Positions 1 through 64,000 of a DNA stretch of 64,000 nucleotides are shown here, in pieces. Positions within the stretch are counted from its first letter, which is position 1, and the number at the start of each line of letters is the position of its first letter. Made by a program: the position numbers and the translations under genes. Source of the stretch: a virus (lineage: Duplodnaviria; Caudoviricetes); the IMG/VR virus record IMGVR_UViG_2791354756_000002, positions 288-64,287 of that record, one strand, 5' to 3'. The notes under the pieces are model-generated. The model was given only the letters and a program-made list of their open reading frames with translations, was not told where the DNA came from and ran no database searches.

Positions 1-359
1 CGTAATACATCCCAACCAAGATCGCTAAGTTCCTTATTCACCTTAGCGTCCCTTTGAATATTTCTATTTATTTTATTCCGCCAAAACTCAGAATAATGCG
101 ATAGTTCCTCATCAAGGGAAGACATTTTCCTGATTACCCAGTTATGCCCGTGCCAAAAATCGCCGTCACAAAAGATGGCGATTTTATATTTTGTAAACAC
201 TATATCAGGCTTACCTGGAAGCTTTGAGTAATTAACACGATATCGTAGACCCTCTCGCCAAAGAGCTTTACGCAATAGTAACTCAGGGACAGTGTTCTTT
301 GATTTTATAGACGACATTATCCTGTGCGTTACCTCAAATGATCGTTTGCTATCTCCCAC
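1..359 (-). CDS. vsr: Very-short-patch repair endonuclease (truncated by window edge)
   Basis: Not in the ORF track. Manual translation from GTG at 359: MGDSKRSFEVTHRIMSSIKSKNTVPELLLRKALWREGLRYRVNYSKLPGKPDIVFTKYKIAIFCDGDFWHGH...FWRNKINRNIQRD...LGWDVLR. These are typical Vsr motifs, directly downstream of a C5-MTase/REase pair. Confidence 0.93.
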   Translation of the reverse strand, partial: MGDSKRSFEVTHRIMSSIKSKNTVPELLLRKALWREGLRYRVNYSKLPGKPDIVFTKYKIAIFCDGDFWHGHNWVIRKMSSLDEELSHYSEFWRNKINRNIQRDAKVNKELSDLGWDVL

Positions 360-1428
360 GATACTCTGTCCTGAAATACTGCGCAAAAATTTTGTTTAGC
401 ACATACTCAGATTCACCTCTCGTAATTCCATTTGATGTCTTCCCAGAGGCGATTATAGATACTTTCGTAACCCACTCCTTTATTATATCCCTTATATTAC
501 CTTGTATTTGTCTATTTAATATAGCTCTCTTTATTCTATCGCATATAGAGAAATAATTATCTGAAACTCTTCCATACACTGCAGGAAATCTTTTTATTTC
601 ACCAGATTCGAGTTCCATAGGAAATTTACCACCAGCGCTAAAAGAGTCTCTTGTATGTATATCCACAATACCTTTAGTAGTTACTAACCAAAAAGCAAAA
701 TTATTATAATTGCCGGCAAATATCTCAGGATACTTAAGAAGCGCTGTCACTATATAATATTTTTTCTCATTAAGACTCAGTGTGTCCCACATTCTTATTT
801 TCATTGGTACCACATCATTCCCTGTTGTGGAGTCACCAGCCCACCACAGACTCTCACCTTCTTTTAACTGAGATCTGTAATATTTTGCTACTGGCTCAAT
901 GGGGTTATCCATGTTTCTTAGCTGATCGTATGGTATCTTAAGCTTGTCAAATATAGTGGCGTTATCAGACAAATCCATATCAATTAGGTATCTGGGCATA
1001 TGCGTTACCGCTATGTCGTAGAGACATTTCTCGTATGGCTTTGACCTGAATTGGATAGGATTACCACCCAATTTGCCAAACGTCATGTATATGCGCTCAA
1101 CGCCGTCTATTCGCGTGGTTTCCAGTATACTGCTCCCAGTAGACCGCCACTTGTCTTCTTTTGTGCTCTTTACCTCAACGCCATACATCCCAGACGCCAC
1201 TATATCAGGAAACTTATGACCAGACACAAGTCTAATAGTGTTCTCAAAAGGTGTTCCCCTCGCGCTTATGTCTAGAGCGTGAGCCACATCTTTCTCCAGG
1301 TCAAGCCCTGAGCGACCTATATAATAGGCCCGTTTGCTCACCGCGTCATTATTTAAGTATGTGTCAGTCCTGCGCATTAATAACGAGAACTCACTCTCGC
1401 TAGGGGCTGATGTCACGCACACTATCAT
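349..1428 (-). CDS. Type II restriction endonuclease, PD-(D/E)XK fold
   Basis: FPDI...GVEVKST catalytic-type motif; lies between a C5-MTase and vsr in one operon. Confidence 0.75.
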   Translation of the reverse strand: MIVCVTSAPSESEFSLLMRRTDTYLNNDAVSKRAYYIGRSGLDLEKDVAHALDISARGTPFENTIRLVSGHKFPDIVASGMYGVEVKSTKEDKWRSTGSSILETTRIDGVERIYMTFGKLGGNPIQFRSKPYEKCLYDIAVTHMPRYLIDMDLSDNATIFDKLKIPYDQLRNMDNPIEPVAKYYRSQLKEGESLWWAGDSTTGNDVVPMKIRMWDTLSLNEKKYYIVTALLKYPEIFAGNYNNFAFWLVTTKGIVDIHTRDSFSAGGKFPMELESGEIKRFPAVYGRVSDNYFSICDRIKRAILNRQIQGNIRDIIKEWVTKVSIIASGKTSNGITRGESEYVLNKIFAQYFRTEYRGR

Positions 1429-1431
1429 ACG

Positions 1432-2655
1432 CTACTCCTTAAAGTACTTTTCCCACTTACGTTCAATATTTTTCGCTATATTGTACGCAAGCACACATGG
1501 TACGGCGTTACCAATAATTTTATAAGCGTCACTAGAAGATACAGACACATTCTTGCCTGTTTTCGCGAGTATGAATTGATACTCGTCCGGGAACGTTTGT
1601 ATTCTGGCGCACTCCCTCACAGTGAGCCTTCTCTCTGGAAGGCCAGCGGCGAGCTCGGCGTCGTGCTTGCCACCATGCTCCTTGGATAGCCTGCGGTACT
1701 CGATATTCCCGTGGTGCTCAGACCTGATTGTAGGCCCAACGGAATCAAGCTTTACTTCCGTTTGCCCCTGGCAATGAGCCCCCATGTATTTTGCCTTTGA
1801 GTATTTTTCCTGTGACTTATCAGTGGCTACCTCTGGCTCGACGAGACCCGTGAAGGCGTCAGAGCAAGTAACATAATCCAGTAAGCCGGGCCCGTGAGTC
1901 GGTAATGGGTAAGGATCATATTCCTCTGGAATATCCTTGCTCAACAGCGCCTCCATCGCTCCGGCGGTCAGGGCGTTCTTTCTGAAGCCAAAGAATATGA
2001 CCCTCTCTCTTGATTGGGGAACGCCGTAATCAGCGGCACGCAGAACTTTCGCTGGAACAACCAAATACCCACCATCGCCAGCCTCAGCGAAATCACGCTC
2101 AATAATTTCTTTCACATCCTCCAGGTTGGTAAGCCCCTTTACATTTTCAGCTATAAACAATTTAGGGCAAGTTATCGTAATAACTTCCCTCATCCAAATA
2201 TACAATTTCCCCCTACTCTCAGTGGATGGCTCACCGGCGTCAAGCGTTCCCCCAAGATGGCTTTTTTTAGATTTGAATCCTAATCTTTTACCAGCCACTG
2301 AGAAATCCTGACATGGAAAACCACCCGTTACGACATCAATACCTTCTGGAAACACAAAATCCCCAGTATTATGTTTTCTTACCAAGTCTACTATACTACC
2401 TAGATGATACACATCATCAGCGTTATTTATTCGACAGCTAAAAAAAGAAACCCATGCCGCTTTCGCGTCAGGTCTTATATCGTTAGCAAAGACAGTCCTA
2501 AATTTTGTTGGTGATAATGTTACCCAATCACCATTATTATTAGCCACCCAGTCTGCGTGCTCCTCAAGATTAATAGATTTTTTCAAGCACGAAAAACCGC
2601 CTTCAAAACCTATATCCATGCCACCACATCCAGAAAATAATGACAGTACTTTCAA
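1432..2655 (-). CDS. dcm: DNA cytosine-5 methyltransferase (resembles M.BepI, CGCG-type, from memory)
   Basis: Motifs LFSGCGG (I), GGFPCQDFS (IV), ENV (VI), QSRERV (VIII), YKIIGNAV (X); TRD segment PTIRSEHHGNIEYRRLS; TTG start. Confidence 0.95.
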   Translation of the reverse strand: MKVLSLFSGCGGMDIGFEGGFSCLKKSINLEEHADWVANNNGDWVTLSPTKFRTVFANDIRPDAKAAWVSFFSCRINNADDVYHLGSIVDLVRKHNTGDFVFPEGIDVVTGGFPCQDFSVAGKRLGFKSKKSHLGGTLDAGEPSTESRGKLYIWMREVITITCPKLFIAENVKGLTNLEDVKEIIERDFAEAGDGGYLVVPAKVLRAADYGVPQSRERVIFFGFRKNALTAGAMEALLSKDIPEEYDPYPLPTHGPGLLDYVTCSDAFTGLVEPEVATDKSQEKYSKAKYMGAHCQGQTEVKLDSVGPTIRSEHHGNIEYRRLSKEHGGKHDAELAAGLPERRLTVRECARIQTFPDEYQFILAKTGKNVSVSSSDAYKIIGNAVPCVLAYNIAKNIERKWEKYFKE

Positions 2656-2775
2656 CCTGTCCTCCCCTCATACCAAATATTAGCTTAAGCAAGTCTAGCG
2701 TCCACAAGTCCTACCTACAAAAACGCCAAATTCTACACCATTTCTACCCCACCTTCGGCTAAAAAACAAATGTTT

Positions 2776-2818
2776 GCGTAAGCGGCAGCAGGGCTACCAA
2801 CCCTGCTGCCGCTTACGC
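2776..2818 (-). terminator. Intrinsic terminator closing the micro-ORF array
   Basis: Perfect 18-bp stem GCGTAAGCGGCAGCAGGG/CCCTGCTGCCGCTTACGC with T-rich tails on both strands. Confidence 0.85.
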
Positions 2819-2841
2819 TTTCTACCCTACCGAGTTACCAA

Positions 2842-3309
2842 TCATAATAATAACCGCATCGTCTTGGGCCTCCTTAATGCCCAACTCAGCTGCGACGTAC
2901 CACTCCTACCCTAGTAACCCATGTCTTCTTGGCATCTTCCAACCTCCTCGCGAATAGTATAGTTTCCAGATTAACTTACTAGGTTAATAACGGTTGGCCG
3001 TACGGCATCCACTAACCTCCTTCGTTTGATTGTTTCTCACTCTTGTCCCCAAACCACGTCTATCCTAATAACTGCGCTTGGCGCATGTTATCCTTCCTCC
3101 GTCATTTGATTGTTTCCTCATCCTGCACCCTAGCCACCTTATCTTAATAACTGCGACTGGTGCCGCATAATATCTTCCCTCCTTTGGTTAAATTGTTTTC
3201 CTCTATCCCCTAGCCTAATAACCGCGACCTAAGCCGCATTGACATCACCTCCTATTTATTAAAGTATGCCTTCCAATTTCCTACAGCCTAATAATAGCCA
3301 TATAGGCAT
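2842..3309 (-). repeat. Tandem array of seven SD-led micro-ORFs (5-16 aa) at 70-82 bp period
   Basis: 3259-3309 MPIWLLLGCRKLEGIL; 3210-3239 MRLRSRLLG; 3139-3168 MRHQSQLLR; 3060-3086 MRQAQLLG; 2979-3008 MPYGQPLLT; 2906-2935 MPRRHGLLG; 2842-2859 MRLLL. Each is preceded by GGAGG. Confidence 0.8.
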
Positions 3310-3353
3310 CAGCATCACCTCCTTGCCATAATGCTATATTTCCCTTCTTACTA

Positions 3354-3488
3354 CCTTATAACACATTTGGTGGCATTTTGACGAAAATTTATAGATACAC
3401 CTACCGTTTATTTTTCATATCCTTATAACATAAATGACCCCCAAAAATTTAATAATAGATAAGTCTATTCTTTCATATCCTTATAACA
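3354..3488 (-). promoter_or_regulatory. Three tandem copies of the phage promoter motif TGTTATAAGG(ATATG)
   Basis: CCTTATAACA on + at 3354, 3421 and 3479, directly upstream of the micro-ORF array. Confidence 0.75.
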
Positions 3489-3510
3489 CAAAATCGCCAA
3501 ATTAACGAAA

Positions 3511-3557
3511 AAATAAAAGCCCCACAACGTTTATTAAACTTTGTGGGGCTTTTATTT
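3511..3557 (-). terminator. Intrinsic terminator
   Basis: 17-bp stem AAATAAAAGCCCCACAA/TTGTGGGGCTTTTATTT right after the 3564 stop. Confidence 0.8.
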
Positions 3558-3563
3558 TAATTT

Positions 3564-3929
3564 TTAGAAACTTATGCTATCAACATATTTATCTATACCA
3601 TCTCCTTTGTATTCATGATGTACAGTAAAATATAGCTTACATTCTGGTCTATTAGCAACACAAAAGTTCCACTTTGTTCCATCCTTCTCAATATATGTAA
3701 TATCTATATACTCCATACTATTATCTGGTGACCAGTAAGTATATACAGAATTGTGAAATGACCTCGGAGCACCCAATTTATCGAGTATCTCCTGTTTTGT
3801 AGTCTTCCCCTGAATAATAGTCATCTCTGCCACTTTAACAGGTTTAATTTCTACAACCTTAGCTTGTCTCTGAGGTAAGCAAGACACCTGAAGCATAAGG
3901 GTTGCAATAAGTGCCACAAATAATCTCAT
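3564..3929 (-). CDS. Putative lipoprotein, SmpA/BamE-like
   Basis: Start reassigned to ATG 3929 (SD AAAGGAGG). Signal-like MRLFVALIATLMLQVSC, then IIQGKTTKQEILDKLGAP (SmpA/OmlA-type motif). Confidence 0.55.
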   Translation of the reverse strand: MRLFVALIATLMLQVSCLPQRQAKVVEIKPVKVAEMTIIQGKTTKQEILDKLGAPRSFHNSVYTYWSPDNSMEYIDITYIEKDGTKWNFCVANRPECKLYFTVHHEYKGDGIDKYVDSISF

Positions 3930-3942
3930 AGTATTCCCTCCT

Positions 3943-4914
3943 TTATTCTTTCTCCATCCCAACCAGCATGGGATGGAGCCACTTCAGCACAAACGTCCTA
4001 TCCCCCTTCCTCGGACCAGTCCAGAATCCATGCCAATGTCCGCGCCTAACGTGTGCCCGTGGGCTTGCGTGCGTACCACCCGCGTACTCCGGCTTTTGGG
4101 CGACAGCATCGCGCAGGGCTTGGCCCAGGCTGCGTCCTACCTCCCAAACCGTCACCTTCTGCGCTGGAAACAAGGCCATACCGCCCTTTACCTTTTTGGG
4201 CTTGGGGCGAACAGGAGATTTGCCGGGCTGGCGAAGGTTGTCTATTTCCGGTTTGTCGGAGCAGAGATACAATACCAGAGCCACAAGGCTTTGCACATCC
4301 TTTTTGTAATGCTCATCGGGCGGAATCTCCGGCATACCCTTTTGTCTCATATACTCGACCGCAGGGGCATTCAGCTTTGCCAGCGTCTCGCTGACGCTCA
4401 AGCCTTCTTCCAAAGGTATGACGATCTGCACAGGCTCATACTCTTCCAAGAACAGCACGAAGCGCAGCTCCAACAACTGTGTGCCGTAATCAAAATCGTA
4501 GAAGACAAGCGTCCCCACAACGCCAGGCAGTGATTCGAAAAACCAGTCTGGCAACTGAATGTAGATAGCGTACTCCGGCAGCCTGACTACCACATCGATG
4601 GGTATGGGCTTATCGGTGTCTGTGTCCTTCAACGCCACCAGCAGGTTGTCGTCAAAGTGGTAAACGCCCTGGCTGTACCGCCAGGCTATCAGACCAGTAG
4701 TGACGCCAGCGAAGCGTACATCCTCATCTGTCGGAGGATCACCAATCTCTCCCATTTTTATGAGGCTCTTCGCCCATACGGAGATAGGTATAAACACGAT
4801 CTCCGGAGCGCTCCAATATGCCGGGCGCAAGGAGAGCACATGGTTCACATACTTGTTCAGTACCGGGACGCGCTTGCCCAGTTCGGCAAGCTTTCGCGAC
4901 GGGGGAAAATCCAT
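3943..4914 (-). CDS. AcrVA2/FinQ-family protein (candidate anti-CRISPR)
   Basis: 323 aa; AWRYSQGVYHFD, RLPEYAIYI, LYLCSDKPEI, WEVGRSLG and PRAHVRRGHWHGFWTG match in order the AcrVA2 motifs as I recall them (AWRNTLGIYQLD, NLPDWCVYV, LWLCVAEPDI, YQIGERLG, RPHIRRGHWHGYWQG). Confidence 0.75.
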   Translation of the reverse strand: MDFPPSRKLAELGKRVPVLNKYVNHVLSLRPAYWSAPEIVFIPISVWAKSLIKMGEIGDPPTDEDVRFAGVTTGLIAWRYSQGVYHFDDNLLVALKDTDTDKPIPIDVVVRLPEYAIYIQLPDWFFESLPGVVGTLVFYDFDYGTQLLELRFVLFLEEYEPVQIVIPLEEGLSVSETLAKLNAPAVEYMRQKGMPEIPPDEHYKKDVQSLVALVLYLCSDKPEIDNLRQPGKSPVRPKPKKVKGGMALFPAQKVTVWEVGRSLGQALRDAVAQKPEYAGGTHASPRAHVRRGHWHGFWTGPRKGDRTFVLKWLHPMLVGMEKE

Positions 4915-5025
4915 GGCTAACCTCCTGCGTCTGATAACTTACGTAAAAATTTAGAGAAGTGCCAGTACTGCCTAAACTGTGAAAATTTCTTGACTATCTC
5001 CCAACACATATTGTATGGCGAAATC

Positions 5026-5675
5026 GTGCGGGGTGTTCCTGGCTGGTAACGTCCAGGCTCCATTGAAGCGAGCCAATGCAAGTACTGCTGTATTTCCTAG
5101 TTATTACATCCCGGGTACCGTCCCGGGCTCCATTGGCTTCCATAGGCTAAAAATAGCCGCACCCTGCACAGCATTTACCTATTGACACTCACCTTCCCCT
5201 CAATCTATAAAATCCTGTGCAGGGTGTTTCCTGGCGGGTAACCGCCAGGCTCCATTGAAGCTAGTACATTTTTTTGTAACTTGAACGGCTATACAGCTTT
5301 TCCCGGCAGCCATGCTGTCGGGCTCCATTGAAGCAATATTGTGATTGCTACAGGCTAAAAATAGCCGCGCCCTGCACGACCTTTGACTCCTACACCTCGT
5401 AGTCAGCGTCACACTAAAGGGTATAGCTTGCTTGCGAGCTATACCCTTTACTTACCAATATCAAATGCTGTATAGACATAGCTGTGCAGGGTGTTCCCGA
5501 TGGGTGACCATCGGGCCCCATTGAAGCAATATTGTTATTAATATAGGCTAAAAATAGCCGCACCCTGCACGACCTTTACTTATCACCGCCAGATAATGTA
5601 TAGTCGTAGTTGTGCAAGGTGCTCGCAATGAAGGTTGGTCGAGTCCTTCGTTGTTACATGGGCAACACCCTGCAC
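5026..5675 (+). CRISPR. Four small-RNA cassettes; three carry type I-G(I-U)-like CRISPR repeat mimics (orphan mini-arrays or solitary repeats)
   Basis: Cassettes 5026-5169, 5217-5377, 5484-5570 and 5612-5675, each closed by GTGCAGGGTG/CACCCTGCAC. Repeats of 36-37 nt ending CCATTGAAGC at 5033-5069, 5226-5261, about 5298-5334 and 5491-5527, plus a degenerate copy at about 5103-5139. Spacers about 33-37 nt. No cas genes. Confidence 0.75.
5182..5211 (+). promoter_or_regulatory. Sigma70-type promoter of cassette 2
   Basis: TTGACA-18-TATAAA ending 6 nt before the cassette; TTTACT-18-TATAG(A/T) precedes cassettes 3 and 4. Confidence 0.7.
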
Positions 5676-5889
5676 ACCTCTACTTCTCCTTAAGTAGTAT
5701 CACGTCAAAGGGGCGCAGCCTGCTTGCAAGCCGCGCCCCTTGTCTGTATATTATCTGTACACTTGCTTTACACTTAACCCCGGCAAGTAGCGTTGAGCTC
5801 CCTGCACCATGCGCCCTTGGATGCGGGGAGCTTATTTGCACGAAATACGCCAGTGTATCGGCGGCTTCGAGCACAGGCCCCCTTTCCTG

Positions 5890-6129
5890 CTAATGTGGCG
5901 GCGGGAGAGGGGGTCTGTTTTTGTTTGCTGTTGAAGGTAAAAATACGTGTAAGCTTTTGTGTAGCACACTTGGAGAATCAGCATCAGGATATCTAGAAGC
6001 TTTCTCATATTTATCGGCAGCCTGGAGCAATCCATACAACTCGGAAAGTTTTCCCTCCAATCCGTAACATAAGTCGTTATTTCTTTCTTCTGCTGCAAGA
6101 TTATCCCAGGCTGCCGAACACTGTTCCAT
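5890..6129 (-). CDS. Hypothetical protein (79 aa)
   Basis: Start reassigned to MEQCS at 6129, downstream of the 6173-6219 hairpin. Confidence 0.45.
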   Translation of the reverse strand: MEQCSAAWDNLAAEERNNDLCYGLEGKLSELYGLLQAADKYEKASRYPDADSPSVLHKSLHVFLPSTANKNRPPLPPPH

Positions 6130-6172
6130 GGCATCACCGTACCCCCTTTGCCCAGATAACCTAAAAACAAGC

Positions 6173-6219
6173 GGTGCGCCAGTAGCGTGGGTACTGTTTC
6201 CCCACACCACTGGCGCACC
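6173..6219. terminator. Hairpin; terminator or attenuator
   Basis: GGTGCGCCAGT/ACTGGCGCACC stem with T runs on both sides. Confidence 0.6.
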
Positions 6220-6243
6220 TTTTTCTAACTAAGCCATCCGGCA

Positions 6244-6273
6244 TCATAACCGTCTACGCCTTCTCTTGCGCAT
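6244..6273 (-). CDS. Arg-run micro-ORF MRKRRRRRL
   Basis: SD GGAGGTG, ATG at 6273, TGA at 6244; duplicated at 6380. Confidence 0.6.
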   Translation of the reverse strand: MRKRRRRRL

Positions 6274-6305
6274 AACGCACCTCCGAGAATTTAATAATTA
6301 CAAGA

Positions 6306-6380
6306 TTACAAGATCATTGCCTCAGCCAATATCGTTGGGCGGAGCCCTTGTCGTAACCGTCTGCGCCTTCTCTTGCGCAT
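6306..6380 (-). CDS. Arg-run micro-ORF MRKRRRRRLRQGLRPTILAEAMIL
   Basis: SD AAGGAGGTG; first nine codons nearly identical to 6244-6273; just downstream of the promoter motif at 6452. Confidence 0.6.
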   Translation of the reverse strand: MRKRRRRRLRQGLRPTILAEAMIL

Positions 6381-6451
6381 GGCACACCTCCTTGTAGTTT
6401 CACCGACGTACACTTCCTCCTGACAAAAACCTACGTATACGTCAGTTATTT

Positions 6452-6466
6452 CATATCCTTATAACA
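6452..6466 (-). promoter_or_regulatory. Phage promoter motif
   Basis: CATATCCTTATAACA on +. Confidence 0.7.
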
Positions 6467-6549
6467 AAAACAGGCCCTGAAATTTTAATAGTCACAGGGC
6501 CATAATTTAAGAAGGGGGTATGTGCTTTTCACACATACCCCCTGAAGGT

Positions 6550-7242
6550 CTACAGCAACTTCATCAGCTGCTTATCATATGTATCCATGAATCCATCTGG
6601 CCAATCATCGATGTGACCATCACTGTCGATATTCAGACGCTTTCCCTCAAAGATAAGAATCACGTCATCCTGGGCGATCTTCCCATCGTGAACATTGACT
6701 CGTACCTGACCAAGGCTGGCGGGACTGTGGGTGGTAACCACAATGTTTAGCCCGGCGACGGCCTTCTCGCACAGGAAGTCAAACAGATTTGCCTGTGCGT
6801 CTCCGCTGAGGAATGCGTCCGGCTGCTCAAGGTACAGGGTGTATCCTGCGGGAAGCATATCAGCAGCCATAACCACAGGCAGAACCTGTGTGATTTCGGC
6901 GGGCATATACAGGGGTATATTCAGCACTCCATCCATCCCGTACTTCATACTCGTCACGATGTCATCGTGACCTTCCGCAACTATACGCACAGGATTAAGA
7001 GGTTGAAGGATTTCTGTCACAAGGTGTTCATATCTTTCGGCACCATACTCAAGCAGATACCACGGGAATGACAGCTCCGTGATGGTCACAAACGGATTGT
7101 CGTCGTCGAAGTCAGCGGGTTTGAAATACTCATGCCCGCCGAAATCCCGAGCCTCCATAATGATGGCCGATGTCCGTGGATGCTCCCACCACCTGGGATG
7201 TAGCCTCGGAAGCCATCTGCCGGTGATAATTTCAAGAGACAT
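6550..7242 (-). CDS. C-terminal half of an AAA_21/DUF3696-type ABC ATPase, lacking Walker A
   Basis: Start reassigned to MSLEII at 7242. ITQVLPVVMAA...LYLEQPDAFLSGDAQANL...VVTTHSP...DWPDGFMD; no GxxxxGK. Confidence 0.65.
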   Translation of the reverse strand: MSLEIITGRWLPRLHPRWWEHPRTSAIIMEARDFGGHEYFKPADFDDDNPFVTITELSFPWYLLEYGAERYEHLVTEILQPLNPVRIVAEGHDDIVTSMKYGMDGVLNIPLYMPAEITQVLPVVMAADMLPAGYTLYLEQPDAFLSGDAQANLFDFLCEKAVAGLNIVVTTHSPASLGQVRVNVHDGKIAQDDVILIFEGKRLNIDSDGHIDDWPDGFMDTYDKQLMKLL

Positions 7243-7249
7243 ATATTGC

Positions 7250-7906
7250 TTACCCCATGAGGATAGCCAGCTGCTTCTCCTGGGTATCGAAGAAGTCTTC
7301 AGGCCATTCCTCTCCAAGATCTACAGGAACAAGGGCGTTGTCCGTGCGCATGCATACCGTAAAGTTAATCAATCCGTTCTTTTGCGCGATGCGGAAACTG
7401 TTCATCAGGCACATGCTGTAGGTTTCCACAACTACCATAACGCCGGTTGACGCCACGTTCGCCAGGAAATTCCCAAGCTCTGCCTGCCCGACCTCACTGA
7501 GAAAAGCGTCCGGGTGCTCAAGCTTGAGCACAGATCCGGGCTTGGCCATCAGTCCGGCTACCAGAACGGGTATCACCTGCCAGAGACCAGGATTTCCGTA
7601 AGCGCCTGCCGGAGCGTCATTCACCAGCAGAGACACCATGGAACCGTCTCCGGCAAGGCTTGTGTCGACCACAACATTCTTGCCAATGATCTTCTCCACC
7701 CACTCGTTGACGATATCGCGCATGGCTCTCAGGCCGATTTCCATAAACCAGGGAGCGTACTCGCCCATCTTGCCGACACTGACAATTTCCGGGGACACTG
7801 GGAAGCAGTCCACACCGTACATGCGGACAGGTCCAATGACCACTGCGGGCTCAACAGTACGGATGCCGTTGCTGGGTTCTGCGGAAAGGAATACGGAGTT
7901 GCTCAT
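7250..7906 (-). CDS. C-terminal half of an AAA_21/DUF3696-type ABC ATPase, lacking Walker A (paralogue)
   Basis: GLWQVIPVLVAGLMAKPGSVLKLEHPDAFLSEVGQAELG...VVETYS...WPEDFFDTQEKQL. Confidence 0.65.
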   Translation of the reverse strand: MSNSVFLSAEPSNGIRTVEPAVVIGPVRMYGVDCFPVSPEIVSVGKMGEYAPWFMEIGLRAMRDIVNEWVEKIIGKNVVVDTSLAGDGSMVSLLVNDAPAGAYGNPGLWQVIPVLVAGLMAKPGSVLKLEHPDAFLSEVGQAELGNFLANVASTGVMVVVETYSMCLMNSFRIAQKNGLINFTVCMRTDNALVPVDLGEEWPEDFFDTQEKQLAILMG

Positions 7907-8087
7907 TTTGGATCTCCTTTTGTTTCCAAAACTATCTTTGGTTATCTGTAGCTGTCAGGAGGTTGATTATCCTTTACAGAAACTCCGCAAGAAAGGCAAG
8001 TACTTTTTTTAATTTTTTACGCATATAGTCATTTGAAAATATTTGTAAGCATAAAAAACCTTCAAATGCATATATAGGTATACATAT

Positions 8088-8333
8088 ATGGCACAGTGGA
8101 CAACATCAGAAACAACAAGAGGCGGTGAAGCACTATGGCTCACACGCCTCGGTATACTCACATCAAATAGTGTTCGTAAGTATGGATTACCGTCAGGTAA
8201 TCAAACGCTGCAGGTACCTATACCTACACTTATGACGTTAGCTGATAACCTGTACGATGTTACGCATAACGATGTCACTGCGATAAAACCATCTGATCAG
8301 CCTCAATTTGTTGATGCTGTTGATGACGTTTGA
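8088..8333 (+). CDS. Hypothetical protein
   Basis: Only plus-strand ORF after an AT-rich intergenic gap; 3-prime end overlaps the convergent 8275-8601 gene. Confidence 0.35.
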   Translation: MAQWTTSETTRGGEALWLTRLGILTSNSVRKYGLPSGNQTLQVPIPTLMTLADNLYDVTHNDVTAIKPSDQPQFVDAVDDV

Positions 8334-8601
8334 TGAAATCGAGATATTTCTGCGCAAATATCTGATTCTCATCACCCACAACTATATACATGATGTTCCT
8401 GCTGGTAATCGCAACGGTAAACGTATGCGTATAATCAGGACTCATGCCTATAGGCATAAACTCAGTGGTAGGTTCTCCACGCATACTGTTATAGTTAACG
8501 GCGACAGGATTTTTCAGCACGACGCCATCATTGTTAACGTCACTGACGACCTCGCCAATAAAGTCAGGTCTATCGTTGGAAACCACAAACGCATAGTACA
8601 C
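8275..8601 (-). CDS. Hypothetical protein, possible Sm/SH3-like beta barrel
   Basis: FIGEVV...GVVLKNPV pattern; abuts the ruvC stop. Confidence 0.55.
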   Translation of the reverse strand: MYYAFVVSNDRPDFIGEVVSDVNNDGVVLKNPVAVNYNSMRGEPTTEFMPIGMSPDYTHTFTVAITSRNIMYIVVGDENQIFAQKYLDFIKRHQQHQQIEADQMVLSQ

Positions 8602-9150
8602 CTATAACACCTCCCGATAATTTTTGGCTAATGCCATCCTCTTTCTTAACATACTGCGATTAACGCATTTTTTGCACCCGTCCGCGAACGCGGCGAACAT
8701 CGCCAAAAAATACGCGTCGCATATATCGCTGGAGCATGTGTCACCCAGTCCTTCATCGTGTGCGTATTTACGCACCAGGTCCTTGCTTGCCTGGCCATTA
8801 CCTGTGGCAAAAGCCTTGTTTGTGGTTGGTGGGACTATATATATGATAGAGGCTATGTCGCTGAGAGCGTTTTTCAGTATGCCACCGTACTCAGCGAGGT
8901 CGTACGCCCTGTGCGCGGAGCCATACGAGTATCCCTCGTAGCCGCATACGCACCTGGCATTACCAATTTTGTTGAGCACAAAATCGACAAGTCCTGATAC
9001 TTGCACCCTGTACCGCGCAAAGCCCTTTTCCTTCCCCACAAACGTCCTGCCGTCCACTGCCCCTACAAGCTTGGCATTATTGTCTAAAATAGCAATGCCA
9101 GTATTGGTAATGGACGGGTCCACGCCAAGGTAATAGCTAGTACTGGACAA
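8602..9150 (-). CDS. ruvC: RuvC-like Holliday junction resolvase
   Basis: LGVDPSITNTGIAI, YEGYSYG, PTTNKAFATGNGQASKD, DICDAYFLA; probable TTG start at 9150. Confidence 0.88.
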   Translation of the reverse strand: MSSTSYYLGVDPSITNTGIAILDNNAKLVGAVDGRTFVGKEKGFARYRVQVSGLVDFVLNKIGNARCVCGYEGYSYGSAHRAYDLAEYGGILKNALSDIASIIYIVPPTTNKAFATGNGQASKDLVRKYAHDEGLGDTCSSDICDAYFLAMFAAFADGCKKCVNRSMLRKRMALAKNYREVL

Positions 9151-9349
9151 ACGCTCCTTCCTTGAAGTACCCGCGAGCTCCGCAAGTGAAGCAGTACCAG
9201 CCGCCTTCCGTGTCATCCTGATACCAGGCAGATGTTCCACACTTTCTGCACCTTTCTTCCGGTACTGCGCTTCTTGCCTTCTTCTCGATGTATCTTCTTC
9301 TAATATTATCGATGTGTCTCTTTCGTTCTCCTTTACTTTGATTCATCAA
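9137..9349 (-). CDS. Zinc-ribbon protein
   Basis: CRKC...CFTC with a basic N-terminus. Confidence 0.6.
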   Translation of the reverse strand: MMNQSKGERKRHIDNIRRRYIEKKARSAVPEERCRKCGTSAWYQDDTEGGWYCFTCGARGYFKEGAFVQY

Positions 9350-9425
9350 CTAAGTCAAGCCTCCTAAAACAATAAGCGAACTTAAACACAATTATTTCTA
9401 ATAATGTTTAAGTTCGCAAAATTGT

Positions 9426-10580
9426 TTAGGACGACAAACAGTCAAGAAATCTTCTTCTAAACTCTTCTATCCCAACAGAGTCATCTTTATAAAGTTTTGC
9501 ACATTCTATATGCTTGTTGTCCAAACCGTATTTGAATATCATACCATCTTCATTGAAATATCCGTCTTTTATCCTTACTGCTATCAAAAGCTTTGCAATT
9601 CTGTTGGCGAACTTGTCCTGAATCATTCTTGCATATGCCACGTATCCCTGCATAGCCATCATAAACTTTGTTGTGTAGACTTCCTCCTCATCTGCTATTC
9701 CACGAGGAAGTTCTCCGGTATCAGCAAAATACTTTTTTGCTTCCTCTGCCGTATTACCAACTACGGCATTCCAGAGTATGGCTCTTATGCGATCTCGCTT
9801 GACGCGACTTATATTCGCTACCTCGTTCAGCACGATACCCAGGAACTCCTGGTGTCTGGTCGGATGGTTGTTGCGAATACTGCTCCAGGAGTGCGTTCGA
9901 AACTCTCCCCTGGCAGCCGTTGTTTTCACGAACTCCTTGTACTCGTTGATAAAGTCGTTGCCTGGTTCCTCCTTGCAGAACAACACCAGATTGTCCGAAT
10001 ACCTGTAATACGTGTGTTCCACAGGGCAGTGATCCCTCAGCCACCTCACGATAGGCCGGTCAAAGTATCTGTTGCCCACGATGTTTGCCAGCGCCGGTGA
10101 GCACGCGCTGCCCTGCTGCAAGGACGAGAATCTTCCGTTCCAGATAGTACAATAGCTGGCTATCAACCTGGCGCCCCTGGCTATCATGCCGCAATCCATC
10201 AGCGCCTTCTCGATATGGGCATACGAAATGTTGTCGTAATAATGACGTATGTCCGTCTTGATCATAATAGCGCTGCCCTGACACACGGCAAGCTTTTCGG
10301 CCACGTTCACTCCGGGACGATAGGCGATGGCTACCTCGTTATACGGAAGGTCGTCCATCATAATATTAAACACCATGCCAAGTCGCCGCTGGATAACCGA
10401 CAACGGAGACTTGCTCGCGTACACGGTACGCTTGCCCACTTTGATCTTCCTGCGCAGGTCGTCCCGGAATTTCCTGGCGTAGGCCATGTGGTTGTTTTTA
10501 ATATGCAGCAGACTGCCCAACTCAGAGAAGTTATCAATGAGCTTCATCATCTGCGATGCTTCAGTACTCCTGAGCTTCAT
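9426..10580 (-). CDS. Retron-like reverse transcriptase with variant YSDN active site
   Basis: AIAYRPG (domain 2), KTDIRHYYDNI (3), LQQGSACSPALANI (4), YYRYSDNL (5; codons tat tcg gac aat), QEFLGIVLN (7) and a thumb; no maturase or endonuclease domain. Confidence 0.88.
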   Translation of the reverse strand: MKLRSTEASQMMKLIDNFSELGSLLHIKNNHMAYARKFRDDLRRKIKVGKRTVYASKSPLSVIQRRLGMVFNIMMDDLPYNEVAIAYRPGVNVAEKLAVCQGSAIMIKTDIRHYYDNISYAHIEKALMDCGMIARGARLIASYCTIWNGRFSSLQQGSACSPALANIVGNRYFDRPIVRWLRDHCPVEHTYYRYSDNLVLFCKEEPGNDFINEYKEFVKTTAARGEFRTHSWSSIRNNHPTRHQEFLGIVLNEVANISRVKRDRIRAILWNAVVGNTAEEAKKYFADTGELPRGIADEEEVYTTKFMMAMQGYVAYARMIQDKFANRIAKLLIAVRIKDGYFNEDGMIFKYGLDNKHIECAKLYKDDSVGIEEFRRRFLDCLSS

Positions 10581-10594
10581 CCTGTCTCACCTCC

Positions 10595-11146
10595 CTACAT
10601 ATAGCACAGATTTGCAAGCGTGGCCTCATCTACGAGGTCTTCCCTGTGGCTACCATTGTATATGGTCTCAATGTGCTTATCGAAAATGTAGTCATCAAAC
10701 CTGCTGTAGTTTTGACCAATCAGTATCCGTATCTCCGGCCTTGATGAAATATTACCGTACGACTGAAAAAGCGTGGTGACAAAGCGAACATTCTTGTCTA
10801 CCGGAATGGGAACATCACAGCCCTCCCTTTCGTATACAGGTACAACAATAAGCTGTCTGTCCTCATCATTACTGTGAACGATTTCCTCGCAGAAATGAAT
10901 GTTCTGATAATTTATCGCAGACATAATATTACTCGCTATTCCTCTTGGTACGACAACAAAGCTTCCGAACACGTCTATGAGTCTTCTTTTCAAAAACGGA
11001 TATGCCTTGATTGAGCATGTGTGAATTGTGGCTCTGCCATGTTTATTAAAATACCTGTTGTCCGATTTGTCGAAAACAAATGTGTGCAGTACAGCCTGCT
11101 GTACTGGAATGGAAATGGAAACTGTTCTGTACATGCAAACCTCCAT
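10595..11146 (-). CDS. Hypothetical protein immediately upstream of the RT (candidate partner)
   Basis: 14-nt gap to the RT start; first gene after the promoter motif at 11210. Confidence 0.7.
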   Translation of the reverse strand: MEVCMYRTVSISIPVQQAVLHTFVFDKSDNRYFNKHGRATIHTCSIKAYPFLKRRLIDVFGSFVVVPRGIASNIMSAINYQNIHFCEEIVHSNDEDRQLIVVPVYEREGCDVPIPVDKNVRFVTTLFQSYGNISSRPEIRILIGQNYSRFDDYIFDKHIETIYNGSHREDLVDEATLANLCYM

Positions 11147-11209
11147 TGTTATATTAACGCATACAGCGGTTTAACCTATTGTTAAGTTAAACAGCCATAC
11201 GTAACATTA

Positions 11210-11219
11210 CCTTATAACA
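11210..11219 (-). promoter_or_regulatory. Phage promoter motif heading the RT operon
   Basis: CCTTATAACA followed by ...AAAAATTTAAT on +. Confidence 0.65.
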
Positions 11220-11280
11220 CATAAACACCCCAAAAATTTAATGACAACTTTTTGTATACCCCTCTATAGCGGAGACACTT

Positions 11281-12288
11281 ATGATTAAAGATACACCAAA
11301 GATACAGGACCAGTACACGGACCGTTCCGGGGCCGTGCTCACAAAAATAGCCTCCAACCTTGCCAGCGAGGAGGAATTTCAACACGTTGTCGATACGCTG
11401 TACGCATTGCCAGAGCGCATGGACAAACTTGCTACTATCGCTACATTTCCCTGTGATACTCTTGAGGATACCCTTCTGAGCCGTGTCTACTTTGAAGGCC
11501 AGAAGCATTTGCTGAAGGAAGCCGAGGCTGCTGAAATCGACAAGCGCATCAGCGTTCGCGAAACCCTCTACGGTATCAATGCACCGCAGTTTGCCGAAGA
11601 GGAGCCTGCCGAGAAGACGGCTTCAGTAGAATTGCTTCCCGGCTTATCGGTAAGCACGCCAGAGGAGCTCGAAAAGCTTGGCGCCGACTTTGAGCAGAAC
11701 TACCGTCAGTTGAGCTATGATGATCGCAAGAGCTTTGCTACTGCCTACGCCAAGGTAGCTGAAGAGTTACCTACAAGTATCTCTCTGTATGCCGGTACCA
11801 ACATTCAGCTGCGCCCTGACGTTGCCGAACAGCTACACTACCGCAAGGTTGCCTGCGACATGGCCGGCAAAGATGGCAGCGCCTACTTGAAGCTTGCCGA
11901 AATGCTGAAGCAGGCTGATCCCGAAAGCTTTACAGACGAGAATCTCTCCAAACTTGCCGAGACTGTTTTCTCCCTGGACGAGCAAAACGGTCTGTCCGAC
12001 ATCTCCTATGACAAGCGCCTGCCAGACGCCTGGCACGCTGTTCTTAAGACAGCCGAGGATGGAGAAAGCGAGCTCTCTGATGAGCCCAAGCCTGTGTTGG
12101 ACAGATCCGACATTATCTCCCGCTTTGGCGAGGCCGCACTCGATGAAGTCGAGAATCCCGACGGCAGCATCAATCAGCAGCGTCTGCAACAGATTATGAA
12201 TCTTTTCGGTGAGCGTGAGGGTGAGGACGCCAGGAAATTCGACAAGAACGAAGCGGCAGTGCATGGGAAGACGCCCAATGGAGAATAA
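11281..12288 (+). CDS. Hypothetical acidic protein of the packaging/head module
   Basis: 335 aa, SD GGAG; first gene of the terminase operon. Confidence 0.75.
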   Translation: MIKDTPKIQDQYTDRSGAVLTKIASNLASEEEFQHVVDTLYALPERMDKLATIATFPCDTLEDTLLSRVYFEGQKHLLKEAEAAEIDKRISVRETLYGINAPQFAEEEPAEKTASVELLPGLSVSTPEELEKLGADFEQNYRQLSYDDRKSFATAYAKVAEELPTSISLYAGTNIQLRPDVAEQLHYRKVACDMAGKDGSAYLKLAEMLKQADPESFTDENLSKLAETVFSLDEQNGLSDISYDKRLPDAWHAVLKTAEDGESELSDEPKPVLDRSDIISRFGEAALDEVENPDGSINQQRLQQIMNLFGEREGEDARKFDKNEAAVHGKTPNGE

Positions 12289-12970
12289 TACCCCCTCAGT
12301 GACTAACGACGTACTACTGGGTTCTCACCCCATCGAGATCTACCTCGCCTGCGACAAGCTGTTCGAGGGCGAGCCCTGGCTGCAATGGGAACCGGAAACC
12401 CTCATCATGCAGTTGCGAAATGACGTGGACGACCTGGCCGAGGACAAGCTGCTTGCTGTACAGTCTGTAGCCTCCAACGCTACCGTTGTGCTCAACATGG
12501 CGTTATCGTTCGAGAAGGCTGTACTGGCCTTTAACAACTGCGTATGCGTCATGGACACCTGGCAGCCTCCGTACGTTGAAGAGCTGTGCTACGCTGTACC
12601 CCAAATACTCAAGATACTGAGGGCCGTGCATGGCCCCAACCACACCTTTGAGTTTGCAGGGGAAGTGCCCAACTATGTGGCGTCTGTCGCCAAATACCGT
12701 GGCTGGATAGCTCTGCCCAGGCGTCTCGACTTCGCTTCCGAGCTGCTCAACAGTATGAACGGCCTTACCGAAAAGTCCAAGCGGTACATCGAAAGCAAGG
12801 AACTGGTGGACGAAGTTCGCGAGGTGTATCGCGGCCTCGATAATCCTACTGCGGACGCCATCCTGAACAGCGAACAGTATAAGCAGCTGTCCAGGCCGGA
12901 ACAAATCCAGTTCGCAAAGATAGCTGGCGCACTCCTTTTCGACCCAACCATTCTCTATCGAGCCAACTAA
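12278..12970 (+). CDS. Hypothetical protein upstream of terminase
   Basis: Start reassigned to MENNTP at 12278, overlapping the previous stop. Confidence 0.7.
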   Translation: MENNTPSVTNDVLLGSHPIEIYLACDKLFEGEPWLQWEPETLIMQLRNDVDDLAEDKLLAVQSVASNATVVLNMALSFEKAVLAFNNCVCVMDTWQPPYVEELCYAVPQILKILRAVHGPNHTFEFAGEVPNYVASVAKYRGWIALPRRLDFASELLNSMNGLTEKSKRYIESKELVDEVREVYRGLDNPTADAILNSEQYKQLSRPEQIQFAKIAGALLFDPTILYRAN

Positions 12971-12994
12971 CCTGTATCGCAACAAACAAGCGTA

Positions 12995-14584
12995 ATGGAA
13001 GAACTGCAACTCGACATAACACGCTCCGAGGTAGCGGAACGCCTTTTGAGCCTGAACGGACAGCAGTATTCGCTCAGGGACTATCCCATGTTCGTGAACA
13101 TATTGAATAGCCCCTGGCCGAGGCGACTCATGCGCTCTGGCCGTCAGGTATCCAAAACAACGACAATGGGCGCTGACCTCACCATATCCGTTGTCGAAGA
13201 GCCCTACACTGCCTGTCTGTATTGCAACTCGTCCCAAGCGCAAACCAGAAGCTTTTCCAATAGCAAACTTGCGCCATTCTTACGGCAGTCGCCACTCATT
13301 TACCACACCTTCTTCAAAGGAAAGAGTGTGATAGACAATGTGTTTGAAAAGCGCCTGTCGAATTGCAGTTCCATTGAAATGAGCTACTTCTGTGATGTGG
13401 CTGACCGCGTACGTGGCAAGAGCGCGAGATCCATGTATCTGGACGAAGTGCAGGACATGCTCTGGGAAGCCATGATTGACGCTGAGGAGTGTCTCTCGGC
13501 GGCTGCTCACCCCAAGATCATGTACGCCGGTACCTCCAAGAGTACCATCACACCTCTTGAGGATCTGTGGCTCAACTCCACCAAGAAGGAATGGCTCATA
13601 CCATGCTCTGGTTGTGGCAGCTACAACAGGCCGGGACGCAAGAACATAGGCAAGCACGGGTTGATTTGCTCAAAGTGTGGCAAGGAGCTCAATACATACG
13701 ATGGCTTCTGGTACAGCTTTGCTGACACAGACAAGGAGCCAATGGTTGATGGCTACTGGATACCCCAGATTATCATGCCCATCCATTGCTGCTCCGCCGA
13801 CAAATGGAAGCGCCTGCTGGAGAAGCTGGAGACCTACCCTGACATCAAGTTTGACAACGAGGTAATGGGCTTGCCCAACGGTGAGGGAGACAGTCCCATT
13901 ACCGAAGAAATGCTCAGGAATATGTGCATCGATAGCCTGAAGATGTCCGATGAGCCAATACGCAGCATACAGGAATCCTACGATGGCTTTGTCGCGGGCA
14001 TAGACTGGGGTGGCGGTGGCGTTATGGGTACCAGCCGCACTACCCTGCACATCTATGCATATGGAACATCTCCTGCACGGTACACCTGCGTGTTTGGCCG
14101 AATATATGATGAGGGTGAACCTACACGACACGTTGAGGATATCGCCAGGATACTGCTGCGATACAACTGTGATGCTGTGTACGGTGACCATGGCGGGGGC
14201 AATTTCGCTATGTCCCAGCTACGCCAACTGGTAAGTGGGGCCATGCAGGTTGTTCCTGTCATGTATAGCGAAGCCTCTTCCCCTCTGAAGTGGAACGAGG
14301 CAGGCAAGTTCTTTACCGCGAACAGAACCACGGTTATCGACGAGTTCTTCGCCGACATGCAACGCAATCTGATACACGCCTACAACTGGGAAGAGTTTCG
14401 CCCCAGTGCCAAGGATATCCTCAACATTCGCCAGGTGTACATAGGTGAAGAGATAGGTAAACCAAGGCGCGTATGGAGACACAGTCAGCAGGCACCTGAC
14501 GACAGCCTGCACTCCATGGTATTCGGCTGGATTGGATGCAGGGTTATTACTGGCAGACTTGATTTTACAAGTAGTTTCACATAG
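12995..14584 (+). CDS. terL: Terminase large subunit (lambda gpA-like)
   Basis: RSGRQVSKTT (Walker A), YLDEVQD (Walker B), GTSK coupling motif, CSGC...CSKC zinc site, AGIDWG nuclease, PDDSLHS. Confidence 0.88.
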   Translation: MEELQLDITRSEVAERLLSLNGQQYSLRDYPMFVNILNSPWPRRLMRSGRQVSKTTTMGADLTISVVEEPYTACLYCNSSQAQTRSFSNSKLAPFLRQSPLIYHTFFKGKSVIDNVFEKRLSNCSSIEMSYFCDVADRVRGKSARSMYLDEVQDMLWEAMIDAEECLSAAAHPKIMYAGTSKSTITPLEDLWLNSTKKEWLIPCSGCGSYNRPGRKNIGKHGLICSKCGKELNTYDGFWYSFADTDKEPMVDGYWIPQIIMPIHCCSADKWKRLLEKLETYPDIKFDNEVMGLPNGEGDSPITEEMLRNMCIDSLKMSDEPIRSIQESYDGFVAGIDWGGGGVMGTSRTTLHIYAYGTSPARYTCVFGRIYDEGEPTRHVEDIARILLRYNCDAVYGDHGGGNFAMSQLRQLVSGAMQVVPVMYSEASSPLKWNEAGKFFTANRTTVIDEFFADMQRNLIHAYNWEEFRPSAKDILNIRQVYIGEEIGKPRRVWRHSQQAPDDSLHSMVFGWIGCRVITGRLDFTSSFT

Positions 14585-14594
14585 TTAAAAAATA

Positions 14595-14641
14595 TGGCGA
14601 GCAGTATGAAAACGCAAATGCGCTTTGCATACTGCTCGCCA
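14595..14641. terminator. Bidirectional terminator between terL and the ncRNA array
   Basis: 14-bp stem TGGCGAGCAGTATG/CATACTGCTCGCCA; the minus strand continues TATTTTTT. Confidence 0.8.
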
Positions 14642-14651
14642 CTTTGTAAAC

Positions 14652-15510
14652 CAGGTTTGATGCTATGCCGCGACGGAGGCGGAGCGAGGCTGTGCGAGCG
14701 TAGCGGAGGAGTGGGACTGCATTTCCACATAATGGTGGGGTTACCCCACCGTTGCTGTGAAGCAACATGAAACCTGATCTGAAAATTAAACCTCAACGAA
14801 TTGTGGTCCGATGCATGGTGCGTCGAGTCGCCTGTACGGCGTAGCCGGTAAGGCGTTCGACGAGACATGTATTACCATTGTGTGGTGGGGTTACCCCACC
14901 GTTGCTAAAGCACAACATGAGACCACAGAAAACCGTCGGTTACAGGGTTTGATGCGAAGGCTGCGATTCTATCTTCGTAGGGCTTGTCCCGGAGAAGTTA
15001 GAATGGCAGCGTGCAGCATTGCCAGATAATGGCGCGGTTACCGCGCCGTTGTTTTACAACCTGAAACCCTGTGTGCAAAGTCAGATACAATGAGTCGGGT
15101 GAACACTAACAGATTCGCAGGATCTGTTAGTGTTCGGCTCGACCGCATGGTATTAGCCATGAGTGGCGTGGTTGCCACGCCGCTGCTCGAAAGCAACATG
15201 AGACTTTGCGATTTTTGTCAAAAGGTCAGATACGTTGGTTACGCGGATGAGGGCCAGGAGGCGTAGCATCCTGGGCCTCTACGCGTCCGACGGTATTACC
15301 AATAAGTGACGTGGTTACCACGTCGTTACTGATGCGTAACATATGGCCTTTTGATTTTTTATCGATATTGAAGGTCAGATACGTTTTATGCACGCGGACA
15401 TGTGGCTCAAAAGCGTAGCGCATTGAGCCGCGTGTCCGCGTGGAGGGAAGTATTACCAATAGATGACGTGGTTGCCACGCCGTTACTGATGTGTAACATA
15501 GGACCTTCAA
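14652..15510 (-). ncRNA. Tandem array of six retron-like (a1-msr-msd-a2) structured non-coding units
   Basis: Units 14652-14776, 14802-14927, 14942-15072, 15075-15209, 15218-15354 and 15368-15510. Each is closed by its own 7-11 bp inverted repeat and holds two conserved covarying hairpins plus one long variable hairpin. Confidence 0.8.
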
Positions 15511-15519
15511 GTTTAAGTG

Positions 15520-15714
15520 TTAAACGCGTACCTTACCAATACTGATGATATGGTAAGCATTTACCGTGCATCGCTTATCAGCGTCTCGCACAATCTCCAG
15601 CCATGTGCCGTGACAGTGCACGACACCAACGAGGCACTGTGAATTGGTAGTGAATACCTTGCACCATTCCCCGTTGTATTTCTGCAGGAAGTCAGCATTG
15701 AACTCATCCGGCAT
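15520..15714 (-). CDS. Small Sm/Hfq-like protein
   Basis: 64 aa, SD AAAGGAG; FLQKY...CKVFTTNSQCLVGVV...WLEIV...CTVNAYHIISI follows the Sm1/Sm2 pattern of Hfq. Confidence 0.5.
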   Translation of the reverse strand: MPDEFNADFLQKYNGEWCKVFTTNSQCLVGVVHCHGTWLEIVRDADKRCTVNAYHIISIGKVRV

Positions 15715-15840
15715 GGCCTACTCCTTTCCTGCCAGGAACAACCACCAGATCAGAGTTAACGTTTGGTGTACGTCCTATATGCGCCAGCATGTAAGACGTA
15801 CACCATTTGTTTGACGTTAAATGCTAACCCCGTACAGAAT

Positions 15841-15855
15841 CATATCCTTATAACA
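15841..15855 (-). promoter_or_regulatory. Phage promoter motif heading the Sm-like ORF and ncRNA array
   Basis: CATATCCTTATAACAAAAAAGGGGGTCAAAAATTTAAT, identical over 38 nt to the copy at 56693. Confidence 0.75.
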
Positions 15856-15873
15856 AAAAAGGGGGTCAAAAAT

Positions 15874-18771
15874 TTAATCGACTTTACCGTGTGTATCACC
15901 GTAATTCGGCCCCCAGCCTACATCATATTTCCAGACCACAGGAAGCCATGGGCACTGCTTGCGAGTCTCCTCGACTATCAGATTATCGAGGGTAGACTTG
16001 AGATCTGTGTATGCTCCATGGGGCGCCTGGAAGAGAATAGAGTCGTGAACGGTAAGAAGAACGCAACTGCCATCGTTACGAGACTGCAAATACTTGTTTA
16101 CGCGAATCAGGCAGGACATGACGATATCCGAACTGGTACTCTGTATCCTTGCGTTTACTGCCTGTCTGTGCATGCGCTCCCTGTCACCTCTTGAATAGTA
16201 TGCGTATGGGAAACGCCTACGTCTTCCGAAGTATGTATAGACGAAATTGTGCTTATCCGCGAAGTTTTTCGTATCATTTATGTAACGAAAAACACCTGGA
16301 TATGTAACGAAAAACTGATCAAGATAATGCTGCGCTTCTTCTACTGTCACATCGATGCGCATACCGTTCCAGAGTTGCTCCTTGAGGGTTTGTGCACCTA
16401 CCATATAAATGGTACCGAAGTTTACTTTCTTTGCCACCTGCCTCTGCTTATACTCCTTGGTCGTCTTGTCCTCCTTGTTGACGCATATCTGTTCGTAGGT
16501 AAACCTACCGCTACTGATACCCGCGCCAGTCAATGAGTGAATATCCTTCCCGGTATTGAAAGCATCGATCAGGTGCTCATCCATGCTGTATGCGCACAGA
16601 GTACGCATTTCAGCGTTCGATATATCAAGGTCGTATATGTCGTAGCCTTCGTCTGGAAGGAAGAGAGCTTTCAGGTTGAGCATCTCGTCCCCGCCCATCT
16701 TCAGACTAAACGGCACGTTTTGTAGGTTAGGGTTGCTGGAACTGAGTCGATACGTAGCCGTACCAGTCTGCAAAAAGTCTGTGTGCAGACGGCCATCGTA
16801 CGCTGACTTGTCCAGCCAATTCTTCAGGTAGGTGCCTGAAGTCTTGGACAATCTTCTATACAGAAGCAGATCATTCAGAAAGTTCAGATCCGGGTGAGCG
16901 TCAGCCAGATTGTTGAGACTTTCCTTGTCCACAGCGGGAGCGCCACTGTCTGTATAGTTAAGTATGGGGAGCTTGAGGTCCTCATACAGGATCTTCACGA
17001 GATCCGCGCTGGAGTTCGGGTTGAAGCTCACCCCTATCTCCGTGCGCATACGATCAAGAACTTCTTCCGTCTTCCTCTCCAGTATGCCCTGATACTCGCG
17101 TATCCTGTCACGGTCCATGCGGATACCATGCAACTGCATCCTGGCGAGCTGTTCGGACAACGGCATGGTAATGTTCATGTATGCCTCGCCAACCGGACGC
17201 AACATGCTCATTTCCTTGCCGTATTTACGCCTGTTCAACTGGTCCTGTATGTCACTCTTGCGCATCTCTTCCAGCTGAATATCGTATATCATCCTGGTGG
17301 TGATAACGTCCATCGCGGCGTAACGAAGAATGGTATCAAGATCGATATCCTCGTAGGACTTGAACTTGAGCTCCTCTGGAATATCAGGCTCAACGACAAT
17401 TTCCTGGGGAATCTCCGTATCCGGCAAGCGCTTTGCCATTCGACTAAGCGAGTCCAGATACTTCTTGGGTATCACAAGCTCGCCCTTGCGCTTCACGCGC
17501 TTTACCTCAGCCAGAAATGCCGTGTCCTTGACGGTTATGTACTTTGCGGCAGCCCATTTGGCGAGCAGCTCGATACGTGTGGCCGTATCCAGACCTACCC
17601 ACCACTCAAGCAGGTTCTGCCTTGTCTTCTCCTTCGCCTCATCCTCAAGCTTGCGAACTTCAACATCCTTGTCCTTCCACGCTACCTCCCTTATTTTCTT
17701 GAGTTCCTCTTCATAGTTGGCGTATCCGGGAAGCCTGTCGCGAGTAATATCCTTCAGGCTGTACTCGCCCTGCTTGGCCTCATCCAGGGTATGCTCGGCA
17801 AGAATCACATCCCAGTACTGAGGAGGACACGTTATCCCCCTGCCCCAGAGATAACGCATATCAAAGGAGCCGTTGGCCATAAGCAGCTTCACCTTGGGGT
17901 GATTGAGTATCCTCTCGGCTGCCTCCTGAATTGCCTTGCGCTCATCAGCTGTGAACGGCGCCTTGCGATGGTCAAAGGGAAATGCCAAACCCTTGTTCTT
18001 CGCCCACGAAAAGGACATCACAATAATGCGATCTTCCAGCACATGTGGCAACAACGAGGTTGTTTCCGTATCGAACGCCACCGGTACGGCTTCCTGTTGT
18101 GACCTGTTTATCCCCTCCTCAAGATTCTTCAGCTTTGCCAATATCTCCGGCACTGTCACCGGACAATGCACTATCGGTTCCGTATGGTTGCGTGTACCGT
18201 AGTAGACATCCAATGCCTTCTGACAGTCACTCACAAACACGTTCACCAGACCGTGATTCTTCACGATTGTTGACAAGTCATAGGCGCATACCACAGGAAC
18301 CGTTCTGCCATTCTTGTCAGTAAACGGCTCAAGTGTGCCACGCTTGGCTGATACCACGCCCTTGATGTTCAGCGCCCTGTAGGCATCCACGCCCATCGCG
18401 AGTATGACATCTGGTTGCTGTAAATCGATGAAATCCCTGGCGTAGTTCGCGCACCTGGATATGATATCCGCAGAAATGTCATACCGTTTTGTCTCCCTGT
18501 TGTAGGAAGGATTGCAGCAACATGCGTAGCCGTAATAGCATGTAGGCTTGTCTCCTGCCGGAAGCCGCATGTACAGCTTGTTCATAATGCTGCGGATAAG
18601 GTTCGATCTTTGTCCCATGAACGGGACACTGCCTTTGCCATTCTCCGTGGCGGACCGTGCATCCGGGAAGCCTCCCAGTATGTACAGTCCGCCTTTCTGC
18701 TCACCAGCCCTGTTTGGGGTTACGCACGGACGCCCCTCAAGAGGGCAACCGCTACACAGGGAAGAGTTCAT
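15874..18771 (-). CDS. polA: Family A DNA polymerase with N-terminal UDG-like domain and 3-5 exonuclease
   Basis: Start MNSSLC at 18771 (SD AAAAGGAG). UDG-4-like LGGFPD...PFMG...CCCNP; Exo FDTET, NGSFD, YAAMD; Pol DISNAEMR, AKKVNFGTIY, TVHDS. Confidence 0.95.
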   Translation of the reverse strand: MNSSLCSGCPLEGRPCVTPNRAGEQKGGLYILGGFPDARSATENGKGSVPFMGQRSNLIRSIMNKLYMRLPAGDKPTCYYGYACCCNPSYNRETKRYDISADIISRCANYARDFIDLQQPDVILAMGVDAYRALNIKGVVSAKRGTLEPFTDKNGRTVPVVCAYDLSTIVKNHGLVNVFVSDCQKALDVYYGTRNHTEPIVHCPVTVPEILAKLKNLEEGINRSQQEAVPVAFDTETTSLLPHVLEDRIIVMSFSWAKNKGLAFPFDHRKAPFTADERKAIQEAAERILNHPKVKLLMANGSFDMRYLWGRGITCPPQYWDVILAEHTLDEAKQGEYSLKDITRDRLPGYANYEEELKKIREVAWKDKDVEVRKLEDEAKEKTRQNLLEWWVGLDTATRIELLAKWAAAKYITVKDTAFLAEVKRVKRKGELVIPKKYLDSLSRMAKRLPDTEIPQEIVVEPDIPEELKFKSYEDIDLDTILRYAAMDVITTRMIYDIQLEEMRKSDIQDQLNRRKYGKEMSMLRPVGEAYMNITMPLSEQLARMQLHGIRMDRDRIREYQGILERKTEEVLDRMRTEIGVSFNPNSSADLVKILYEDLKLPILNYTDSGAPAVDKESLNNLADAHPDLNFLNDLLLYRRLSKTSGTYLKNWLDKSAYDGRLHTDFLQTGTATYRLSSSNPNLQNVPFSLKMGGDEMLNLKALFLPDEGYDIYDLDISNAEMRTLCAYSMDEHLIDAFNTGKDIHSLTGAGISSGRFTYEQICVNKEDKTTKEYKQRQVAKKVNFGTIYMVGAQTLKEQLWNGMRIDVTVEEAQHYLDQFFVTYPGVFRYINDTKNFADKHNFVYTYFGRRRRFPYAYYSRGDRERMHRQAVNARIQSTSSDIVMSCLIRVNKYLQSRNDGSCVLLTVHDSILFQAPHGAYTDLKSTLDNLIVEETRKQCPWLPVVWKYDVGWGPNYGDTHGKVD

Positions 18772-18787
18772 AAAGAATCTCCTTTTG

Positions 18788-21700
18788 TCAGATATCAAAG
18801 TCCATGTCTGTATCCTCACTTCCTTTACACGTTGCGGAGCCGCCAAACTCTGGGTCGTTATCATAGCAGGACATCGGCGGTTCCGGTGGGCAGCAACTTT
18901 CGGATACATGCCTCTGACCTGGCTGCATCTGGTTGCTGTCAAAATCATCTCGCAGATACGCCATCTGCACCACCGAATAGGATGCGGGAGTCTTGGCGTC
19001 CACGATATTGAGTTCGTTCACAATTTGCTTGTGTGTCTGTTTATCTATATTTCCAACAAGATACTTGTTCTTGGAGATGCTCTCGCGCATACCGCCTTCA
19101 GTAAGGTTTTTGTACTGACTATACCCCATACCGAAAATCGCTGTGCGAATCTGTCGCCAGTAGAATACCAGCCAATTCTTTGACGGTATGCAGTACACTC
19201 CGCAATGAGAGTTGTTGAGAACATTGATGTCATCCATCGTACCCTCGATTATGAGGTCACGAGGAGACACCTTCTCGGATATATTCCCATTGGAAGCCTG
19301 TATGCATTTGGTAAACAGAATGCTGTCAAGTATCCTGCTTTTGGAATCTGCTGTATACACTGTTTCAAGCCTCGTCTTGTTTGCCGATACAACATCTTTA
19401 TACAATTCTATGGGGTCGTGCGGATCATCCTTTGTCCCACACATTTCATACACGGTGAGAACTGTGGATACCGCAGACACAAAGCGCGATGACACAGGAG
19501 GAGTTGTCTGTACCTTCGACAATATGGTGTCCAGGTCTCTGCGCCGGTTTATGATTTCGGGTATGTACCCGATTAATCCTGTAGTGATGGACTTGCGCAG
19601 CTCGTGCACTTGCTGTTCGCTGAACTTCTCGTTGATGATGTCGGCGATATTCCTGCGCGTGTAGTCCTTCTTGGTGTAGAGAACGACAATACGGGTCAGG
19701 AAGGTATCATCGTCAGGAAGGTGGATAGCAGCACACAGGATAGGAGATTGCAGCGTGTACTCAATGACATCCGCCTTTGCCGCCGAACCTCGGCCAATCT
19801 TCGAACCACCAGTGGGCACACCATACGCAAGTTTCAGAATGGACTTCATGCGCATATTGTGCTCGGTGGTGTCGTCTGTCTCGGCCTCGTCAATATTCAG
19901 CAACTCCGAGGATCCATCCATTGCCTGATAGATGTACGCTTCCGTCGCATTCGTCGTAACTTTCGCGGGCTCCAAAATGGACGGGATTTCATGTCCGGTG
20001 CTGAATATACCCCCCAAGAGTCCTTGTGCGAACGAGGTCTTGCCCGAAGTTGACTCGCCAGTAATGAACGTGACGTTCACACGCTTGGTAGCCAACTGGA
20101 TGGGCAATGACATGATCCATGCAGCGATGTACTTGCGCATGATTTCGTGATTCTCGAACAGCCATCCATCAACGATATTGAGAATATCGTTGTAGGTCTT
20201 GTTCAGGTCAACCTGCATGCCGTAGTACAAATCCTGAATATCATTGACAGTCTCAGACCACTTGTCCTTGTTGTTGATGGCAAAGTAGAAGCGACCGTCA
20301 CGGATATCGCGTATTCTCTCCCACTCTATCTTCGAACCGGACTCAGGGTTGTACGTGCCCCGAAACACACGTGAACCGTTAACGACATACACATGGTTGT
20401 TGCCCGCGATATCCTTGTAGTGGATACCCTGCCCGATTCTCGTGAGTATGCCTTTGTCCACGCAAGCTGCCGCCAACATGGACATAACCTTGCGCATGAC
20501 AACCGTACCCCGACGAATCTCCTCTGTGCGAAGAGAGGTAGGATTCGAGGCGTACTTCTCGGCCTCGGCCTGTGGCGGCGTGATAGTAACTGCATTGCGC
20601 AGGATACGCTTGAGCCAGTCCACCATGTCCATACCAACGTATTGCGTGACCATTGTCTGCAGAGCCATCTCCGAGCTGAGTGACAGCATGCAGTAGGTCT
20701 CGTTCAGGCGGGAGTACACACAGTACACATTTACGCCCTGACGGCTTTCGTAGAACGGTATGCTCACCTGATCCACAAAAGCGTCATAGGCCACACGGGT
20801 AGCGCCATCCATGGTATTCACATCGTGCACATCGTTGTACACAACGTCATCCAGGGAAAGGTCCACACCGGTCTTGTTGGAATAGACCGATATGAACATC
20901 GCCTTGTCGGCCTTGTCATAGACTGCCTTCAGCCAGTAGGCGAGCACTTCCCGCAACTTGCCGGCACGTTCGCTGGCAAGGTTGGACGCAACGGTTTCCT
21001 GTCCGGACGCCCTGGCAAGCTCCTGCTCTGAGTCAAGCCGAGCGTTCAGCTTGGCGAGAGCCTGATCGCACTGCTCCTCTACCCAGGGCAGTTGATTCAG
21101 GTAAGTATTCTCGCGCTGAACCCATATCTGCTCACGTACAAAGTCGTAGCCGTGTGTTTGTACGGCCTCATCCAGGTCGCCAACATTGTTGGCCATCTCC
21201 GGAGGCCAGGTAAAGATGCGGTACTGAATGGGAGGATTGCTTGGGTCACCACGATGGTTATCGGGACGGCACAGCCAGCTGTACGCGATCTCTGTGCCCT
21301 TCTTTTCGCCCGGAACGTCGGTGACTATGCACAATGTGCGTATCCAGCACTCTCTCAGGAACGAGAAATCGGTGGCAGCCCCACCACCGCCGGCAAAGAT
21401 GGGAAAATCCGTGGTGTACCCGTTTTTGAGTTGCTCTACCATAATCGAAAGAGCGTCAAACTCCCCTTCGGTTATGACAGCAGCTGTACTGGTATCAGAG
21501 ATAAGGCGGGAATAGTGATGGAGCCCAAACACGCCCATACGGCGCTTTTCCACAGGATCCTTCACTATGTAGAAGTTTTTAGAAAAGAGAGTACGCGCAA
21601 CATTGGGGTCAAGGTCCTCAACCTTGTCCACCGAGGCCATAATGGCCTGGGTTTCCTTCGCACGCATACGCAGCTTGAAGTTTGATATGGTACCAGGACT

Positions 21701-22366
21701 GTCGTTGTACCAGAATATGACATCGCCCCACATACGAAAGCTGTTCGCTTCCTTGAAGTATTTGTCATAAGCGGAATGGTACTCCTCACTTATATACTTT
21801 TTGACATGTTCGGGCTTTCCGAAAATTGCCACAGGAAGGTTTGGTATCATCGAGACAGGCACATTGCGTGCCTTCTCAAGATACACCGCTGCGGGGCGCA
21901 TATAATCGAGATAGGAAGGATGATCCCGGATGAATTCTTCGGCGAGCTTTCCGAAAGCCACTGCGGCTTCCTTCTTCATCTCCTCGATTTCATGGAATTC
22001 CGAGAACTTGTCCGCGTCATCCCCAAGGATGTTCTCCAGCTTCAGTTCGGCATTGAGGTATATCAGAGCCGCAAGGTAGCTGGATCCCTGCAACTTTGCC
22101 ACAAGTTGAACAATGTCGGTTATGGTTTTGCCACAGCCGAAACATTTGCCCAACCTCATGCCAAACTGCAACTTGAGGCTGGGCGTTTTTTCATCGTGGT
22201 ACGGGCAAAGGCCGGTTATTGTCTGACCATTCCTCGTCCACTTCTGATTCGGAGCGATACGCTGCAACAGCGCCAGCCAATCGGCAGCCGGGGCAGCTGA
22301 CCATATTTCACGCAACCGCTCCCAGGTTACCGACTTTCTCTCTCCTTTCTTGCGCTGTCTCGCCAT
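18788..22366 (-). CDS. Primase-helicase (CHC2 zinc finger, TOPRIM, P-loop helicase)
   Basis: CPYHDEKTPS...CFGC; VITEGEFD and GDLDE; TGESTSGKTS and NIDEAE. Confidence 0.88.
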   Translation of the reverse strand: MARQRKKGERKSVTWERLREIWSAAPAADWLALLQRIAPNQKWTRNGQTITGLCPYHDEKTPSLKLQFGMRLGKCFGCGKTITDIVQLVAKLQGSSYLAALIYLNAELKLENILGDDADKFSEFHEIEEMKKEAAVAFGKLAEEFIRDHPSYLDYMRPAAVYLEKARNVPVSMIPNLPVAIFGKPEHVKKYISEEYHSAYDKYFKEANSFRMWGDVIFWYNDSPGTISNFKLRMRAKETQAIMASVDKVEDLDPNVARTLFSKNFYIVKDPVEKRRMGVFGLHHYSRLISDTSTAAVITEGEFDALSIMVEQLKNGYTTDFPIFAGGGGAATDFSFLRECWIRTLCIVTDVPGEKKGTEIAYSWLCRPDNHRGDPSNPPIQYRIFTWPPEMANNVGDLDEAVQTHGYDFVREQIWVQRENTYLNQLPWVEEQCDQALAKLNARLDSEQELARASGQETVASNLASERAGKLREVLAYWLKAVYDKADKAMFISVYSNKTGVDLSLDDVVYNDVHDVNTMDGATRVAYDAFVDQVSIPFYESRQGVNVYCVYSRLNETYCMLSLSSEMALQTMVTQYVGMDMVDWLKRILRNAVTITPPQAEAEKYASNPTSLRTEEIRRGTVVMRKVMSMLAAACVDKGILTRIGQGIHYKDIAGNNHVYVVNGSRVFRGTYNPESGSKIEWERIRDIRDGRFYFAINNKDKWSETVNDIQDLYYGMQVDLNKTYNDILNIVDGWLFENHEIMRKYIAAWIMSLPIQLATKRVNVTFITGESTSGKTSFAQGLLGGIFSTGHEIPSILEPAKVTTNATEAYIYQAMDGSSELLNIDEAETDDTTEHNMRMKSILKLAYGVPTGGSKIGRGSAAKADVIEYTLQSPILCAAIHLPDDDTFLTRIVVLYTKKDYTRRNIADIINEKFSEQQVHELRKSITTGLIGYIPEIINRRRDLDTILSKVQTTPPVSSRFVSAVSTVLTVYEMCGTKDDPHDPIELYKDVVSANKTRLETVYTADSKSRILDSILFTKCIQASNGNISEKVSPRDLIIEGTMDDINVLNNSHCGVYCIPSKNWLVFYWRQIRTAIFGMGYSQYKNLTEGGMRESISKNKYLVGNIDKQTHKQIVNELNIVDAKTPASYSVVQMAYLRDDFDSNQMQPGQRHVSESCCPPEPPMSCYDNDPEFGGSATCKGSEDTDMDFDI

Positions 22367-23225
22367 TGGTCATCTCCTTGTGCAGGGGACACATGCCTGC
22401 CACACGAAAATCACAATACTCGCAGTAACGGTTTTCGCGGGGTTCGGGTTCGAGATTTTCCAGGGCAACCAGGTAATCGTTCATCAGTGTCAGTACATTA
22501 TGCTCAAGGGAAGCAAAGTCCCTCTCCCTGTTGTAATGAGCAACCTTGTCGATTGTGGCGTCCTTCAGGTAAATACAATAGGTGTTTACGTTGTTTAGTG
22601 TGGGGTCCGACAGAAACTCGACATAAGAGTAGATACCTGTCTGGCGTATTACTTCTTCTCTTCGTTCTCTGGTAGGATGCTCTGTCTTGTAATCTACAAG
22701 ATTCATCCATCCATCACGACGCATTTCAAGGTCTATATACCCAAGAAAACCGAGCGGTGGATACTTTCCTTTCGGGTAATAGGCTCGTGTCGGCTTGACC
22801 GGCAAACCGCCAGGGCTGAGAGTTATCTTCTTTTCAGTCGATATCTCCGTCCCAGCGGTAGACATCAGCTGTAGCAGGCGATCCAAAACAGCCATCATCG
22901 GTTTCTGAATATCAGAAAATATAGACGCCTGCTCAACTGTACTCCTCTGATACACATAGTCGAAGAAGAAGTCAAACTCGGCGCCAGCCAGCGAAAAGTC
23001 CTTGCAGCTGTAGGCAGTCTTCATGGAATTTTCCATAATCCAGTGGGCCTGCTTGCCTACAACCATATCGTCATTGGCGGGGAGTTTCGGCAGCTGAATC
23101 TTCTTCTGGTATCGCAGAAAGAAAGACAAAGGGCATCCGAGCAGCGTATGCATCCGCGAATACGATGTAGGCAAGCCACCCTTGTGCTTTCCAATTTCCC
23201 GCAATACCTCGGAAAGACCCAGCAT
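22308..23225 (-). CDS. PD-(D/E)XK exonuclease (RecB/Cas4-like)
   Basis: SYSRMHTLLGCP, GYIDL, VDYKT, CEYCDFR...CP; start moved to MLGLSE at 23225. Confidence 0.85.
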   Translation of the reverse strand: MLGLSEVLREIGKHKGGLPTSYSRMHTLLGCPLSFFLRYQKKIQLPKLPANDDMVVGKQAHWIMENSMKTAYSCKDFSLAGAEFDFFFDYVYQRSTVEQASIFSDIQKPMMAVLDRLLQLMSTAGTEISTEKKITLSPGGLPVKPTRAYYPKGKYPPLGFLGYIDLEMRRDGWMNLVDYKTEHPTRERREEVIRQTGIYSYVEFLSDPTLNNVNTYCIYLKDATIDKVAHYNRERDFASLEHNVLTLMNDYLVALENLEPEPRENRYCEYCDFRVAGMCPLHKEMTNGETAQERREKVGNLGAVA

Positions 23226-23247
23226 ACCGGAACTCCCCTGTAACTGG

Positions 23248-23493
23248 CTAGGCCGTTGCCACGGGCTTCTTGTAAACGATGAAGCTGGCTTCCTTGGTAA
23301 GGTCGGTCTGTCCGGTCTGGAGGTTATGGAAACGACGAGGCTTCCGGTCCACCTTCTTGAAATAGTGGTTACGGCCAACAAAGCAGCGACCCTTCTCGGT
23401 CACCTCGTTGACGATGGTGTCCAGAATGAACTCGGCGATTTCCTTGGCCTTGGCCTGAGAGATTTCGAACTTTTCAGCGATTGCTTTGAACAT
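23248..23493 (-). CDS. HU/IHF-like DNA-binding protein
   Basis: IAEKFEISQAKAKEIAEFILDTI...RKPRRFHNLQTG. Confidence 0.85.
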   Translation of the reverse strand: MFKAIAEKFEISQAKAKEIAEFILDTIVNEVTEKGRCFVGRNHYFKKVDRKPRRFHNLQTGQTDLTKEASFIVYKKPVATA

Positions 23494-23507
23494 GTGTTAA
23501 AAACTCC

Positions 23508-24395
23508 TTAAATATCAAACGTTTCAGCGTCGGCCTTCTCTTCAATGACCGTCGCCTCTTCAACATCAATTGGCTCTTCTTCCTGCGGTGCGCGATTGAA
23601 GAGCTTTGCTCTGTAGTAGGCCGCAAGTGTCCTGTAGGTGCTCATATCTCCAAACTCTTCTGGAGCCTTCACATAGGACGCGAGCAGCCTTGCGTATGTG
23701 CCCTCATGCTTCCCCTTGAGGAGCACCACATAATCGTCCAGGCTTCTGTGACGAATTCTGGCTACATTGCGGGCACGTGCCATATTCTTGTCCAGGTCGA
23801 TAAACGCCTGCATACCGGTGCCACGCATACGCATGAACAGCGGAATTCCTTCCTGGATATCGAGGAAGGCGACATTAACCGTCAATGTGCACTGAGCCTT
23901 CTCTCCGGACGGAGACTTTTTGGCGGAAGGACAAAGCGGAACAAGACGATTATTTACAAGTTTGGCGCACTGTGGAGCGTCTGGTGTAAGCTCTCCGGTC
24001 TCCGGATACATGCCATCACGAGAACGGCACAGCGGTGTAGAGGTCTTGTTACCGTCAAACTTGGCAAATTTGGACCTGCTGTAGTTGAGAACGCAGATTG
24101 GAATCAGATACAGCTGGTCAACGATATCCTCATCACTTGGTTCCTCGGAAAGCTTCTTCCAGAACTTCCCGACATATTCTGGCTTGAGCTTGTCATTGAA
24201 CCTCAAAGCGCCTGGTTGCACCAGGGAAAGCTCAAAATACGCGTCCATGATAGGATACGCATTCCCGTTTATCATTACGGATTCGGATCCATCTTCTCCA
24301 TACACAGCAACGCTTGTAATGTCGTCGTTCGCCTTTGCGGGAAGAAAACGGTTGCGGTTTGCCTCGGCATACTGTTCAAGCACTTCGTTTGACAT
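23508..24395 (-). CDS. Putative ssDNA-binding or annealing protein
   Basis: First gene of the replication operon; acidic C-terminal tail; PLCRSRDG motif; start MSNEV at 24395. Confidence 0.45.
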   Translation of the reverse strand: MSNEVLEQYAEANRNRFLPAKANDDITSVAVYGEDGSESVMINGNAYPIMDAYFELSLVQPGALRFNDKLKPEYVGKFWKKLSEEPSDEDIVDQLYLIPICVLNYSRSKFAKFDGNKTSTPLCRSRDGMYPETGELTPDAPQCAKLVNNRLVPLCPSAKKSPSGEKAQCTLTVNVAFLDIQEGIPLFMRMRGTGMQAFIDLDKNMARARNVARIRHRSLDDYVVLLKGKHEGTYARLLASYVKAPEEFGDMSTYRTLAAYYRAKLFNRAPQEEEPIDVEEATVIEEKADAETFDI

Positions 24396-24471
24396 AATTG
24401 TCACTCCTTTGGTTTTTACGTACAAAATTACGCACAAAAAGATATACATGGACACAATTATCCATGTATAT

Positions 24472-24481
24472 CCTTATAACA
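24472..24481 (-). promoter_or_regulatory. Phage promoter motif heading the replication operon
   Basis: ATATCCTTATAACAAAAAC...ATTTAAT on +. Confidence 0.7.
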
Positions 24482-24639
24482 AAAACAAGCGTCATATATT
24501 TAATTTAAGCTCTTTTATAATCACGAGCTTTAACCGCTTTGTCGCATGGTGTAACATGCTAACCGAAAATTTCGGCTACCCTTGAAAACTACCCAATATC
24601 GGGCGGTTTGTCAATACTTTTATCCAAAGAGAAAACACT

Positions 24640-25557
24640 ATGCCAAAAAATAATTCCGGCGTCATGTCGAAAATTAACAATTATATCAAGTCCAGAAGGG
24701 AGCAGCTTGCGGAAAACCCGCTATTCGACAAGTATGACAAGATGCGCGTAGAGGATCTGATAGCCTGCTACAAGGATAATACATGTGGAGAAAGTGAGAA
24801 GAAGTTCATACTTGAGACCATATATCTGAAGGTCTTTTTTTATTTTCCCAGTTTTTTGAGCAAGAAGCGCTATCGCATGAATGTCATGCTGTACGATGAG
24901 GCATTGCAGAATATTTCCCTGCACATACTCGATGCTATCAACAGATTTGATCCATCAAGAGGCTTCCCTTTTGTAGCATACGCCTACGGTGACATTACGG
25001 CAGCCATGACACAGACGTTCCAGGAGTACAATACCATACGACTGCCGCAGGGGTCGAAGGCGTCAAAGGCAAAGGCGTTCTTCAAGGAAGAGGACTCACC
25101 TGCAAAGGAAGAAGAGCATAATGATGACTGCGAAATACCTGTGGACAACTTTGTACTCAATCCCGATATAGGCATGACCGCAGCCGTAGATAATCCCGAC
25201 AAGGCCATCAACAGCGATATATCCACCGATGTTGTGCTGTCCTCGCAGACAATCATGTTTACTGACGCAGATAGCATGGTTGTCGTCAACTATGACAATG
25301 ACCTACACAACAAGCAGGTAAAAGAATGGCTTGAGGAGGCATTGTCCGAGGAGTCCGGTGTACTCACCGATGATGAACGTCAGGTAGTGATATTGCACAA
25401 CGGCCTGTTTGATCACGAGCCCATGGTTTATGACGACATAGCTGCCATGCGCAGAGAAGCCGGCAAGGGCAGTTCTCGCTCGCGTATATCACAAATACAC
25501 ACCAGAGCTGTGGAAAAGCTGAGAAATTGGTTTGAGGAGATGGAAGTGGATGGTTAG
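24640..25557 (+). CDS. Phage sigma70-family factor
   Basis: Region 2 AINRFDPSRGFPFVAYA...NTIRLP; region 4 LTDDERQVVILH...DDIA...SRSRISQIHTRAVEKLR. Confidence 0.88.
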   Translation: MPKNNSGVMSKINNYIKSRREQLAENPLFDKYDKMRVEDLIACYKDNTCGESEKKFILETIYLKVFFYFPSFLSKKRYRMNVMLYDEALQNISLHILDAINRFDPSRGFPFVAYAYGDITAAMTQTFQEYNTIRLPQGSKASKAKAFFKEEDSPAKEEEHNDDCEIPVDNFVLNPDIGMTAAVDNPDKAINSDISTDVVLSSQTIMFTDADSMVVVNYDNDLHNKQVKEWLEEALSEESGVLTDDERQVVILHNGLFDHEPMVYDDIAAMRREAGKGSSRSRISQIHTRAVEKLRNWFEEMEVDG

Positions 25558-25575
25558 CTGCAATAGCTAAAAAAT

Positions 25576-25611
25576 GGTATACGCATAACATGTTAATGTT
25601 ATGCGTATACC
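25576..25611. terminator. Terminator between convergent genes
   Basis: 16-bp perfect stem GGTATACGCATAACAT/ATGTTATGCGTATACC with an outer CAATAGCT/AGCTATTG arm. Confidence 0.75.
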
Positions 25612-25625
25612 AGCTATTGTCCTAA

Positions 25626-25799
25626 TTACTTGTCGGTATCTGCCCTCTGTTTCCTGTTCTCAAGAATCTCCTTCACCTTCTCAAGCTTGTCGGACGCAAG
25701 CTGATTTTTCTCATTGAGCTTTTTCAGCTCACTGATAAGCTGCTCTGTCACCTGCTCGATCTCCTTGCGGGCAGCCTCAATGTTACGAACACCACTCAT
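25626..25799 (-). CDS. Small coiled-coil protein (57 aa)
   Basis: Manual translation MSGVRNIEAARKEIEQVTEQLISELKKLNEKNQLASDKLEKVKEILENRKQRADTDK; ATGA overlap with the upstream stop. Confidence 0.6.
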   Translation of the reverse strand: MSGVRNIEAARKEIEQVTEQLISELKKLNEKNQLASDKLEKVKEILENRKQRADTDK

Positions 25800-26656
25800 A
25801 CACGCTTACCTCTGCACAGATGCCAGAAATCACACCATATCGATGAGCACCACCAGTTACCAGGCTGTGTAGGAATGAAGATACCCGTGGTGATCAGCTC
25901 CGCGCAACGCTGAACAAGATCCTCAAGGTATTCTTTCTGGTTGTTATCAAAGGTATGGCCAAGAATGTGAAGACTGCTGCCTGCAGTGAACTCGTATGTC
26001 CCTGTGCTGCCCTTGTCCTTATCCGCATACTGACTGTTCATAATGACTTTCTTTCCGGAAGCTGGCTTCACGATATTCTGAATCTGAACATCACTTATTC
26101 CGGTAAGATAGGTGTACAGCATGAACTGGAGAGAGTTCTGCAGCCTGGACATCTGCCACGCTCTGCCCGAGATCTTGTAGTCTACCAGGCCCTTGCCGTC
26201 ATCAACAACACGCACAAGGTCAAGGTATGCCTTCATGGGCACCTGGCACTCCATGGTAAAGTCGATTTCCTGCTCAACACCCAGCGGCGTTATTGTGGAG
26301 CCAACACAGTCCACATAGTTCTCGACGATATTCGGAACAACCTCCTCGATCTCGTCCCTCTCTTCCGGCTTGATGTCCGTCTCCTTCTCCTCAAACCATG
26401 TGGGCATTACATCGTCCATGGTCAACTCAACCATCTGCTTGCCGGTAAGACGCTCTTCGTTCTTGTGTTCCAGGACATCATTGTAATACGTCTCGAATGC
26501 CGCATGTGTGATGGAGCCCATAGCCAACATCTTGTTCTGCGGTTTGGTACGGTTCTCTATATACTTGAACTCGTACATCTTCGGGCACTTCAGCAAGGTA
26601 TCAATGGCGCTGGCAGACAGATACCCCTTTGGAAGTTCGTATATGCCTACCTCCAT
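25796..26656 (-). CDS. PD-(D/E)XK exonuclease (RecB/Cas4-like), second copy
   Basis: LSASAIDTLLKCP, AYLDLV, VDYKIS, WCSSIWCDFWHLCRG. Confidence 0.85.
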   Translation of the reverse strand: MEVGIYELPKGYLSASAIDTLLKCPKMYEFKYIENRTKPQNKMLAMGSITHAAFETYYNDVLEHKNEERLTGKQMVELTMDDVMPTWFEEKETDIKPEERDEIEEVVPNIVENYVDCVGSTITPLGVEQEIDFTMECQVPMKAYLDLVRVVDDGKGLVDYKISGRAWQMSRLQNSLQFMLYTYLTGISDVQIQNIVKPASGKKVIMNSQYADKDKGSTGTYEFTAGSSLHILGHTFDNNQKEYLEDLVQRCAELITTGIFIPTQPGNWWCSSIWCDFWHLCRGKRV

Positions 26657-27024
26657 TAAAAACCTCCCTCCTCCTCTATGCCATATTCATCTTTGTAAAC
26701 CCTGTTGCGCAGCATTGCGTTCAGAGGAGTGTTGCCGATATCCATAAAGTCCAGACCCTTGTCCGTAATTTCATAGGTAGCCCAGAACTTTCCGTACCCG
26801 TTGTTCTTATACTTGCCGCGCAGGTACTGGTTACGCATGAGCCAACCGACAAGCGCAAGCAGCGTATTGACCCATTCTGTCCACACTTCCTGCGAACCTG
26901 CTTTCCTGTCAAAAATGTACTTGATATCCGCCTCGTTGACAGAGCAAGGTGTGGGGAAAGCGTCCCGTGCCTTGTTTAACAGGTAGTTGATTGCGTTGTC
27001 GAGGTCCCTAATCTCCATTTCCAT
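26656..27024 (-). CDS. Hypothetical protein
   Basis: Tightly coupled in the operon. Confidence 0.6.
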   Translation of the reverse strand: MEMEIRDLDNAINYLLNKARDAFPTPCSVNEADIKYIFDRKAGSQEVWTEWVNTLLALVGWLMRNQYLRGKYKNNGYGKFWATYEITDKGLDFMDIGNTPLNAMLRNRVYKDEYGIEEEGGF

Positions 27025-27448
27025 TGTCTATCTCCTTGTAGATATCCCGTATTTTCTTGTCCCAGCTCTCATGTGTGTTATCAGACGCTACTGCCACCTC
27101 ACCACCACTAAACGAGACATAAACCTGCTTCTCCATCCACTCCCAGAACGCTATCTGTGTTTTTCGTGATGGTCGCTCTCTTGTGTATATGTACTTCTCC
27201 GCAAATACTCCGTCCCTTGCTACCTCATATACATCGCTAAGATCCGCGTATGGGTAATTTGCTATCCATACCGCAAACACCTTGTCTCCCACCTGCACAA
27301 ACGCATGGGCTGGGCATCCATACAAGCTATCACCTATGGCAACAAGTTTTCCTTCATTTATAATATACTTTATGAACTTGTCCGCTCTGTCTGAATATGA
27401 GTACAGTTTAAGATTAAACCATATGTACGCCTTGGTTGAAAATTTCAT
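27008..27448 (-). CDS. Hypothetical protein
   Basis: SD GGAG; overlaps its neighbours. Confidence 0.6.
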   Translation of the reverse strand: MKFSTKAYIWFNLKLYSYSDRADKFIKYIINEGKLVAIGDSLYGCPAHAFVQVGDKVFAVWIANYPYADLSDVYEVARDGVFAEKYIYTRERPSRKTQIAFWEWMEKQVYVSFSGGEVAVASDNTHESWDKKIRDIYKEIDNGNGD

Positions 27449-27636
27449 ATTCCCTTCTCCTCCTTAGCGTCTCTTGTGTTTCCATAAGTAACAGCTCTCC
27501 AACCTGCCTGCGTGCACGCATCAATAACTGTGTCTTCAAGATGCTCAGCATTTTCGTATAAGTAATCTCCCGTATCCGAGTAAACGCTGTCATCTATTAT
27601 TGTTGTGATTGTAACGATAACTCTTATCTTTTTCAT
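27445..27636 (-). CDS. Hypothetical protein
   Basis: Fills the operon gap; SD AGGT. Confidence 0.55.
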   Translation of the reverse strand: MKKIRVIVTITTIIDDSVYSDTGDYLYENAEHLEDTVIDACTQAGWRAVTYGNTRDAKEEKGI

Positions 27637-27643
27637 CTGATAC

Positions 27644-29845
27644 CTAATCCTCCAGAAGTTTTAGCCCAAGAGTTTTCTTTTCCTGTGCTGCCTGCAACTC
27701 ATTGCAATATATACAGCCCTTTGCATATTGCCTGATGCCCTTCTCCCTGCATTCAGCATAGTTTGCGGCACACATGATGCACCTGGTGTCCTTTTGCATA
27801 AACGCGTGCACATCATCCTTGTGCTGCAGCAGCGTAACTATCGCTTCCTCAACACTGCCACGGCATACGTAGTCCCTCACCACCAGCTTCCTGGTCTGCC
27901 CTATGCGCATGTTTCTATCCATGCTCTGCAGCCTTGGCTCAAGAGCCGTACCATGCGAGTAGTAAATCATGGTGGTAGCGGAGTTGAGTGTGATTCCGAT
28001 ACCCTGCATGGTCTGACCAAGAAACACTCGTATATTGTCATCAGCCTCGAATCGCTGAGCGCATTTCGATTCGTCAGCCGTTATGTATCTGATTTTCAGC
28101 TTCTTCAGCAGTTTCTCTATCTCCGCGAGGTCATACTGATACCACGCCCAGACTATTACCTTCTCGAAAGGAGTGATGTCCTTCAGGTCATTTTCCAGCA
28201 TGGCCAGCTTTGGGTTCTCGGACAGAGGAAGATCTATGTCGATCTCGCTCTCCCTGAACTCGTTGTGTCTGGGACATTTGGGGCTCGAAGGTATGACGCC
28301 CTTGTCCATACACTTCTCGATCTGCTCATCTCCGCACTCGCCACAATGCTCTGTGCCAGGCGTGATATGAACAAATCCGGATAGCACCTGCAGGCATTTT
28401 TGAATCTTCTGAATGTCCATACCGCAGAACAATCTACGGTTGCCAATCTTGACGTAATCCTCTGCGGTGATGATACCGTTGTACAAATCGCGAACCTTAT
28501 CACCTATCGGATAGTAGCATGTGACTATAGTTCTATCCGGCATGTCAAAACACTCATCACGTTTGTAGCTGATTATGAACGGCTCTATACGTGCCTTGAT
28601 ATCGTCAACGTTCTTGTAGCCAGTGATGATATTCGCATTGTAGCTGCTGGTGATACAATACCTGTTTCTGAATTGCCACCAGTTCATGCTGAATATAGAT
28701 GTATCCAGTATACGCATGGGCATATACATATCTGTCGGTCTTCCCACGCATAGTGTTCCCGACAGCAGGTACACACGATGACTCTTCAAGCCCTCCATCG
28801 CTTTCGCCGTGTGTGAAGCATGATTTATCAGTCTGCTGGCCTCATCGAATATCGTCACCGACAAGTCTAGGCTGTTGAAAAACTCCTCCGCCCTGTCAGC
28901 CTTTATTATCTGTGATATCAATGAATTATAGAGTTTTATCTCCTTGGCTATCTCCGGGAAGGCAGCCACCATCGCCCGCTCTACCTCCTTTTTAGGATCG
29001 ATGTCCCTGAACAGCTTGCCGCAGGCATTGAGCCAGGTATTGCGCCTGGTTTTCGCAAGCTTCGAGCTGTCTGTCAGAAGTGTTTCCCTGGCTTTGGCAT
29101 CGTCGGCGAACAGCGCATTTACCAGCTTCTCGCGAACATCCGCAGGGACCATTTCCCAGGCAAGCCCCTTGTAGATAAGCTTGCTCTTGTTGTCCGGGTC
29201 CCTAAGCATGTCATATGTGGTTAGTATTATGTCCCAATTTTCGCCGCAATTATCGCCGCAATTATCGCGGTATTTATTGGAACTTTCACCGCATTTTATG
29301 CGGCGCTGCACCTCAAGCCTTGCCTGTAGGTCGCCCTTGTAGGGAATAATCTTAAGCTCCGGCGTAAACTTCTCGGCCTCGGCAAGCCATGTGTCGAACA
29401 CAATGGCGGGGCACATAACCAGCGCCCTGAGATATCCATCCCTTTTCTTGAACATTCTCAGGGACATAAGAGATATGTACGTTTTTCCCAGTCCCTGCTC
29501 CAACAACAGTGCCAGCCGGTCGCTCTTCTGCATGGCCTCCACGGCCTTCATCTGATGCTCGAACGGCTTGCCGGCAAACAGATCCATGTACTCCTGAACG
29601 TAATTTTTCTCCTGCTCCTCCTTTATTGCGGCGATACGCTTTTTGGCTTCAGGAGTGGCTTTCGCATCTCCCCTGAATAACTCTTTGAACAACTTGATAT
29701 TGCGATAGTTTTTTGGAGACACATCCCCAAACACATATCGTCGGCCACCTCTTAAATCGACTGTGGCGCCTGCCATTCCGATCAGGTCTTTATCGTACCT
29801 GAACCAGAATGATTTGGCAATAGAATCATACTCCAATACAGGCAT
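27644..29845 (-). CDS. SNF2-family helicase
   Basis: LEQGLGKT, FDEAS, LSGT, QSMDRNMRIGQ; Cys-rich inserts. Confidence 0.9.
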   Translation of the reverse strand: MPVLEYDSIAKSFWFRYDKDLIGMAGATVDLRGGRRYVFGDVSPKNYRNIKLFKELFRGDAKATPEAKKRIAAIKEEQEKNYVQEYMDLFAGKPFEHQMKAVEAMQKSDRLALLLEQGLGKTYISLMSLRMFKKRDGYLRALVMCPAIVFDTWLAEAEKFTPELKIIPYKGDLQARLEVQRRIKCGESSNKYRDNCGDNCGENWDIILTTYDMLRDPDNKSKLIYKGLAWEMVPADVREKLVNALFADDAKARETLLTDSSKLAKTRRNTWLNACGKLFRDIDPKKEVERAMVAAFPEIAKEIKLYNSLISQIIKADRAEEFFNSLDLSVTIFDEASRLINHASHTAKAMEGLKSHRVYLLSGTLCVGRPTDMYMPMRILDTSIFSMNWWQFRNRYCITSSYNANIITGYKNVDDIKARIEPFIISYKRDECFDMPDRTIVTCYYPIGDKVRDLYNGIITAEDYVKIGNRRLFCGMDIQKIQKCLQVLSGFVHITPGTEHCGECGDEQIEKCMDKGVIPSSPKCPRHNEFRESEIDIDLPLSENPKLAMLENDLKDITPFEKVIVWAWYQYDLAEIEKLLKKLKIRYITADESKCAQRFEADDNIRVFLGQTMQGIGITLNSATTMIYYSHGTALEPRLQSMDRNMRIGQTRKLVVRDYVCRGSVEEAIVTLLQHKDDVHAFMQKDTRCIMCAANYAECREKGIRQYAKGCIYCNELQAAQEKKTLGLKLLED

Positions 29846-29878
29846 ATATAAAACCTCCTTCAGGTTTTACTTGTATAT

Positions 29879-29888
29879 ACTTATAACA
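29879..29888 (-). promoter_or_regulatory. Phage promoter motif
   Basis: ATATACTTATAACAAAAAAC on +, upstream of SNF2. Confidence 0.6.
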
Positions 29889-29975
29889 AAAAACACCCCT
29901 TAATATTTACTGCCTATTTATTTTACAACATAATTTATGTAGTATACTCAGAGCATTCGAAGGAATAAAAGCGTT

Positions 29976-31709
29976 ATGGCAAATGAGACTCCAATCATAT
30001 CACCCGTTCTTGGTCGGACAGTCTATCCTAATAACAAATACTCACGTTTATACGGCAATCCTCACTTTGACTACCTGTCGGAGATGCTGCCGAAGAATAT
30101 CAAGGATCTCTTCCGGTGGTGTGAAGTGGTCTACAACTCCATGCCTACGGTAGCAAACGCCATACGCAAGCTTGTCCACTACCCCATCACAGATTTCTCG
30201 TTTGAGGACCAGCCAGAGAAGATGCGGGACAAGACCAAAAAGCTTCTCGATGATATCCACATGAAGTCCATCCTCATGGACTTCAATACTGACTTCTATA
30301 TTTACGGCAATGTCTTCCGCACAGTATACATGCCGTTCAAACGCTTTATACAATGTTCACACTGCAATGAGCGTACTGCTATCGACAACTCGACTTTCCG
30401 GGTTCGCCGTCAGAAAATAGAGGTAAAGTGTAAAAACTGTGGCTGGCAACTTGCCAAACTGCACGATGAGGAGCTCAATGACCCCAGCAAGATCGTTATC
30501 GTGAGGTGGGATCCCAAGAGCATCAATCTTGTGCAGAACCCCATCACCGGCACTACAGAGTACTACTACCAGATGCCGGAAGAACTGACAAAACGCATAC
30601 AGCAAGGCGACAAGACGATCTTCCGGGACACACCTCAGATTTTCATCGAAGGCGCCCTCAAGGACAAGAACATCAAGTTCGGTCCCAACTTCTATCACGC
30701 CAAAATGCCCAGCTTGTCTGGTTATCAGTCAGGATGGGGAATTTCCCAGCTGATGTCCACCCTGCGCATCTATATGTACATAGCTGTGCTTCGAAGGGCT
30801 TCAGAGGCCATTGGTATGGAACACATCACTCCGCAGCGCATTTTGTTCCCGCAATCGTCCGGCACAAGTGACCCTGCTGTGGGCACGTCACTCAAGAGGT
30901 GGCGAGAAGAGGTCAACAAGGCGCTGGAAAGATGGCGTTTTGATCCGAACTACGTGATGACAGCACCCTATCCTACCGGGCTCGTCAATATTGGCTCACA
31001 GGGACGCCAGCTCTCTCCCATCGAGGAAATCAAGGACGCCCGCGTTGAAATGACAATGGCGCTGGACATCCCGCCAGCACTGCTCACCTGTGACGCCAGC
31101 ATTCAGGCAAGCGCTATTGGACTGAGAATTCTTGAGAACCAGCTTACCCCACACGTTCGGGAAATGGAACGCTTCATGCGCTGGGTCATTGACGCCATCA
31201 ACGCGCATACCGGTATGGAGTATACCTATCCTTCCCTCGTACCGTTCAAGCTTGCCGATGACATAATGAACAAGCAGATGCTCATGCAGCTCGCCGCCAA
31301 CGGTACAGTTTCCCGCACAACCATCCTTGAGAGCCTCAACATCGATCCCGCCAGGGAAAAGGAGCTGCTCAAGTCCGACACCGTTTCCGACCAGATTATG
31401 CAACAGGAAGTACAGGAAGAGGTCAACAAGCAGCTCAACAGCCTGTCCAACCAGGTCAAATCGCAGGTTGAGGAATCGCAGACGGGTATGCCGAGTCAGT
31501 ACAATCAGCAGAAGATGATTGCTCAGGCCCAGCAGATAGCCAACCAGATGCTGTCTGTTCCGTATGAACAAAGGAAATCTCAGCTGTCACAGCTGCAGAA
31601 CGAGGACTACGTTATGTGGGCACTGGTATCCAAACAACTTGAGCAGATGCGAACAATGCAGGCAGCCCAGATGGCGCAGACTGCCCAGACACAATCGGTA
31701 CAGGGGTAA
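29976..31709 (+). CDS. Portal protein with zinc-ribbon insertion
   Basis: YIYGNVF, FYHAK...GWGISQL portal-type motifs; CSHC...CKNC insert; Gln-rich tail; terL is in the window. Confidence 0.7.
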   Translation: MANETPIISPVLGRTVYPNNKYSRLYGNPHFDYLSEMLPKNIKDLFRWCEVVYNSMPTVANAIRKLVHYPITDFSFEDQPEKMRDKTKKLLDDIHMKSILMDFNTDFYIYGNVFRTVYMPFKRFIQCSHCNERTAIDNSTFRVRRQKIEVKCKNCGWQLAKLHDEELNDPSKIVIVRWDPKSINLVQNPITGTTEYYYQMPEELTKRIQQGDKTIFRDTPQIFIEGALKDKNIKFGPNFYHAKMPSLSGYQSGWGISQLMSTLRIYMYIAVLRRASEAIGMEHITPQRILFPQSSGTSDPAVGTSLKRWREEVNKALERWRFDPNYVMTAPYPTGLVNIGSQGRQLSPIEEIKDARVEMTMALDIPPALLTCDASIQASAIGLRILENQLTPHVREMERFMRWVIDAINAHTGMEYTYPSLVPFKLADDIMNKQMLMQLAANGTVSRTTILESLNIDPAREKELLKSDTVSDQIMQQEVQEEVNKQLNSLSNQVKSQVEESQTGMPSQYNQQKMIAQAQQIANQMLSVPYEQRKSQLSQLQNEDYVMWALVSKQLEQMRTMQAAQMAQTAQTQSVQG

Positions 31710-31712
31710 TGT

Positions 31713-33089
31713 ATGCCAGATGCCCTTAAGGACTACCAACAACGAGTTATTGATAAACTGTACGGGAAGAAGAGTCCACGTGGTGTTATCGCCTATCACT
31801 CTACGGGTTCTGGCAAGACCTACACAGCACTGTCAGCTCTAAGCAAGGCTCTGCAAAATAAGGATGACCGAGCCCTATGGATTGCTCCGGCCTCACTCAC
31901 CACGAACTTCGAAAAGGAGCGCGTGAAGCATGGCCTGCAATATCCGGGCAAGGTCGATGTCTACAGCTACGAGAAGGCCCGTAACCTCGCAGACAAGCTC
32001 AAAGACACTAGGTACAAGCTGATAGTTCTTGATGAGGCACACAAACTGAGAAACAGCGGCACATCACTCACTTCTCGTCTAAAACCTGTTCTTGACAACT
32101 CAGATAAGGTTCTCATGCTTACCGGGACTGCCGGATACAACCACCCATCGGACATGATGAGCCTCATATCACTGATGGACAGTGATGCAAAAGTTCCCCG
32201 TGACCGTAAAGAGTTTATCAGCAACTATGTTGACGATGACAAGTGGAAAATCAAAAATCGTCCCAGATTGAAGAATATTCTCGACAGATACATTGATGTG
32301 TACGAGACTCCCAAGGACAGCGCTGACTTTCCTCGTATATACCGCAAGGTTATAGACACAGAAATGTCTCCTCACCAGGTAGAGTTGTACAGGTATCTTG
32401 AAAACAAAATACCTTCGCCGCTACGCAAAAAGGTTCGCAACAATCTGCCCATGAGCCTACGGGAAGCCACCAATCTCAATGCCTTCTCGACTGGCATCCG
32501 CCAGGCTTCCAACTCCATATCTCACCATCAGGTCAATGCTGACCCGTTCGACAGCGAAAAACTTAGAGTTGCTGCTGACCGCATGGCCAGAGCCGCCAAT
32601 AAGACAGACAACTTCAGAGGTGTTGCATACTCAAACTTCCTTGATGCTGGCATTCTTCCCTACGAGAAGATACTGCAGAAACACGGACTGAAACCTATTG
32701 TATTTACTGGTGGGCTAGATGCAGAGCAGAAAAAGAAACTCGTTGCTGATTACAACACCCCTGGTGGGAAGAAAATTCTGTTGTTGTCCTCATCTGGTAG
32801 TGAAGGACTTGACCTCAAAGGGACAAGGCTTCTGCAGATACTGGAGCCACATTTTAATAGATCCAAGATACAGCAGGTTGAGGGGCGCGGAGCCCGATAC
32901 CATTCACATATAGACCTGCCTGAAGATCAACGAAATATCACCATCGAAGAATATCACTCCAAGCTTCCGCCCAGGATGTGGCAAAAGCTTCTCAATACAA
33001 GAGATACTTCGATAGACGAATACCTTGCCGCAATCTCTAATATGAAACAGCAACTTACAGATGATATGAGGGGCTTGGCTAAAAAATGA
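31713..33089 (+). CDS. SF2 helicase of the poxvirus D6/D11 (VETF/NPH-I)-like type
   Basis: YHSTGSGKT, LDEAH, LTGT, SSSGSEGLDLKG...ILEPHFN...QVEGRGARYHSH. Confidence 0.8.
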   Translation: MPDALKDYQQRVIDKLYGKKSPRGVIAYHSTGSGKTYTALSALSKALQNKDDRALWIAPASLTTNFEKERVKHGLQYPGKVDVYSYEKARNLADKLKDTRYKLIVLDEAHKLRNSGTSLTSRLKPVLDNSDKVLMLTGTAGYNHPSDMMSLISLMDSDAKVPRDRKEFISNYVDDDKWKIKNRPRLKNILDRYIDVYETPKDSADFPRIYRKVIDTEMSPHQVELYRYLENKIPSPLRKKVRNNLPMSLREATNLNAFSTGIRQASNSISHHQVNADPFDSEKLRVAADRMARAANKTDNFRGVAYSNFLDAGILPYEKILQKHGLKPIVFTGGLDAEQKKKLVADYNTPGGKKILLLSSSGSEGLDLKGTRLLQILEPHFNRSKIQQVEGRGARYHSHIDLPEDQRNITIEEYHSKLPPRMWQKLLNTRDTSIDEYLAAISNMKQQLTDDMRGLAKK

Positions 33090-33406
33090 GCGATGTAGCT
33101 ACAGTAACAGACGACAAGCTTGAGGGATTTGGTAATCCCTTCTCTTCCAGATATACGGAAGCACCATTCCCGAAGGATACAGTTATCAAGATGTACACTG
33201 GAAATCTGTCCGACCCAGGCGATTGCGCTATAGCCGAGTACATACTCACGAAATCCCTGCGCTGTGGTGGATACCTGAACAAACCAGGAGACATAGCTGT
33301 ATTCGAGCGCACAGGCACATTCGACAAGATGGGCGACTACCACATCTACCTGTACTACGCCATGCTGCCTGAGCAAGAGAAAAAGGCTGAAAGTAATGCC
33401 CAATAA
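33086..33406 (+). CDS. Hypothetical protein
   Basis: Coupled between the helicase and RNAP. Confidence 0.7.
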   Translation: MSDVATVTDDKLEGFGNPFSSRYTEAPFPKDTVIKMYTGNLSDPGDCAIAEYILTKSLRCGGYLNKPGDIAVFERTGTFDKMGDYHIYLYYAMLPEQEKKAESNAQ

Positions 33407-36400
33407 TGTCTCTATTCGCAAGATAGTTGCCTACCCATACGAGATCCGCAATGCCATCCACGAAAAGGTAGCAGCGGCCATCAAGAGCAAGTTTCCTGTA
33501 GAGGGTGAGCGGTATACAGCTGATGTTTCCAATGTAGAGGCTGTCTTCGGTGAAATCTCCCACGACCAGCAGAAGAAGGTTGTGCTGACCAAGGGCAACA
33601 AGAACTCTCGCATATATGGCGACCTCACCATAACCGACAAGAAGACCGGCAAGGTTGTCGCAACATTTAAGAAATACCTGCTGGCTACGCTGCCCTACTA
33701 CACATATCGCTACACGATGATGGTAGACGGCAACGAGTATTCGGTAGTCTCACAGATGCGCACAAAGTCTGGTGTCTATACCCGCAAGAGAGGCAACGAT
33801 GAACTCGAAAGCGCCTTCAACCTGGAGAAGGGAGCGAACTTCAAACTGCTCATGGACCCCAAGACAGGTATCTTCAAGATGGACATCCTCGGGTCCACAT
33901 TTCCTGTGTTCGCTTTTCTGGACATACTCGGCGCCAAGCGAGCCGATGAGGAAAACGCCATCGGGACCGAGCTTTGGCAGAGGAATCGTGAGGCAGCCAC
34001 AGAATCCCAGATAGCGAAGGCTCGCAACCTTCTCTTCAACAAGCTGGTACGCTACAAGGATACCGGGCCAGACGAGCACATCAATTCCGCCGAAAAGGAC
34101 GAAGCCATCCGTGGATATTTTGCCAACACGAAGATGGACCCGGAGACCACAAAGGTAACTCTTGGTATTCCGCAAACATCTGTCGGTGTCGTAACCATCC
34201 TGCGCGCCATGCGCAAAATCATGGATGTCTACAAAGGCGAGGCTGATGTTGACGAACGAGATCATCTGGAGTTCCAGAAAGTCTACGGTGTGGAGGATCT
34301 GCTCGCCGAAGTAATCGAGAAGTCGAAAGAGATAGGCCCGAAGATAAAGAAGGCGCTGGACACTTTCGAGCTGAAGCATCCGGAAAAGTTCAAGACGAAT
34401 TTCAACTCCAGCGTCTTTTCTCAGCCCATACGCAGCTTTTTGACCTCATCGTCCCTTTCGCGTTTACCCTCGCAAATCAACCCGATGGAGTTCATGGACT
34501 CTGCCTCGATCATCACGAGGCTTGGCGAGGGGGCTATCTCCAGTGAAAGAGCTGTGCCCTTCTCTACCCGTGGTGTTACCTACTCAAGCGCCGGCCTTAT
34601 CGACCCTATCGCAGCGCCTGAATCCTTCAAGGTTGGTATTGACGTGCACGCTACCATCAATGCCGCCAAGGGATCTGACCACGAGTTCTACAAGAAACTG
34701 CGTGACTGCAAGACAAATCAGATAGGTTACCACAGAGCTATCGATCTGTACGACAAAAGGGTTGGCTTCCCTGACCCCAAATACCTCAAGAACAAGAAGC
34801 GTGATGATATCGTCTATGCCACCTACCGTGGTGATCTGGTAAAGTGCAGACGCTCCGAGCTGGATTACCAGATAGACGATCCAGCAGATCTTACCAGCTT
34901 CACCACCAACAGCATACCCTTTATGCCCAGCAACCAGGGCAACCGTTTGTTGATGGGTGACAAGCATGTGCAGCAGGCTCTGCCCCTGGAGGATCCAGAC
35001 GTTCGTCTCGTACGTACAAAATCGGATTCATTCCGGGATGGTAGCGTGCTCAGAGAGCTTGGCTACGGCACTGTTCCCGTGGCGCCTGCCGATGGGACAG
35101 TTACCAGGGTGGACGAGGACTTTATCTATATAAAGGACACCACAGGGAAAACATGGCCGGTAGATTATGTAAAGGACATGCCGCTGGCCTCAAAGACGTT
35201 CCTCACCAATACCGTCACGGTAAAAGTTGGAGACAAGGTAACGAAGGGGCAACCTCTTGCCAATTCAAACTTCTCCAAGGATGGCTGGCTGACAACAGGC
35301 AAGAACCTGCTGGTTGCGTACATGCCCTACAAGGGCCTGAATCACGAAGACGCCATTGTGGTGAGCGAAGCTGCCGCGCAAAAGATGACCTCCATCCATG
35401 CCAGCAAGATATTCGTTCAGATTACCCGCAACATGATCCTCGGCAAGGACCACTACACTGCTGCCTTTCCTACCAACTTCACTACAGAGCAACTCGCGAA
35501 TCTGGATGCGGATGGTATCGTAAAGAAGGGCACGAAGGTACATGAGGGCGATCCGCTGGTGCTGGCCATCGAGTCCAATACGGACAGCCGTATCAACCAG
35601 ATCCTGGGCAAGCTCAACAAATCCCTTATGCACCCGTACAGGGATCTGGCGGAGAAGTACGAGGATCATTACGAGGCTGAAGTCACCGATACCTTCAAAA
35701 CGGACAAGCTCATCACTGTTGTCCTCAGAATGCGCAAACCCCTGCAGATAGGCGACAAGCTTGCCGGATCCTATGGCAACAAGGGCGTGTGCTCTGTCAT
35801 TGTGCCCACCGACAAGATGCCCAGGGATGAGGAAGGCAGGCCGCTAGATCTGGTGCTCACCTCTGCTGGCGTTATCTCGCGCATCAACCCTGCCCAGACT
35901 TTGGAATCTGCCCTTGGAAAAATAGCCCTCAAAACCGGAAAGGCATACGACATAGAGAACTACTCGATGCCTGATGCCGTCGAGTTCGTAAAGAACGAGA
36001 TGAAGAAGAACGGCGTCAAGGACAAGGAAACGCTGTTCGACCCTGAGACGGGCAAGAAGATTCCCGGTGTCTTCGTCGGCGTGCAGCACATGCAAAAGCT
36101 CTTCAAGACGACCGATACCAACTTTGCGGCTCGCGGTATTGAAGGTGGCTATGATCAGGATGAAGTTCCCACAGGCAGTGGAGCAACCGGACCGAAAGGT
36201 ATGGGCGGTATGGAAATCAATGCCCTGTTGGCCTCAAATGTACGAGCTCTGCTCCGCGAAGGAACCATGCTCCGCAGCTCGAAAAACTCCGACTTCTGGC
36301 GAGCGTTCCAGTCCGGAGCCACGCCGAACTTCCCCACCGAGAAGAAGACTTTCACCAGATTTCTGTCCATTCTGAAGCAGGCTGGCATCAACGTTGAGCG

Positions 36401-37805
36401 CAGGGGTGACGAACTGGTTGCCGCTCCGCTTACCGACAAGGATATCGAGAAGCTAAGCAGTGGCGAGCTCAAGACAGCAAAAAGACTTGATGCCGTTGAC
36501 CTTCAGCACCCCTCAAAGGACGGCCTGTTTGACGAGGCCATCTTTGGTGGTCTTAAGGGAACCAAATGGGGACACATCACCCTCCCCGAACCTGTAGTCA
36601 ATCCCGTCTTCGAGGGAGCGGCACGCAGGTTACTTGGGCTCTCCTCCAAGGACTTTGAGGAGCTTTGCCTGGACAAGGGCGGCAAGTACATAAAGGACAG
36701 GCTGAACGCCCTTGATATCAAGGAAGAACTGAAGAAAGCCGAGGACGCTCTCCATAACAATCAGGTAAAGAAGACTGAACTTGATGATATGGTCAAGCGT
36801 GTAAAGACACTCAGAGCCCTTGACCAGAACAACATGAAAGCCGGAGACGCCTACGTTCTGACAAAGTTCCCTGTAACGCCTCCCATACACAGACCCGTTG
36901 TCATCAGCCGAACTGGTGACATTATGAGCGGTGATACCAACGACTTCTACAAGGACCTGGTTCTCCAGAGCAACAGCTTCAAGGATGTCCTGAAAGCCGG
37001 TCTTGACCATGATGACATACGCAAGGAGCGAGAGGCACTGTACAAGCGTATCGGCGAGATTACCGGTATGCTTGCCCCCGATAGCGCCATGCAGAGAAAC
37101 CGTAATGTGAAGGGCGCTATCAAGTTTATCGCCGGAGATGTTCCAAAGTCTGGATACTTTTATAAAAAATGTATCTATGGCCGCATGAATATGTCTGGTC
37201 GAGCCACAATTTCGCCTGATGTCTCATTAGGACTGGACGAGATTGGACTTCCCGAAGACATCGCCTGGGGTATGTACAAGCCATTTGTTATTCGAGAGAT
37301 GTCTCGTATGGGGTACTCCATGGCCGATGCAGAAGAGGCCATCGAACAGCGAAACGATGTGGCAACCAAGATATTGCAGGCCGAGCTGGAAAAGCGTCCT
37401 GTAATTATGAATCGTGCTCCTTCACTGTGGCGACATTCTATGGTTGCTGCAAAGCCGTTGCTCCGCAAAGGCAAAAACGTCTGCGTCAACTCAATATGGG
37501 AAAAGGGCCTCAACGCAGACTACGATGGTGATGCCGTCAACATTCATGTTCCTGTTACAGACGAGGCCGTGGAAGACGCAAAGAAGCTGTTCCCATCTCA
37601 CCAGGTATTCAACGACAAGGTACCGAACGCTATTGTGCAATCTCCCACCAGAGAACCAATCATAGGTCTGTACAAAGCAACGGCAAATATCGGAAAACCA
37701 AAGCCTGCTGGAGCAAAGATACACAAGTTCGCTAATGTTGAAGCTGCGTGGAAAGCGTACTACGCTGGTGAACTCAAGCTTACAGATTATGTGGATATAG
37801 GATAA
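33396..37805 (+). CDS. DNA-directed RNA polymerase, beta fused to the N-terminal half of beta-prime
   Basis: Beta: GNRLLMG, NHEDAIVVSE, GDKLAGSYGNKGV, SRINPAQ, GGMEINAL. Beta-prime: DGLFDEAIFG, GHITL, PVTPPIHRP, SGRATI, NRAPSLWR, NADYDGD. Confidence 0.95.
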   Translation: MPNNVSIRKIVAYPYEIRNAIHEKVAAAIKSKFPVEGERYTADVSNVEAVFGEISHDQQKKVVLTKGNKNSRIYGDLTITDKKTGKVVATFKKYLLATLPYYTYRYTMMVDGNEYSVVSQMRTKSGVYTRKRGNDELESAFNLEKGANFKLLMDPKTGIFKMDILGSTFPVFAFLDILGAKRADEENAIGTELWQRNREAATESQIAKARNLLFNKLVRYKDTGPDEHINSAEKDEAIRGYFANTKMDPETTKVTLGIPQTSVGVVTILRAMRKIMDVYKGEADVDERDHLEFQKVYGVEDLLAEVIEKSKEIGPKIKKALDTFELKHPEKFKTNFNSSVFSQPIRSFLTSSSLSRLPSQINPMEFMDSASIITRLGEGAISSERAVPFSTRGVTYSSAGLIDPIAAPESFKVGIDVHATINAAKGSDHEFYKKLRDCKTNQIGYHRAIDLYDKRVGFPDPKYLKNKKRDDIVYATYRGDLVKCRRSELDYQIDDPADLTSFTTNSIPFMPSNQGNRLLMGDKHVQQALPLEDPDVRLVRTKSDSFRDGSVLRELGYGTVPVAPADGTVTRVDEDFIYIKDTTGKTWPVDYVKDMPLASKTFLTNTVTVKVGDKVTKGQPLANSNFSKDGWLTTGKNLLVAYMPYKGLNHEDAIVVSEAAAQKMTSIHASKIFVQITRNMILGKDHYTAAFPTNFTTEQLANLDADGIVKKGTKVHEGDPLVLAIESNTDSRINQILGKLNKSLMHPYRDLAEKYEDHYEAEVTDTFKTDKLITVVLRMRKPLQIGDKLAGSYGNKGVCSVIVPTDKMPRDEEGRPLDLVLTSAGVISRINPAQTLESALGKIALKTGKAYDIENYSMPDAVEFVKNEMKKNGVKDKETLFDPETGKKIPGVFVGVQHMQKLFKTTDTNFAARGIEGGYDQDEVPTGSGATGPKGMGGMEINALLASNVRALLREGTMLRSSKNSDFWRAFQSGATPNFPTEKKTFTRFLSILKQAGINVERRGDELVAAPLTDKDIEKLSSGELKTAKRLDAVDLQHPSKDGLFDEAIFGGLKGTKWGHITLPEPVVNPVFEGAARRLLGLSSKDFEELCLDKGGKYIKDRLNALDIKEELKKAEDALHNNQVKKTELDDMVKRVKTLRALDQNNMKAGDAYVLTKFPVTPPIHRPVVISRTGDIMSGDTNDFYKDLVLQSNSFKDVLKAGLDHDDIRKEREALYKRIGEITGMLAPDSAMQRNRNVKGAIKFIAGDVPKSGYFYKKCIYGRMNMSGRATISPDVSLGLDEIGLPEDIAWGMYKPFVIREMSRMGYSMADAEEAIEQRNDVATKILQAELEKRPVIMNRAPSLWRHSMVAAKPLLRKGKNVCVNSIWEKGLNADYDGDAVNIHVPVTDEAVEDAKKLFPSHQVFNDKVPNAIVQSPTREPIIGLYKATANIGKPKPAGAKIHKFANVEAAWKAYYAGELKLTDYVDIG

Positions 37806-37811
37806 CAGTAT

Positions 37812-38555
37812 ATGGGATTGAAAGACGATAAAACCAACGTTGAAATAGCGCAGACCGCAACGATTGGTGTAGGGGCATATTATGGCGCTCGCGCTGCTGG
37901 GCGAAAGACTGGTAGATACGTAACACGTAATATGGTCAACCCAGGCAAGGACCTTGAACTGTCCACGAGGGACATCAAGAAAGTCTACGCTACACTCAAG
38001 GCAGACAAGAAGGATATCCGGGTAAAAAGCGTTCTTGATCCGACATCGCGTGTACCTGCTCCACACTACAATCCTGAAACAAACACTGCCCACATTAGGA
38101 ATACGGCTGACGCAGCGCACGAGCTCGGCCACGCCACCAGTATTCTTAATCCCAAAAACAAGAGTTTGCGTCTGTTTTCAGCCAAGATAACCGCTGGAAT
38201 CGGACATCATAATGCCGGTCACATTCGTGGAGCCACTGGGTTTCTGCGTGGACTTGAAGGTAAGGATAACGATTCCGGTGATTACAGCCTTGCTGACAAC
38301 TTCGCCAGGGTAGCGACCGGTCTCGGAATGTTTGAGGAAGGTCAGGCATCCGTACGAGGCTACAACGCTCTTCGCAAGGTGAAAGGCTCTGAGTTCGCCA
38401 ATCGTTCGGCTAAAAAAATCCTCATCCCTGCCTACGCCACCTATGTAGCCAATGCGGCCATAAACCATTTCGCTATGCCACGCATCGGGAATGCGTTTGG
38501 CCAGGCGGTAAGAAAAATAAAAGAGGAGTTGATTCCAAAAACTTCCAAAAAATGA
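37812..38555 (+). CDS. Zincin-like HExxH metallopeptidase-domain protein
   Basis: AAHELGHA followed by EEGQAS. Confidence 0.6.
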   Translation: MGLKDDKTNVEIAQTATIGVGAYYGARAAGRKTGRYVTRNMVNPGKDLELSTRDIKKVYATLKADKKDIRVKSVLDPTSRVPAPHYNPETNTAHIRNTADAAHELGHATSILNPKNKSLRLFSAKITAGIGHHNAGHIRGATGFLRGLEGKDNDSGDYSLADNFARVATGLGMFEEGQASVRGYNALRKVKGSEFANRSAKKILIPAYATYVANAAINHFAMPRIGNAFGQAVRKIKEELIPKTSKK

Positions 38556-38584
38556 AAGTTTAAGGAATCAATTCCTCAAAAATA

Positions 38585-38616
38585 AAAGGGGCAGCATTTT
38601 TATGTGCTGCCCCTTT
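38585..38616. terminator. Bidirectional terminator
   Basis: AAAGGGGCAGCA/TGCTGCCCCTTT between convergent genes. Confidence 0.8.
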
Positions 38617-38635
38617 TTAATTTATCTAAATGCCC

Positions 38636-39739
38636 CTACCCGGCCTTGAAACTGTACACTGGCTTGATGACCTTTACCACATCAGCAGTTGGACCAATGT
38701 TGGCAAGTATATTGTCCATGCCCTTGTAGGCCATCGGACTTTCGTCCAGAGTTGTCTGCTTTACTGAGGTTGAGTACACACCGGCCATTTCTCGCTGAAA
38801 CTCTGCCATGCTCAACTTCTTCTTGGCCTGACTCCTGCTCATAATCCTGCCTGCGCCGTGGGGAGCCGAGTAATTCCAGTCTGCATTACCCTTGCCCCTG
38901 CAGATAAGGCTGCCATCTCGCATGTTGATTGGTACAAGGAACAGCTCATCCTTCTGTGCAGACACTGCGCCCTTGCGAAGAATCATGTTCTTCATGTCGA
39001 TGTAGTTGTGAATTGTGGTGAAGTTGTTTGTGGGCAACGCTTCCATGCCGAACATATTGAACAGTATACTCCTGACAATTGTCTCTCTGTTCAGCACTGC
39101 GTATTCCTGAGCGACACGCATATCATTGAGATATGTGGTAAATGCGGAGTCCGTCAGATACGCCAACTCCTGTGGTACCTTGGCGCTGCACTGTTCGATA
39201 GCCAACTGCTGGTAGTAGTTGGCTATCTGCAAACCAAGATGCCTGCTGCCGGAATGCACAACCAGATACAGAGATCCCTCTTCATCCTTGTCGATCTCGA
39301 TGAAATGGTTCCCACCACCGAGAGTACCGACACTCTTGGCAGCCCTGTCCATATCCACATGGTCTTTGCATACAAGTCCATCAAGCATGTCCTGCACTTC
39401 AGGGCATGGAACATGATCATGTATGGAAAAGCCCGCTGGTACATACTTGCGGATAACCTGGTCCAGCTTCTCAAAATCAAGGTCCACTGCGCCAAGATTC
39501 ACGACAAACATTCCGCAGCCGATATCCACTCCGACAAGATTGGGGACTACCTTATCGGTAATCGTCATGGTAGTACCGATAGTGCAGCCCTTGCCTGCAT
39601 GGATATCCGGCATCAGCCTGATACGGCTACCTTCAGTGAACTCCTGGTTACACAAGAGCTGCACCTGCTTGATGGACTCACCGTCCACCTCATCTGTAAA
39701 TATCTTTGCTGTTGAGTACTTTCCTGTTATCTCTATCAT
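38636..39739 (-). CDS. rtcB: RtcB RNA ligase
   Basis: PDIHAG, GVDIGCG, GTLGGGNHF, HSGSR, HNY, HGAGR. Confidence 0.96.
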   Translation of the reverse strand: MIEITGKYSTAKIFTDEVDGESIKQVQLLCNQEFTEGSRIRLMPDIHAGKGCTIGTTMTITDKVVPNLVGVDIGCGMFVVNLGAVDLDFEKLDQVIRKYVPAGFSIHDHVPCPEVQDMLDGLVCKDHVDMDRAAKSVGTLGGGNHFIEIDKDEEGSLYLVVHSGSRHLGLQIANYYQQLAIEQCSAKVPQELAYLTDSAFTTYLNDMRVAQEYAVLNRETIVRSILFNMFGMEALPTNNFTTIHNYIDMKNMILRKGAVSAQKDELFLVPINMRDGSLICRGKGNADWNYSAPHGAGRIMSRSQAKKKLSMAEFQREMAGVYSTSVKQTTLDESPMAYKGMDNILANIGPTADVVKVIKPVYSFKAG

Positions 39740-39760
39740 TTCGTACCCTCCTCTACAAAA

Positions 39761-40587
39761 CTATTGATGCGGTATCAAAGTAACAGGCTTACCGTCATTG
39801 TCAAAGACAGCAATATACTTGTCCTTGTCAATCTCCACTACCTTGTAGTTCATCACTTCGTGCGCCGGGAACACCGGACTCTCATCATCCTTCGGCGTAG
39901 CCCCACGAACGTGTACGTTTATGCGTACCTTGCAGAAGCACAGAATGATAAACACAATTATTAATAATACTGTTCCAACCATTTTAATTCCTCCTAAGAT
40001 CCAATATGTCTCCGTCACTATTATATGTTATGCGATATGTCTTTTTAGATAATGTTACAAATATATGTGGCATTCTAGAAATTAGCTTTCTGCGAACTTC
40101 TATTTTCTTCTCGATTTCTTCATCCTGACTTGATGTGAATAAAATGTAAGCAGCCGTAATACCGATGCCAATCAATACAGCAAATATAAAGTCAATAACC
40201 ACTGTCATATATCAACCTATTGATTTTATTGCAAAATGTATGGCAAGGTATAGTGCGCATATGCATGCAACTACATCAAGTATATCATACACTTTATTTA
40301 CGAAAATTTTCCATGAACTCTGTATCAAAAGGACAACAGCTGCTATTGTAGCAATTACATACATAGAAGTACCTCTATTATCCTGCCAACCTACCAGCCA
40401 TTTTAGCTGTAAACAGCAATGTGAACATCAACACGCAAAATATAGGTGCCAGCACAAGCCAGACGTTAAGGAGTTTTTCAGCATCACGTTCCGAGTGAAT
40501 AATATTGACGTACCCTATTGTCATCCCTAGCACCGTGATTACCAAAAACAGTATGCCTGCTACGATAAGTCCTATATCCCACCACAT
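39761..40587 (-). CDS. Cluster of small membrane-anchored hypothetical proteins (39761-40018, 39984-40208, 40378-40587)
   Basis: Each has 1-2 hydrophobic helices; AT-rich. Confidence 0.55.
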
Positions 40588-41096
40588 ATCTTCTCGTATT
40601 CCTCGCGGTTTACCTCACGCATAAACAGCGGGCCTATTGGTCCATCGGTTTTGTCTTCAACAGGAACAATAGCCAGTATTCTTCCGTCCCAGTATCCAGC
40701 AGACGCATTATATACGCATTCGTTTTCTACATCGACGTAGTGGAAGTAGTTCCAGTTGAGTTCCTTAAGTATGTACTTCGATATATCAAAACTAAGGTCC
40801 TGGTCTATCTCAAGACGGGCAATAAGCTTCAATCCCTCAAGCGTTTTCTTTGAAGGTCTGTACAGATACTGTCCTGTTTCCTCACACATTCCATCAAATT
40901 TCAGCGCCTCATGTTCGACAGGTCTACTGTAGGCAAAGATAGCCACCTTGTTGTCATCAAATCTGAAGCGCTCAGGAGAGCAATAGTCCGCTATAAGGCG
41001 CTCGCACGCTTCCTTGTGCTTTAGATTCAGGTACGTAGCCTTGTAGTACAAAAGATCGTTGTACTTCCCTTCACCAACATAGTACTGGTATTCCAT
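40572..41096 (-). CDS. Hypothetical protein, paralogue of 41353-41862
   Basis: Shared Y..GEG..ND, EG.KL..R.E, FD.SKYI and AGY motifs. Confidence 0.7.
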   Translation of the reverse strand: MEYQYYVGEGKYNDLLYYKATYLNLKHKEACERLIADYCSPERFRFDDNKVAIFAYSRPVEHEALKFDGMCEETGQYLYRPSKKTLEGLKLIARLEIDQDLSFDISKYILKELNWNYFHYVDVENECVYNASAGYWDGRILAIVPVEDKTDGPIGPLFMREVNREEYEKICGGI

Positions 41097-41350
41097 CAGA
41101 TACCCTCCTTGTTTTGTGTCTTGAGCTGCTTAACGCCATCTAGTACCTTGCGCACTTTTCGATACGTCTCCGGCCCGTTTCCTACAGCCATCCCCAGGCG
41201 CACACCATCGAGGTACTCCCTGGCTATCTCTTCGATAGCCTCAATGGCTGACTTTCCGCTCCGCATACGCTCAAGTACAAGCGCCAAGCCCTCGGCACGG
41301 TAGCCTATGATCTCAAGCGTATAATACCAGTCTCCGGTATCGCACAGCAT
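41096..41350 (-). CDS. Hypothetical protein
   Basis: Coupled in the operon. Confidence 0.6.
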   Translation of the reverse strand: MLCDTGDWYYTLEIIGYRAEGLALVLERMRSGKSAIEAIEEIAREYLDGVRLGMAVGNGPETYRKVRKVLDGVKQLKTQNKEGI

Positions 41351-41352
41351 TG

Positions 41353-41862
41353 CTAGCCCTCTTCAGCATACAGCCTGTCGCATTCGGACTGAGTGATTTC
41401 CCTCATCCAGTCAGGCACAACAGGGAACTCCTCATCCTTTGGACCTGGTATTTTCACCATCACTCGTTTCGTAGTGTATCCAGCGACAGTGCAATACCAA
41501 CGCCCTCTTTCATAGGAATCTCTTCTTACTCCCAGTTTTTCCATAATATACTTGCTCGGATCGAAGTGCAGCATCTTCTCCTGCTCAATCCTGTTGGCGA
41601 GTTTCTTTCCTTCCTTGTCTCCCTTTCTGGGGAGATATCCATATCCACCGCCAAGCTCTATCTCCCCCCTCAGATAAGGCAGGTTTTTTCGTTCATTAAA
41701 GGCCAGGCCCATAATCTCATTGCCCTCAATGTACAGACCATCAGCACCATAGTCTTCCTTGAGAGACTTGCGTGCCTGCCTGCACTGCTCAACCCTGTCC
41801 CTGAGATCTTCCATGAAGGCATCGTTTTCGGGGCCTTCTCCCGCGTATATATACCTTTCCAT
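41353..41862 (-). CDS. Hypothetical protein, paralogue of 40572-41096
   Basis: Start moved to MERYIY at 41862 (SD GAGGAG). Confidence 0.7.
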   Translation of the reverse strand: MERYIYAGEGPENDAFMEDLRDRVEQCRQARKSLKEDYGADGLYIEGNEIMGLAFNERKNLPYLRGEIELGGGYGYLPRKGDKEGKKLANRIEQEKMLHFDPSKYIMEKLGVRRDSYERGRWYCTVAGYTTKRVMVKIPGPKDEEFPVVPDWMREITQSECDRLYAEEG

Positions 41863-41864
41863 AC

Positions 41865-42128
41865 CTATCTCCTCCTCTCTGTGCATACAGCTGGCCTTGG
41901 GCCATTTGGCGTGTTTTCCCAGAGCTGAACAACAGGCCACTCGGGAAATCTGACGTTACTCTCCACAAACTTGTATCCATCTATACAAACTATACGAAAT
42001 CGCTCACGCTTTTTCGTATCTCTGCTTTCCTCGACTTTATGCTTGTTGTTAAACTCAAAAGCTTCTGTATATGCAGGTACTGTTATTATGCTGCATACAT
42101 GCAATATAATAACGATCAACGCTCTCAT
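41865..42128 (-). CDS. Small exported hypothetical protein
   Basis: Signal-like N-terminus; IVCIDGYKF motif. Confidence 0.55.
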   Translation of the reverse strand: MRALIVIILHVCSIITVPAYTEAFEFNNKHKVEESRDTKKRERFRIVCIDGYKFVESNVRFPEWPVVQLWENTPNGPRPAVCTERRR

Positions 42129-42466
42129 GTTATTACCCTCAATTTACAACACTTAGTAAAAGTGCCATTGCTGCCGATATAACTGCTACAAAAGTCAGAA
42201 ACTTGAAAAACGTTGTGTCCGTTGGCTCACACCACCAGAAGATGGTCCACCACGCCACACTGGTAATTGTAAGCACCAGCAGTATCCCTATGAAATTGAT
42301 AGCAAAGTCAAACATTTTTCAATTTCACTCCAGAAAAACCATGTAAAGACAGCGCACGACACAATAAATGCTACTATGTCCTCTACTGGTGATGAATCGG
42401 TAACCAATGAGGCAAGACCTACTGCAAAGAAGCTGAGCAACAGTATGAGCAAAATGATCATACGGC

Positions 42467-43621
42467 CTACCTTATTACCAGCAGATTCTTCTTCGCTCTG
42501 GTTACACCTGTGTACAGCCAGTGAGTGTACTCCTCTTCGGATACCTTACCTGGCTTGTAGTCAGCATACAGGACCACATTGTCCCATTCACTGCCCTGCG
42601 CCTTGTGCACTGACAACGCGTATCCATACTGGACAGGCACGGTATCTGGAGTGACTTTCGGAAAAGACGTGCTCTCCAGACCATCCCCATTTATCGGTAC
42701 CCACTCATGGCAGCCCTCCAGCCACACTACCATCGTATTGGCGTTAACGAACACATCTCTATCCAGATCCTTAATCTCACCTATCTTGAGAACCTTATGC
42801 ACCTCTCCGTTGTACAGTGATCCTCCAAGCGTGTTTCTCAATACAACTATCTTCTCGCCTACCTGAACGTTACCAGTGTAACCAAGCTTGTCCCGCATCT
42901 GTATATTCAAACGCTGGCGCCTGCTATTTGTGTAGCACAGAAGCGTGGTGTTGGACTTGCCTATGTTTTTGAAGAATGCCTGAGCGTACTTTGCGCCTGC
43001 GTACGCGGGAAACACGCCACACGCTCCTGACGATGTTTTATGCAAACCAACGTCCGGAAGCCTTCCCTCTTCACGAACCATGGTAGCGGCCTTGATGATG
43101 GGGTTATCGAGTGCTTGTCGGAAGACTTTCGTAAGTCTTGCGTCAGGGTTGTCGAGAACATCTATGCGTGTGCCAGATACCGGTGGCAACTGGAAGCTGT
43201 CACCTATAAGGACAACAGGCACATTCAGCTTGAGCACATCCCAGAGTATCTCCTGGTTTAGCATCGATGCTTCATCAATGATGAGCATGTCTGCCGGTAT
43301 ATGTTTTCTGCTTGTAAAAAGCAGGTTATTATTTTTTGTTTCTTCCGGTGGGTAATATATGGTCCTGTGCAGAGTAGCTATACTTTTGACCTTGCAGTAC
43401 GGACCCATCTTTGACCTCAGCACCGAGGTAGCCTTTCCGGTGGGGGCGCAAAGGGCAACTGCTACCTTGTCGGACAGCTTTTCGAGCAGGTAACTGAGAA
43501 CCGTAGTCTTTCCGGTACCAGCGTAGCCGGTAAGCGTAAACACCGTACCACCTCTGCGATACCACTCAAGTATGGCATCTATGGCATTGTTTTGCTCATC
43601 GCTAAGAGTTATGTCTGTCAT
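42467..43621 (-). CDS. RecD/Dda-like SF1B helicase
   Basis: TGYAGTGKTT, IDEASM, GDSFQLPPV, YALSVHKAQGSEW. Confidence 0.93.
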   Translation of the reverse strand: MTDITLSDEQNNAIDAILEWYRRGGTVFTLTGYAGTGKTTVLSYLLEKLSDKVAVALCAPTGKATSVLRSKMGPYCKVKSIATLHRTIYYPPEETKNNNLLFTSRKHIPADMLIIDEASMLNQEILWDVLKLNVPVVLIGDSFQLPPVSGTRIDVLDNPDARLTKVFRQALDNPIIKAATMVREEGRLPDVGLHKTSSGACGVFPAYAGAKYAQAFFKNIGKSNTTLLCYTNSRRQRLNIQMRDKLGYTGNVQVGEKIVVLRNTLGGSLYNGEVHKVLKIGEIKDLDRDVFVNANTMVVWLEGCHEWVPINGDGLESTSFPKVTPDTVPVQYGYALSVHKAQGSEWDNVVLYADYKPGKVSEEEYTHWLYTGVTRAKKNLLVIR

Positions 43622-43811
43622 TTGGGATCACCAGCGGTATTATATAATTCCTGTTATCAAAAGTGAGCTCGTCAAGACTTACCGGCCTCTGAGGCTCTTC
43701 ACGCTTGTCTCTGGAACCAAAGTGTCTCACTATTATATCCTTGCGCTTACCGGTAAGTCTTCTCCTCGCTATTTCCACGGCTTCCATAGCCTGCTCATCT
43801 GTGAGTTCCAT
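43602..43811 (-). CDS. Hypothetical protein
   Basis: SD AAAGGAG; overlaps the helicase start. Confidence 0.5.
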   Translation of the reverse strand: MELTDEQAMEAVEIARRRLTGKRKDIIVRHFGSRDKREEPQRPVSLDELTFDNRNYIIPLVIPNDRHNS

Positions 43812-44026
43812 TTTATCTCCTTTTTTGAATGGCGCATTATCGTATGGGGTACGGTAATGCGCCTATATTTTTATCTACGCTGCCATGCCACAAACTGGTG
43901 TGGTATTACGATATTTCTTCAGATCATTCTTGCATGTATAGAAGAATCTCTCCCACACATCGATATGGCAGGCACCAGTAGTACCGTATAGATATGAATG
44001 TAAGGTGGTGAAACCATTTAACACCC

Positions 44027-44443
44027 CTATCCGCACATACCAATCAAATTGGCGAAGTCCCTCACATACGCATTGTGAACATCAATCTCTTCTTCCATGC
44101 GTACACGACGGATATCATCTTCGGTTGCGGTCATCTGATCGCTACACCGCTTAACGTAGTTGCGCACCGTATAGAACGGGTAGCGAACCCATTCACCATT
44201 CGTACGCTTGCCGGAGAACTTTTTGAGCGCACTTTTCTCCAGGGAAGCGTAGTCAAGTACCACAGGGGTAACATACACCATTGCCTTGTCCGGGCTGATG
44301 CCAGCCGCTGACAGGACGGACCTCGTTCTCCGCCGAGGATCCTTGGTCCGCCCTATCTTCACCATATTTCTTTCCCTGTCGGCAATGACGTACACATACC
44401 CAAGGTTTCCGCACAAATCCCTCCCGATTTGTGCTGTATTCAA
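44027..44443 (-). CDS. GIY-YIG/T5orf172-family protein
   Basis: GYVYVI...MVKIGRTKDPRRR...LEK...GEW. Confidence 0.8.
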   Translation of the reverse strand: MNTAQIGRDLCGNLGYVYVIADRERNMVKIGRTKDPRRRTRSVLSAAGISPDKAMVYVTPVVLDYASLEKSALKKFSGKRTNGEWVRYPFYTVRNYVKRCSDQMTATEDDIRRVRMEEEIDVHNAYVRDFANLIGMCG

Positions 44444-44449
44444 TGTTGG

Positions 44450-44794
44450 TTAATCTCCGTTGGAAGTGTCAGCGCCAGTGTAATGGGTGACCTGATGAGC
44501 TACCCACTTCGAGAAGCCAAGCGCTTTGGGTTTGTTGCTACGGAACAGGAAGTAGAACATTCCGGCCTCGGACACCAGCAGTGCTGTCTGCCTGCCGCTG
44601 TTGGTGGGAATGATACGATACCTCTTCCATTCTTCAGGAACACTGGAAAACGATTTTCCAATATTGTTGATAGCCTTTTGCGAGAAATCCAGAGACGACA
44701 ATATGTCTCTGGCAACAAACAGCAAAAGGTTATCTTCCCGGAACACCCGAACTTTTCGCTGCTTGTCATCTGTGAACACTGTTTCGGCCAACAT
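44450..44794 (-). CDS. BRO-N domain protein
   Basis: VRVF...LFVARDI...VSEAGMFYFLFRSNKPKA..FSKWV; start moved to 44794. Confidence 0.85.
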   Translation of the reverse strand: MLAETVFTDDKQRKVRVFREDNLLLFVARDILSSLDFSQKAINNIGKSFSSVPEEWKRYRIIPTNSGRQTALLVSEAGMFYFLFRSNKPKALGFSKWVAHQVTHYTGADTSNGD

Positions 44795-44802
44795 GGCGCT
44801 GC

Positions 44803-45033
44803 CTACCTGTTTACATTGTTGAAGATAAAGCGATTCAATTCTTCCTTCAGAACGTACAGCCGCCTGGGGGAAAACTGCACACACTTCAGTGGATTCTCCT
44901 CGCGGTGTATGTAATTCCTCACCTGCCCCGGCGTACATCTGAGAATCTTCGCTACTTCCTTAATGGTAAGCAACGGCGACTTCCCTAATTCCACAGCCTC
45001 ACAAACATCCGCCATTGCGATATCATCAGACAT
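44803..45033 (-). CDS. Excisionase-like HTH protein
   Basis: LLTIKEVAKILRCTPGQVRNYI...ELNRFI. Confidence 0.8.
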   Translation of the reverse strand: MSDDIAMADVCEAVELGKSPLLTIKEVAKILRCTPGQVRNYIHREENPLKCVQFSPRRLYVLKEELNRFIFNNVNR

Positions 45034-45035
45034 TT

Positions 45036-45389
45036 TTATTCCCCGGTGCTATTGCTCGTTGATTCATCTATGTACAGAACTGCAGCCGCCAAATAATTTA
45101 TAGCGCCCAGCAGCTCGTTCCGCGCCGCTTCCGGCCCCTTTGACTCCAGCAGTCCTATGGCCTCAACCGCCTTCTTGCAGCACTGTCCTACAGGAAATCC
45201 CAAGCCAACATCACGTGTAATGGTCATAATTGGCTGCTTACGAAATTCCTTGCAATCACGATTGTGTCTCTCCCTGCCCTTGCCATACGCCGCCTGGCAG
45301 CATGCCTCGTTAAACACACTTGCAAGCGTGCAGTAATCCTTATACTCCTGACTATCGCTGTCAGGTTTAGGTAATATCAAGTTCTCCAT
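45036..45389 (-). CDS. Conserved phage all-alpha protein
   Basis: GKGRERH...QPI...GQCCKK...ELLGAINYLAA; start moved to MENLIL. Confidence 0.65.
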   Translation of the reverse strand: MENLILPKPDSDSQEYKDYCTLASVFNEACCQAAYGKGRERHNRDCKEFRKQPIMTITRDVGLGFPVGQCCKKAVEAIGLLESKGPEAARNELLGAINYLAAAVLYIDESTSNSTGE

Positions 45390-45745
45390 TGCGAATCCTG
45401 TAGAGATTACAAGTTGATATTTCGCAGTCCGGTTCAACCACGTGCCGCCCATCGACTATCTTTACGGAGCCACCACCCATACACTCGCTGCAATGCTTGC
45501 GTATGAGTTTCAGCAGCTCCTTTGTAAGCTTGTCGCCGACCAACGGCTTTACGGGTTTTTCCTTATTAGCAGTCGCCTTACCAGTTGCGGCCTTAGCTTG
45601 TTGCGCCTTTTCGGCAGACTCTATCTTCTTCAACAGCGTCGCCTCCAACCGCTGCTTTGCCTTCTCGTCGCCCAGTGCCGCCTGTTGAGTCCAATACACC
45701 AACAATTCCGGCACTGTACGTCTTACCCTCTTTGCCTTTGCCATA
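45367..45745 (-). CDS. Hypothetical basic protein with C-terminal Cys cluster
   Basis: Start MAKAKRV at 45745; HCSEC...CEISTC. Confidence 0.6.
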
Positions 45746-46297
45746 GTGGATATCCCCCTCCTCTGCCTTTTCAAGCCACTTGAGAAGTTCTGACGGTTCG
45801 GTCTCGTCGGGCTTCCACAGGACAACCCTGTCAGCCCCGAGACTTTTATGGCAGTCTATCAATCGCTGATTCGAAGAACCACGGTACGGGAGTTCAAGTG
45901 TTCGCAACTCCTGCACAAATGGCCCGTCTACCAACACATCGATAAACGGTATGGCGTGACTTAGACAGACATTCTCCCAAAGGTAGCCTGTGTACACCCA
46001 AATATTGCAGTCCTGGCGGGCATACTTGAGATTCAAGCACAACCTTGTGAGTGCGTCCTCTTGGAAAAAGGGGTCTCCGCCTGAGATAGTGATACGGGGT
46101 ATCTCATCCCTTGTAAAGCCCTCCAGCAGCTTTTCAACAATATTTTTTGAATTTTCGACATGTCCGGCATCAGGGTCATGTGTCTGTGGATTGTGACAAC
46201 CCTTGCAGTGATGCGAACATCCCTGAAAAAACACGACGTTACGAATGCCTGGACCGTCCACGACAGAGTTGAACTCGTAACTTGCGATTTTAGCCAT
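45593..46297 (-). CDS. nrdG: Anaerobic RNR activating enzyme (radical SAM)
   Basis: DGPGIR, QGCSHHCKGCHN, SGGDP, DVLVDG, RGSSNQ; start at 46297. Confidence 0.93.
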   Translation of the reverse strand: MAKIASYEFNSVVDGPGIRNVVFFQGCSHHCKGCHNPQTHDPDAGHVENSKNIVEKLLEGFTRDEIPRITISGGDPFFQEDALTRLCLNLKYARQDCNIWVYTGYLWENVCLSHAIPFIDVLVDGPFVQELRTLELPYRGSSNQRLIDCHKSLGADRVVLWKPDETEPSELLKWLEKAEEGDIHYGKGKEGKTYSAGIVGVLDSTGGTGRREGKAAVGGDAVEEDRVCRKGATS

Positions 46298-46333
46298 AAA
46301 ATCCTCCTTAAAGCTGGGAAATTCCAGACAATA

Positions 46334-46343
46334 CCTTATAACA
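46334..46343 (-). promoter_or_regulatory. Phage promoter motif
   Basis: CCTTATAACAAAAA on +, upstream of nrdG. Confidence 0.6.
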
Positions 46344-46485
46344 AAAATGGGTGCCAAAAACGCATAGCGCAATTGGCACCCACAAGCAAAAATATGATCA
46401 AAAACGCGTTAAAATGTGCTTAACGATGTTAGCAGTAACAATGATGGCATGTTTAGATATACATGTATAAAAATACCCCTGACAG

Positions 46486-48732
46486 CTATATTTTATGCTT
46501 AACGCGATCACGCTCTTCTGCAAGCTTACCATCGTTAAACCGCTTGTTCCTGTCTCCCACCAAGTATCCTGTTATTCTCCGAAGGCGTTGAATTTTTCCT
46601 TCATCGCTATTGCCACACTTTGGACACATATCGTTAATGATACCGGTATGGCCACACACAGTGCAAGTATCAATAGCCCTGTTAATAGCGCCGTAACCAA
46701 TATTAAAGTCATGCATCCAGCGAACAATACGCTCAACAGCCTCCAGATTTTGTGTGGGATCTCCATCAAACTCGACATAAGCGATATGCCCTCCGTTCTC
46801 AAGAGCGTGGTAAGGTGCTTCTATGGCTAGTTTATCTTTTGCGCTAATATTATACCAAACAGGGCAATGGGAGGAGTTAGTGTAATACTCTCTATCGGTA
46901 ACACCAGGGATAACACCAAAGCGTTCTCGATCCTTGCGCAGTAGCGAAGAAGCAGTACTCTCTGCGGGAGAGCCGATAAGAGAGAAGTTCAAATGATGCT
47001 TTTCGGTAGCCTGGTCCATGCGCTCACGCATATGGCCGATGATCCTCAAGCCAAGCTCCTGCGCTTCGGCTGACTCTCCGTGGTGCTTCCCGATAAGGGC
47101 CACAAGGCATTCAGCGAGTCCAACAAAGCCAGTAGTGAGAGTACCATGCTTGTAAGCGTCGAACAGAGTAGAATCATCCTTCAAGTCCTCGGAACCCATG
47201 TACATCTTGTTTCCGAAGAGCATGGGGTAATTGTACACGTGACGAGATGCCTGGATGCGGAATCGGAAGAGAAGCTCCTCAATGCAGAGATCAATGGTAT
47301 CGTCCAGCTTCTTGAAGAATGTATCGATGTTACCTTCAGATTCGAGAGCGAGGTGCGGCAGGTTTACCGTGATAAAGGACAGGTTGCCACGCATGGAGGT
47401 AGTCTCAGGGCCATTGACGTTGCCCATCACGCGGGTGCGGCACCCCATCGTACAGACGTAGGTATCCGGCTCACCTTCTTTATAATACTGCAAATTGAAT
47501 GGCGAATCCAGAAACTCGTAGTTGGGGAACATACGATGTGCTGTAACTGCAATTGCTTTCCTGAACAAATCGTAGTTAGGATCACCAGGCTTGTAGTTCA
47601 CACCATCTTTAACGAGAAACACATGAATGGGAAATATCTGCGTCTCGCCATTACCAAGGCCATTATCAAGTGCCTGCAGCATGCACGCGATTACCATACG
47701 CTGCTCAATAGACGTTCCCATACCGTAGTTCACAGAAGAGAACGGAACTTGGGCGCCAGCTCTGCTCGCCATGGTACAAAGGTTGTGGATGCATGCCTCG
47801 GCACCTTGCATACACTCGTCTGTCACCTGGATGATAGCAGAGTTCACCTGCTGCTTTGTTGGCTTAACGCCATAGAACTCCTCGCAGAGAGAACAGAGCT
47901 CTTTGATGGCCTCATTGGACATCAGGGTCTTGCCGCACTTGGGATAGATACGCTCCATGGCCGCATCGCGGAAACGCCTTGCGTGATGCATACCGTACTT
48001 GTCGCGAGCTCCCATACTCTCGATGATGGTATCGGCCAATATACGGGCGAAAGATTTCGACACGCCAGGGGCAAGATAATACTCAAGCGCCGGGATGGAC
48101 TGGCCCCCAAACATATCGTTCTGATTAGCCTGGATAACTATACACAGAAGAGACCAGTAATTGCGGATAGACTGCGGCGTGCGAATAGACCCGTGCCCGG
48201 TGCTAAAGCCATTCTCGAACAACTTCTCAAGGTTAATCTGGAGGCAGTTTGCTGCCGTTCCATAAAAATCCAGATCATGTTCGTGCGTGACTCCATCTCT
48301 GTGAGCTTTTGAAGCTTCTGGGCTCAGCACCTCGGACAGGTAATAGTGCTTCATCACATCAGAGCCAATCTTCAGCATCAGCCCCATAGTGCTATCGGCG
48401 TTGATATTCCCATTCTCACGCATACCTGTATCCTGGCTTGCGTCAATGTTGGTAAGCGTACGCAATCGGTTGAATATATATCCCTGTTTCTCTCGCTCAG
48501 CATCACGGCTAAGGCGCTCTTCAGCGTATTTATCAGCAGCAACCTTGTCCAGATGTGCCATTACAATATTGCTGATTTCTGACGTTGTAATATCTTTGCC
48601 GACATTCATATCGTTAATAATGTCAGCGGTAATAGTGTTGATATTGTCAGGATTGACAAGTGAGGATATGGAGTTTGCTATTTTGTTGGAATCAAACTCA
48701 TCCACACTGCCGTCACGTTTATAAACCTGCAT
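46486..48732 (-). CDS. nrdD: Anaerobic ribonucleoside-triphosphate reductase
   Basis: ATP cone VYKRDG, MGCRTR, CTVCG...CPKCG, RRITGYL glycyl-radical motif. Confidence 0.97.
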   Translation of the reverse strand: MQVYKRDGSVDEFDSNKIANSISSLVNPDNINTITADIINDMNVGKDITTSEISNIVMAHLDKVAADKYAEERLSRDAEREKQGYIFNRLRTLTNIDASQDTGMRENGNINADSTMGLMLKIGSDVMKHYYLSEVLSPEASKAHRDGVTHEHDLDFYGTAANCLQINLEKLFENGFSTGHGSIRTPQSIRNYWSLLCIVIQANQNDMFGGQSIPALEYYLAPGVSKSFARILADTIIESMGARDKYGMHHARRFRDAAMERIYPKCGKTLMSNEAIKELCSLCEEFYGVKPTKQQVNSAIIQVTDECMQGAEACIHNLCTMASRAGAQVPFSSVNYGMGTSIEQRMVIACMLQALDNGLGNGETQIFPIHVFLVKDGVNYKPGDPNYDLFRKAIAVTAHRMFPNYEFLDSPFNLQYYKEGEPDTYVCTMGCRTRVMGNVNGPETTSMRGNLSFITVNLPHLALESEGNIDTFFKKLDDTIDLCIEELLFRFRIQASRHVYNYPMLFGNKMYMGSEDLKDDSTLFDAYKHGTLTTGFVGLAECLVALIGKHHGESAEAQELGLRIIGHMRERMDQATEKHHLNFSLIGSPAESTASSLLRKDRERFGVIPGVTDREYYTNSSHCPVWYNISAKDKLAIEAPYHALENGGHIAYVEFDGDPTQNLEAVERIVRWMHDFNIGYGAINRAIDTCTVCGHTGIINDMCPKCGNSDEGKIQRLRRITGYLVGDRNKRFNDGKLAEERDRVKHKI

Positions 48733-48873
48733 ACTGTCAACCTTCGTTCGGGTAAAAAATTAGGGGGATTTTCCAGCCAAATAAGGCGGTGCGCTTTACG
48801 AAATGAACCGTATCACGCACCGCCGATCTTGGCAAGGGGCTCTAATTAAATATTGAGCCCAATCCCCCTTCTG

Positions 48874-49263
48874 TTACACCCTGTCAATTCCAGGATTGTC
48901 GCTAACCATAAGGAATTTCTTGTTTTCTCCCCCGAACAAAATATAGTAGGGGTTCACGGAATAGAGCATCATCAGGTTCCACAGCCAGTAGGAAGGTATG
49001 TGCCCAGCTTGCTTGGCCTTTACGAAGGTTGCGGAATTTATGTCAGCAAGGCGCTGCAAATCCTGCGCTGTAGAGGCACTGGTGATCTCCCGCATGCGCT
49101 CAACCACAGCGTCAAAGTCATCCACCTTGTAATTCTTGTCCACCTTGCGAGGCTTGCTCATCCGGGTAAGAACCTTCCGAACATCCTCCAGGTTCAGGTT
49201 GGCAAAGCTGGGGTCGTCCTTGAGAATTTCGAGTGCCTTGTTGAGTTTTTCGTTGTCTATCAT
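48874..49263 (-). CDS. CI-repressor-like HTH protein
   Basis: QDLQRLADINSATF...GHIP...YSVNPYYILFG. Confidence 0.7.
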   Translation of the reverse strand: MIDNEKLNKALEILKDDPSFANLNLEDVRKVLTRMSKPRKVDKNYKVDDFDAVVERMREITSASTAQDLQRLADINSATFVKAKQAGHIPSYWLWNLMMLYSVNPYYILFGGENKKFLMVSDNPGIDRV

Positions 49264-49349
49264 TGTTTTCTCCTTTTTGGTGCTTGCCGGCTTAGCCAGC
49301 TAGTCAATCAATTCGGCATTAAGGTTTGGTTTTCTTGCAAAAACAAACC

Positions 49350-49847
49350 TTAATGCGCAATAATCGTCTGCTTCATAAGCGTCCCCGGTATCCATACGAG
49401 ATGCACCGGTACAGTAATTTCATCTATGATGTCCAATATGCGTGCGTGAATCCTTTTCAAATGTTCCGCGTTCGTTCTGTACACCCCCTTCAGCTGGTAC
49501 TCTACCGTCCTGCTGTCCATACACACCTCGACGCTCGTCACGTCATCGTGGTGATCCCTCACATAGTTTCGCGCCCATATCAGCGCTGATTCCAATGTCT
49601 TTGCTTCTGCCAGGTTGTTCGTGGGACGCTCATGCGCACCAGCCACAACGGTCATCTTTTCCATATGCACCAGCGGCCTGCCCTCCTCTTTCAGGCGCAA
49701 GTGCTTCTCTTCACTCTCCTGTCCATGCCAGCCCCATATGGTCCCGCACGGGACCAGATACGCGGCAAAGCTTCCGCTAGCCGCCGCCTGCTTCCTGCCG
49801 TTAAACGTGCAGGCTCCGTCCGAATACATCAGCAATTTGTGGGGCAT
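49350..49847 (-). CDS. rnhA: Ribonuclease H
   Basis: YSDGAC, TNNLAE, MDSR.V..Q, VWIP; start MPHKL at 49847. Confidence 0.85.
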   Translation of the reverse strand: MPHKLLMYSDGACTFNGRKQAAASGSFAAYLVPCGTIWGWHGQESEEKHLRLKEEGRPLVHMEKMTVVAGAHERPTNNLAEAKTLESALIWARNYVRDHHDDVTSVEVCMDSRTVEYQLKGVYRTNAEHLKRIHARILDIIDEITVPVHLVWIPGTLMKQTIIAH

Positions 49848-52060
49848 ACCAAGAAGTCTCCAGGAAACACCGTCTGCGAATCGCCGTGCTTGGCCCATAC
49901 CGTATTGCGTACCGAATCCTTCGAGACAACCTCGAAAGTGTTGTCTGCGAATACAAATCGGGCGCCTTGCGTCAGGGTAGACAGTGCGACTGTCTCTGTT
50001 GCGATCACGGGCTCAGGCGCCGGCTCTGATTCTACAGGCTCAAGTGGTACCAGCTGCGATATGTCCTCCATGTTGGTCAGGCTTACCAACTCCTCTGTAT
50101 TACTGACAAATGTCTTGAACTCTGGAGAAGAATGTCCCTGTCTCAGTGACAGGCGTTTGAGAGAAACATGGTCGAAGGTTGCATCCAAATCATGCATATC
50201 GTAGCGCCATCCAGTCGTGACAACCGGACCGCTGCCAATATCCGGGATACTGCACATCTTGTCCCACAGCTCAGACATACCCTGCTTGAATACCATAGGA
50301 CGGAACTCGGATATCCTGTGGAACTTATGTCCTGTGGCATCCTTGAACGCATCAAAGCTCTTTATGCTTGCCTTGTACTCATGGTGAGCTTTGGAATCGT
50401 TACTTTTATCATCACTGAAGTACCCCGCCACATACTTCAGTGATATGACATATCCATCGTAACTGCACAGATCACCGTTGTCCTTCTTTACGTAAAGAAC
50501 CTGAACAAGATTTCCGTTACTGGCGGAATTTCGTGTATGAATACTATCAATTATACCTTGGTATCTTGGATTAATATCTATCTTACCAACAAGAAGATAC
50601 GCAGTGATACAGTGATCATATACTATACTGTATATTGATTCATCGGAAACCCCGAGACCTGGCAAAAATGGTTCTCCAAGAAGCAGCATTGTAGCGAACT
50701 CCGGAACATTCCTGGCAAAGGTAAACAGTGGCAAGTGGCTGAAATACTTTTTAGTGTCAAACTCTGCCGTTGTTGTGTAATGAAGATCCTCCCTGCTGGA
50801 TACAAGATCTGCGTCCTCCGTATCCAGATTTATCACCAACTGATGTGTTATCGGATTTCCCCCGAGAACAGATGCAACAGATCTGACTACAAGACATTCT
50901 TCACCGCGAATATTGAGAGCTATGTACGCATTATCACTCCTGTTACTGGAGCTTACATATCCAGGTATCCTGTTCAGTATGGGAGAGTTACCCCAATTCC
51001 ATCTATTCTCCAACCAATTGTCGAAAACCATGCGGTAGCGATCCAGCTCTATCCCATTCACTATGGCCTTCGCTTGGGTTTCCGTTTTTGTTTCCGGCAG
51101 AAATTCCCTGCTGGAATTTACATACATCCAGTTAAAGTTCCTGTCCTTGCGGTCATCGCGGTAGAACTCCGTGATGTACCACGCAGGCTCGTGACTGCCT
51201 CCGCCGGTAAGCCACCAGTGGATAAACGCTCCCACATAGGAGGCCACGTTGGCGCCGGTGTAGGTAATAGCCCTGGCCGTGCATGGCTCCTGCACACCGT
51301 TCTCATCATCAAAGTAGGCTGCCCTGCGGTACATACCCTCAACAGCCGCCACAAGAGACCTCGCGCCCTCCACATTGCTTGTCTGTAGCTGACGCATCTT
51401 CTTCGGAGTATACACAAAGCAGTTCCAGTCACCCAACGCCATACGCAGGTCAATGTACAGCTGCACCTGTCGTGCGTCATCGCCAAGATCAACAATCTCG
51501 TCAATCATGCGCTTGCGGAACTCCATGTTGTCCACAGCGCTTATCACTATGTCAGGCACGTACCCGAGCAGGCTGCAAATGTGCCCAAGGTCGTTTACAC
51601 GCTGTGGAAACACCTGAAGGTCAACACCACGAAACGCCAGCGCCTGTCGGCGTATGGCCTCAACCTTTGGCATACCAACATCTATCAAATTATGGGCCTG
51701 TGGGCCTATGTTCACAGTATCGACAACATCGTCATCAAATATGGCAATGTCCCTGAATCCCATACCAACAAGCACACGCCATACCCAGTTGCCAAGCCCT
51801 CCGGCGCCAACAAGCGCTATGGTAGTGTTCTGCACCATATTGGCAGGCAATACTGTGGAAAACCTCTGACTCCCCTCCTCCTGTATCTGCGCAAGCCTGG
51901 CCTCGCCCATACCCAGTATGTGCTCGCGCATGTCGTCCACAAAGCGCTCGTACTTTTCCTCAAACATATGTACCTCGCCCTGCTGCGCGGCTTCAGGCGC
52001 ACTACCGCTACTGGTAAGCTCGTTGGCGAACTGTTCGAGATCGAAATCATCTCCGTCCAT
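49829..52060 (-). CDS. ThiF/E1-like ubiquitin-activating enzyme with long C-terminal extension
   Basis: VGAGGLG, DDDVVDTVNIGPQ, SAVDN...R, candidate catalytic Cys QEPCTA. Confidence 0.88.
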   Translation of the reverse strand: MDGDDFDLEQFANELTSSGSAPEAAQQGEVHMFEEKYERFVDDMREHILGMGEARLAQIQEEGSQRFSTVLPANMVQNTTIALVGAGGLGNWVWRVLVGMGFRDIAIFDDDVVDTVNIGPQAHNLIDVGMPKVEAIRRQALAFRGVDLQVFPQRVNDLGHICSLLGYVPDIVISAVDNMEFRKRMIDEIVDLGDDARQVQLYIDLRMALGDWNCFVYTPKKMRQLQTSNVEGARSLVAAVEGMYRRAAYFDDENGVQEPCTARAITYTGANVASYVGAFIHWWLTGGGSHEPAWYITEFYRDDRKDRNFNWMYVNSSREFLPETKTETQAKAIVNGIELDRYRMVFDNWLENRWNWGNSPILNRIPGYVSSSNRSDNAYIALNIRGEECLVVRSVASVLGGNPITHQLVINLDTEDADLVSSREDLHYTTTAEFDTKKYFSHLPLFTFARNVPEFATMLLLGEPFLPGLGVSDESIYSIVYDHCITAYLLVGKIDINPRYQGIIDSIHTRNSASNGNLVQVLYVKKDNGDLCSYDGYVISLKYVAGYFSDDKSNDSKAHHEYKASIKSFDAFKDATGHKFHRISEFRPMVFKQGMSELWDKMCSIPDIGSGPVVTTGWRYDMHDLDATFDHVSLKRLSLRQGHSSPEFKTFVSNTEELVSLTNMEDISQLVPLEPVESEPAPEPVIATETVALSTLTQGARFVFADNTFEVVSKDSVRNTVWAKHGDSQTVFPGDFLVCPTNC

Positions 52061-52217
52061 ATTTTCCTTTTCTCCTTTTATATTTTCTTTTTCGCTAACG
52101 GCAAGTTAGCAATCAATTTTATGTCAAAAAATCATGCTTTTCTTGCCGTTAGCACCCCCTGTTTTTGCCGCAATGTCAAAAACGTGGCAAAAATAGTTAA
52201 TTCGATTACCAAAAACG

Positions 52218-53579
52218 TTACACAATAATATTTTTAATAATTGGCTTCGCCTGCAGCAAGTCGCTCGCATAACGGCACGCCCACATACCGGCGTCCATAA
52301 CAGCATCCTTATCGTCGAGTCTAAGCAGGTCGGTCACAAAATCCGAATTGTCGTACATGAACTGGTAATGCTTTCCGATGAAGTTCACCACATCGCAGAA
52401 CGCATTGACATCAGCTCCATACGTATCGATAAAGCCGCTCAGAACAGCCTCTCTTGCCTGATCATCAAAATCAAGAGTCAGAATGTCTCGCATCTGCTCC
52501 AATGACTCACCCTTTATGCTCCCCTGCAGCTCCTGCCAGAACTCATTGACTTCTACCTGATCGTACACAACACCAAGGTCCATCAAATTGGCACACATGG
52601 CGTACAGTGTTTCGTACAGGCTATTGTCGGGGCTGTCGTTTGGTATTCCGTAGTTGTAGTCGTAGTCGTAATCGTAGTCGTACCTTTTGAATGGAGCTGC
52701 CTGCTGCTCTTTGTATGTATACGGCCACGCAGTATTACCACCATATGAGTAGCTGTAGTTGTTGTACTGCTGCCACACAGGCTTCGTGTAGGGCACATAC
52801 TGCTCTGTTTCAGCTCCGGTAAAGGTACGGATACCAGAGAAGACATCCGCCTTGGTAGGAGCAACCCTGTCCGCAATCCAGCCATCGAGTTCGGACTTGC
52901 GCTCTTCGGTAAGCTCGCAATGCTCGCCAACGATAATCACAGGTATGTTATCGATACGCTTGAGCAACGGCTGGTACATAACGTAGGAACAGCGCACGTT
53001 ACCGGACGTATTCACAACCAGGTAGTAGCGAAACGTGTCGTAGTAGCCCAGGTCATCGTGGGACAACTGCTGGTTATCGTCCGTGCCGCTCCACATGGCG
53101 CTCATGGAATGATGCGAGTGGATATGCGCTATACGGCAATGCATGTGGTTACCAAAGTCAGGATGCTCGTGCAGCTTCTCGTAGAACTTCTCCACCTCCT
53201 CGGTCCTGAATACCGAGGCAACCGAGCTGGCCTCCTGCGAGGGGAACACCAGGTCAATCGCCATGTACTTCGGCTTGAAAGCCGTAAACTGCTTGAGCAC
53301 CAGGAAACCGCCCCACTCTCTGTGAGGCGATGCCTTGGCAAGATACATCACCTCTTCCCACACCTGCCTGCGGAAGAGGAACACTGGGGTACTGTCGTTG
53401 GCAAGCAGCTGGGCTACCGTAGCGTCGCCTCCATTCAGTATTTCGCAAATCTCCTCGGCAGGCGCCGGCTCCGGGATGTTTCTCTCAAGGTTGTCGAAGT
53501 TAAAGTCTATCGCCTCGTCCACATCACCAATATCGTTTATTTCTACCATCTCGGCAACTTCTGCCACCGCTGTCTCCAT
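52218..53579 (-). CDS. JAB/MPN+ metallopeptidase
   Basis: REWGGFL and HIHSHHSMSAMWSGTDD (E...HxH...S..D). Confidence 0.88.
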   Translation of the reverse strand: METAVAEVAEMVEINDIGDVDEAIDFNFDNLERNIPEPAPAEEICEILNGGDATVAQLLANDSTPVFLFRRQVWEEVMYLAKASPHREWGGFLVLKQFTAFKPKYMAIDLVFPSQEASSVASVFRTEEVEKFYEKLHEHPDFGNHMHCRIAHIHSHHSMSAMWSGTDDNQQLSHDDLGYYDTFRYYLVVNTSGNVRCSYVMYQPLLKRIDNIPVIIVGEHCELTEERKSELDGWIADRVAPTKADVFSGIRTFTGAETEQYVPYTKPVWQQYNNYSYSYGGNTAWPYTYKEQQAAPFKRYDYDYDYDYNYGIPNDSPDNSLYETLYAMCANLMDLGVVYDQVEVNEFWQELQGSIKGESLEQMRDILTLDFDDQAREAVLSGFIDTYGADVNAFCDVVNFIGKHYQFMYDNSDFVTDLLRLDDKDAVMDAGMWACRYASDLLQAKPIIKNIIV

Positions 53580-53592
53580 ATCTCCTTACCTC

Positions 53593-54837
53593 CTACTTGC
53601 ACAAATATTCGTAACTGTTGAAGTATCTTGCCACTTCAGCCGGAGAAATCAGCTCGTACCTGGTATTGTCGTCATGTTCGTCAGGGAAGGCGTAAGGAGC
53701 GAGCCTCGCCGTGAACTGCAATTCCTCCGCGCACCAGGCGTAGGGCAACAGGATAAAGTCCGACAACGTTGCTATTTTCAGCATGTAGGGCATGTCCCCA
53801 TCATCCCTCTTCCAAAGCATGGCTGCGGACAACAGTGTGTGCACGCACAATACACTGCATATGTTGTAGGTATTTGTACTCCTCAGATACGCACACATAT
53901 TGCCAAACTGATTGGCAAGCTCAGGGTAATCACTCTTGCTGCCCTGCAAAAACGGATACAGATTTGTCTCCATCACACTCTGGTATCTGGTTATGTCTCC
54001 CGCAACAAGACTGTTCTTGCGTGCCTTCTCGACAAACTCTTTATACCATGCGCCTGTGTATATATCCTCCATACTGTCTGCCAGGCGATTGTAAAACCTG
54101 ATTATGGAATGATATTCATCTTCATCCCACCTTATTGGCGTAACAGCTGAATTGTACGAGTCACCAATATTAATATGAGTAAGCCAGTCGTACACGCTGT
54201 GCAGGAAGACGCCAATATCCTCAAGCCTGCGTATCCTTTTGAACAGCTCCACAAACCTGTTGTTGCCAGTGCATATGGTGGTGAGCCTCATTGAGTCCGA
54301 ATCAGATCCATTTACGTGTGGATGCCCATAATTCTCGGAGTATGATTCAAGGCCAAGACAGTTCTCTATCTTCAAGTTCTCGGTGTTAATGTGATTTTCC
54401 ACGCGTACCCTTGGGTTGACCGTATAGTTCAGCTTGGTGAAGGAACTCAGTCCCCCAGAGGAAAACGTCAGCCAGAAGGAATGTATGGGAGCATCCGCGT
54501 ACACGTACTCTCCCGTATCGTTCATACTGTAGAAGAATGATCCCTTGTCGAGACCGACACTGGCTTCTCTCGGCACTCCCTCCCCACCGTAGCCACTTTC
54601 GGACACGTTGAACGTCATACGCGGGTAACTTCTGGAGGTACTTTCCGAGAGAGACTTGACTGTCATCTTTGACTTTCCAGACTTCGCGGAGGCCAGCTTT
54701 CTGTACACCTCCTGAACCTGATCCAGAAGGGACTCCAGCTTCTTCTGAAGCTCTTCGGCCTCCGTATCCTTTTTTTCGCTGAGCATCAGGAAATTCTCCA
54801 CGAAAGACCTGAGCAATGGTTCATACATATAGACCAC
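53593..54837 (-). CDS. Prokaryotic E2/UBC-like protein
   Basis: GHPHV...TICTG followed by a helical segment, the HPN...IC motif of E2s; N-terminal coiled coil. Confidence 0.65.
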   Translation of the reverse strand: MVYMYEPLLRSFVENFLMLSEKKDTEAEELQKKLESLLDQVQEVYRKLASAKSGKSKMTVKSLSESTSRSYPRMTFNVSESGYGGEGVPREASVGLDKGSFFYSMNDTGEYVYADAPIHSFWLTFSSGGLSSFTKLNYTVNPRVRVENHINTENLKIENCLGLESYSENYGHPHVNGSDSDSMRLTTICTGNNRFVELFKRIRRLEDIGVFLHSVYDWLTHINIGDSYNSAVTPIRWDEDEYHSIIRFYNRLADSMEDIYTGAWYKEFVEKARKNSLVAGDITRYQSVMETNLYPFLQGSKSDYPELANQFGNMCAYLRSTNTYNICSVLCVHTLLSAAMLWKRDDGDMPYMLKIATLSDFILLPYAWCAEELQFTARLAPYAFPDEHDDNTRYELISPAEVARYFNSYEYLCK

Positions 54838-54839
54838 CC

Positions 54840-56243
54840 TTACTTGCTGAAAATTGGTATCACAGGGACAAGCATCTCGTTTACCTGCAGGTTAGGAGCC
54901 GGGGATGGCTCCTGCCCCATGTACTCGGTAAGAGAGTGCCTGCCCAGAAACACAAGACTGTCTACAATGCGAGCCGCGCCCATATACTGCTCGTCAAGCC
55001 ATTCCCTGGAGGTCCTGAAGGCGATCTCGTTCTTCGCGAACACGGCAAATCTGTCTGGGACAAACAGGGTAGACCACATGGCTTGGGACTTCCTGGGAAG
55101 TACCATCAGGGGATCAGGCAGCTTCACCCTGTAAAGTTTCGCCAAAAACAGGGCGCACTCCATGGTAGCCGGCAGCAGTATCACAGGCAGATGCCTATCG
55201 CTCACAGCCTGCAGGTATGGTATGGCAGCCCTCCCCAGCTGTATTACCCCGCATTTTCCCGGCAGGGCTGGCGTCAGGGTTTGTGGTTCGGGTAGCTCTG
55301 AACCGAACACTGGCGCAAACTGTCTGGTGAAGCGTATCTCGTCCACCGCGACGCGTGGCTCAATGTATGGCGCGTTCATACCCTCGAAGAGAGGCATCTC
55401 GACAAGGTTTGTGACATACGCCATGAGAAACCTTCCGGTATACGTACCAGCGACTTCGCTCAGCCATTTGCCGACAGGAGTTTGAGGATCCCTCTCCTTC
55501 CTTTCTCGTATGGAGGCAGCGATCTGCATGCGATTGAAGTTGTCGCTCAGCGTGTCTACCTCAAGGCATTTCTGCATGATAGCCACGAGGATCTCGTCAA
55601 CCTTGCGATATGTGCTGGCCATATACTCATCTGTGTCACTTGCGTTCTCGTCTGCTTCAGCCAGCACAAAGCCGAAATAGAACGCTGCCACGTAGGGGAA
55701 ATCCATATGGAGCAGATACAGGGTATTGCTTATGCCGCACAGATACAGGGAAGCTTCCTTGCCAGTATACTTGTCCATAAAACCTGTTATGGCGCTCCTG
55801 TTCCGCCTCCTGTCCATGTTCTGCTTGCGTCTGCTCAGGGCGTACAGATCACCAGCAGGGTTTTCCCCGTAGGTAAGCCTCGTGACCTGATTACGTATGG
55901 CGGGAGTATGCAGCCCAGCCGAAATGGCCTCGATAAGCTCTGGGGTAAGGTTGTCCTGAAACCGTTTCGCCAGCTCTGACCAGATTATCTCCTCTCCTGA
56001 TCCTCTGGCCATTTCCGCGTAAAGATCCGATATAGCGTGGCGCAGTGCCAGCGTGTTCTCGTAGGTAAGCACAGAGGATACCAGAAACTCGGTAGGAAGT
56101 TTTTCTACAAATGGAATGGGCGTGTATCTCCTGAGACTCAACCAGCCGTTTACGAATGAGGAATCCATAGGACTTGCCATGTTGTATACGGCAGTCTCCG
56201 GTATACGCGCCCCATCCGCTAGTGAGATATCAAGTATCGACAT
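54840..56243 (-). CDS. Hypothetical protein within the Ubl operon
   Basis: Start moved to MSILDI at 56243, downstream of the terminator; 2-nt gap to the E2 gene. Confidence 0.7.
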   Translation of the reverse strand: MSILDISLADGARIPETAVYNMASPMDSSFVNGWLSLRRYTPIPFVEKLPTEFLVSSVLTYENTLALRHAISDLYAEMARGSGEEIIWSELAKRFQDNLTPELIEAISAGLHTPAIRNQVTRLTYGENPAGDLYALSRRKQNMDRRRNRSAITGFMDKYTGKEASLYLCGISNTLYLLHMDFPYVAAFYFGFVLAEADENASDTDEYMASTYRKVDEILVAIMQKCLEVDTLSDNFNRMQIAASIRERKERDPQTPVGKWLSEVAGTYTGRFLMAYVTNLVEMPLFEGMNAPYIEPRVAVDEIRFTRQFAPVFGSELPEPQTLTPALPGKCGVIQLGRAAIPYLQAVSDRHLPVILLPATMECALFLAKLYRVKLPDPLMVLPRKSQAMWSTLFVPDRFAVFAKNEIAFRTSREWLDEQYMGAARIVDSLVFLGRHSLTEYMGQEPSPAPNLQVNEMLVPVIPIFSK

Positions 56244-56325
56244 ATCATGGGGTCTCGCTTGGTAAAAAAATGGGGCAAGCGGCAGCTTACCCCAGATGGT
56301 TTTCCTGGTGGTTGTTATGTGGAAA

Positions 56326-56367
56326 AACAGGCCCGCCCTCCTGGCAGGTATCAAGAGCGGGCCTGTT
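56326..56367 (-). terminator. Terminator after the Ubl gene
   Basis: AACAGGCCCGC/GCGGGCCTGTT followed by TTT on minus. Confidence 0.65.
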
Positions 56368-56374
56368 AACCTGA

Positions 56375-56626
56375 CTAGCAGCCGGAATTTCCTGACTTAT
56401 AAGACTTCGGCTGGCAGGTGATGTCGCAGTCCTCGGTCAGCTCGGTGCTGAGATCATCGACAACATCACCGTCGAGAAGAATGGTGGCCTTGCCGGGGGT
56501 AACACCCACGGCTTCGAGCACGTCGGCAATGGTGACACCCTTGCGCTGAAGAGCCTGGATGGGTTCGGCGGTGGCGGAGGGGGTAACGTTGACGGTGATG
56601 TAGTCGGCGGCGTTCATGTAAGACAT
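56375..56626 (-). CDS. Ubiquitin-like beta-grasp protein
   Basis: SD AAAGGAG; ITVNV...GVTIADVLEAVG...ILLDG...LTEDCDITCQPKSYKSG-NSGC. Confidence 0.8.
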   Translation of the reverse strand: MSYMNAADYITVNVTPSATAEPIQALQRKGVTIADVLEAVGVTPGKATILLDGDVVDDLSTELTEDCDITCQPKSYKSGNSGC

Positions 56627-56692
56627 AGTGGTACTCCTTTAAGAGAAATAATTTAGGGGGTAATTATCGAGGACATAAATCCCCAATAATTT

Positions 56693-64000: not shown

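Follow-up and report, generated by a model that had tools for sequence, protein, structure and literature searches.

A tandem array of UUA-UUA minigenes in a jumbo phage, proposed to act by trapping tRNA-Leu(UAA)

Introduction

What could a phage do with an RNA that carries seven ribosome-binding sites in a row, each followed by a reading frame of only a few codons? The question is raised by a locus on the minus strand of a 64,000-nucleotide stretch of viral DNA (the window), which makes up nearly all of a 64,287-base virus record with an estimated completeness of about 36%. An earlier note on the same DNA had described the locus as an operon of micropeptides under a triple promoter, and had offered a peptide library, a sensor or sink for Leu-UAA tRNA and ribosomes, or a CsrA-type RNA sponge as its possible role.

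Here, we propose that the array is an autonomous, protein-less RNA of tandem rare-codon minigenes that traps tRNA-Leu(UAA), together with ribosomes, and does not make useful peptides. We give this reading a probability of roughly 60%. In the literature, we found no description of a phage tandem rare-codon minigene array or of viral tRNA-Leu(UAA) sequestration.

Results and discussion

Genomic setting

Genes for a fused multisubunit RNA polymerase beta/beta-prime-like protein, for NrdD, for helicases and for a primase mark the window as part of a jumbo phage. Among cultured phages, Salmonella phage Arash comes closest, with an RNA polymerase identity of only 34%, and a blastn search of the locus against GenBank phages gave no match. 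Near-identical variants of this DNA are present in chicken-gut metagenomes of several studies. No tRNA genes were found within the window.

The array is located in a variable island of the phage. Along the minus strand, an AcrVA2-like gene (PF26125) is followed by a small lipoprotein gene with a strong terminator, then by the array and finally by a low-GC restriction-modification operon. The terminator of the lipoprotein gene, a hairpin with 24-nt arms that are 96% complementary and a T run after it, is predicted to shield the array from upstream transcription. No ORF of at least 50 aa was found on either strand across 2656-3563, in agreement with the earlier remark that all reading frames of the locus fall below the cut-off of the ORF track. 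Searching positions 2300-4000 against Rfam at permissive thresholds gave terminator-type noise only. The features of the locus are:

3564-3929/3962, minus strand: lipoprotein gene, upstream of the array
3510-3558, minus strand: terminator hairpin of the lipoprotein gene
3471-3488, minus strand: promoter motif copy 1 (TGTTATAAGGATATGAAA), exact copy of an 18-mer
3413-3430, minus strand: promoter motif copy 2, exact copy of the 18-mer
3346-3363, minus strand: promoter motif copy 3, a variant that keeps TGTTATAAGG
3259-3322, minus strand: unit 1, SD 3318-3322, AUG 3307-3309, CUA UUA UUA
3210-3252, minus strand: unit 2, perfect 10-nt SD, AUG 3237-3239, two CGG codons, UUA UUA GGC UAG
3139-3182, minus strand: unit 3, SD, AUG 3166-3168, UUA UUA AGA UAA
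3060-3100, minus strand: unit 4, SD, AUG 3084-3086, 5-bp hairpin, UUA UUA GGA UAG
2979-3020, minus strand: unit 5, SD, AUG 3006-3008, UUA UUA ACC UAG
2906-2947, minus strand: unit 6, SD, AUG 2933-2935, UUA CUA GGG UAG
2842-2873, minus strand: unit 7, SD, then AUG CGG UUA UUA UUA UGA
2759-2818, minus strand: terminal stem-loop and U-rich tail; perfect 18-bp inverted repeat at 2776-2818, conserved tail at 2759-2775 ending in UAG

The restriction-modification operon 3' of the array encodes a C5 methylase, a PD-(D/E)XK-like enzyme and Vsr. It is found at 349-2655 of the window and 9571-10050 of L243, has a GC content of 41-46% and contains 11 UUA codons in two genes. It lies downstream of the array in this phage only, and because the relatives carry other genes at this position we take the operon to be a recent insertion.

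On the plus strand, 1.7 kb away at 5026-5675, there are several small cassettes, in which a CRISPR-repeat-like hairpin that ends in CCATTGAAGC is combined with a short spacer-like part and a GGCTAAAAATAGCC hairpin. A link to CreA, the partner of the CreT toxins compared below, was considered and rejected: compared with the array and its promoters, the spacer-like parts give chance-level matches only (best 11/12 nt, E = 22). Two of the spacers contain GTTATTA, but only as a 7-8-mer, which was treated as chance. The idea that the array units are themselves CRISPR-repeat mimics was also rejected, as the length from GUUAUUA to GGAAAC is not constant (28-41 nt).

Anatomy of the array

The array consists of seven units with GGAGG at 3322, 3252, 3182, 3100, 3020, 2947 and 2873, and the distances between successive GGAGG sites are 70, 70, 82, 80, 73 and 74 nt. 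These positions and spacings confirm the seven Shine-Dalgarno-led units with a 70-82 bp period in the earlier note, and the translations of the seven mini-ORFs are exactly those listed there. All units follow one plan: GGAGG, 7-9 nt, AUG, one to five codons, a UUA-UUA pair and a stop. The pair begins 12, 15, 15, 12, 15, 15 and 3 nt from the AUG in units 1 to 7, in frame in every case, and the stop is found one codon past the pair in six of the seven units (UAG four times, UAA and UGA once each).

The composite pattern GGAGG-N7-9-ATG-N3-15-TTATTA has eight matches in the window against 0.03 in shuffled sequences. Seven of the eight sit on six array units; unit 6 is missed, as its pair is UUA CUA. 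The shorter pattern GGAGG-N7-9-ATG has 16 sites in the window, seven of them in the array. In units 1 and 2 the SD is complementary to the 16S 3' end over up to 10 nt, and there is an A-rich, conserved tract upstream.

Unit 1 has lost its usual stop by a 1-nt insertion, and its ORF extends to 3259, giving 16 aa. Unit 7 has only four sense codons after the start, compared with 7-15 in the other units, and these are exclusively the rarest (UUA) and the third-rarest (CGG) codons of the phage. In most units the rare pair is separated from the stop by zero or one codon.

The earlier note had also placed a short hairpin right after the AUG of most units. This part stands for units 2-4, where the hairpin is convincing (5-6 bp); units 1, 5 and 6 form only a weak one, and unit 7 has none. 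Judged by inspection, the stems are conserved in relatives, with no two-sided compensatory change and one variant that breaks a pair.

UUA is avoided in phage genes and concentrated in the array

Codon usage was calculated from 27 core phage ORFs with 12,699 codons. The rarest sense codon in these genes is UUA, with 0.94 per 1000, followed by CUA and then CGG, and UUA supplies 1% of the leucines of the phage. In the core genes, TTA as a trinucleotide is found 12 times in the codon frame, versus 185 and 75 times in the two remaining frames. AUA (36% of Ile) and GUA (22% of Val) are ordinary codons. Since TTA is depleted in frame only, and AUA and GUA are common, the avoidance of UUA is translational and not compositional.

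Among the 58 sense codons of the mini-ORFs there are 14 UUA, 2 CUA and 4 CGG, where 0.055 UUA are expected, and UUA is used at 14 of the 19 leucine positions. The P-value of the UUA enrichment is about 4e-30, which is overstated as the units are paralogous and not independent. The direction is clear all the same: the conserved Leu-Leu is written in the codon that the phage avoids elsewhere.

Some core genes carry one to three UUA codons. In a larger ORF set, 17 of the 29 UUA codons are found in four low-GC, evidently acquired genes. The acquired genes beside the array are UUA-rich: six UUA codons are found in the restriction enzyme, five in the methylase, two in the lipoprotein and four in a RuvC-like gene.

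Two other sites with UUA or TTA runs were observed in the window. At 39761-39982 on the minus strand, UUA UUA is found at codons 6-7 of an ORF of 73 aa that has a strong SD and encodes an N-terminal transmembrane segment. This is one of very few in-frame tandem rare-Leu pairs in real phage genes, and translation of the ORF could be gated by the supply of tRNA-Leu(UAA) and thus by the array. At 57737-57795 on the plus strand, two microsatellite runs of (TTA)n were seen; the stretch around them is AT-rich and poor in genes, and no SD or start is associated with them.

What is conserved among homologous arrays

Relatives were identified through the 90% cluster of the lipoprotein and its member contigs, which yielded three further versions of the array, from other chicken-gut samples. 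In L248/L249 and in L265 it has seven units and the same position as here. In L244/L263 (a 156.7-kb contig) it has 11 units and four interspersed promoter motifs, and is found 2.8 kb further from the lipoprotein gene. The chicken-gut contigs aligned to the window add DNA variants in which units are replaced, one unit is added or single positions are changed.

The changes among orthologs, counted per aligned position, are unevenly distributed, in arrays that all come from one narrow lineage of close relatives with paralogous units, i.e. the effective sample is small. The SD has 1 change in 40 positions, the start codon 1 in 24 (AUG to GUG, which remains a start) and the rare-codon pair 2 in 48, one of them UUA/CUA. 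The codons ahead of the pair have about 12 changes in 102 positions, mainly non-synonymous. The spacer between SD and start has 12 in 65, with its length held at 7-9 nt, and the flanks differ at 40-49% of positions.

A nearby in-frame stop is always kept in the orthologs, but its type and position shift. The UAA of unit 3 is UGA in three independent chicken-gut runs and in L248, and an earlier UGA is found in L244, where new UGA or UAG stops occur immediately 3' of the pair. Also in L244, the ortholog of unit 2 keeps both pair and stop, that of unit 4 has a GUG start and a stop one codon earlier, and that of unit 6 reads UUA UUA UAG. Unit 5 is intact in L265 and decayed in L248, where a one-base insertion destroys the UUA reading. 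Unit 7 is identical in all four arrays.

The SD, start, rare pair and stop are thus kept while the amino acids drift, which argues for selection on initiation, on the rare-codon pair and on termination, and not on the peptide. From their sequences the mini-ORFs look translated, with the codon and not the peptide under constraint. Conservation of frames and stops in homologous arrays had been named in the earlier note as the test between translated units and an RNA-only role, and the frames passed it. Together, the frame-specific rarity of UUA, the retention of pair, start and stop and the drift of the amino acids favour the sink for Leu-UAA tRNA and ribosomes among the roles suggested there.

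The same comparison bears on two other readings. The units could encode micropeptides that end in Leu-Leu-X and have a function of their own (as decoys, degron mimics or signals), in line with the peptide library of the earlier note and with frames that are conserved, look translated and contain Leu-Leu in all units. However, apart from Leu-Leu, the residues, lengths (5-16 aa) and C-termini vary among units and orthologs, mostly by non-synonymous changes, and there is no signal sequence. Leu-Leu itself is encoded almost only by the codon that gives 1% of the phage leucines; as it is nearly always reached through the rarest codon, selection acts on the codon. We therefore consider useful peptides very improbable.

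To the second reading, a protein sponge rich in GGA (CsrB/RsmZ type) or some other decoy that acts as RNA only, we give scarcely any credence. The array does contain many GGA motifs, and the SDs of units 1 and 7 are in predicted hairpin loops, but these are only two of the seven SD sites. There is no Rfam family match, and the only Csr-type match is a partial one of 16 bits on the terminator. The start spacing, the conserved reading frames, the change from AUG to GUG and the moving stops have no role in an RNA-only decoy, so that a CsrA-type sponge leaves the conserved ORF features unexplained.

Outside the narrow lineage, the searches gave no further arrays. In two relatives with 53-56% RNA polymerase identity, found in MAGs, there was no clustered UUA minigene pattern, and the 146-kb contig of the one with 56% identity lacks minigene clusters built on any codon. 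In IMG/VR, the relatives identified through the flanking proteins are distant (35-40% identity) and have no arrays, and no relatives were found through the restriction enzyme or the RNA polymerase. Loose motif scans of IMG/VR gave single chance matches, none of which was an array on re-scan. The last unit with its SD, used as an exact pattern, has no match in IMG/VR or the JGI metagenomes.

Promoters and the terminal hairpin

The three promoter motifs that had been noted upstream of the array are two exact copies and one variant of the 18-mer. This 18-mer has seven copies in the window, on the minus strand only, against 0.06 expected, and the copies precede transcription units, e.g. that of a helicase gene. 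We conclude from its recurrence on one strand and ahead of transcription units that it represents a promoter class of the phage, and that it sets the direction of transcription. The spacing is unlike that of a standard sigma-70 -35/-10 pair, and the phage's own RNA polymerase may therefore read it. A search of IMG/VR with the 18-mer gave no match.

Sites of the class are found on the minus strand at 3346-3488, 6449, 15838, 24464, 29871 and 56690, with a consensus of about 40 nt, AAATTTTTGACCCCC-TTTTT-TGTTATAAGGATATG. The variant in copy 3 recurs, with the same upstream context, within the L244 array. At 11040-11310 of L244, promoter motifs are found between the first array units, i.e. parts of that array can be transcribed from internal starts.

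A single hairpin closes the whole array, rather than one for each unit, and it is kept in all versions. The 18-bp terminator proposed in the earlier note is indeed a perfect inverted repeat. When three arrays are compared, 18 of 18 pairs are kept, five of them by two-sided compensatory change, and none is broken. The stem-loop is probably a terminator, a 3' stabiliser or both.

A second minigene cassette is found at 6173-6466 on the minus strand, behind an exact copy of the promoter motif. It contains two SD-led ORFs starting M-R-K-R-R-R-R-R-L. The stop of the first has been lost (UUA CGA), in this phage as well as in L244. The second ends in CGG UUA UGA, like unit 7 of the array, with a long hairpin and the same U-rich tail after it; the cassette thus ends in the same stem-plus-tail style as the array. 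It probably belongs to the same functional class, aimed at Arg and Leu tRNAs.

The array is not a leader of the genes next to it

The genes 3' of the hairpin differ between the arrays: here there is a restriction-modification operon on the same strand, whereas L248 has a convergent gene of 204 aa and L244 a gene of 87 aa. This matters for the possibility that the RNA is a sensor or timer, in which translation of the minigenes reports the status of tRNA-Leu(UAA) or of the ribosomes and controls a target in cis or in trans, in the style of a leader peptide. Short ORFs with runs of a single codon are a hallmark of attenuators, and unit 7, with its three UUA codons, ends 23 nt ahead of the strong hairpin. 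However, 7-11 units are unnecessary for sensing, the downstream genes are not conserved and in one case convergent, and by inspection we saw no sequence able to compete with either arm of the terminator. The covariation keeps the hairpin as a plain stem. A leader-peptide attenuator would have an antiterminator overlapping the leader ORF, of which inspection showed no sign, and a conserved downstream operon, which is absent; we regard a sensor as rather improbable. With its own promoters, a covarying hairpin, differing downstream genes and no competing pairing seen, the array is a self-contained RNA gene and not a leader.

Proposed mechanism

In the reading that we prefer, the trapping of tRNA-Leu(UAA), the phage promoters would drive an RNA of roughly 0.6 kb, which the terminal hairpin would end and stabilise. 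Every unit would recruit a ribosome by a very strong SD at optimal spacing. The ribosome would read one to five arbitrary codons and then meet two consecutive UUA codons right before the stop. The cognate tRNA-Leu(UAA) is presumably scarce in the infected cell, judging from the codon usage of the phage. The ribosome would thus pause with one tRNA-Leu(UAA) bound as a short peptidyl-tRNA, awaiting a second copy, and peptidyl-tRNAs of this kind are prone to drop off. In this way the array may lock up tRNA-Leu(UAA), along with some ribosomes and peptidyl-tRNA hydrolase capacity. Messages that contain UUA would be starved, and the nearly UUA-free core genes of the phage would be spared. With several promoters, and with 7-11 units on each RNA, the array would have a greater capacity. 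The phage would benefit by host shut-off or by the selective silencing of AT-rich, UUA-rich genes.

Several points count against the proposal. The acquired, UUA-rich genes adjoin the array, so the phage's own acquired genes would also be hit, and a few of the core genes contain UUA as well. The arrays come from one narrow lineage, and the more distant relative lacks them. Further, the precedents CreT and bar consist of one unit each, and tandem arrays are not known to act in this way.

The array could instead be a general sponge for ribosomes or initiation factors, in which idealised sites soak up 30S subunits or ribosomes and the UUA pair only prolongs occupancy, with no tRNA as target. The very strong SDs (up to 10 nt in units 1 and 2), the A-rich conserved upstream tract and the multiple promoters would all suit such a sponge. 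It does not, however, require the rarest codon, nor its doubling and strict conservation (2/48 changes), and the frame-specific avoidance of UUA by the phage fits an effect at the level of the tRNA. In addition, rare tRNAs are far scarcer than ribosomes, and the tRNA would therefore run out first. We consider this alternative unlikely.

If tRNA-Leu(UAA) is trapped, the purpose may be a codon-based filter of translation: the UUA-UUA minigenes would remove free tRNA-Leu(UAA), silence UUA-rich genes and spare the UUA-free genes of the phage. The targets in that reading are typically AT-rich, horizontally acquired genes, e.g. host defence islands or rival mobile elements. The array is found in the anti-defence island of the phage, beside the AcrVA2-like gene and the CRISPR-repeat-mimic RNAs. 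We put the filter forward tentatively, as a possibility. If true, it would be a broad-spectrum, RNA-only form of counter-defence (or exclusion) and the first natural case of a phage attacking with a CreT-like toxin in tandem form. An array of this size, conserved and with several promoters, in a phage whose own genes nearly lack the codon would mean that viruses use rare-tRNA sequestration deliberately and at scale, and that the choice of codon (UUA) can mark self and non-self when messages are translated in the infected cell. The locus lends itself to clean tests and gives a recipe for finding similar unannotated elements: an SD and start, the rarest codon of the genome twice, and a stop, in tandem.

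Comparison with known systems

The earlier note stated that no named feature class explains the locus. This is wrong, as both CreT-type mini-ORF RNAs and the lambda bar minigenes share its design.

A CreT toxin depends on a strong SD, on AUG or GUG as the start codon, on a mini-ORF in which two minor codons follow each other, and on a stable stem-loop; its effect comes from sequestration of the cognate rare tRNA and not from the peptide (PMC8501985). Synonymous replacement of the minor codons abolishes toxicity, deletion of the preceding codons does not, and over-expression of the cognate tRNA relieves it; the known types include AGA-AGA in Haloarcula hispanica and a six-codon mini-ORF with AUA-AUA in Halobacterium hubeiense (PMC8501985).

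The array resembles CreT in its strong initiation signal with AUG or GUG, its mini-ORFs of a few codons with a minor-codon pair and an early stop, and its stable downstream stem-loop. In all seven units GGAGG precedes the AUG by 7-9 nt, and the 18-bp hairpin provides the stem-loop. Two consecutive minor codons are also present, with rarity measured in the phage core genes. The differences lie in setting and scale. CreT is one unit beside creA in a CRISPR-cas locus and is repressed by Cascade, whereas the array has 7-11 tandem units in a jumbo phage, uses phage promoters and the Leu codon UUA, shares one hairpin among all units and has no detectable CreA partner. A CreTA member would have an adjacent creA, a CRISPR-repeat-like guide partly complementary to the toxin promoter, within a CRISPR-cas locus, and this locus is on a phage. 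The array would thus share the mode of action of CreT without being a CreTA member.

The second precedent is provided by lambda bar and by engineered minigenes of 2-8 codons, which are SD-led very short ORFs like the units here; bar is, in addition, phage-borne (PMC2490762). When such minigenes are translated, a rare tRNA is sequestered in the form of peptidyl-tRNA, most effectively if rare codons stand in tandem before the stop (PMC2490762). Minigenes of 3-8 codons with AGA-AGA just before the stop accumulate peptidyl-tRNA and inhibit protein synthesis, which Pth counteracts (PMC2490762). The bar-type order of SD, AUG, a few codons read by a rare tRNA and a stop is found in the array. However, bar has one sense codon (AUA), occurs in single copies and is known mainly by its toxicity in Pth-defective hosts, whereas the array has ORFs of 5-16 aa in a dedicated multi-promoter array that is conserved among relatives.

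A parallel at the level of the tRNA is bldA, the tRNA-Leu-UAA of Streptomyces. UUA is very rare there, and a single, dispensable tRNA gates a subset of genes through its supply (PMC2000904, PMC10732093). The organisms are unrelated, and the control would be exerted from opposite sides: with bldA the cell regulates the tRNA gene, whereas here a virus would lower the free tRNA by means of a decoy RNA.

Follow-up and report, generated by a model that had tools for sequence, protein, structure and literature searches.

Stem-closed cassettes with type I-G CRISPR repeats in a chicken-gut phage, a candidate RNA anti-CRISPR locus

Four cassettes beside an AcrVA2-family gene

The window analysed here is a stretch of 64,000 nucleotides taken from a virus record in IMG/VR that is 64,287 bases long and by estimate approximately 36% complete. 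The record is a fragment of the genome of a large phage of the chicken gut. It encodes a family-A DNA polymerase, helicases, a large RNA-polymerase-like protein and NrdD, and by its RNA-polymerase-like protein the nearest cultured relative is Salmonella phage Arash (181 kb, 34% amino-acid identity). No tRNA, tmRNA or other known RNA families were found in the window. The cassettes occupy approximately 1 kb that is devoid of convincing open reading frames and is flanked by two minus-strand genes. A second array of non-coding RNA units was observed in the same phage, in which each unit is closed by its own inverted repeat.

One of the flanking genes (positions 3943-4914, minus strand), which is divergent from the first cassette, codes for an AcrVA2-family protein of 323 amino acids. 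Over residues 77-316 its product matched AcrVA2 (PDB 7CI1) with an E-value of 5.3e-13, and a match to phrog_6160 was obtained as well. The C-terminal H-x-R..H residues that are required for the activity of AcrVA2 are kept, with the motif H-V-R-R-G-H aligning with H286, R288 and H291 of AcrVA2. Homologues of AcrVA2 usually occur in bacteria without Cas12a, where they are common on mobile elements and have no known targets. An assignment of the neighbouring gene to the CasPR family was rejected, since CasPRs are CapR/AP2 proteins unrelated to AcrVA2. At the distant AcrVA2-like loci L125-L127 neither cassettes nor type I-G repeats were found.

Four cassettes bounded by inverted arms had been described in the earlier note, and all of them were recovered at the positions given there. 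Every cassette is closed by a 10-bp stem of the arms GTGCAGGGTG and CACCCTGCAC, and the last bases of the 5' arm double as the first two to three bases of the first repeat of the cassette. With up to one mismatch allowed, the arm motif occurs at 15 sites in the window as compared to 4.0 expected, a number that was reached in none of 100 shuffles. Nine of these 15 sites fall within positions 5026-5807, eight of which make up the four correctly oriented pairs.

All four cassettes were placed on the plus strand. Cassette 3 (C3, positions 5484-5570, arms 5484-5493 and 5561-5570) is the minimal unit and consists of the 5' arm, a single repeat (R3, 5491-5527), a 17-nt A+T-rich tail (5528-5544), the hairpin GGCTA-AAAA-TAGCC (5546-5559), one G and the 3' arm. 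Cassette 2 (C2, 5217-5377, arms 5217-5226 and 5368-5377) is a module of the same type (repeat R2b 5297-5334, 17-nt tail 5335-5351, hairpin 5353-5366), which is preceded by an extra repeat (R2a, 5225-5261) and a 35-nt spacer (5262-5296). In cassette 1 (C1, 5026-5169, arms 5026-5035 and 5160-5169) the repeat R1a (5033-5069) is followed by a 33-nt spacer (5070-5102), a decayed repeat (R1b, approximately 5103-5139) and then directly by the constant hairpin (5145-5158). Both the hairpins and the 17-nt tails lie where they had been seen before. Cassette 4 (C4, 5612-5675) has the same arms and one internal 10-bp hairpin, and contains no repeat. Its arms include one A-C mismatch, which is a G-C pair in relatives. 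An antisense to the handle and a decayed unit were both considered for C4.

Pairs of -35- and -10-like elements with a spacing of 18 nt end 6-8 nt upstream of all four 5' arms, again on the plus strand. These putative promoters are P1 (4990-5019, TTGACT and TATGGC, 5' arm starting 7 nt later), P2 (5182-5211, TTGACA and TATAAA, 6 nt), P3 (5448-5477, TTTACT and TATAGA, 7 nt) and P4 (5575-5604, TTTACT and TATAGT, 8 nt). In one relative the -10 element of P3 reads TATAAA (5475 G>A). The sigma70 promoters earlier proposed for cassettes 2-4 were thus seen as element pairs, and C1 has one too, but a strict promoter scan flagged only that of C4 and passed over P1, and the promoter count of the region was at chance level. 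The promoter calls are at consensus level, and as the promoter regions are paralogous, the four promoters do not represent independent evidence. Two hairpins were detected both as inverted repeats and by folding and are likely terminators, one of 17 bp with a weak U tract 3' of C2 (I6, 5415-5450, plus strand) and one of 16 bp that is G+C-rich 3' of C4 (I8, 5708-5741, plus strand). Since likely weak terminators are present only after C2 and C4, C1 and C2 as well as C3 and C4 may be co-transcribed by read-through. In folds of the read-through transcripts the arms could also pair in a nested manner, the 5' arm of C1 with the 3' arm of C2 and the 5' arm of C3 with the 3' arm of C4.

Plus-strand folds of C1, C2, C3 and C4 were more stable than those of shuffled sequences (z of -4.0, -5.7, -6.3 and -2.7, respectively). 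The earlier statement that G-U pairs in the arms favour the plus strand applies to C1 and C2 with one such pair each, whereas the A-C mismatch of C4 corresponds to a G-U pair on the minus strand. With this evidence mixed, the assignment to the plus strand was made because of the orientation of the repeats and the position of the promoters. Among the listed public runs with parts of the locus no RNA evidence was found, and the sole run labelled as RNA-Seq is probably DNA.

Membership of the repeats in the type I-G family

When 185,579 species genomes were scanned for CCATTGAAGC occurring twice at the spacing of an array, at least 120 stretches were obtained. Nearly all of the stretches listed are arrays of a single repeat family of 36-37 nt, composed of TTCC, a stem of 7-8 bp, GGCYCC and then ATTGAAGC, and the sequence of the stem varies from organism to organism. 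The hairpin of 75 distinct aligned host repeats showed covariation, with 87% of the cells paired versus 65% after shuffling and 131 double changes versus 40. TIGR02165 (Csb2, cas5_6_GSU0054) scored above cut-off in each of the five genomes with arrays, as against none of 14 controls, and in three of the five the array and Csb2 were no more than 10 kb apart. Among 95 arrays, 37 had a Csb2-like open reading frame in the same 8-kb locus.

A covariance model (R1) was built only from the 75 host repeats and applied to the window. Exactly four full-length matches were obtained, R1a, R2a, R2b and R3, all on the plus strand and with scores of 25.6-37.9 bits. Their E-values of 1.7e-5 to 3.2e-9 show the similarity to bona fide host repeats, one of the points on which the earlier proposal had been made to depend. 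The stems of the four repeats differ and all of them pair, and the one to two repeats with compensatory stem changes that had been read into three of the cassettes were confirmed by the model. R1b gave a fifth, partial match covering only model positions 6-33 (10.9 bits), and its handle reads ATTGGCTT; C1 and C2 are both repeat-spacer-repeat units as described earlier, with the second repeat of C1 decayed. Beyond C1-C3 no further I-G repeats were found by the model in the 64-kb window. The best match in Rfam was CRISPR-DR16 with 22.4 bits (E 0.031), which is below the gathering score of 35.

The layout of the phage repeats, a hairpin stem, CYCC and the 8-nt handle ATTGAAGC, reproduces the published geometry of Csb2 cleavage. 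The cut by Csb2 lies 4 nt 3' of the hairpin and gives rise to a handle of 8 nt, and the enzyme remains bound to the hairpin (10.1101/2022.08.08.503147). The full handle is kept in every repeat that has a spacer or a tail after it and is lost in R1b, which has neither. Judged by their sequence, the phage repeats are true members of the Csb2-associated type I-G (formerly I-U) family, and the earlier assignment to this type is upheld both by the matches to the host-repeat model and by the Csb2 association. With host I-G arrays (Shangguan et al., NAR 2022) they share the repeat family and the order of hairpin, 4 nt and 8-nt handle. Unlike at the host loci, there is no array and no leader, every stem is different, the units are individually closed, and searches of the 64-kb record, by estimate about 36% complete, found neither Csb2 nor Csb1.

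A prediction of the host by repeat matching, as envisaged earlier, did not succeed, since among the matches listed no sampled host repeat has the stem of any of the phage repeats. Similarly, with 1,945 spacers of I-G arrays no match to the window rose above chance. The 5' flank of R1b, TTACATCC, is common to the repeat of a Ca. Mailhella MAG from chicken caecum, which is a host lead only. R1b also resembles other Desulfovibrionaceae I-G repeats.

Relatives of the locus and closed units in other viruses

Public runs with parts of the locus were mostly chicken-gut metagenomes, and contigs from four runs of four studies were compared. The arms, the repeats and the GGCTA-AAAA-TAGCC hairpin are kept in these relatives, and at the imperfect arm positions of this phage (5030, 5369 and 5617) a Watson-Crick pair is restored. 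In two studies the tail after the repeat is replaced by ACTAGGAGTAATCCCAGCTT, with the surroundings kept and a total length of 34 nt as compared to 33 nt. A spacer from run X5 is identical to the C2 spacer at 19 of the 20 handle-proximal positions and at approximately 5 of 15 positions at the far end. On other relative contigs the cassettes are joined inside the repeats and not at the arms, and units are lost, fused or reordered. What persists across the relatives is the unit with a single repeat and no full spacer. By exact pattern, no close relatives of the cassettes were found in IMG/VR and nothing similar in INPHARED; four exact-pattern matches in metagenomes were rejected as chance matches within coding regions.

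Other I-G mini-arrays with two to five repeats and many solitary repeats are present in IMG/VR. Closing stems were analysed in 23 non-redundant solitary, hairpin-forming units of I-G type from this database, and pairing was sought of the 16 nt that directly precede the repeat with the 90 nt 3' of the handle. A perfect closing stem of 9-11 bp at the repeat start was obtained for three of the 23 units (L253, L232 and L267), and L259 has a perfect 8-bp core inside a longer imperfect stem. In controls, for which the windows were moved by 20, 40 or 60 nt or the downstream sequence was reversed, one stem of at least 9 bp appeared in 92 trials. The repeats of L253, L232, L267 and L259 matched the model with E-values of 4e-9 to 6e-7, and their arms are unrelated to each other and to those of this phage. 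The use of different arms round the same kind of repeat argues for RNA pairing rather than for a protein-binding DNA motif. The tails measure 39 nt in L253, 22 nt in L232, 8 nt in L267 and 52 nt in L259, and therefore the spacer length of the 33-nt filler in the phage cassettes may be a coincidence. A strict rule by which the pseudo-spacer has the length of a spacer is weakened by these tails. The L232 unit is followed by a clear terminator, and an AcrVA2 homologue with 34% identity (E 7e-40) to the gene flanking the phage cassettes lies approximately 0.7 kb from it.

Spacer-like segments and possible functions of the cassettes

From the last handle to the 3' arm, 33 nt are found in both C2 and C3. 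Host I-G spacers have a median length of 36 nt (5-95% range 34-39 nt), so that the spacers of C1 and C2, with 33 and 35 nt, lie at the low end. Over their first 12 positions the two 17-nt tails share 11, and over the last five they share two. Guides directed to cas promoters or to rival phages, as the earlier note had imagined, were not borne out by any target: for the spacer-like segments, matches in the window were not above chance, INPHARED (50,697 phage records) gave chance-level matches only, and no protospacers were obtained from IMG/VR even with every sixth base left free. PAM-proximal matches were at chance level both in approximately 0.97 Mb of sampled I-G host loci and in Desulfovibrionaceae I-G loci, and no cas or creT promoter target with at least nine PAM-proximal matches was detected in the sampled I-G loci and one candidate host genome. 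Segment matches in the Ca. Mailhella genome were rejected as coding or AT-rich chance matches.

Because of the I-G repeats, the phage record without a detected Csb2 or Csb1 and the AcrVA2-family neighbour, an anti-CRISPR or Cas-hijacking RNA is the best reading of the locus; to this extent the earlier proposal of an RNA anti-CRISPR or of guides that hijack Cascade stands, with the exception of guide targets. With somewhat better than even confidence, we read the locus as a source of phage anti-CRISPR RNA directed against type I-G, in which a mimic competes with crRNAs. Each cassette would be transcribed from its own promoter, with the closing stem supplying the first base of the transcript, and would display one or two authentic I-G repeat hairpins. 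Host Csb2, a Cas5-Cas6 fusion, would bind the hairpin and cut 4 nt downstream, leaving the 8-nt handle AUUGAAGC on the downstream piece and itself remaining on the hairpin. Through the paired 5' and 3' ends the cut RNA would stay together, and the Csb2-bound hairpin would come to lie beside the 3' end of the handle piece, which means that the closing stem would put the hairpin at the position of the 3' repeat of a normal crRNA. In this manner a single repeat could become a complete crRNA look-alike with handle, 33-nt filler and hairpin. Such a mimic would recruit Csb2, Cas7 and Cas8g in competition with the host crRNAs, and the neighbouring AcrVA2-type protein would act in parallel. We infer transcription, binding and cleavage by Csb2, annealing of the two halves, uptake of Cas proteins and inhibition of immunity. 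C4, which has no repeat, stays outside this explanation and speaks against it. In the folds of C2 and L232 the handle is partly paired with the tail, which could hinder the loading of Cas7 and would fit a pure Csb2 sponge better.

The locus may act as a decoy or as a guide. As guide regulators similar to Cracr RNAs, the cassettes would use their variable segments as guides, short or matching only in part, to load host I-G Cascade and to park it without cleavage on a promoter, for which the cas operon, a CRISPR-guarding toxin or another defence system are candidates, and the closing stem would supply the 3' hairpin. Several features of the segments are consistent with this reading, which we consider possible though on balance doubtful. 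The tail is swapped outright for another one in relatives from two studies while repeat, hairpin, arms and, within one nucleotide, the length are kept; conservation is concentrated next to the handle both between the C2 and X5 spacers and between the two 17-nt tails; handles are retained only where a segment follows; and viral arrays of short-spacer crlRNAs with acr genes are described for types V-A, I-B, I-C, I-E and I-F (10.1101/2024.10.29.618823). However, the 5'-biased conservation may also stem from local structure or recombination instead of seed pairing, and the PAM-proximal matches were at chance level in the window, the sampled I-G loci, the Desulfovibrionaceae loci and Ca. Mailhella. 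No type I-G CreR or CreA is reported in the literature searched, the tails of the other closed units are anywhere between 8 and 52 nt long, and the shortest, that of L267 with 8 nt, cannot guide, and the pairing of handle and tail in C2 and L232 likewise argues against guides. Slightly more doubtful still is the idea that the closed single-repeat units are circularly permuted crRNAs, in which, once Csb2 has cut, the closing stem re-attaches the Csb2-bound hairpin to the 3' end of the piece with the handle and a full guide arises from one repeat, so that a shortened but full I-G Cascade is parked by the variable 17-20-nt segment on a host promoter (cas or other defence), while the AcrVA2-type protein removes Cas mRNA co-translationally.

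The repeat-spacer-repeat layout of C1 and C2 and their near-host spacer lengths at the low end of the range are shared with virus-borne mini-arrays, and I-G mini-arrays are carried by other IMG/VR contigs as well. Ordinary mini-CRISPR arrays, whose C1 and C2 crRNAs would direct the host I-G machinery against competing phages or plasmids and in which the stems would merely stabilise the RNA, are nevertheless improbable: no protospacer was found in the 50,697 phage records or in IMG/VR, the second repeat of C1 is decayed, C3 and C4 have no full spacer, and it is the single-repeat unit without a full spacer that is kept across relatives. The stems that differ within the locus, the closing stems, the constant hairpin and the single-repeat core also set the cassettes apart from such arrays. 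A role that is not directed at CRISPR at all is very improbable. The arms could then be DNA-level sites, such as operators round internal promoters or recombination sites, or the cassettes could be structured small RNAs with another role, to which the likeness to repeats would be baggage. In keeping with this, P2 is enclosed by a 17-nt inverted repeat (I5, 94%) made up of the 3' arm of C1 and the 5' arm of C2, the nested pairings in read-through transcripts are as stable as the closing stems, C4 has arms without a repeat, and the other non-coding RNA array of the phage also consists of individually closed units. Against it, baggage would not be expected to give four full-length hits to the I-G model in which the stems are compensatory and the handle is intact, closed units of other viruses have different arms round the same kind of repeat, and the joints in relatives fall inside the repeats and not at the arms.

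As a mimic, the locus resembles the Racr RNAs (Camara-Wilpert et al., Nature 2023, PMC10651486), in that a viral repeat mimic is located away from cas genes and just downstream of a promoter, here a putative one, with an acr gene adjacent; by analogy, Cas6-type binding, cutting and competition with crRNAs would be expected. Unlike Racr, it comprises several units with different stems plus two repeat-spacer-repeat units, and type I-G is not mentioned in the main text of the Racr paper. According to the passages of that paper which deal with it, RacrIF1 acts via a leader upstream of the repeat and without the 5' handle, whereas in the cassettes no more than 7 paired bases lie upstream, and the downstream part with the handle is retained and linked back by the stem. 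Since an equivalent of the RacrIF1 leader, as depicted in these passages, is almost absent here, the published Racr mechanism is not simply transferable. With the Cracr RNAs (Liu et al., bioRxiv 10.1101/2024.10.29.618823) the locus has in common a compact repeat with a short spacer, multiplexing, the pairing with an acr gene and variable guide-like segments after an intact handle. In contrast, Cracrs are reported for types V-A, I-B, I-C, I-E and I-F and not for I-G, and their definition requires that they match CreR/CreA or a cas promoter, whereas no such match was found for the phage cassettes in the loci sampled. The phage units further differ from Cracrs in that every one of them has a putative promoter of its own, together with a closing stem and a constant hairpin as filler. 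That the packaging in a closing stem is unusual, as had been suspected, is supported by both sources: the word 'stem' is absent from the text of the Cracr preprint, and the passages on stem and structure in the Racr paper concern the repeat hairpin only. Going by its sequence, the locus is a variant of the Racr, Cracr and viral mini-array kinds that stands out by its subtype, by its apparently individually promoted, closed single-repeat units and by the recurrence of the closed design in unrelated viruses.

In the literature searched, no anti-CRISPR against type I-G was found, and if our interpretation is true, the phage locus would be the first RNA-based anti-CRISPR candidate for this type. 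It would add a design feature that is not described for Racr or Cracr in the passages referred to above, namely a closing stem that lets a single repeat act as a whole crRNA. If the stem works as proposed, it would also offer a compact one-repeat expression of type I guides, which could be useful for I-G genome editing. The closed design recurs with different arms in at least four other viral contigs. Its position beside an AcrVA2 homologue in two cases gives a hint at the target of AcrVA2 homologues in bacteria that are free of Cas12a. Should the reading as circularly permuted crRNAs be true, RNA and protein would together shut off type I-G in two ways, and this double attack would recur among unrelated phages.

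Related repeats in bacterial and viral genomes

In the type I-G arrays of Desulfovibrionaceae (genomes L078, L197, L198 and L207), the repeats belong to a sub-type that begins with GT(C/T)A(C/T)ATCC and not with TTTCC. The decayed phage repeat at positions 5103-5139 (approximately) of the window, which is the second repeat of cassette 1, is similar to this sub-type. A lone, isolated match to GGCYCCATTGAAGC was obtained in about 25 of 301 genomes, and most such matches do not form the hairpin. Small I-G mini-arrays were also found in another virus: on viral contig L174 (IMGVR_UViG_3300036780_000199), three of them flank one gene (about 2160-3650 of the reversed locus, minus strand). As in this phage, the L174 repeats within the single locus differ in their stems.

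Further candidate structured RNAs of the phage

About six structured non-coding units form a second array at window positions 14652-15510 (minus strand), downstream of a 64-aa ORF. Conserved paired hairpins occur in each unit, which is closed by an inverted repeat of its own; it thus seems that this phage habitually gives its small RNAs closing stems.

Just downstream of the cassettes, at 5724-5752 on the plus strand, there is a fifth promoter-like pair. A structured segment with a hairpin (5796-5832) comes next, and then a strong terminator that includes a T run (5873-5918). The region 5724-5925 (plus strand) possibly represents another small RNA; it contains a 41-aa ORF that lacks a ribosome-binding site. 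On the minus strand, a candidate 80-aa helical ORF (about 5890-6130) with a G-rich ribosome-binding site is overlapped in a different reading frame by a longer ORF of 128 aa (5832-6218), for which no PHROG match was obtained.

Gene neighbourhood and AcrVA2-family genes

The surroundings of the cassettes resemble an island for anti-defence and DNA metabolism (6550-7906, 8602-9240, 9426-10580 and 1432-2655, all minus strand). Two of the proteins encoded there are in tandem, both with a match to phrog_21420, and one of these two bears a DUF3696 tail; the others are a RuvC-like resolvase, a reverse transcriptase (RVT_1) and a C5 cytosine methyltransferase.

Closed I-G repeat units lie within about 0.1-0.7 kb of AcrVA2-family genes in the window and in L232, two viral contigs that are unrelated. 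The gene of the window is located at 3943-4914 (minus strand), that of L232 at 4537-5484 (plus strand) with its closed unit at about 6134-6212 (minus strand), and the two proteins share 34% identity. This proximity in unrelated contigs may hint at a type I-G component as the target of this AcrVA2 branch.
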